Origin: Candidatus Blochmanniella floridana
GTDB taxonomy: Bacteria > Pseudomonadota > Gammaproteobacteria > Enterobacterales > Enterobacteriaceae
Assembly (NCBI GenBank): GCA_000043285.1
Contig: BX248583.1
Location: 420,001-452,000, forward strand
Direction: 5' to 3'
Length of the DNA stretch: 32,000 nucleotides
In this document: positions 1 to 32,000 of the stretch, piece after piece
Layout: each line of letters starts with the position of its first letter
How positions within the stretch are numbered: the stretch's first letter is position 1
The notes under the pieces: generated by a model
Told to the model about the DNA's origin: nothing
Databases searched by the model: none
What the model saw: only the letters and a program-made list of their open reading frames with translations
Made by a program: the position numbers and the translations under genes

Positions 1-936
1 TACATCTATATCAATGGATTTTAACATAATTCCTTTAGAACATTCTATATAATTATCACCCCAAGTAATTATTGAACCCATACGTTCTAATATATTAGCA
101 AATTTAATATCCCCTTGTTTACTGTTTTTACCTACTCCTAATACTCGTATAGTTCCACCCTTGATTGCTGCTGCTGCCAAAAAATAAGAAGCACTCGAAG
201 CATCTCCTTCTATTACATATTCTTGAGGAGCTTTATATATTCTATTACCTTCACAATAAAAAAATTTATAATCCTTATCATGTTGTACACAAATTCCAAA
301 AGCTCGCATAACCGATAGAGTTATATCAATATACGGCTTAGATACCAAAGATCCTATAACTTCAATATATGTATTTTTCGATGCTAATGGAGTCATCATT
401 AATACAGCAGATAAAAATTGACTAGAAATATCACCCTTAATAACAATATTTCCTCCACAATATCCTCCATATAATTTTACTGGTAAATGATGATCCCGTT
501 CTATATATTCGATACGACCACCTCCTTGTCGTAAAGTATCAACTAAATGAAATATAGGCCTTTCTTTCATGCGCATATCCCCAGTTAATACAATATTATG
601 AGATTTTATAGATAAAGCAGCAATCAGAGGCCTAATGGCAGTACCAGCATTTCCCAAAAATAAAGTAGTTTGAGTATTTTTCGATTGCAAAGAACCTCCT
701 ACCCCTTTAATTTCACAAATTTTATGATCAGTAGATAATTTATATTTTACCCCAAGCTGTAACAAAGCAGCTAACATGTATCGTGTATCATCGCTATCAA
801 GTAAATTGATTAAACGAGTAGCGCCAACAGATTGAGCTGCTAATAATAATGCACGATTTGATATACTTTTTGATCCAGGAAGATATATAGTACCATTTAT
901 TTTTTTTATAGGATTTAACGTAATAAAATTTTCCAT
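1..936 (-). CDS. aroA: 3-phosphoshikimate 1-carboxyvinyltransferase (EPSP synthase), first 312 codons; the gene runs off the left edge
   Basis: Absent from the ORF track because it is open at the window edge. My minus-strand translation from the ATG at 936 gives [58 protein letters not shown]...[11 protein letters not shown]. This carries the AroA [16 protein letters not shown] and LGNAGTAxRPL signatures. It lies directly downstream of serC, as in the E. coli serC-aroA operon. Confidence 0.9.
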
Positions 937-1057
937 TCTTATTCTAACTCTATTAAAAATAAAAGATTAAACTTATCTACAACTAACTATACGATAAATT
1001 TTTTCAAAAATTCTATATAACCTTATATTAAATTTTAATTAAAAATCATCTTAAAAA

Positions 1058-2155
1058 TTAACCATATTTTTTAGAAAAAAAATTCATAAAATTAACTAAT
1101 TTTTGCACTCCTTCTAAAGTCATAGCATTATATAAAGATGCTCGCATTCCTCCAATAACTTTATGACCTTTTAGTCCATGTAACCCAAATGATGTGGATT
1201 CTGATAAGAATAAAGAATTTAATTTTTCTTTTTTTAGAAAAAAAGGAATATTCATACGCGACCTATTTAATGAATGAATATTATTATAATAAAAATCATT
1301 ACTATCAATAGCATGATATAATAGATTCGACTTTTTTTTATTATACTCAGCAATTTTATCTAATCCTCCTTGATCTTGTAACCACTTAAAAACTAAATTA
1401 GCAATATACCAAGATACAGTTACTGGAGTATTAAACATGGAATTACTATCAGCTAAAATTCGATAATTTAAAATTGCTGGTATCTTTTGAACAGTTGAAA
1501 TATTATTAATTAAACTCCGACGAATAATCAGTACCGTTAAACCTGATATACCCATATTTTTTTGTGCAGCAGCATAAATCATACCAAAATTATTAACATT
1601 TACTGGACGAGATAATAAAGTTGAAGAAAAATCAGCAATAACTATTTTTTTTTCAAAACAATCTGGTATATCATCTATAGATATACCTTCAACAGTTTCA
1701 TTTGGGCAATAATGTATATAAGTACTATTTTTAGATATATTCCATTCACTCATGGGTTTGATATAACGCAATTCATTTTTACTACTACTAATGTTAATTA
1801 TATTTGGATGACAATACTTTTTGGATTCTATTGCAGCAAGATAACCCCAATACCCTGTATTTATATAATCAATATTATCTGCACTGCCTCTTAAAAAATT
1901 CATAGGGATGGCCGAAAATTGTGCTCGAGCTCCTCCATGACAAAATAATATTTCATAACTATTTGGTATATTAAGTAGATTTCTTAAATTACGTTTTGTA
2001 TCATGAACTAATTCCATAAATTCTAAACTACGATGACTAATTTCCATTATAGAGATACCTAAATTATTCCAATCATACAATTCCTGTTGAATTTGATTTA
2101 AAACCTGTTTTGGAAGCATTGATGGACCGGCGCTAAAATTAAATATTTTTTTCAT
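1058..2155 (-). CDS. serC: phosphoserine aminotransferase
   Basis: 365-aa ORF. The N-terminus [19 protein letters not shown]...EISHRS matches the SerC family start (FNFSxGPAMLP). The PLP-lysine region [13 protein letters not shown] is present. Adjacent to aroA. Confidence 0.95.
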
Positions 2156-2338
2156 ATAGTTGGATCACAGTACAATATATTAAATATAATCAAAAATTAA
2201 CACTGAATTATTATTTTCACTTATAACATAACTCATACGCAATAATAATAAATTATTTTATATATTTATTATACTTATCTAAATAAATATATACAATTTA
2301 GTTATATTACATATATTATAACAAATAAAATAAAACTA

Positions 2339-3649
2339 TTACTTATTTTGATAATGAATATGAGTCATACCATTCATGTAAGGACTCAATACTTCAGGAA
2401 TTTTTATACATCCATTTTCTAACTGATAATTTTCTAAAATTGCTACCAAAGCTCTTCCTACAGCTACTCCAGATGCATTTAAAGTATGTAGTAATTTAGA
2501 TCTTTTATTAATACCATCTTTGAAACGAGCGTTTATACGTCGTGATTGAAAATCTCTAATATTTGAGCATGAAGAAATTTCACAATATTCATTTCTAGCC
2601 GGTAACCATACTTCTAAATCATATGTTTTACATGACGTAAAACTAATATTACCTGCACATAATAACATTTTTCGATATGGTAATTCAAGTAATTGTAATA
2701 TCTTCTCCGCATGATTAGTTATTTCTTCTAATGCCTGAACAGATTGATCTGGGTGAACTACTTGTACTAATTCCACCTTATCAAATTGATGAGTACGAAT
2801 AAGTCCATGTGCTCGATATCCATAAGTTCCAGCTTCTAATCTAAAACATGGAGTATGAGCAACCATTTTAATCGGCAATTCATTTTTATGCACAGTAACA
2901 CTACGCATAATATTTACTAACGGCACTTCTGCAGTAGGTATTAAAGTATACGTAGAACATTTCGATGAATTTACAGAAACAACAGACTGAGTATGAAATA
3001 AATCATCATAAAATTTAGGTAATTGTCCTGACCCATATAATGATTCTACATTTATTAAATAAGGCAAATAATACTCAATATACCCATGATTTTGAATATG
3101 TATATCTATCATAAATTGAGATAAAGCTCGATGTAAATACGCTATTTCTCCTTTCAATATTATAAAACGAGTCCCAGTTATTTTTGAAGCACTAGATAAA
3201 TCTATCCCTCCAATTAATTTCCCTAAAGTTATATGATCAAGTAACTTAAAATCATATTTATGCACTTTACCCCAACGCATAATTTCTATATTATCTTGAT
3301 CTTTAAATCCATTAGGAATCTCATCATCAGGAATATTAGGTATAGATAATTGATATTGTTTTATCTTACTTTTTAACGTTCTAATTTCAGACTTAATTAA
3401 TATTAATTTCTGATTTAATAAACGAGCCTGTTTTTGTAAAGATTGCAGATTTATTTGTTGTGATTTAGCGAGAATTATAGTCTTAGATAAATTTTTTCTA
3501 TCAATTTGTAACTTTTCAATTTTTTTTTGTAAAATTTTTCGTAAATCATTATATTGATTCAATTCATCAAAATTAAGTACAAAATTCTTACGAGCTAATT
3601 TTTTAGCCACCCATTCAAAATGATTAAATAATAAATTAGTATCTAACAT
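2339..3649 (-). CDS. serS: seryl-tRNA synthetase
   Basis: The track ORF is 2339..3679, but homology to E. coli SerS (MLDPNLLRN...) begins at the internal Met (MLDTNLLFNHFEWVAKKLARKNF). I therefore place the start at 3649. It has a coiled-coil N-terminal arm followed by a class II core (TPCFRLEAGTYG, LNASGVAVGRALVAILENYQ). Confidence 0.93.
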   Translation of the reverse strand: MLDTNLLFNHFEWVAKKLARKNFVLNFDELNQYNDLRKILQKKIEKLQIDRKNLSKTIILAKSQQINLQSLQKQARLLNQKLILIKSEIRTLKSKIKQYQLSIPNIPDDEIPNGFKDQDNIEIMRWGKVHKYDFKLLDHITLGKLIGGIDLSSASKITGTRFIILKGEIAYLHRALSQFMIDIHIQNHGYIEYYLPYLINVESLYGSGQLPKFYDDLFHTQSVVSVNSSKCSTYTLIPTAEVPLVNIMRSVTVHKNELPIKMVAHTPCFRLEAGTYGYRAHGLIRTHQFDKVELVQVVHPDQSVQALEEITNHAEKILQLLELPYRKMLLCAGNISFTSCKTYDLEVWLPARNEYCEISSCSNIRDFQSRRINARFKDGINKRSKLLHTLNASGVAVGRALVAILENYQLENGCIKIPEVLSPYMNGMTHIHYQNK

Positions 3650-3766
3650 AAATATCAATTTTACTATTACATGATGCATATTATTAATATGTTAACATTA
3701 ACAATAATCTAATTTTTCTAAAATTAACATGCATTTAATTCAAGTATTTAATAATCTCCAAATATT

Positions 3767-3804
3767 ATACCGTTATACAATAAATGTATAACGGTATTTT
3801 TCTC
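3767..3804 (+). terminator. Intrinsic-terminator-like hairpin: 13-bp stem with 4 G:C pairs, 5-nt loop, then a T-run, oriented for the + strand
   Basis: The left arm 3767-3779 (ataccgttataca) pairs perfectly with 3785-3797 (tgtataacggtat). The loop is ataaa, and the stem is followed by tttt ctc. It lies in the 500-bp spacer where rarA sits in E. coli. No + strand gene lies upstream. Confidence 0.3.
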
Positions 3805-4151
3805 AAAACTCATTATATATTAAATAAATATTACCTAAAATTTTTCCTATTATACACTATAAAATACCTAATCAATAACAGTTAATTATCAAACTGATAA
3901 ATATATCGTATATTTAATCATTATTACCTTAATTACATTATTACTTATTATTAAAAATATAATCAATCTAACACATTATATAATAATGCAATCTTTTTAA
4001 TAATCAATTTATTCATATAAATTACTATAATGAAAATTAATTTATACTTATGTTATAATAATCGTTTAACCAGTTAATATTAAATTATTAACAATCATTT
4101 ATATGATGAAGTAAATATACAAACAATGATATATTAATTTTACCAAAATTC

Positions 4152-4784
4152 TTAGAATTTCATTCTCTGATCATCTAACTGAATATCATCAGAAAGAGTA
4201 AAACAAAATTTATCTTGATTAATTAAATTTACACATTGATTAGATAAATAATAATCAATGTGTTGCTTATTTTCTTGTATTATACTAAACTGATCAATAA
4301 TACCGCGGTCAGTAATTTTAATTTTAAATTGTTTTATATGCTTACCATCATCATACGAAGATTTAAAATAGAACCAATCCTTTTTCTGAGTAATTGTATA
4401 ATCCTGCCATATATTAGTATTACTCATAAATAATAATTGTAAAAAAACATTGTTAGAAATAATATTTTCCAAACAATATGCTGTAACTTGTTTAATCGTA
4501 GGAACATAAAACCAAAGCGTCTTTCCATCAGAAATTAAAAAGCTTTCTTGAGATCCCATAACATGACAATAAAATAAGTTAGGCCTTTTTATCCACAATT
4601 CTCCTCGTATTAATTCTATTTCTTTCATATTACAGAAATTAATTTTTTGTACAAAATGCACATACAAATTATTTATTAAATTTAAACGATTTTTTAACAC
4701 ACAATATGGTTCCAATGAATGAACAACACATATAGAACTTGATAAAAAAACAATTAAACAAAAAAAATATATAAATAATTTCAC
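4152..4784 (-). CDS. lolA: periplasmic outer-membrane lipoprotein carrier LolA
   Basis: 210 aa with a signal peptide. [42 protein letters not shown] aligns with E. coli Lol[43 protein letters not shown]. The C-terminal DDQR motif is present. It lies downstream of ftsK as in E. coli. Confidence 0.93.
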
Positions 4785-4880
4785 TTAATTAAATCAAATA
4801 ATCTTACATCAACATAATTAATGTAATACATATAATAAACATTTTAAAAAAAAATCTCAATATAATATATACATTAAAAA

Positions 4881-7235
4881 TTAATTTTTTTGAGTCCTCC
4901 AATATTTTACTACCTTTTGGATCTCTTGATCTTGCACATACGCTCCATGTATCCTAACTAATATCGAAGAATTAGAAGGTAAATACAACATATCACCTTT
5001 TCCTAATAAAGATTCAGCTCCAGATTGCCCTAAAATAGTACGAGAATCTATTTTACTAGATACAGTAAATGCTATTCGAGCCGGAATATTTGCTTTAATT
5101 AACCCAGTTATCACGTCTACTGACGGCCTTTGCGTAGATAATATCAAATGAATTCCAGCAGCCCTAGCCTTTTGCGTTAACCGAGTAATTAATATTTCTA
5201 CTTTTTTATCTGACATAATCATCAAATCAGATAATTCATCTATAATAACTATTATATAAGGCAATTTTTTATGTGTTAAAGATGAATATTTATTTTTATT
5301 ACTAGTATGTGGTTTTAACATCATATACTGTTCTATTTCACTATTATAACTTTCTAAATTACGAACCCCTAGTACAGACATTAATTTGTAACGACGTTCC
5401 ATTTCTTCCACACACCATTTCAATGTAGATTCAGCATCTTGAGTATTAGTAATAACCTCATGAAAAAGATGAGGAATATCCGCATATATTGATAATTCTA
5501 ATATCTTAGGATCAATCATAATAAAACGTACATCTTCTGGAGTAGCCTTATATAAAATACTTATAATCATTGCATTAATTCCAATAGATTTACCCGATCC
5601 TGTAGTTCCTGCAACTAACAAGTGCGGCATATACCGTAAATCTTCAATAACAGGAGCACCAAAAATATCCTTTCCTAATCCCATAGCTAAAGGAGATTTT
5701 ATATCTTGAAATTTACTAGAATGAATAATATCTTTTAAATATACTGTATGACGTTCTTTATTAGGAATTTCTAAACCAACATATGAAGTCCCAGGAATAA
5801 CTTCTACCACCCGAACAGAATGTACAGATAAAGATCGTGCTAAATCCCGAGATATACCAGAAACTTTAGATGCTTTTATTCCTGCTGATAAATTTAACGC
5901 AAAACAAGTGATTACCGGACCAGGAATAATTTTTATTACGTTCGCTGAAATACGATATTCTAAAAGTTTTTGTTCTATTAATTGAGAAATCGTTTCAAAT
6001 TCCGAATAATCTACTGTATTATTTTTAGGATTTGATATTAACAAGTTAATATCAGGCAATATCGAATTAACACGTTTCTGAAGATTATGCGTAATAAAAC
6101 CAGTATTAAATCCCTTAGAACTTGATACAACTAAATTTTTATTTATAGGAACAACTTTTGATTTTATCTGATTAGATAAATTATAAACACCAACATGTGT
6201 TGAACACATATTATGAGTTATCATAGTATTATTATTTTTACGTAAATTGTTTTTTAAAACAGTAGAAACAATAGGGGAATCATTACCTGTTATTTTTATA
6301 TTCTTATTCAATTTTTTAATATCATTATTATTTTGACAATCATGTTTATTCAATAATTTTATAGAATTAAAATCATATTTTTTACATTGTATATTTAATT
6401 TTGAACAATTTTTCCAATGTTCAACAATATACCTATGTTGATTAACCATAGTATACTTTTTAAAAATAAATTTTACCGTATCTGAATGATTCAAAGTTTG
6501 AGGATAAAATATATTTTTAGAATTAGCAATATACTTTGTATATGTATATAACACTTTATTCATCGCATATACATTACCATAATAATCCTGTAAACGTGTA
6601 GGTTTTGTTTGTGTAAAAAAAACTGATGGACATATTTTGGAATTAAAGCATGCTTGTTGAATATGATGATTACGCCAATTTATAATTTTTAAAATCATAA
6701 ATAAACCAGTACGTATACCATACATTATATATATTATTATTTTGTTAATTAATTTCCAAAAATAATTAAAAAAATATATACCACATATAATTCCAACAAA
6801 TAATATACCCAAATTCCATTCCACATACTGATTTATATTAATTACATTAAATAATATACTTCCTATAATACCTCCGCTAGGAAAATAAAAACTATCATCT
6901 ATCATACATTGTGCTAATACACAACATATGATTAAAAATACTAATATTTTGAATAATCTAAAAACAACAACATTTATAGCAAAATGAGTAGTGATAAAAA
7001 AAAATTCCCAAAAATAAAATAAAATTAATAATGGAATTAAATATGCTACACCACCAAAAACAAAAAACAAAAAATCAGCAATTCTAGCTCCTATCAATCC
7101 TCCTATATTACAAACTGATTCATTCCATACGGATTGCATCCATCCAGGATCTGAATAATCAAAACTAAATAATATTATTACTAAATATAATAATAGTGAA
7201 ATCACAAATAATCCTGTAAATATTAATTTAATCAT
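4881..7235 (-). CDS. ftsK: DNA translocase FtsK (N-terminal membrane domain, N/K-rich linker, alpha-beta motor); no gamma domain
   Basis: 784 aa with a hydrophobic multi-TM N-terminus. Walker A is VAGTTGSGKSIGINAMI and Walker B is IVIIDELSDLMM. The motor end GKGDMLYLP...VRIHGAYVQDQEIQKVVKYWRTQKN aligns with E. coli ...[26 protein letters not shown], and then the ORF stops. Confidence 0.93.
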   Translation of the reverse strand: MIKLIFTGLFVISLLLYLVIILFSFDYSDPGWMQSVWNESVCNIGGLIGARIADFLFFVFGGVAYLIPLLILFYFWEFFFITTHFAINVVVFRLFKILVFLIICCVLAQCMIDDSFYFPSGGIIGSILFNVININQYVEWNLGILFVGIICGIYFFNYFWKLINKIIIYIMYGIRTGLFMILKIINWRNHHIQQACFNSKICPSVFFTQTKPTRLQDYYGNVYAMNKVLYTYTKYIANSKNIFYPQTLNHSDTVKFIFKKYTMVNQHRYIVEHWKNCSKLNIQCKKYDFNSIKLLNKHDCQNNNDIKKLNKNIKITGNDSPIVSTVLKNNLRKNNNTMITHNMCSTHVGVYNLSNQIKSKVVPINKNLVVSSSKGFNTGFITHNLQKRVNSILPDINLLISNPKNNTVDYSEFETISQLIEQKLLEYRISANVIKIIPGPVITCFALNLSAGIKASKVSGISRDLARSLSVHSVRVVEVIPGTSYVGLEIPNKERHTVYLKDIIHSSKFQDIKSPLAMGLGKDIFGAPVIEDLRYMPHLLVAGTTGSGKSIGINAMIISILYKATPEDVRFIMIDPKILELSIYADIPHLFHEVITNTQDAESTLKWCVEEMERRYKLMSVLGVRNLESYNSEIEQYMMLKPHTSNKNKYSSLTHKKLPYIIVIIDELSDLMIMSDKKVEILITRLTQKARAAGIHLILSTQRPSVDVITGLIKANIPARIAFTVSSKIDSRTILGQSGAESLLGKGDMLYLPSNSSILVRIHGAYVQDQEIQKVVKYWRTQKN

Positions 7236-7502
7236 TAAAATTATCTCTTGATATTTCCATGATAAATTCTAAATCATTGATTTTTATCATACTTATTTTA
7301 ATAAATTATATACATTACAGTAAAAATTAATATAATGATATTGTTATACTGCCAATATATATATATTGTTAATACATAATAATAAAATAATTATTAAATG
7401 AATTTAATAATTATTAATGAACATATAACAAACAATCAATAATTGATATATTAAATATACAATTTAATATATAAAAACAAACACTATCTTAATATTTAAT
7501 AA

Positions 7503-8525
<1,023 letters not shown>

Positions 8526-8648
8526 TTTTCATCTCGCATTATTAATATAATATGTAAAATATCGAAATATGTGGAATATTTTACATTATCAATGTATATA
8601 ATATATATCATAACAAATTTAATATTTCATTATTTAAACGAGATTCAA

Positions 8649-8867
8649 ATGATAAAAGAAGATAATATTGAAATGCATGGTATAGTGTTAGATACATTAC
8701 CTAATACTATGTTTCGAGTACAACTAGAAAACGGCCACAAAATTACGGCACATATCTCTGGAAAAATCAGAAAAAATTACATTAGGATATTAACTGGAGA
8801 TAAAGTCACGGTGGAATTAACACCATATGATTTAAGTAAAGGTAGAATTATTTTTAGAAGTAGATGA
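8649..8867 (+). CDS. infA: translation initiation factor IF-1
   Basis: The track ORF 8571..8867 has an unsupported 26-codon N-terminal extension. From the ATG at 8649 the 72-aa product is [30 protein letters not shown]...[29 protein letters not shown], nearly identical to E. coli IF1. Confidence 0.96.
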
Positions 8868-8900
8868 TAATATTAATAATAAATATTTGAAAATTATTTT

Positions 8901-8943
8901 AAAAACATAATATATATGAATCATAAGTATATATTATGTTTTT
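8901..8943. terminator. Bidirectional intrinsic terminator shared by convergent infA and the TonB-dependent receptor gene
   Basis: The structure is aaaaa-CATAATATATA-[tgaatcataag]-TATATATTATG-ttttt. The 11-bp core stem is flanked by A5 and T5, so a U-tract follows the hairpin on both strands. The whole inverted repeat extends to 21 bp (8896-8916 / 8928-8948) and overlaps the receptor stop codon (8942-8944). Confidence 0.5.
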
Positions 8944-11104
8944 AAAATGCCACTTCCACATTCATCCACCAAGTTCGTCCTGGTTCATAAACAGATAATT
9001 TATTAGAATTCTTAGAGATACTATAATGATTACTTACATTTATATATTCTTTATAATTTTGATTAAACAAATTATCTACCCCAATATTACATGTGTAATA
9101 TTGGGAAGCTTTCCAAGACATATACATAGATATCACTTCAAAACTCGGAGTATAGCAAGAAGTATTAAGACATTTTTTTGGCAACATAGTATTTGGTAAA
9201 ATTAAAGAAGAGATCCCCATTATACGCTGAGATGAAGATACCAATCTCCATGAAGCTCCTACTATATATTTCTTTTGTTTAAACTGTAATGTTAATCTAC
9301 CTTCTAATGGAGAAATTGTTGGTAATACACATCTATCATTCATATTCCACCCCCATGGATATGATATGTTACTTTCCCCATACCAATAATCATTAAATTG
9401 ATAACTTAATCCCATTTCAGTTCCATATATTTTAACATAGACATTATGTATATAATCAATACTATTCTTACTTCGTACTTCATTTTTATTATCATTATGA
9501 TGACAATAAATAAAATCTTTTATATATCCTGCATAAGATGATATCCATCCAGTAACTCGAGATTTTTTAAAATATGTACCTACATCTATTTGAATTGTCT
9601 TCTCAGGTTTTAATTTAAAAATTGAATCTGTCTGTTTTGAACATTCATTTGATTCAAAAGACATTAATTCCCAATAATCAGGAAAACGACAACACATACC
9701 TATTCCACAATAATACAAACATGAAGAAGATATATTATTCTCATAGCGTATAAATCCAGCAGGATATAATAAATTATTTTTATATCTTTTCATACCATAA
9801 TTATTGAAAAAATCAATCATACTATACTCTAATCTAATACCCCCAATAATTTTTTTATTCAATAAGGCATCAAAAATTAATTCGGTGAATATTCCAGAAT
9901 CTGTAGAAAAAACATCAACATAAAAAGCATTAGACATACAATCTTTTTGTTTTTTATGTTGATTCAACTGTATATCTATACCACTAAAACATTTAAAATC
10001 TTTCCATTGATAAGTTATCATTCCTCTAGATCCCCATAAAACACGATCAACATTGTTTATATTACTAACAACACTACAACAATGTTTATTATAAGTCGAT
10101 GTTACTGATGTCATAGAAACGGGTATAGTATTATTCATCATAATATGATGAATATGATGATTCCAAATCTGAAATTCTATTTCACTTATAATATCATCAA
10201 TATCTGAAGTGATTATTTTTAATCCATAACTTTCTCTAGAAAAACATAACCCATCCATTGCCTTAGTCGCATAGTTTGCTCTACCATTTCCTTGCCCTAA
10301 ATTAACTATTAGATATGTATTTGATTTTAAATTAAATGATAAATTTGAATCGAAGTTCCACTTATACCATGCTGAATGTACCCTATGATTATTAGCATCT
10401 CGATAATCTCCAGAATAATCACAATTCCCTATTAATCGAATATAACCATATTTATTACCAAATATAGTATCTATGTTTCTTTTTATACTATTAAATGACC
10501 CAATTGTAAAATTACTACGCATTTTAACATCTGATAAATCAAAACGAGGATGATATCTCTGGAACTGTATAGTACCACCTGAAGTTACTGGGCCCCACAA
10601 CACTGTCTGAGGACCTTTAACAAAATTTAAAATATCAAAATTTCCTGGAGCAATATAAGATGTAGCAGGATCCATTCGAAATAAACAAGCTCCAATAATT
10701 TCTCCTGTATCAACCAGAATATGCATCTTAGATCCAGGTATACCTCGAAATACAAAATCATTATTTGCTCCTCCATAGCGAATAACAGAAAAACCAGAAA
10801 TATTTTTTAATAAATCTGCAGCATCAATGATATATTTAGTATTCAAAGAATCTATAGAAGTAGATGTAGAAACTAAAGAGTTATTTATATCTGCAGTAAC
10901 AGTAATGATCTCACAATTGGTACTATCTGCAACAATATCAGAAGATATTTCTTGATAATCAGATTTTAACGATGATACCCCCGTAGGCTGAAGAACATGA
11001 AAAACACTCTTATTATTAGAGTAAGCCCAATTAACCATATATAAAACATGCATAATCAGCACTAATCGCAAGAACCAACAAATTTTTTTAAAAAAATGAA
11101 TCAT
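8942..11104 (-). CDS. TonB-dependent outer-membrane transporter, OprC/NosA (copper)-like
   Basis: The track ORF 8942..11143 begins at a TTG. The first ATG (11104) gives MIHFFKKICWFLRLVLIMHVLYMVNWA/YS, a plausible signal peptide, with GGGA upstream. A TonB-box-like EIITVTA is present. The plug region reads FVFRGIPGSKMHILVDTGEIIGACLFRMDPATSYIAPGNFDILNFVKGPQTVLWGPVTSGGTIQF. A barrel FR(F)PDYWEL motif is present, and the C-terminal WWMNVEVAF ends in the aromatic residue typical of TonB-dependent barrels. A 2.2-kb uninterrupted ORF in DNA this AT-rich argues for purifying selection. Confidence 0.8.
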   Translation of the reverse strand: MIHFFKKICWFLRLVLIMHVLYMVNWAYSNNKSVFHVLQPTGVSSLKSDYQEISSDIVADSTNCEIITVTADINNSLVSTSTSIDSLNTKYIIDAADLLKNISGFSVIRYGGANNDFVFRGIPGSKMHILVDTGEIIGACLFRMDPATSYIAPGNFDILNFVKGPQTVLWGPVTSGGTIQFQRYHPRFDLSDVKMRSNFTIGSFNSIKRNIDTIFGNKYGYIRLIGNCDYSGDYRDANNHRVHSAWYKWNFDSNLSFNLKSNTYLIVNLGQGNGRANYATKAMDGLCFSRESYGLKIITSDIDDIISEIEFQIWNHHIHHIMMNNTIPVSMTSVTSTYNKHCCSVVSNINNVDRVLWGSRGMITYQWKDFKCFSGIDIQLNQHKKQKDCMSNAFYVDVFSTDSGIFTELIFDALLNKKIIGGIRLEYSMIDFFNNYGMKRYKNNLLYPAGFIRYENNISSSCLYYCGIGMCCRFPDYWELMSFESNECSKQTDSIFKLKPEKTIQIDVGTYFKKSRVTGWISSYAGYIKDFIYCHHNDNKNEVRSKNSIDYIHNVYVKIYGTEMGLSYQFNDYWYGESNISYPWGWNMNDRCVLPTISPLEGRLTLQFKQKKYIVGASWRLVSSSQRIMGISSLILPNTMLPKKCLNTSCYTPSFEVISMYMSWKASQYYTCNIGVDNLFNQNYKEYINVSNHYSISKNSNKLSVYEPGRTWWMNVEVAF

Positions 11105-11533
11105 ATATATCCCGATATTATTGTGTATATTTTTAACAACCAAAATATCAACTATTATAATAAATATTATAATCTTACTGACATGTTAGTACATAAATAT
11201 TTTATTTTAGATTCATCATCACGTATAATAATTATGTATTTTAAACACTTTAATATTAAAATACATAAACAATAAAATTATGTATTAATCATATTAAACG
11301 AAATGAACAATATATAAAATTAATTTATAATATTTGTATACACGCACTAGATTTTTAAAATGTCTTATTGTATTTTTTGTCAAAAAATTTCTATATGAAA
11401 TACAATCACAAAACTTATATTAAATTATTTAAATTAATAAATATTTTAATTCAATTTTATATAATAAAATATGTGTAAAATTTTACATATAAAATACAGA
11501 ACCCAATCCACATATGATACGGAGTATATTTAA
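11105..11533. promoter_or_regulatory. Divergent control region between the receptor gene and the ToxR-like regulator gene
   Basis: 429-bp A/T spacer between two divergent starts. Two copies of the self-complementary octamer ATTATAAT (11154-11161 and 11166-11173, each containing TATAAT) lie about 50-70 bp upstream of the receptor ATG. A perfect 14-bp palindrome TGTAAAATTTTACA (11474-11487) lies 47 bp upstream of the regulator ATG. A GGAG Shine-Dalgarno sits 9 nt before the ATG at 11534. Confidence 0.4.
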
Positions 11534-12172
11534 ATGAAATACATTATTCATTCAAATATAGCTTTTGACACCACAGAATATATTTTAACATCATTACATG
11601 ATTCTCATGCATCAATAAAGTTATCTACTTCTGCTGGAAGAATTTTAGAAGAACTAATTAAAAATCGTAATACTGGATTACCAGTAACTCGTGAACATCT
11701 ATTTACAACAGTTTGGAAAACACATGGATTAGAACCATCTAATGGAAATCTTAATCAACAAGTAAGTCTAATACGAAAAACTTTAACTTTACTTGGATTA
11801 AATTCCTCATCCATCATAACAGTTCCTAAGAGAGGATTAAAAATAAATAACCAATTAATTATAGAAGCTGTTCATAATAACTCTCCCAATCCTCAATCCA
11901 CTGTAAATCCTATAGAAAATCAAATTAATAACACACCGCCATTACCAAATACTATTTTAAAAAATACTATAACATACGTAAAATATATTCTTATTTTAAC
12001 TGCTATGCTAATCATAATTTTTAGCATAGGATTTATATATTTATATAACAAAACAAATAATACTAAACTATATTGCTGTAAAGAAATAAATTCATGCGAT
12101 ATTTGTGACTTTCCAATAATACTAGAATTTACATGTAACAATTACAATGCATTATATTCAAAAACTATTTAA
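11534..12172 (+). CDS. ToxR/TcpP/CadC-type membrane-anchored transcriptional regulator (OmpR/PhoB-type winged helix, one TM helix, short Cys-rich periplasmic tail)
   Basis: 212 aa. Residues about 28-106 fit the Trans_reg_C pattern: IKLSTSAGRILEELIKNRNTGLPVTREHLFTTVWKTHGLEPSNGNLNQQVSLIRKTLTLLGL...IITVPKRGLKI. A P/N-rich linker follows, then one hydrophobic helix YVKYILILTAMLIIIFSIGFIYLY. The 41-aa tail is NKTNNTKLYCCKEINSCDICDFPIILEFTCNNYNALYSKTI. There is no receiver domain, so this is a one-component ToxR-like architecture. Confidence 0.75.
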   Translation: MKYIIHSNIAFDTTEYILTSLHDSHASIKLSTSAGRILEELIKNRNTGLPVTREHLFTTVWKTHGLEPSNGNLNQQVSLIRKTLTLLGLNSSSIITVPKRGLKINNQLIIEAVHNNSPNPQSTVNPIENQINNTPPLPNTILKNTITYVKYILILTAMLIIIFSIGFIYLYNKTNNTKLYCCKEINSCDICDFPIILEFTCNNYNALYSKTI

Positions 12173-12219
12173 ACAAACAACTATTACTTACTAGTATTCA
12201 ACCATGATTTGCACAATTG

Positions 12220-12241
12220 AATGATTATAACAATAATCATT
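12220..12241. terminator. Small A/T hairpin between the convergent regulator and emtA 3' ends (weak terminator candidate)
   Basis: aatgattat-aaca-ataatcatt gives a 9-bp stem and 4-nt loop, followed by attat on the + strand. It is a weak structure and there is no clean U-tract. Confidence 0.2.
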
Positions 12242-12451
12242 ATTATATATACAAAATAGTTATTAAACTTTTTCTTCCTAAAAAAACTGATATATTTCAT
12301 TATCTAAATAAAAAAATTTCATATATTTATAATTACTAATTTTTAATGAATTTCCTATTAAATCTCATCCTATATGTTTTACAATATATTTTTTTCAAAA
12401 GAACAATATATTATCTATAATAATACATCAATTTTATATTTTATAATAAAT

Positions 12452-13117
12452 TTAAAACGCACTTTTTAACATATATACAGAATTAACTTTAGACAAATAA
12501 CGTTGAGCCTGATTAGATGGATGATGATATTTTATATATTGATAAAACTGTTCAGGATTAAGTTGATTAATTTTTGAAATAGCACGAGAACGATCCTCAG
12601 AAAATACTTTTAATAAAGCTCCTAACCCATTAACATATGCAACAATTACAGCATAACGTCTTGTTTTTACATTAATGATATCTTTCAGTTGATTTTGCAA
12701 TATAGACAAATAAACAGTACCAATTTCAATATTAATGACAGCATTTTTTAAATCATTAGTACTAGGTTGACCTTCCCATCCCTTTAAACGATATGCATCC
12801 TTACCAGCAGTATCTGCTTTAATTTGCATTAATCCAATAGCGTTAGATTTACTAATTACAGTAGAATCATAATTAGACTCTACTTGAATAATAGATTTAA
12901 TTAAATATTTATCTACTCCATACATCTGAGAATAACGTTGTATATATATATCATACATTGTTGACAAATCAGCTCGTTTTTGATTGGAAAAATTTTTTTT
13001 AATTTGACAATCATAATTTTTATCCACAAAAGATATATTTGTATTATTTTTTTTATACTGTGAACAACCCCCGCAATTAATTATAATTATAATTATATAT
13101 AAAAAATACAAGTTCAT
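12452..13117 (-). CDS. emtA: membrane-bound endo-type lytic murein transglycosylase (lipoprotein)
   Basis: The track ORF is 12452..13207. The internal ATG at 13117 gives [20 protein letters not shown], a signal peptide with a lipobox-like GGC followed by Ser. [51 protein letters not shown]...[35 protein letters not shown] aligns closely with E. coli EmtA/MltE ([51 protein letters not shown]...). The catalytic Glu is retained. Confidence 0.88.
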   Translation of the reverse strand: [221 protein letters not shown]

Positions 13118-13592
13118 TATGAATGAATAATACCTGAATTTATCTTTTAAAATTCTTATTTTCAGAAAATTACAACATATAAAAATACAATTAAACGTCA
13201 AAATCACACTACAACATTAATCAATATTAAAATAAATTTATACTATGTACTTAATTGATTATTTTTTGTATAATAAACTTTATAAAAATATTTTATCTAC
13301 AGTTTCAACAATTACTAAGATTATATCAAATTCTAAAAACTATCAAACAAAACAATTAAATCATATCAATATAACACATATAATACCATTCCATTATTTA
13401 TTTTAATATCTCAATTATATATTAAATGATTATTCAATAGTTATTTACGAAAAAATTCATTAAATTTCAATTAACCTGCATACATATAATATTTAATAAA
13501 AATAATTAAATATAAATAATTTAATATATAATACATATTTACAATTTTTTAATGATTATTAACAACATCAATTTAACAAAATAATATTAATT

Positions 13593-14702
13593 ATGAAAAA
13601 AGTTATTGTTGGAATATCAGGAGGAGTAGATTCATCGGTAGCTGCGTGGTTATTGCAACAACAAGGATATCTTGTAGAAGGATTATTTATGAAAAACTGG
13701 GAAAACGATGATGAAAAAGAATATTGTTCTTCAGAAGAAGACTTATCAGATGCATGGTCTATTTGCAATACTTTAAAAATACCATTACATACTGTAAATT
13801 TTGCTCAAGAATATTGGGAAAATGTTTTTCAAGTATTTTTACAAGCATATCAATCTGGATTCACTCCCAATCCTGATGTTTTATGCAACAAAGAAATCAA
13901 ATTTAAACATTTTTTGGATTTTGCTCTTGAAGATTTAGGAGCAGATTTTATAGCTACAGGACATTATGTACGTTGTATGAATGTTAAGAAAAAAATAACC
14001 CTTATGAAAGGAATAGATCAAAATAAAGATCAAAGTTATTTTTTATACACATTAAACCAACAACAACTCAAACGATGTTTATTTCCTATTGGTTCTCTGA
14101 CTAAATTAACAGTTAGAAAGATTGCTAAGGAATTAAATTTAATTACAGCAAATAAAAAAGATTCTACAGGTATTTGTTTTATTGGTAAACGTAATTTTAG
14201 AAGTTTTCTCAGTAACTATATAGCAATACAACCAGGAGATATTATTAATATACATGGCAATAAACTAGGTTTACATCAAGGTATTCCATTTTATACTATA
14301 GGTCAAAGAAAAGGATTAAATATTGGAGGTATATCAAATGGTAATGGAAAACCATGGTATGTAGTAGATAAAAATATAACACATAATGTATTAATTGTCG
14401 CACAAGGTATAAATCATCCATGTCTTATGTCTCGGATATTCATTGTACAAAAAATATTTTGGATAAAAGGAAATATTTTAAAATCACCAATACAATGTTC
14501 TGTAAAAATCCGATATCAACAATCAGATGTTCAATGTCAAATATATCCAATCTCAGTTGATACATTAAAAATTATTCTAAAACAACCGGTGACAGCAATT
14601 GCCCCAGGACAATCAGCGGTATTCTATATAAAAAAACACTGTATTGGAGGAGGGACAATTATAAAACGTTTTCCTTTAATACATATTAAAAATTATTACT
14701 AG
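13593..14702 (+). CDS. mnmA: tRNA-specific 2-thiouridylase
   Basis: 369 aa with the PP-loop VIVGISGGVDSSVAAWLLQQQGY. FMKNWENDD, NPDVLCNKEIKF and DQSYFLY are typical MnmA/TrmU blocks. Confidence 0.95.
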   Translation: MKKVIVGISGGVDSSVAAWLLQQQGYLVEGLFMKNWENDDEKEYCSSEEDLSDAWSICNTLKIPLHTVNFAQEYWENVFQVFLQAYQSGFTPNPDVLCNKEIKFKHFLDFALEDLGADFIATGHYVRCMNVKKKITLMKGIDQNKDQSYFLYTLNQQQLKRCLFPIGSLTKLTVRKIAKELNLITANKKDSTGICFIGKRNFRSFLSNYIAIQPGDIINIHGNKLGLHQGIPFYTIGQRKGLNIGGISNGNGKPWYVVDKNITHNVLIVAQGINHPCLMSRIFIVQKIFWIKGNILKSPIQCSVKIRYQQSDVQCQIYPISVDTLKIILKQPVTAIAPGQSAVFYIKKHCIGGGTIIKRFPLIHIKNYY

Positions 14703-14940
14703 TAAGCTATTATTTAATATCACCAATTTAATTAATATAAATTATCATTAACAATAAATATATATTTCATAATAAAATTAAAAATACTTATTATCAACAA
14801 AACATATTGCGCAATTACATAAATAGACATATATTACGTTGAAGATTATAAATTTTAATATTACTAACATAAATGTCATCATATTATATGACAATATATC
14901 GAGTCTATTTTAAGTATCATTATACAATAAATATATAAAA

Positions 14941-16326
14941 GTGAACAAATTTTCTCCATTAACCGCTATTTCTCCAATCGATGGACGTTATTATCATCAA
15001 ACTCATCCACTAAGAAATATTTTTAGTGAATTTGGGTTATTAAAATTTCGCATTCAAATTGAAATTCATTGGATACAAAAATTATCTCATACAATAGAAA
15101 TCACAGAAATACCTGTATTTACTGAAATTGAACTAAATTTCTTAAATAACTTAATTACAAATTTTAATATCACAGACGCAAAACATATTAAAAAAATAGA
15201 AAAAATCACTAAACATGATGTAAAAGCAATAGAATATTTTTTAAAAGAAAAAATAAGTGTTTTACCTGATTTAAAAAAGAAAATCAATGAATTTATCCAT
15301 TTTGCATGTACTTCAGAAGATATTAATAATCTTGCTTACGGTTTAATGATTTCTCATACCAAAAATACTATCATATTACCTATATGGAAAAAAATTATTG
15401 ATATTATTAAAAAAATAAGCATCAAATATAAAAATACTCCTATTCTTTCCAGAACACATGGACAACCAGCTAGTCCTTCTACTCTTGGCAAAGAAACGGC
15501 TAATATCGCATATCGATTAATACGACAATATCATTACTTAAAATCAATCAAAATTTTAGGAAAAATGAATGGAGCAGTTGGTAACTATAACGCTCACATT
15601 ATAGCGTATCCAAAAATAAATTGGAGAAAATTTGACGAAGAGTTTGTTACATCATTAGGAATTTCATGGAACCCATATACTACGCAAATAGAACCACATG
15701 ATTACATAGTTGAAATCTCTAATCGCATTATTCATTTTAATACTATTTTAATTAAATTTAATCAAGATATCTGGGGATATCTTTCTTTAAATTATTTTCA
15801 ACAAGCATATAGTCAATTTGAAATTGGTTCATCTACTATGCCCCATAAAATTAATCCAATAAATTTTGAAAATTCTGAAGGTAATTTGGGTTTATCTAAT
15901 GCTATTTTTAATCATTTTTCTAAAAAATTACCAATATCACGTTGGCAACGTGATTTAAGTGACTCCACCGTACTAAGAAATTTAGGAGTAGCTATTGGAC
16001 ATTCTTTAATTGCTTATCACAATTTATTAAAAGGTATAGACAAATTAATCATTAATGAAAAATATTTGTTACAAGATTTAAATAAAAATTGGATAATATT
16101 AAGTGAAGCTATTCAAACAGTAATGAAAAAATACAACATTCATAATTCTTATGAACGTACGAAAGATTTTATATTCAACGAAAAAGTTAATCCCGATACT
16201 ATAAAAAAATTTATTGAATCTCTACCTTTACCAACATCAGAAAAAACCCGATTGCAACATATTACTCCATCTGAATATATTGGATTAGCTCCGGATATTG
16301 CCAATGATATAATAAAATTTGAATAA
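14941..16326 (+). CDS. purB: adenylosuccinate lyase
   Basis: 461 aa with a GTG start. The N-terminus (M)NKFSPLTAISPIDGRY aligns residue-for-residue with E. coli MELSSLTAVSPVDGRY, so no downstream ATG is needed. The fumarate-lyase signature GSSTMPHKINP is present, as is FACTSEDINNL. Confidence 0.95.
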   Translation: MNKFSPLTAISPIDGRYYHQTHPLRNIFSEFGLLKFRIQIEIHWIQKLSHTIEITEIPVFTEIELNFLNNLITNFNITDAKHIKKIEKITKHDVKAIEYFLKEKISVLPDLKKKINEFIHFACTSEDINNLAYGLMISHTKNTIILPIWKKIIDIIKKISIKYKNTPILSRTHGQPASPSTLGKETANIAYRLIRQYHYLKSIKILGKMNGAVGNYNAHIIAYPKINWRKFDEEFVTSLGISWNPYTTQIEPHDYIVEISNRIIHFNTILIKFNQDIWGYLSLNYFQQAYSQFEIGSSTMPHKINPINFENSEGNLGLSNAIFNHFSKKLPISRWQRDLSDSTVLRNLGVAIGHSLIAYHNLLKGIDKLIINEKYLLQDLNKNWIILSEAIQTVMKKYNIHNSYERTKDFIFNEKVNPDTIKKFIESLPLPTSEKTRLQHITPSEYIGLAPDIANDIIKFE

Positions 16327-16428
16327 TAATTATATATTCAATGACAAAATACAACTATATGTTATACAATACTATTAAATATTACAACTTTAATTAAACT
16401 TCTTCATAATATACACATGCAGATGAAA

Positions 16429-17679
16429 TTATTTCAATATTCGACTCAAATTAATTTTTTTTGTTTTCCATAAAGAAATCCAATTAATCAATAATCCTAA
16501 TAATAATACTATTCCTAATATTATAAACACATCTATACTCTTTAATTGTACAGGTATAAAATCAATAAAATAAATTTCTCTAGGAGAAATATTAATTTCA
16601 AAAAATCTAATTAACCTAGTACTAATATTTTTTAAATTCATAGATATATATATACCTATACTAGATCCTAAAATACTAGCAATACAATAAATAAAAAAAC
16701 CATACCACAAAAATATAGATTGAATTAACATATCTCGAGCACCCAGTACTCTTAATATTGCAATATCATAATTTTTATTTTTTATAGACAAAAATAAAGT
16801 AGTAATTACACTAAAACAAGAAATTGCTATAATTAATATCATTGATAAATATATTATTATCCGAACAATTTGAATATCTCTATAAATATATCCATAAATA
16901 TCCATCCAACTATGTACTTGAATATTTTCATTTTCACGTATTTTACATTTTATTATTTCTATAATACGACCAATATCAAAAGCATTATTGACTGAAAATT
17001 CGATTCCATCAATATCTAATTTATTATTAGAATATTTTTGAATATCCGAGAAAGATATTATAGCTAAATTATTATCTAATTGACTATGTAATTTTAATAT
17101 TCCAGACACCTGTACATATGCTTTTTTAAGCAACAATAATCTCTTTTCTGAATGAAAATTATTAGCAAATAAAATAGTAATCCAATCTCCTTCTCGAATA
17201 TTTAATGCAATTGCTACTCCTTCCCCTAAAATAATTTGATTTTTATGTTCACAAAAATATTTCCAAGATTTTTTTTCTATAAAATTAATCAATGTATGAT
17301 TATATATATTGATATTATTTGATAAATCTATACTTTTAATATAAACTACATGCCATTGATTATTATACTCAATCACTCCAGACAAACGAATATAAGGATT
17401 AGTATAAATAATATTAGGTATCTTCTTAATACAATTTAATATTTTCTTCCAATTAACAAACGAAATATTAGCTGATTTAGTAATTTCTCCATGAGGTACA
17501 ACAGATAAAATACGATGATTTAACTCAAATTCAAATCCATTAATTATACTTAACACAAGTATAGCCGTAGAAATCCCAATAGCAATAATAATAATAGAAA
17601 TAAAAGATATTAAAGATATTAATGTATTTCTTTTAAAACTTTGATGAAAACGCAACGCAATTCTTAAAGAAAGTATCAT
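16429..17679 (-). CDS. lolE: lipoprotein-releasing ABC transporter permease LolE
   Basis: 416 aa. LRFHQSFKRNTLISLISFISIIIIAIGISTAILVLSIINGFEFELNHRILSVVPHGEI matches the E. coli LolE start (...[24 protein letters not shown]). It is the third gene of the lolCDE order. Confidence 0.9.
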   Translation of the reverse strand: MILSLRIALRFHQSFKRNTLISLISFISIIIIAIGISTAILVLSIINGFEFELNHRILSVVPHGEITKSANISFVNWKKILNCIKKIPNIIYTNPYIRLSGVIEYNNQWHVVYIKSIDLSNNINIYNHTLINFIEKKSWKYFCEHKNQIILGEGVAIALNIREGDWITILFANNFHSEKRLLLLKKAYVQVSGILKLHSQLDNNLAIISFSDIQKYSNNKLDIDGIEFSVNNAFDIGRIIEIIKCKIRENENIQVHSWMDIYGYIYRDIQIVRIIIYLSMILIIAISCFSVITTLFLSIKNKNYDIAILRVLGARDMLIQSIFLWYGFFIYCIASILGSSIGIYISMNLKNISTRLIRFFEINISPREIYFIDFIPVQLKSIDVFIILGIVLLLGLLINWISLWKTKKINLSRILK

Positions 17680-17705
17680 TTTATAATAAAATTATATACA
17701 TATAT

Positions 17706-18413
17706 TTATATTGTACTAATCTTTAACATACCATTTGATACAATATAAATCTTATGACATTTTTTAGCTAAACTTAAATCATGAGTTGCTATTACAAAAG
17801 TTGTTCCATACCACAAATTTATTTTTTCTAATAATTTAAAAACATTATTTGAATTACTCTCATCTAAATTACCAGTAGGTTCATCAGCCAACACTAAAGG
17901 TGGATTGTTTATAATTGCTCGAGCTACAGCGACTCTCTGACTTTCTCCTCCAGAAAGTTCGCATGGATAACGATCACATAAATTATTCAACCCAATTAAC
18001 TCTAATATAAATTGAGCTTTATGTTTAGCTATAGCAAATTTTAATCCCTTAATCAATAATGGCATTGCAATATTTTCTAAAACAGAAAAATCTGGTAACA
18101 GATGATGAAATTGATATATAAATCCTATAGATGTATTACGCATAATTGAACAATCTTTATCAGATAACTTATTTAATGCACGACCTTCTAAAAATACATC
18201 TCCTGAAGTAGGTTTATCTAATCCTCCCATGATATGTAATAAAGTACTTTTCCCTGACCCAGATGCTCCTATTATTGCTATAATTTTATTATATTCTATA
18301 GACATAGTAATACCGTCCAATACTGTTATCGAAAAATTTGAATATTGATACCGTTTTATTATATTAGAACAACATAATATCGGCGGAATATCATTAATAT
18401 TTTTATTGACCAT
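17706..18413 (-). CDS. lolD: lipoprotein-releasing ABC transporter ATPase LolD
   Basis: 235 aa with Walker [45 protein letters not shown] (nearly identical to E. coli LolD), the signature LSGGESQR and Walker [13 protein letters not shown]. Its start overlaps the lolC stop by 11 nt (18403-18413), which suggests translational coupling. Confidence 0.95.
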
Positions 18414-19620
18414 GACGTAATACCTGAGCAGGATATATGGACGATATATACCAAGCAGGATACAATATAATTAATACTATGAATCCACAAATCATCAAAC
18501 TTATATTGAATATTTGAATAAATGGTATCTCTATAGGAAAATATAAATTTTCAGAAAAAATATTTAGCAAAAATAATATTTGGTTTAGTTTTTTTGCTAA
18601 ACATACTCCTAACCCCACACCACATATTATACCTAATACACCACTACTTACACCTTGTATTATCAATAATATTACTATTTGCAGTCTATTAAATCCATAT
18701 GTTTGTAAAATCGCTATTTCTTTATGTTTTTCTGTGATCAATAGAACCAAAAATGCAATAATGTTACCGCTTACCGTGACTATCATTAAAATAAATAAAA
18801 AAAACATAACATTTTTTTCCATTTTTATAGCTTGAAATAAAGAACCTTTATACTTACGCCAATCTGTCCATATCCAATCCTTAGGACATTGCCATTGCTC
18901 CAATTTACTTACTTTAAATGGCTCATCTATCCATATTCTCCACCCCGTAATATTTTGAGGAGGATAATTTAATAAAACTGCAGCATCATTTTTATGTACC
19001 AATACTTGACAAGAATCAATTTCATCATTACTAGAATGATAAATATCTAAAATTGTAAACAAACGTTGAATAGGAAAACAACCAATAGGTGTATTGTAAT
19101 GAATAGATGGTACAGTTAAACGAATTTGGTCATGTATATTGACCGATAATTTTTGAGCTAATGCAGAACCAATAATAATATAATATTTGCCAGAAATTAA
19201 CTGACTGACATTATGATGAATTAAATAATCAAATAATGGTTCAAAATGATTAGGATCAACTCCAAACATCATTCCCAATGATATCGATTTAGAACTTTGT
19301 AAGATTATATCAGAAAAAATCAAAGGCTTAATATATGTTATATTATTTTTTATTGCAGGTAATGATAAAAAATCAGGAATATTTTTACTATTTATATATC
19401 CTTGAGTAGAAGTAACTACCACATGTGGAATCAAATATAAAAGATTTTTTTTTAATTCACTTTCAAAACCATTCATCACCGACAATATTATAATCATTGC
19501 TGACATACTTAACATTATAAATATACTAGAAACCCAATAAATACACTGATTCAATCTATTTACTGTTTTTCCATATATATAACGCGATGCAACAAATAAC
19601 ACAACTAATAGCATATGCAT
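18403..19620 (-). CDS. lolC: lipoprotein-releasing ABC transporter permease LolC
   Basis: 405 aa. [28 protein letters not shown] and [22 protein letters not shown] align with E. coli LolC ([50 protein letters not shown]). Confidence 0.92.
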
Positions 19621-19736
19621 ATACGTATTTACTATTAAAAATTATTTTAACGATAATTCAAGTAAGATAACTATTAAAACATTGATCTAATACATCAAAA
19701 ATCAAAATTTATAAATTGAAATTTCGACACTTTAAA

Positions 19737-20303
19737 TTAAAAACGATGACACGTTTGTATAAAATCATCAACAACACATAGAATTTCACCTGTACTCGAT
19801 AATATTAATTGCAATTTTATATGAGGTATTTTGAAATCTCCTTCAACAACCCCATAAATTATATAATCCGCCTGTAAATAATTTGCTATTTTCATAGCAA
19901 ACTCATAAGCATGTTCATGATCTTCTACAGAAACCTCTAACTCTCGATATATTTGATATAACTTATCTAAACTAATAACAGTATATTTATGAAATCTTTC
20001 TTCAATTAAACTAATCAAAATATTTGTAATTTTTATTATTGGTAATATTCCATTTGTATTGTTTTGAAAAATGTTTATTAACACAACTTCATCATAAATA
20101 AAATCATCAAAAAAAACTACCTTTTGTAACATATTCGATAAGATTATTCTCCAATTGCAAAAATCAACTGTACAATTAATTTCTGATGATTCATTTAAAT
20201 TAATAGATGCCGCCACGACTAGATCATATCTAATAATAATACAATTGAAAAATATTAAATAAAAAAACAAATATATTATTCTCTTTTTTATAGTAAAATA
20301 CAT
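19737..20303 (-). CDS. lpoB: divergent penicillin-binding protein 1B activator LpoB (YcfM)
   Basis: 188 aa. VVLINIFQNNTNGILP...YTVISLDKL...AMKIANYLQADYIIYGVVEGDFKIPHIKLQLILSSTGEIL aligns with E. coli LpoB VLLVDSVNNRTNGSLN...FTLVSAQQL...AIGIARNVGAHYVLYSSASGNVNAPTLQMQLMLVQTGEII. Its position next to hinT matches E. coli hinT-ycfL-lpoB. Confidence 0.7.
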   Translation of the reverse strand: MYFTIKKRIIYLFFYLIFFNCIIIRYDLVVAASINLNESSEINCTVDFCNWRIILSNMLQKVVFFDDFIYDEVVLINIFQNNTNGILPIIKITNILISLIEERFHKYTVISLDKLYQIYRELEVSVEDHEHAYEFAMKIANYLQADYIIYGVVEGDFKIPHIKLQLILSSTGEILCVVDDFIQTCHRF

Positions 20304-20538
20304 AACTATTTTTTCTGTACGTTTTGATTATATTATACTTTATATACACCTAATATATTTGTAATCCAAAAATATAAATGGTGACAATTTATATAATTAT
20401 GTAATTTATAAAACAATCTTCACTGTAAATTTTACATTAAAATACCATTTTATTGAAACAAAACATTGTTCTACTTATAATAAATATTGTTGTAATATAA
20501 ATGAATACGTATATATATCATTGATGTACACCATAATA

Positions 20539-20916
20539 TTAGTATCTCTCATCTAACAATGGTCCCAATTGTTTTCCTCCTAATAAGTGCATATGTAAAT
20601 GATAAATTTCTTGACCAGCATTAACATTACAATTAATAATTAATCTATAACCTGAAATATGTATATTTTTTTGATTAGCTATCTTTGCTGCTACTATAAA
20701 TAATCTTCCTAAAGTTATCTCATGATGAGATTTCACATCATTAACAGTCGGAATTAATTCATTAGGAACAATTAAAATATGAATAGGAGCTTTAGGATAT
20801 AAATCACAAAATGCTGTAACTAATTCATCCTGATAAAGAATATTCGTTTTAATTTTCTTCTGAATAATCTTAATAAACAAATCATTACTTTTCATTTTTT
20901 TACAATATACCTGCAT
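20539..20916 (-). CDS. hinT: HIT-family purine nucleoside phosphoramidase
   Basis: LYQDELVTAFCDLYPKAPIHILIVPNELIPTVNDV and the HIT motif HLHMHLLGG match E. coli HinT. The start is ambiguous: ATG at 20916 or the internal ATG at 20895 (MKSNDLF...), which fits the E. coli length better. Confidence 0.9.
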   Translation of the reverse strand: MQVYCKKMKSNDLFIKIIQKKIKTNILYQDELVTAFCDLYPKAPIHILIVPNELIPTVNDVKSHHEITLGRLFIVAAKIANQKNIHISGYRLIINCNVNAGQEIYHLHMHLLGGKQLGPLLDERY

Positions 20917-21001
20917 TAAAATTATTAATTATGTAAAATTACAAAATACATATAAAATATTTTTATACATTATCTATTATTTCAATAAGATTAATATATT
21001 T

Positions 21002-21781
21002 TTATAGTATTTGAAATAATTTATAAAAATTTGATGTAGTAATAAATGCTATATTGTCTAACGAAATTTTTTTTATATTTGCAATATACTTAGCAATTTC
21101 ATAAACATAAGCTGGCTGATTTTCTTGACCCCTATATGGAACAGGGGTAAGGTATGGAGAATCAGTTTCTAACAATATACGATCTAACGGAACATATTGA
21201 ATAATTTTTTTAAATCTGTCAACTTTTTGAAATGTTATTATTCCTGAAAAAGATATATAAAAACTCATATCTAATAAAATCTTAGCGGAATCTATATCTT
21301 CACTAAAACAATGTAAAACTCCACCAACTTTTTCAGCATGCTCTTCGTGTAACACAGTTATAGTATCATTTATAGCATTGCGACTATGCACGATAATAGG
21401 TTTATTTGCATCTTTAGCAACAGCTATATGTTTTCGAAACACTACTTTCTGTATATCTATGTTACTCATACTATGATAATAATCTAATCCAGTTTCCCCA
21501 ATTGCTACGACATTTTTATTACAAGAAAATTTCTTTAACTTATCATAATCAAAATTTTTAATATGATATACATCTACAGGATGTACTCCACAAGAAAATA
21601 TTACTTCAGGCCTACATCCAATATTACGTACCATAACTTCATAATCAGATATACTAGTACTTACTGACAACATTAATTTTACATTTTTTTGATAAGCTTT
21701 TCTTAATACGTCTGATATATCTTTGTGAATAATTTTGTAATCCAATTGATTAAGATGACAATGAGAATCAATTAAAAACAT
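21002..21781 (-). CDS. ycfH: TatD-family metal-dependent hydrolase YcfH
   Basis: 259 aa. MFLIDSHCHLNQLDY corresponds to E. coli MFLVDSHCHLDGLDY. FSCGVHP, IGETGLDYY, GGVLHCFSED, ISFSGIITF and ETDSPYLTPVPYRGQENQPA are all YcfH blocks. It lies downstream of holB as in E. coli. Confidence 0.93.
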   Translation of the reverse strand: MFLIDSHCHLNQLDYKIIHKDISDVLRKAYQKNVKLMLSVSTSISDYEVMVRNIGCRPEVIFSCGVHPVDVYHIKNFDYDKLKKFSCNKNVVAIGETGLDYYHSMSNIDIQKVVFRKHIAVAKDANKPIIVHSRNAINDTITVLHEEHAEKVGGVLHCFSEDIDSAKILLDMSFYISFSGIITFQKVDRFKKIIQYVPLDRILLETDSPYLTPVPYRGQENQPAYVYEIAKYIANIKKISLDNIAFITTSNFYKLFQIL

Positions 21782-21799
21782 AATATTATATACCTCTAG

Positions 21800-22807
21800 T
21801 TACTGTATGCACGACTCAATCGTACCTTGTTGCCAATTTAGTAATCGACAAGTTAACAATAATTCATGATTAATATTATCAAATCTTTGAAAATAATAAA
21901 ATAGAATTATCCATTGACTTAACTGATTATGCAAAGATAATACCTTCCAATACACCGATATATTTAATATAAGTTGTAATTGATCTAAATTTATAAAAAA
22001 TTTTTCCTTTACACCTTGTCGATATTTTAATGCATCTACCAATAATGTAATTAACCAAGATATAAAAATATATCTATGTTCTTTATTCTTCAATATCGGC
22101 AAAAGTTGTAAAAAATTCCCATTTTTAATAACATCATTAATATGATTACATAATTCTACCCGAGCTTTCCATTGATCTGACTGTAACATAACTTTCGCTT
22201 CTATAGGAGATCCATAATTTAATCGTAACGCAGTTGTTAAAAACAATATATTATCTAATTTTTGATTATTTATTAACCATTCTATTCCTAATGATTCTAC
22301 AGGAGGAGTAACAACCCACTTAACACAACGACTTAATAAAGTTAGTGGAATATTTATAATTTTTCTAGATCTGAAAAAAAAATAAGTATTATCTGGAGGC
22401 TCTTCTAAAATTTTCAATAACATATTAACAGCTTCATCAGTTAAATATTCAATATATTGTATAAAAACAATTTTAGATTTACTGTATTGAGTAAATCGAT
22501 ATATTGAATCAATACAATCTCTAATACTATCTACTCCTATAGACTGCGCTTGATATTTTAAATCTAACTGATAATAATCAGGATGTTGTCCAATATTCAT
22601 TAAATAACAATCAGAACAAGAATTACAATATTTTATTTTAAAAGAATTTTTACAAATTAACCAACGAGCAATAGAGTTAATTAATATATCTTCTCCATTA
22701 TTCTGCGTGCTATATAACAATAAGGCATGATGCCCTTTCTTAATATCATAAGAAAACAATATTTGATTATAAATAGTATTTAACCAAGGATACTGTATCA
22801 TTTTCAT
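21800..22807 (-). CDS. holB: DNA polymerase III delta-prime subunit
   Basis: 335 aa with YPWLNTIYNQIL...KGHHALLL (E. coli WYPWLRP...RGHHALLI), a Cys cluster CNSCSDCYLM, HPDYYQL, LLKILEEPP and LLSRC. The tmk-holB-ycfH order is conserved. Confidence 0.9.
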   Translation of the reverse strand: MKMIQYPWLNTIYNQILFSYDIKKGHHALLLYSTQNNGEDILINSIARWLICKNSFKIKYCNSCSDCYLMNIGQHPDYYQLDLKYQAQSIGVDSIRDCIDSIYRFTQYSKSKIVFIQYIEYLTDEAVNMLLKILEEPPDNTYFFFRSRKIINIPLTLLSRCVKWVVTPPVESLGIEWLINNQKLDNILFLTTALRLNYGSPIEAKVMLQSDQWKARVELCNHINDVIKNGNFLQLLPILKNKEHRYIFISWLITLLVDALKYRQGVKEKFFINLDQLQLILNISVYWKVLSLHNQLSQWIILFYYFQRFDNINHELLLTCRLLNWQQGTIESCIQ

Positions 22808-22812
22808 ATAAT

Positions 22813-23466
22813 TTATTTATATAAATCACATAACCACTGATCTAAATACCTATAAATAAATACACAAACCTGTTCTAATGGTTGACTAGCATCAATCATA
22901 ATAATATTCTCTTTTAAAAATGCTAACTTACGATAATATGAACGTACTCGATTAAAGAAACTTAATGATTCTTGTTCAATACGATCTAATACCTTTCTAT
23001 TTTTTATACGTGACAAAACCAATTCTGAAGGAATATCTAAATAAAATATTAATTTTGGAAAAAAATCATTTATAACGTACTGAGATAACATATTTAACAA
23101 CACACTATTTAATTTTCGACCAGCTCCTTGATATGCAAAAGAAGATAAATCACATCTATCCCCAATTACCCAATCACCTTTAAATAACGCTGGTTTTATA
23201 ACATTTTCTAATAATTGAGACCGAGCTGCATATAACATTAATAATTCTGAAAGATCAGTCAACTTTTCATTTTTAGATTTATTTTTAATCAATTCACTTA
23301 ATATATACGCAATTTCCGTTCCTCCAGGCTCATGTGTAGTAATTACATTAGTTATTTTTTGATTGTAAAAATATTTAACTATTTTATGTACGATAGTAGT
23401 CTTCCCTGAACCATCTAATCCTTCAACTACAATAAACCTATTATTCATAATATTATTATCTTTCAT
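22813..23466 (-). CDS. tmk: thymidylate kinase
   Basis: 217 aa with the P-loop FIVVEGLDGSGKTT, plus HEPGGTEIA, DRCDLSSFAYQGAGR and DRIEQESLSFFNRVRSYY. An AGGT lies 7 nt upstream of the ATG at 23466. The internal Met at 23448 is an alternative start. Confidence 0.93.
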   Translation of the reverse strand: MKDNNIMNNRFIVVEGLDGSGKTTIVHKIVKYFYNQKITNVITTHEPGGTEIAYILSELIKNKSKNEKLTDLSELLMLYAARSQLLENVIKPALFKGDWVIGDRCDLSSFAYQGAGRKLNSVLLNMLSQYVINDFFPKLIFYLDIPSELVLSRIKNRKVLDRIEQESLSFFNRVRSYYRKLAFLKENIIMIDASQPLEQVCVFIYRYLDQWLCDLYK

Positions 23467-23621
23467 AATATACCTGATATTTTATTACTAAATATCTATG
23501 TTTTTTCATAAAATATATACATAAATACTTTTGCATATTACAACATAATCATTGAATTTAATATCAAATCTATTACATATATTTATCATTATAATTATTT
23601 TAAAATAATTATAAATATGTA

Positions 23622-24440
23622 TTATTCATCTATTACATAATTCTTTAATATATTACACAATTCATTATTTGTATAAAAATAATCATTAATTGAATTCACC
23701 GGAGCCAATGGTAATAACGAATTAGTAATAAACACTTCATCTACTGATTTTAAGCGTTCAATTCCTACCATAACTTCTTGAATGGAATAACCTAATTTAG
23801 GTAATAACCGTATAATTAATTGACGCATAACTCCATTAACACCAGCATATAATAAAGATGGAGTAAAAACTTGATTTTTTTGACGCCAAAAAATATTAGC
23901 ACTACAACATTCTATAACATTAGAATCAGTATCAAGTACTAATGCTTCATCAGCCTTATCATCGTTATTGATATCATAAGAAATCATCACTTGTTCTAAT
24001 CGATTTAAATGTTTTATACCTGCAAAAAAAGAATTACGAGACAATCGTATTTTACTTGTTTTTAAACGTACTCCCAAATGAAACCACTGACTGTAATATT
24101 TTGGTAATGGACTAATGCGTATAATACGATATAAATCACTATAATTATCAGATTTATATCCATATTTTTTATTCTTATTTATACGACTAATAATAATTTT
24201 AATTATACCATCTGCATTATAATTTAATATCGATTGGAATATTTCTTCATATAAGATATCATAATTTACATTATTAAACATCAATCGACGTGCTGATACC
24301 TTTAATCTCTCCATATGCCAATTAAACAAATGTATTTTACCATTATAAATCTTGGCGGTTGTAAAAAAACCATCCCCAAAATGTAAAGCTCGAACATCTA
24401 ATGATATTTTTTTTGTTAAAACTCCATTAATCCAATACAT
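23622..24440 (-). CDS. pabC: aminodeoxychorismate lyase (class IV PLP enzyme)
   Basis: 272 aa. MYWINGVLTKKISLDVRALHFGDGFFTTAKIYNGKIHLFNWHMERLKVSARRL aligns with E. coli PabC MFLINGHKQESLAVSDRATQFGDGCFTTARVIDGKVSLLSAHIQRLQDACEKL. Its position between acpP and tmk matches E. coli. Confidence 0.85.
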   Translation of the reverse strand: MYWINGVLTKKISLDVRALHFGDGFFTTAKIYNGKIHLFNWHMERLKVSARRLMFNNVNYDILYEEIFQSILNYNADGIIKIIISRINKNKKYGYKSDNYSDLYRIIRISPLPKYYSQWFHLGVRLKTSKIRLSRNSFFAGIKHLNRLEQVMISYDINNDDKADEALVLDTDSNVIECCSANIFWRQKNQVFTPSLLYAGVNGVMRQLIIRLLPKLGYSIQEVMVGIERLKSVDEVFITNSLLPLAPVNSINDYFYTNNELCNILKNYVIDE

Positions 24441-24566
24441 CTGATTTTGATTAACAGTTAAACATATTATTAATACAAATTATTTTCTATTTAATCTTAC
24501 AAAAATGTATAATTAAACCCTTATGTTACAATTCTGGATACATAATTTATACTATTACTATTATGT

Positions 24567-24803
24567 CTATTTCTGATTAGTATGAATGAAATCTATAGCT
24601 GCTTGAACAGTAGTAATTTTTTCTGCCTCTTCATCTGGGATTTCAATATCAAACTCTTCCTCTAATGCCATAACTAATTCAACAGTATCAAGAGAATCAG
24701 CTCCTAAATCATCAACAAACGAAGCATGATTTACTACTTCTTCCTGTTTTACTCCTAATTGTTCAGCAATAATAGTTTTTACTTTTTCTTCAACAATGCT
24801 CAT
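24567..24803 (-). CDS. acpP: acyl carrier protein
   Basis: 78 aa, [23 protein letters not shown]...[40 protein letters not shown]. Nearly identical to E. coli AcpP, including the DSLD phosphopantetheine site. Confidence 0.98.
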
Positions 24804-24939
24804 ACACTTATACCCTATATAATACTAATTTATCAATTTAATAACTAAAACCTTTATTAATTAAATAACTCATGTAGTAATGATTACAATTTAAATTGAC
24901 TCTTTACTATAGAATAATATTCATTAACTATTATATATA

Positions 24940-25674
24940 TTACCCCATATACATACCTCCATTAATATGTATGGTCTGACCCGTAATATATTCTGAATTA
25001 TCAGATGCAAAAAATATCACTGCATTTGCAACATCTTGAGGCTCTCCAAAACGAGCAATTGGAATTTTAGATAAAATATTTTTTTTTTGTTTATCGGTTA
25101 ATTTTTTTGTCATATTAGTACAAATAAAACCTGGTGTTACCAAATTTACTGTAATACCTCTAGACGCCACCTCTCTAGCTAATGATCTGGTTAACCCAAT
25201 TAATCCCGATTTAGATGCTGAATAATTTACTTGACCAACATTTCCAGTCATACCTATTATAGAACCTATATTAATAATTCTACCGTAACGATTTTTCATC
25301 ATTGGTTTGATTACAGCTTTAGACATACGATATACTGCAGTTAAATTTACATCTATCACTGATTGCCATTCATTTTCCATCATATGTAATAAAATATTAT
25401 CCTGAACAATACCAGCATTATTTACTAATATATTAATATCTCCAAACTCCGAACGTACTTCCTGTATACAACAATCAATTGAATGCTGATTCGTAACATT
25501 TAATTGCATACCTTTACCTTGGTTACCGAAACGTACATTAATATCTCTTACTCCTATATAATCAGTAGCAGTACCTATTACTATAGCCCCATATTTAATA
25601 AATTGTTCAGAAATAGCTTGACCAATTCCACTACGCGCTCCCGTCACTAATACAATTTTTCCCTTAAAAGTCAT
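24940..25674 (-). CDS. fabG: 3-oxoacyl-ACP reductase
   Basis: 244 aa SDR with GKIVLVTGARSGIGQAI, NNAGI, the catalytic YSASKSG and the end GQTIHINGGMYMG. It lies in the fabD-fabG-acpP order. Confidence 0.95.
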   Translation of the reverse strand: MTFKGKIVLVTGARSGIGQAISEQFIKYGAIVIGTATDYIGVRDINVRFGNQGKGMQLNVTNQHSIDCCIQEVRSEFGDINILVNNAGIVQDNILLHMMENEWQSVIDVNLTAVYRMSKAVIKPMMKNRYGRIINIGSIIGMTGNVGQVNYSASKSGLIGLTRSLAREVASRGITVNLVTPGFICTNMTKKLTDKQKKNILSKIPIARFGEPQDVANAVIFFASDNSEYITGQTIHINGGMYMG

Positions 25675-25712
25675 TATATATCTCTTCCTATTATAATATA
25701 CTAAATAAAAAA

Positions 25713-26678
25713 TTAATTACGAATAATACATTGTATAGCTTTTGATAATGAATCAACATCATTTATCGATAAACTAAATAAACTATCACTATATACAGAT
25801 CTCTGTATTAATCTTGTTAATACTTTTCCAGGACCCATTTCTAAAACTATTTTTATATCCTTATTAATAAATTCTTGCATAATTTCGTTCCAACGCACCG
25901 GATTATATAATTGTCGTATTAATGAATCACGAATAAATTGAGGTTCTTGTTCAATAGATACATCAACATTATTTATTACAGGTATTTTAGGAGAAGAAAT
26001 AACTGTATTTTCTATAATCTTCTGGAATCTACTAACCATTTTTTTCATTATAGAACAATGAGATGGTACGCTAATCGGTAATGTTGTAACATATTTCGCT
26101 CCTGCCTTTTTACAAAGTAAATTAACATGATTTACTGCTGCTTTATGACCAGATATAACTATGTTATCTGAAGTATTAAAACCAGCAGGAGCAACAATTT
26201 GATCATCTATAGATTCTACAATTTGACATAATTCACGAACAACATCATCACTTAATCCAATAATAATAGACATAGCTCCATATCCATCAGGAGAAATTTC
26301 TTGCATCAAAACACTTCTTGTTGTTACCAATTTTATCGCAGATAAAAAATCTATACTACCTGAACATACCAAGGCAGAATATTCTCCTAAACTATGCCCT
26401 GCCATTACATTTGGTAATTTCCCTATTTGTTGCATCCATACTTTCCAAATAGCTACTGAAGCCGTTAAAATAGCAGGCTGAGAATAATAAGTTTTATTTA
26501 ATTCGCTGATAGGCCCGAACTGAACCAAATTCCATACATCATAATTTAAAATTTCTGATGCTTCATAAAACGTGTCCCTTATCGCATGATAAGAATTAGC
26601 AAGATCTGATAGCATTCCTATATGTTGCGATGCTTGACCAGGAAATACTACAGCAAATATATCATTATGTGCAATCAT
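25713..26678 (-). CDS. fabD: malonyl-CoA:ACP transacylase
   Basis: 321 aa with FAVVFPGQASQ (G-to-A variant of FPGQGSQ), the active-site GHSLGEYSALV, VPSHCSIMK and RQLYNPVRW. Confidence 0.95.
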   Translation of the reverse strand: MIAHNDIFAVVFPGQASQHIGMLSDLANSYHAIRDTFYEASEILNYDVWNLVQFGPISELNKTYYSQPAILTASVAIWKVWMQQIGKLPNVMAGHSLGEYSALVCSGSIDFLSAIKLVTTRSVLMQEISPDGYGAMSIIIGLSDDVVRELCQIVESIDDQIVAPAGFNTSDNIVISGHKAAVNHVNLLCKKAGAKYVTTLPISVPSHCSIMKKMVSRFQKIIENTVISSPKIPVINNVDVSIEQEPQFIRDSLIRQLYNPVRWNEIMQEFINKDIKIVLEMGPGKVLTRLIQRSVYSDSLFSLSINDVDSLSKAIQCIIRN

Positions 26679-26706
26679 ATATGATTTCCTTACTATTTAT
26701 TTATCG

Positions 26707-27663
26707 TTAAAATCTTAATAAAACTGAACCCCAAGTTAACCCTGCTCCAAATGCTTCTAGCAATAACAATTGATTTGATTTAATACGTCCATCACGCACA
26801 GCCTCATCCAAAGCTAAAGGAATAGAAGCAGCAGAAGTATTTCCATGTTTATGTAAAGTAATTATTATTTTTTCCATATCTATATTCAATCGTTTAGCTG
26901 CTTTAGAAATAATTCTCAAATTAGCTTGATGAGGTACTAACCAATCTAATTCATCTTGTTGCAAATTATTTGCATGCAAAGTTTCATTAATAATACCAGT
27001 TAACGTAGCAATTGCCATTTTAAATACTTTATTGCCAGACATAGTTAAGTAAACAGATAATTTTTCAGGATTTTGTGTATTATAATGAGGCAAAGTTAAT
27101 AAATCTCCATAATATCCATTTGCATGTAGATGAGTTGAAATAATTCCTGGACTTTTCGAACGACCTAATATTACTGCTCCTGCTCCATCTCCAAATAAAA
27201 TTAATGTACTACGATCGTTAGGATTTAAAAAATGACTTAAAATATCTGATCCTACAATCAAAGCATATTTTACAACACCATTCTTAATATATTGATTAGC
27301 TACATCTAATGCATATACAAAACCTGAACAAGCTGCCGATAAATCAAAAGCAATGGTATCTGATATTTTTAAATCACGCTGAATTTGACATGCTGAACTA
27401 GGAAAGGCATGACTAGATGATGTTGTAGCAACAATAATAATTCCTATTTCATTTGCTTCAATACAGGACATATCTAAAGCTTTTTTAGATGCAAAATAAC
27501 CCATTTTAGCAACAGTCTCACTAGAATTAGAAATACGACGTTCCTTAATTCCAGTACGAGCTATAATCCACGCATTAGAAGTATCTACCATTTTCTCTAA
27601 AATAATATTAGATCTAATATATTTTGGTAAATAACTTCCAGTTCCAAGAATTTTAGTAAACAT
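26707..27663 (-). CDS. fabH: 3-oxoacyl-ACP synthase III
   Basis: 318 aa with ILGTGSYLP, the active-site Cys in [23 protein letters not shown] and [21 protein letters not shown]. Confidence 0.95.
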
Positions 27664-27674
27664 ATATCAATTAA

Positions 27675-28709
27675 CTATTTCTTATACAACATCATAGTAT
27701 TTAATCGATCAGCAATTTTTTCTGGTATTCTTCGCTCCACAGCATACATAGCCTGAGTAATAGCTTTGGTAAAAGCATGTTTATTTGCGCCTCCATGACT
27801 TTTTATCACTGTGCTACGTAATCCTACTAAATATGCTCCATTGTATAAATCTGGATTCAATTGCACAAATTGTTTAAATACACATTTATTCATCCACATT
27901 TTAATTTTTCTAATAAAATAATACAATTTATTTTTTTCTTCTGACGTTGTCAATAACGATAATATCAATCTCATCATCCCTTCCATAGTTTTTAATGTAA
28001 TATTACCTGCAAATCCATCACAGACTAAAACATCTGTTTTTCCCATTAATAAATCATTTGCCTCAATATATCCAATATAATGAATAGATGGAATAGTATG
28101 TAATATTTTTGATGCACAACGAATATTATCTAGACCTTTAGTTTCTTCTGATCCAATATTCAACAAAGCTACTCTAGGATTAACTATTCCTGCAATTTGT
28201 TCAGATAATACTGACCCCATAATAGCAAATTGTACCAGCATTGAATCATTACATAAAATATTAGCTCCCAAATCTAAAATCACAGTTTTTCCTTGTTTTT
28301 GATGAGGTAACAATGCAGTTAATGCTGGACGGTCAATACCATTGATAAGTTTAATAACTAATTTAGATAACCCCATAAGAGCACCTGTATTACCAGCGCT
28401 CACACACGCTTGCGCATGTCCTGATTTAATTAATTCTAATGCTATTCGCATCGATGTATTTTTACTCAACCGGATAGCTTGAGCTGGTCTATCATTATCA
28501 TTAACTACTGACTTTGATGGAATAAGAGTCAATCTACGCAAATATTTTACATTAAATCCATCTAAAATAGGTTTAATTACATCAGGATCTCCAACCAATA
28601 ACAACTTTAATTTAGGATGTAAAGACAAAGCCTCTAGTGAAGCAGGCACTGTCACTTTTGGCCCAAAATCTCCACCCATTGCATCTAACGCAAGCACTAA
28701 ATATTTCAA
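27675..28709 (-). CDS. plsX: phosphate acyltransferase PlsX
   Basis: 344 aa with [59 protein letters not shown] and VIKSHG. It lies downstream of rpmF as in E. coli. Confidence 0.95.
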
Positions 28710-28729
28710 AATTATATTTTAAACTAAAA

Positions 28730-28900
28730 TTATTTTTCAATCATCTTTACACCTCGATAAAACCCATTCATAGTAATATAATGACGACGATGTATTTCTT
28801 TAGATACTTTATCTACTGATATTTGTGTTATTGGTAAAGCATTATGAGAACGTCTCATACCTCTTTTAGATCTAGTAGATTTATTTTGTTGTACTGCCAT
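28730..28900 (-). CDS. rpmF: 50S ribosomal protein L32
   Basis: The track ORF 28730..28915 starts at a TTG 5 codons too early. From the ATG at 28900 the product is [22 protein letters not shown]..., matching E. coli L32 [27 protein letters not shown] Shine-Dalgarno-like element lies about 10 nt upstream. Confidence 0.95.
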
Positions 28901-28997
28901 AATATAATACCCCAAGATTTATTTTTATCAATTATATTATATTAGTAACAATGACTACAATTTGATATGTAACAACTACATAATTAACATAACACCA

Positions 28998-29046
28998 AAT
29001 AAATAATTACAATATATATTTATAATATATATTGTAATTATTTATT
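28998..29046. repeat. Perfect 23-bp inverted repeat with a 3-nt spacer (49-bp palindrome)
   Basis: I checked it base by base. 28998-29020 (aataaataattacaatatatatt) is the exact reverse complement of 29024-29046 (aatatatattgtaattatttatt), with spacer tat. It contains a single G:C pair. It lies 98 nt upstream of the rpmF ATG, in the spacer where yceD and maf sit in E. coli. Confidence 0.9.
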
Positions 29047-29299
29047 GTCATCGTTAACCAATATCATAAATTAAAAATTATACATATAGTTTATATATAC
29101 TATAAATTATATATTTTATTTTAACAATAAATATAAAATTATTTAATAATAATTACATATAATAATCATTAGTGTGTTTAATTCTTAAAATATATTTAAT
29201 TACATAAAAAATCATTTAAATATATAATTTAGACCATGAATAAATTATATTACAATAAAATATATTTTTGAAATTTTACTAACTGGCTGATATATCATC

Positions 29300-29349
29300 A
29301 AATATTTACTATTAATAAATACTTTATTATTTGTTAATAGTAAATATTT
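29300..29349 (-). terminator. Long near-perfect inverted repeat overlapping the rluC stop codon (3'-end stem-loop or weak terminator)
   Basis: 29300-29321 pairs with 29328-29349: 21 Watson-Crick pairs plus one T-G position, with the loop ctttat. The rluC stop (29348-29350) lies in the right arm. No clear U-tract follows on the minus strand, so terminator function is uncertain. Confidence 0.3.
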
Positions 29350-30316
29350 AATTAACTAATTTTCTTAGAAAGGATAAACAATCATAAAAAGATTGATCTA
29401 CTGGAGCAGATATGTTCATTTTCTCTTCAGTACAAGGATGTATAAAACATAATGTAGATGCATGCAAAAATAATCTATTCCATCCTAATTTTTTAAATTG
29501 GACATTAACTTTCTGTTTTCCATATACGTGATCTCCTATAATGGGACATTGAGCATATTGTGTATGTACTCTAATTTGATGGGTTCGACCAGTAATAGGT
29601 ATAATATTTAACAATGTAGCTATATTTTTAAATCGTTCTTTGACTTGAAAACAAGTTTGAGCCAATTTTCCAAATTTTGAGTCTATAAAAACAACATTAA
29701 TGTTTTTAATGTAATCTTTTTTTTTAAATAATGGAGCAGATATTGAAGTTATATGTGTATCCCATGATCCATAAACTATGGCTAAATATGTTTTTTGTAT
29801 TTTTTGTAAACGCAATTGTTCATGTAATTTTATTAAAACAATCCTACTTTTCGCTATTAATAATAGACCAGACGTATCTCGATCTAAACGATGCACTAAC
29901 CATAAAAATCGTATTTTTGGACGTAACATTCTAAGAGCATCAATAATATTAAGCTGCAACTTATTATCACCTCCTCCATGTACTGAAATTCCAGAAGGTT
30001 TATTTAATACTAATAAATGCTCATCCTCATAAATTACTGTATTTTGCAAAAACATCATTTCTGATATATTACACATACAAGATTGACGTATTTTTACGTA
30101 TTTTATTGCGGGAATTTTCAGTAAATCTCCGATTTTTAACCTATATTGAAACTTAATTCTTTTTTTATTAACACGCACTTTCCCAATGCGTATCATTCGA
30201 TAAATCATAGATTTTGGAACCGTTTTTAAATAAAAACTCAAAAAATTATCAACTCTTTGGCCAGCGCAGTGATCAGAAACTTTTAACCAATGCAAACTAA
30301 TATTATTTTCTGTCAT
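29348..30316 (-). CDS. rluC: 23S rRNA pseudouridine (955/2504/2580) synthase
   Basis: 322 aa with an S4-like N-terminus [38 protein letters not shown] (E. coli [38 protein letters not shown]). The catalytic [12 protein letters not shown] is present, as is [14 protein letters not shown]. It is divergent from rne as in E. coli. Confidence 0.93.
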   Translation of the reverse strand: [322 protein letters not shown]

Positions 30317-30735
30317 AAGAAATCATGGTAATTCAATAACTGTTTTAATATAATAAAAAAAATTAGTAAAATTGAAAATATAAAAAATTAAAACATATAA
30401 ATACTATCATTATGAAATTTTAATTATATTAACAATCATTACATAATAATATATGGTTACGATAAAATACAATGTTGTTATTATATTTAAATATAAATAT
30501 TAAATTTCAATACCAATAAAAATACATATATTTATTTTAATAAAAACCATATTAATCTAAAATACTAAAATATTTACAAGTTGTAATTAATTTAAATATA
30601 ACTCACAATTGTATAAAAAATTGTAAATTTAAAATCCATTAAATGTCAAACTGTAAAATATTTAAATTCATAAAAATTTAAACTAAACAATATCTATATA
30701 TTCTAAGATAAAATATCAACATTGAGTAAAACATA
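30317..30735 (+). promoter_or_regulatory. rluC-rne divergent promoter region and presumed long rne 5' leader
   Basis: 419-bp A/T spacer upstream of rne. E. coli rne has a 5' UTR of about 360 nt used for autoregulation, so a comparable leader is expected here. I cannot define promoters or hairpins with confidence in DNA of this composition. Confidence 0.35.
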
Positions 30736-32000
30736 ATGAAAAGAATGTTAATTAACGCTACTCAAAAAGAAGAACTACGAGTAGCATTAGTAGATGGACA
30801 ACGACTATATGATTTAGATATCGAAATAATAGGGCACGAACAAAAAAAAGCTAATATTTATAAAGGAAAAATAGTTCGCATTGAACCGAGTCTAGAAGCA
30901 GTTTTTGTAGACTATGGATCAGAAAAACACGGATTTTTACCGATCAAAGAAATTTCTCAAGAATATTTTCTTTGCTCGTCATCACATAATAAATCTAGTA
31001 TTAAAGAAATATTACGAGAAGGTCAAGAATTAATTGTACAAATTGATAAAGAAGAAAGAGGAACTAAAGGAGCGGCATTAACTACCTTTATTAGTTTAGC
31101 AGGAAGTTATTTAGTACTCATGCCAAATAATCCAAAATCTGGAGGAATTTCCAGACGTATTGAAGGTAATGAACGTATAGAATTAAAAGAAACTTTATCT
31201 ACTCTAGATTTACCTGAAGGTATGAGCTTAATTATTAGAACAGCTGGAGTTGGCAAATCTATAGAAGCTTTAGAATGGGACTTAACTTCGAGATTACAAC
31301 ATTGGAAAACTATTCAAAATACAGCATCCACACAATTAGCTCCATTTTTAATCCATCAAGATAGCAACGTTATTGTTCGAGCATTCAGAGATTATTTAAA
31401 ACCAGATATAGGAGAAATTTTAATTGATAACCCTGACATTTTAAATATAGCTAAAGAACATATCACTTCTTTAGGTCGACCAGATTTTGTAAAAAAAATT
31501 AAATTATATAATGGAGATATTCCATTATTTAGCCATTATCAAATTGAATCTCAAATAGAATCTGCATTTTTACATGAAGTACGATTACCTTCAGGAGGAT
31601 CAATTATAATTGATACTACTGAAGCATTGACAGCCATTGATATTAATTCTGCTAGATCTACCAAAGGATTAGACATCGAAGACACAGCTTTCAATACAAA
31701 TTTAGAAGCAACAGATGAAATAGCAAGACAACTACGTTTACGAGATGTTGGAGGATTGATAGTAATTGATTTTATCGATATGATTTCTGTAAAACATCAA
31801 CGCGAAATTGAAAATACTTTACGTACAACAGTACGTCAAGATAGAGCTCGCATTCAAATAGGCCGTATCTCTAAATTTGGTCTATTAGAACTATCTAGAC
31901 AACGATTAAGACCATCGTTAGATGAATCAAGTCATCATGTTTGCCCCAGATGTAGTGGAACCGGTAGTATTCGAGATAATAAATCACTTTCTTTATCCAT
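30736..32000 (+). CDS. rne: ribonuclease E, N-terminal catalytic half; the gene runs off the right edge
   Basis: Absent from the track because it is open at the window edge. My translation from the ATG at 30736 is [73 protein letters not shown]..., nearly identical to the E. coli RNase E start. It continues in frame to the Zn-link [13 protein letters not shown] near 31940-31980. Confidence 0.96.

What the first reader, a model, noticed from the sequence alone, without database searches (positions are those of the whole stretch)
8942..12172. Divergent pair at the only synteny break: an intact OprC-like TonB-dependent transporter and a ToxR/TcpP-type membrane regulator
Every other gene in the window is a core housekeeping gene in E. 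coli-like order. Exactly where the two syntenic blocks meet (infA | emtA) sit two genes with no counterpart at either E. coli locus.
- One is a 720-aa TonB-dependent barrel with a TonB box, a plug domain and a terminal Phe.
- The other starts 429 bp away on the opposite strand and is a 212-aa one-component regulator (winged helix, one TM helix, short periplasmic tail).

Reduced endosymbiont genomes typically shed both regulators and energised outer-membrane importers, so keeping both as uninterrupted ORFs in stop-codon-rich AT DNA implies selection. The head-to-head layout suggests the regulator controls the transporter. I know of no ToxR-like regulator described as the dedicated controller of a TonB-dependent metal transporter; those are normally under Fur, ECF sigma/anti-sigma, or two-component control.
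Basis: partly seen in the sequence, partly recalled or inferred. Interest (0 to 1): 0.7.

Follow-up and report, generated by a model that had tools for sequence, protein, structure and literature searches.

The report
Blochmannia copper importer beside YqeI regulator
The two genes are real and intact, but they are the already-annotated oprC (copper importer) and yqeI (membrane-anchored regulator) of the ant endosymbiont Blochmannia floridanus, and relatives keep the regulator after losing the importer, so it is not that importer's dedicated switch.

Summary
The window is Candidatus Blochmannia floridanus. The two ORFs are exactly as described. They are Bfl389 (oprC) and Bfl390 (yqeI), already named in published ortholog tables.

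OprC is a full-length ortholog of P. aeruginosa OprC. All four copper ligands (CxxxM-HxM), a canonical TonB box and the terminal Phe are present. The genome has tonB (Bfl432) but no exbBD; tolQR is present.

The regulator is a ToxR/YqeI-type transmembrane wHTH protein. It has lost about 60 residues of periplasmic sensor domain and its FidL-like partner gene.

The divergent layout is inherited, not Blochmannia-specific. Biostraticola tofi has TBDT-DUF2946 facing yqeI-fidL-GGDEF, and Sodalis sp. Psp has the pair next to trxB. Other Sodalis/Acerihabitans genomes keep yqeI-fidL without the transporter. Serratia, Pectobacterium, Citrobacter and Photorhabdus keep the transporter without the regulator.

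Blochmannia of Polyrhachis and Colobopsis lost oprC together with tonB but kept an intact yqeI with an equally conserved DNA-binding domain. Wigglesworthia also keeps yqeI, with no transporter within 7 kb.

A dedicated regulator-transporter pairing is therefore not supported. Regulation of oprC as one target among several cannot be excluded. Interest is low.

The parts
8942..11104 (-). oprC (Bfl389), 720-aa OprC/NosA-type TonB-dependent copper receptor precursor. The open frame extends upstream to a TTG at 11143.
   Evidence: ORF. Pfam Plug and barrel hits. TIGR01778 448.6 bits. Aligns over residues 93-720 to P. aeruginosa OprC (PDB 6FOK), E 3.7e-113. 100% identical to P0042 'outer membrane protein OprC', Blochmanniella floridana. 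Locus tag from PMC3017870 Additional file 1.
10892..10912 (-). TonB box, EIITVTA (residues 65-71 of the 720-aa protein).
   Evidence: It matches the classical acidic-x-hydrophobic-V/T-V-T-A pattern of BtuB, FepA and FhuA (my knowledge). In free-living orthologs the motif reads DVITVTA. It is degenerate in several other Blochmannia.
10571..10855 (-). Plug domain (PF07715).
   Evidence: residues 97-191 of the 733-aa ORF, 32.5 bits.
10673..10687 (-). CxxxM half of the copper site (Cys140, Met144).
   Evidence: Invariant in 24 orthologs. Aligns to OprC Cys143 and Met147, which are the copper ligands in PMC8610252.
10139..10147 (-). HxM half of the copper site (His320, Met322).
   Evidence: Invariant in 24 orthologs. 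Aligns to OprC His323 and Met325.
9068..10420 (-). 22-strand beta-barrel region (PF00593). The protein ends in Phe.
   Evidence: residues 242-692 of the 733-aa ORF, 73.6 bits. C-terminus ...NVEVAF.
11105..11533 (.). 429-bp divergent spacer, 16% GC. It presumably holds both promoters. No DUF2946 remnant is detectable.
   Evidence: Sigma-70-like sites are not enriched: 10 found against 10.5 expected. tblastn with Biostraticola DUF2946 gives no hit.
11347..11357 (+). CTAGATTTTTA, the only block shared by the spacers of the four oprC-bearing Blochmannia examined. It is a weak candidate cis element.
   Evidence: It is a single exact copy in the window, and there is one copy in each of L027, L028 and L029. 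It is absent from the oprC-less L026. However, an exact 9-mer shared by all four spacers arises in about 23% of dinucleotide shuffles.
11534..12172 (+). yqeI (Bfl390), 212-aa ToxR/YqeI-type transmembrane transcription regulator.
   Evidence: 28% identity to E. coli K-12 YqeI, E 5e-19. Profile matches the V. cholerae ToxR DNA-binding domain, E 1.9e-13. Published description in PMC1360075.
11612..11836 (+). Winged helix-turn-helix (Trans_reg_C), residues 27-101, containing the invariant motif SNGNLNQQxSxIRK.
   Evidence: Identity to homologs is 65-85%, from Biostraticola through all Blochmannia.
11978..12046 (+). Single transmembrane helix, residues about 149-171.
   Evidence: Hydropathy maximum at residues 152-170. 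PMC1360075 gives 149-171.
12047..12169 (+). Truncated periplasmic tail of about 41 residues carrying CC-x5-C-x2-C (C181, C182, C188, C191). It lacks the roughly 60-residue C-terminal part found in the 267-271-aa Sodalis, Biostraticola and Wigglesworthia proteins.
   Evidence: Alignment A1. Wigglesworthia 267-aa protein.
8649..8867 (+). infA (Bfl388), the left flank.
12452..13207 (-). emtA/mltE (Bfl391), the right flank. There is no room for a fidL-like gene between it and yqeI (279 bp).
   Evidence: (SLT domain in the B. vafer ortholog). No FidL tblastn hit in the window.

Best explanation
The locus is the stripped-down remnant of an arrangement still visible in the free-living relative Biostraticola tofi. 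There, an OprC-type copper importer and its DUF2946 gene face a YqeI-type 'co-component' regulator cassette (transmembrane wHTH regulator, FidL-like lipocalin partner, dCache-GGDEF). In B. floridanus only oprC and yqeI survive.

OprC (shown). It is a structurally complete OprC ortholog with an intact plug, barrel, TonB box, CxxxM-HxM copper site and terminal Phe.

OprC (inferred). It imports ionic copper across the outer membrane. It is pulled by TonB (Bfl432), with TolQR standing in for the missing ExbBD. The copper supplies cytochrome bo3 oxidase (cyoABCDE), the only evident copper enzyme. The function is useful but dispensable, because oprC and tonB have disappeared together from the Polyrhachis and Colobopsis lineages.

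YqeI (shown). It is a membrane-tethered ToxR-like regulator that has lost the C-terminal part of its periplasmic domain and its partner gene, while its DNA-binding domain stays highly conserved.

YqeI (inferred). It is kept for one or more targets other than oprC, since it persists unchanged where oprC is gone, and also persists in Wigglesworthia. The head-to-head layout is inherited synteny, frozen in a genome that rarely rearranges. It may additionally modulate oprC, but that is neither shown nor needed to explain its retention.
For: - Identity of the genes.
- Copper ligands invariant in 24 orthologs and matching OprC Cys143/Met147/His323/Met325.
- Ancestral-like layouts: Biostraticola L002 has TBDT(-) DUF2946(-) | yqeI(+) FidL_like(+) GGDEF(+). 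Sodalis sp. Psp L001 has lolA-ftsK-lrp-trxB | TBDT | yqeI.
- The regulator and fidL are the conserved unit, without a TBDT, in nine Sodalis, Acerihabitans and related loci.
- A TBDT with DUF2946 but no regulator occurs in Serratia, Pectobacterium, C. koseri and Photorhabdus. A TBDT stands alone in the Ctenarytaina secondary symbiont.
- oprC and tonB are listed only for Camponotus-clade Blochmannia, whereas yqeI is listed in all. There is no exbB or exbD, but tolQRA and cyoABCDE are in all (PMC4389277 Table S3).
- Bfl432 is annotated as tonB. No copA, cueR, cueO, fur or sodC is listed (PMC3017870).
- Direct check: the Polyrhachis symbiont has infA, then 1,456 bp with no oprC trace, then an intact yqeI.
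- wHTH identity is equal in oprC-less and oprC-bearing lineages. Published dN for yqeI is 0.26-0.31, which is ordinary for this genome.
- Wigglesworthia yqeI is 267 aa and lies between pgpA and rpoD.
- Tol and Ton motors cross-complement in E. coli (PMC12215075).
- Members of the co-component family and their partners are described in PMC9214523.
Against: - The TBDT-yqeI adjacency is shared by three lineages (Biostraticola, Sodalis sp. Psp, Blochmannia). Characterised members of this regulator family often control a neighbouring gene, for example MarT/FidL and misL. A regulatory link to oprC is therefore plausible and is not excluded.
- The block CTAGATTTTTA is present only in the oprC-bearing spacers.
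- Function of OprC is not demonstrated. exbBD are absent. tonB has one of the highest dN values listed (0.64-0.75). TIGR01778 scores just below its cut-off. In sister species the TonB box is degenerate and the terminal residue is Leu.
- Absence of OprC from Wigglesworthia rests on 14 kb of sequence and on its absence from the 120 best homologs, not on a whole-genome search.
Confidence: 0.7

Rival explanations
1. One reading: YqeI is the dedicated one-component controller of oprC. It senses a periplasmic or membrane signal and switches the divergent oprC promoter.
For: - The genes are head to head with a 429-bp spacer.
- The adjacency is conserved in all Camponotus-clade Blochmannia examined, in Sodalis sp. 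Psp and in Biostraticola.
- The family tends to regulate neighbouring genes.
- A shared CTAGATTTTTA block occurs only in oprC-bearing spacers.
- How oprC is regulated is reported as unknown even in Pseudomonas.
Against: - yqeI stays intact, with an undiminished DNA-binding domain, in lineages that lost oprC, and it is retained in Wigglesworthia.
- Most genomes with the regulator do not have the TBDT beside it.
- Genomes with the TBDT mostly lack an adjacent regulator.
- The sensor domain is truncated and the partner gene is lost.
- The shared block is not statistically distinguishable from chance.
Confidence: 0.07
2. Pleiotropic model: YqeI regulates several genes, oprC among them. Loss of oprC in some lineages simply removed one target.
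For: The same adjacency and family-habit evidence as above. It is compatible with yqeI persisting after oprC loss. [quoted passage not shown]
Against: There is no direct evidence for binding. No motif is shared upstream of yqeI, or in the spacers, beyond shuffled controls. Promoter-like sites are not enriched.
Confidence: 0.3
3. Relic model: oprC in B. floridanus is no longer a working energised importer. It is a slowly decaying gene, or a passive channel, kept open by chance or by a secondary structural role in the outer membrane.
For: - There is no exbB or exbD in any Blochmannia.
- tonB dN is 0.64-0.75 and oprC dN is 0.38-0.42, both on the fast side.
- oprC and tonB are lost outright in two or more lineages.
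- The TonB box is degenerate and the C-terminal residue is Leu in several sister species.
- TIGR01778 is below its cut-off.
Against: - A 720-codon open frame has probability 1.4e-30 by chance.
- At least 20 distinct Blochmannia OprC proteins of 708-747 aa were recovered intact.
- All four copper ligands are invariant.
- oprC and tonB are retained together and lost together, which is what a functional coupling predicts.
- TolQR can substitute for ExbBD.
Confidence: 0.12

Closest known systems
Pseudomonas aeruginosa OprC (PA3790; PDB 6FOK and 6Z8Q; PMC8610252)
   Same: The two proteins align end to end (E 3.7e-113), with a plug and a 22-strand barrel. The copper ligands Cys143, Met147, His323 and Met325 are identical, and both have a TonB box.
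   Different: Identity is only about 35%, and the composition is AT-driven. There is no PA3789 (FoxB/PepSY_TM-like) operon partner, and none of the DUF2946 gene that precedes the enterobacterial orthologs. The genome lacks ExbBD. Transport has not been tested.
Enterobacterales DUF2946-TBDT operon ('TonB-dependent copper receptor', TIGR01778) of Serratia, Pectobacterium, Citrobacter koseri and Photorhabdus
   Same: An orthologous transporter at 35-38% identity, with the same copper site and TonB box region.
   Different: Those operons have DUF2946 upstream and no ToxR-like neighbour. Blochmannia has lost DUF2946 and sits beside yqeI.
E. coli YqeI/YqeJ and Salmonella MarT/FidL co-component systems (VtrA/ToxR superfamily; PMC9214523)
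   Same: An N-terminal OmpR-type wHTH, a linker, one TM helix and a conserved Cys just after the helix. Identity to YqeI is 28%, E 5e-19. Free-living orthologs have an overlapping or abutting FidL_like (PF15941) partner gene.
   Different: The Blochmannia protein lacks the C-terminal beta-strands of the periplasmic domain. According to PMC9214523, these carry the conserved disulfide and contact the lipocalin partner. The partner gene is absent. There is no pathogenicity-island context. The orthologous group defined by the SNGNLNQQ motif is confined to Sodalis, Acerihabitans, Biostraticola, Wigglesworthia and Blochmannia.
Vibrio cholerae ToxR/ToxS
   Same: The DNA-binding domain is recognisably homologous (PDB 8B4B, E 1.9e-13), and the membrane topology is the same.
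   Different: ToxR has a folded periplasmic domain stabilised by ToxS, and it regulates porins and toxT. Here there is no partner and only a stub of a periplasmic domain.
Biostraticola tofi locus SMCR01000006.1 (L002)
   Same: The same divergent TBDT | yqeI arrangement. Identity is 35% for the transporter and 42% for the regulator.
   Different: It retains DUF2946, the FidL-like partner, the full 270-aa regulator and a downstream dCache-GGDEF gene.

Membership tests
OprC/NosA-type TonB-dependent copper receptor | N-terminal plug domain (PF07715) | tested here: met
   32.5 bits against a cut-off of 23.9.
OprC/NosA-type TonB-dependent copper receptor | TonB-dependent beta-barrel (PF00593) with a C-terminal aromatic residue | tested here: met
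   73.6 bits against a cut-off of 27. The protein ends ...VAF.
OprC/NosA-type TonB-dependent copper receptor | Score at or above the curated cut-off of the NCBIfam equivalog TIGR01778 | tested here: not met
   448.6 bits against a cut-off of 472.45, covering profile positions 14-637 of 637. The shortfall is narrow and fits the extreme AT-driven divergence of the sequence. NCBI names several other Blochmannia orthologs 'TonB-dependent copper receptor'.
OprC/NosA-type TonB-dependent copper receptor | CxxxM-HxM copper-binding site (OprC Cys143, Met147, His323, Met325) | tested here: met
   Cys140, Met144, His320 and Met322 align to the OprC ligands and are invariant in 24 orthologs. Ligand identities come from PMC8610252.
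OprC/NosA-type TonB-dependent copper receptor | TonB box near the N-terminus of the mature protein | tested here: met
   EIITVTA at residues 65-71. It is judged against the classical consensus from my own knowledge.
OprC/NosA-type TonB-dependent copper receptor | TonB-ExbB-ExbD energising complex encoded in the genome | tested here: inconclusive
   tonB is annotated as Bfl432. exbB and exbD are absent from the published gene tables. tolQ and tolR are present and can cross-complement in E. coli. I could not read the tonB sequence itself.
OprC/NosA-type TonB-dependent copper receptor | Copper binding and TonB-dependent copper import | not testable with these tools
   This needs ICP-MS or uptake assays with the expressed protein.
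ToxR/VtrA-type co-component transmembrane regulator (YqeI/MarT subfamily) | N-terminal cytoplasmic OmpR/PhoB-type winged helix (PF00486) | tested here: met
   30.8 bits against a cut-off of 26.2. ToxR DNA-binding domain PDB 8B4B at E 1.9e-13, and CadC 5JU7 at E 3e-4.
ToxR/VtrA-type co-component transmembrane regulator (YqeI/MarT subfamily) | Single transmembrane helix after a variable linker | tested here: met
   Hydropathy peak of 2.78 at residues 152-170. PMC1360075 reports 149-171.
ToxR/VtrA-type co-component transmembrane regulator (YqeI/MarT subfamily) | Sequence homology to E. coli YqeI | tested here: met
   28% identity over 204 residues, E 5e-19, extending through the TM helix to the conserved Cys.
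ToxR/VtrA-type co-component transmembrane regulator (YqeI/MarT subfamily) | Folded periplasmic domain with a conserved C-terminal disulfide | tested here: not met
   The tail is only about 41 residues. The last roughly 60 residues of the 267-271-aa orthologs, including their C-terminal Cys pair, are missing in all Blochmannia.
ToxR/VtrA-type co-component transmembrane regulator (YqeI/MarT subfamily) | Adjacent lipocalin-like partner gene (ToxS, YqeJ or FidL) | tested here: not met
   There is no FidL-like hit in the window, and only 279 bp lie between yqeI and emtA. The partner is present in 11 free-living or less reduced relatives.
Dedicated regulator-transporter gene pair | The two genes co-occur and are lost together across genomes | tested here: not met
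   - Regulator without transporter: the Polyrhachis symbiont, B. obliquus and B. turneri, Wigglesworthia within 7 kb, and nine Sodalis, Acerihabitans and related loci.
- Transporter without adjacent regulator.
- It is tonB that co-varies with oprC.
Dedicated regulator-transporter gene pair | The regulator binds the shared intergenic region | not testable with these tools
   No motif rises above shuffled controls. EMSA or DAP-seq is needed.

The most novel reading that the evidence does not exclude
A YqeI-type membrane regulator has shed its lipocalin co-sensor. In Blochmannia it has also shed most of its periplasmic domain and gained a CC-x5-C-x2-C tail. It has been kept with a 65-85% conserved DNA-binding domain in two ancient insect endosymbionts, Blochmannia and Wigglesworthia, and in their Sodalis-clade relatives. 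It would then be one of the very few transcription factors these genomes retain, controlling a conserved regulon that is still unknown. That regulon might include oprC where oprC exists, with the Cys-rich tail acting as a periplasmic redox or copper sensor.
Probability: 0.2. Interest if true: 0.6.

Novelty: already known. Interest (0 to 1): 0.25.

Why it matters
As posed, it matters little. Both genes are annotated, named and listed in published Blochmannia ortholog tables, and the proposed dedicated ToxR-to-TBDT circuit is contradicted by comparative data.

Three modest points remain.
1. oprC and tonB are kept together and lost together in genomes that lack exbBD. That makes Blochmannia a natural test of whether TolQR alone can drive a TonB-dependent transporter.
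2. The oprC-yqeI adjacency, and the regulator itself, are shared with Biostraticola and Sodalis. Wigglesworthia shares the regulator only. This supports a common origin of these symbionts.
3. A sensor-less, partner-less ToxR-like regulator under ordinary purifying selection in 0.7-Mb genomes is an open question about what little regulation such symbionts retain.

Tried and rejected
- **Conserved cis element in the oprC-yqeI spacer.** The only block shared by four species is CTAGATTTT(T)A. An exact shared 9-mer arises in about 23% of dinucleotide shuffles, so I treat it as a weak lead only.
- **Promoter, terminator and repeat scans of 10900-11700.** Ten promoter-like sites against 10.5 expected, no terminators, and one 11-nt two-copy direct repeat. 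This is not informative in 16% GC DNA.
- **Shared operator upstream of yqeI.** I searched 19 loci (Blochmannia, Wigglesworthia, Sodalis, Acerihabitans, Biostraticola) for 9- and 10-mers with one mismatch. Nothing rose above the shuffled controls.
- **Remnants of lost genes.** I looked for DUF2946 or fidL in the window, and for oprC in the Polyrhachis symbiont spacer. None was found.
- **Biostraticola FidL-like protein against E. coli YqeJ by BLASTP.** Not significant, and YqeJ has no Pfam FidL_like hit. The link rests on PMC9214523 and on Pfam PF15941 for the Biostraticola protein.
- **My recollection that PA3789 is a DUF2946 protein.** This was wrong. PMC8610252 describes PA3789 as FoxB-like.
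- **Papers and look-ups that failed.** Gil et al. 2003 and Degnan et al. 2005 are not held. P0038, the Colobopsis nipponica symbiont regulator, has no contig on record. The genome-contig scan returned no Blochmannia genome, so I could not read tonB (Bfl432) or search whole Blochmannia or Wigglesworthia genomes.

Full report
**Observation**

The window is AT-rich, with a GC fraction of about 0.2-0.33. It carries a 733-codon ORF on the minus strand at 8942..11143; the annotated 720-aa form starts at the ATG at 11104. A 212-codon ORF lies on the plus strand at 11534..12172, separated from it by 429 bp. With the window's base composition, 720 open codons have probability 1.4e-30 and 212 open codons 1.6e-8. 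Both proteins are 100% identical to proteins of Candidatus Blochmannia (Blochmanniella) floridanus from a 705,557-bp contig. NCBI names them 'outer membrane protein OprC' and 'transcriptional regulatory protein, C terminal domain'. Published ortholog tables list them as oprC = Bfl389 and yqeI = Bfl390, flanked by infA (Bfl388) and mltE/emtA (Bfl391) (PMC3017870 Additional file 1).

**The transporter**

Pfam finds Plug (32.5 bits) and the TonB-dependent barrel (73.6 bits) above their cut-offs. The NCBIfam equivalog TIGR01778 'TonB-dependent copper receptor' matches over practically its whole length at 448.6 bits, just under its curated cut-off of 472.45.

Residues 93-720 align to the crystallised P. 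aeruginosa OprC (6FOK) at E 3.7e-113. In that alignment Cys140, Met144, His320 and Met322 fall on OprC Cys143, Met147, His323 and Met325. The structural paper identifies those four residues as the tetrahedral CxxxM-HxM copper site (PMC8610252). All four are invariant in an alignment of 24 orthologs from Blochmannia, Sodalis, Serratia, Photorhabdus, Citrobacter, Pectobacterium and others. A canonical TonB box (EIITVTA, residues 65-71) and a terminal Phe are present.

At least 20 distinct Blochmannia OprC proteins of 708-747 aa were recovered. On sequence grounds this is a complete OprC-type copper importer.

**Energy supply and copper context**

The three-genome ortholog table lists tonB in B. 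floridanus (Bfl432), B. vafer and B. pennsylvanicus. It lists no exbB. The six-genome gene-order table likewise has no exbB or exbD, but it has tolQ-tolR-tolA-tolB-pal and cyoABCDE in every lineage (PMC4389277 Table S3). In E. coli the Tol and Ton motors partly complement each other, implying that TonB can work with TolQR (PMC12215075). I therefore infer a TonB-TolQR drive, but I could not read the tonB sequence.

No copA, cueR, cueO, fur or sodC is listed; cutA is. Cytochrome bo3 oxidase is thus the obvious copper consumer. This last point is inference from the gene lists plus general knowledge that CyoB carries the CuB centre.

**The regulator**

Trans_reg_C matches residues 27-101. A profile of 14 orthologs matches the V. 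cholerae ToxR DNA-binding domain (PDB 8B4B, E 1.9e-13) and, more weakly, CadC. One strongly hydrophobic helix lies at about residues 152-170.

The protein is 28% identical (E 5e-19) to E. coli K-12 YqeI. The alignment runs from the N-terminus through the TM helix to a conserved Cys just beyond it. YqeI/YqeJ, MarT/FidL and GrvA/FidL belong to the ToxR/VtrA 'co-component' systems, in which a lipocalin-like periplasmic partner pairs with the regulator's periplasmic domain (PMC9214523).

The wHTH-plus-TM architecture of Bfl390, and its presence in Wigglesworthia, were published in 2006 (PMC1360075). 'ToxR/TcpP-type membrane regulator' is therefore right, and it is already known.

**What has been lost**

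Orthologs in Sodalis sp. Psp, Biostraticola tofi and Wigglesworthia are 267-271 aa. All Blochmannia versions are 197-229 aa and lack the C-terminal roughly 60 residues of the periplasmic domain. According to PMC9214523, in this family that part carries the conserved disulfide and the strand that contacts the partner.

In free-living relatives the next gene is FidL_like (PF15941, 43.7 bits in Biostraticola), usually followed by a dCache-GGDEF gene. In B. floridanus only 279 bp separate yqeI from emtA, and there is no FidL remnant. The Blochmannia tail instead carries extra cysteines (CC-x5-C-x2-C in B. floridanus), and C-x6-C-x2-C is present in all Blochmannia compared.

**Is the pairing meaningful?**

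The divergent TBDT | yqeI layout is not unique to Blochmannia.
- Biostraticola tofi has TBDT(-) DUF2946(-) | yqeI(+) fidL(+) GGDEF(+).
- The reduced symbiont Sodalis sp. Psp has lolA-ftsK-lrp-trxB | TBDT | yqeI, the same left-hand context as this window.

The association is nevertheless loose in both directions.
- In nine other loci that carry the regulator (Sodalis RH13, RH21, dw_96 and SoCistrobi; four Acerihabitans; and related assemblies), the conserved unit is yqeI-fidL(-GGDEF). In eight of them its upstream neighbours are HxlR-type and FabF-like genes; the short SoCistrobi contig does not show them. No TBDT lies within the flanks examined.
- Serratia, Pectobacterium atrosepticum, Citrobacter koseri and Photorhabdus have a DUF2946-TBDT operon with no winged-helix neighbour.
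- The reduced secondary symbiont of Ctenarytaina eucalypti keeps the TBDT alone.

**The decisive comparison inside Blochmannia**

Table S3 of PMC4389277 lists yqeI in B. obliquus, B. turneri and the Camponotus clade. It lists oprC and tonB only in the Camponotus clade. The text describes oprC and tonB among the genes 'lost independently in multiple lineages'.

I verified this on a Polyrhachis-symbiont contig. infA is followed by 1,456 bp of non-coding DNA with no tblastn trace of oprC, and then by an intact 229-aa yqeI.

Identity of the wHTH domain to B. floridanus is 71-74% in the two lineages that lack oprC or are presumed to (the Colobopsis nipponica symbiont's own oprC status was not checked). 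It is 72-74% in most oprC-bearing lineages, and 73% in Sodalis sp. Psp. Published dN values are 0.26-0.31 for yqeI, which is typical of housekeeping genes there, against 0.38-0.42 for oprC and 0.64-0.75 for tonB.

Wigglesworthia glossinidia keeps a full-length yqeI between pgpA and rpoD, with no TBDT or fidL within 7 kb. No Wigglesworthia protein appears among the 120 best OprC homologs.

The gene that co-varies with oprC is therefore tonB, not yqeI. The regulator's retention cannot be explained by oprC.

**Search for a cis element**

The four oprC-bearing spacers (347-590 bp, 14-22% GC) share only CTAGATTTT(T)A, at window 11347-11357. It lies 145-209 bp upstream of yqeI and is absent from the oprC-less spacer. 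An exact shared 9-mer arises in about 23% of shuffles. Promoter-like sites are not enriched. No k-mer is shared upstream of yqeI in 19 loci beyond the shuffled controls. I cannot identify an operator.

**Conclusion**

Both protein-family assignments are right. The inference of a dedicated, novel ToxR-to-TonB-transporter circuit is not supported.

The best reading is inherited synteny. An ancestral Biostraticola-like locus has been reduced to a probably functional but dispensable copper importer and an orphaned, sensor-truncated YqeI-type regulator whose essential targets lie elsewhere. That yqeI also modulates oprC remains possible, and I put it at roughly 0.3, given the family's habit of regulating neighbouring genes. 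No evidence here requires it.

Both genes and their names are already in the literature, so novelty is low. The residual interest lies in TonB function without ExbBD, and in why two ancient endosymbionts keep this regulator.

Noticed in passing
window 13208-13592 (between emtA and mnmA); L028 8662-9126; L029 7788-8252: mntR (Fe_dep_repress family) sits between emtA and mnmA in the B. pennsylvanicus-like and B. ocreatus genomes. It is absent from B. floridanus and B. vafer, where only a gap of about 385 bp remains in the window. The ortholog table lists mntR only as BPEN_403.
   Followed up: partly
OprC orthologs P0043-P0061 (alignment A4): B. floridanus OprC ends in the canonical Phe and has a canonical TonB box. 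Most other Blochmannia OprC proteins end in Leu (for example ...KAEIIL, ...KLGMEL) and have degenerate TonB boxes (KVVTIIA, DIMTIIS, TTINIVD). This could mean relaxed constraint, or a shifted BAM/TonB recognition in these symbionts.
   Followed up: partly
L021 7001-7804 (Wigglesworthia glossinidia BA000021.3) and L014 480-1277: Wigglesworthia retains a full-length (267 aa) ortholog of this regulator between pgpA and rpoD, with no FidL-like partner. The SNGNLNQQ-motif orthologous group was found only in Sodalis, Acerihabitans, Biostraticola, Wigglesworthia and Blochmannia. That fits a common ancestry of these symbionts.
   Followed up: partly
L023 (NZ_SZPQ01000011.1, labelled Martelella alba BGMRC 2031): A scaffold deposited under an alphaproteobacterial name carries the Sodalis/Acerihabitans-type gene order (FabF-like, HxlR, yqeI, fidL, GGDEF, MsrPQ-like). 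It is probably a contaminated or mislabelled assembly.
   Followed up: no
L028 5726-5766: A perfect 18-bp inverted repeat with a 5-nt loop (ACTGCTCAAATCAATATC / GATATTGATTTGAGCAGT) lies in the oprC-yqeI spacer of the Camponotus sp. symbiont, just upstream of its CTAGATTTTTA block. It has no counterpart in B. floridanus.
   Followed up: partly
L026 6690-12690 versus window 12172-19620: In the Polyrhachis symbiont the block after yqeI is inverted relative to B. floridanus. It reads yqeI | hinT lpoB lolC lolD lolE purB ... instead of yqeI | emtA mnmA purB lolE lolD lolC. The yqeI-emtA junction is therefore an inversion breakpoint, as PMC4389277 Table S3 also shows for B. turneri.
   Followed up: partly
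window 8571-8867: The mechanical ORF call for infA starts at a GTG (98 aa). The conserved 72-aa InfA begins at the ATG at 8649.
   Followed up: yes
L001 (Sodalis sp. Psp) 3897-4679 and 8816-10690: In Sodalis sp. Psp, infA is not detectable between trxB and the TBDT. About 1.9 kb of apparently non-coding DNA follows yqeI where fidL and GGDEF would be expected. This looks like ongoing erosion of the same cassette.
   Followed up: partly
PMC4389277 Table S3 / PMC3017870 Additional files: Blochmannia gene lists contain tonB (Camponotus clade) and tolQRA-tolB-pal, but no exbB or exbD. tonB and tolA are among the fastest-evolving genes listed (dN 0.5-0.75).
   Followed up: partly
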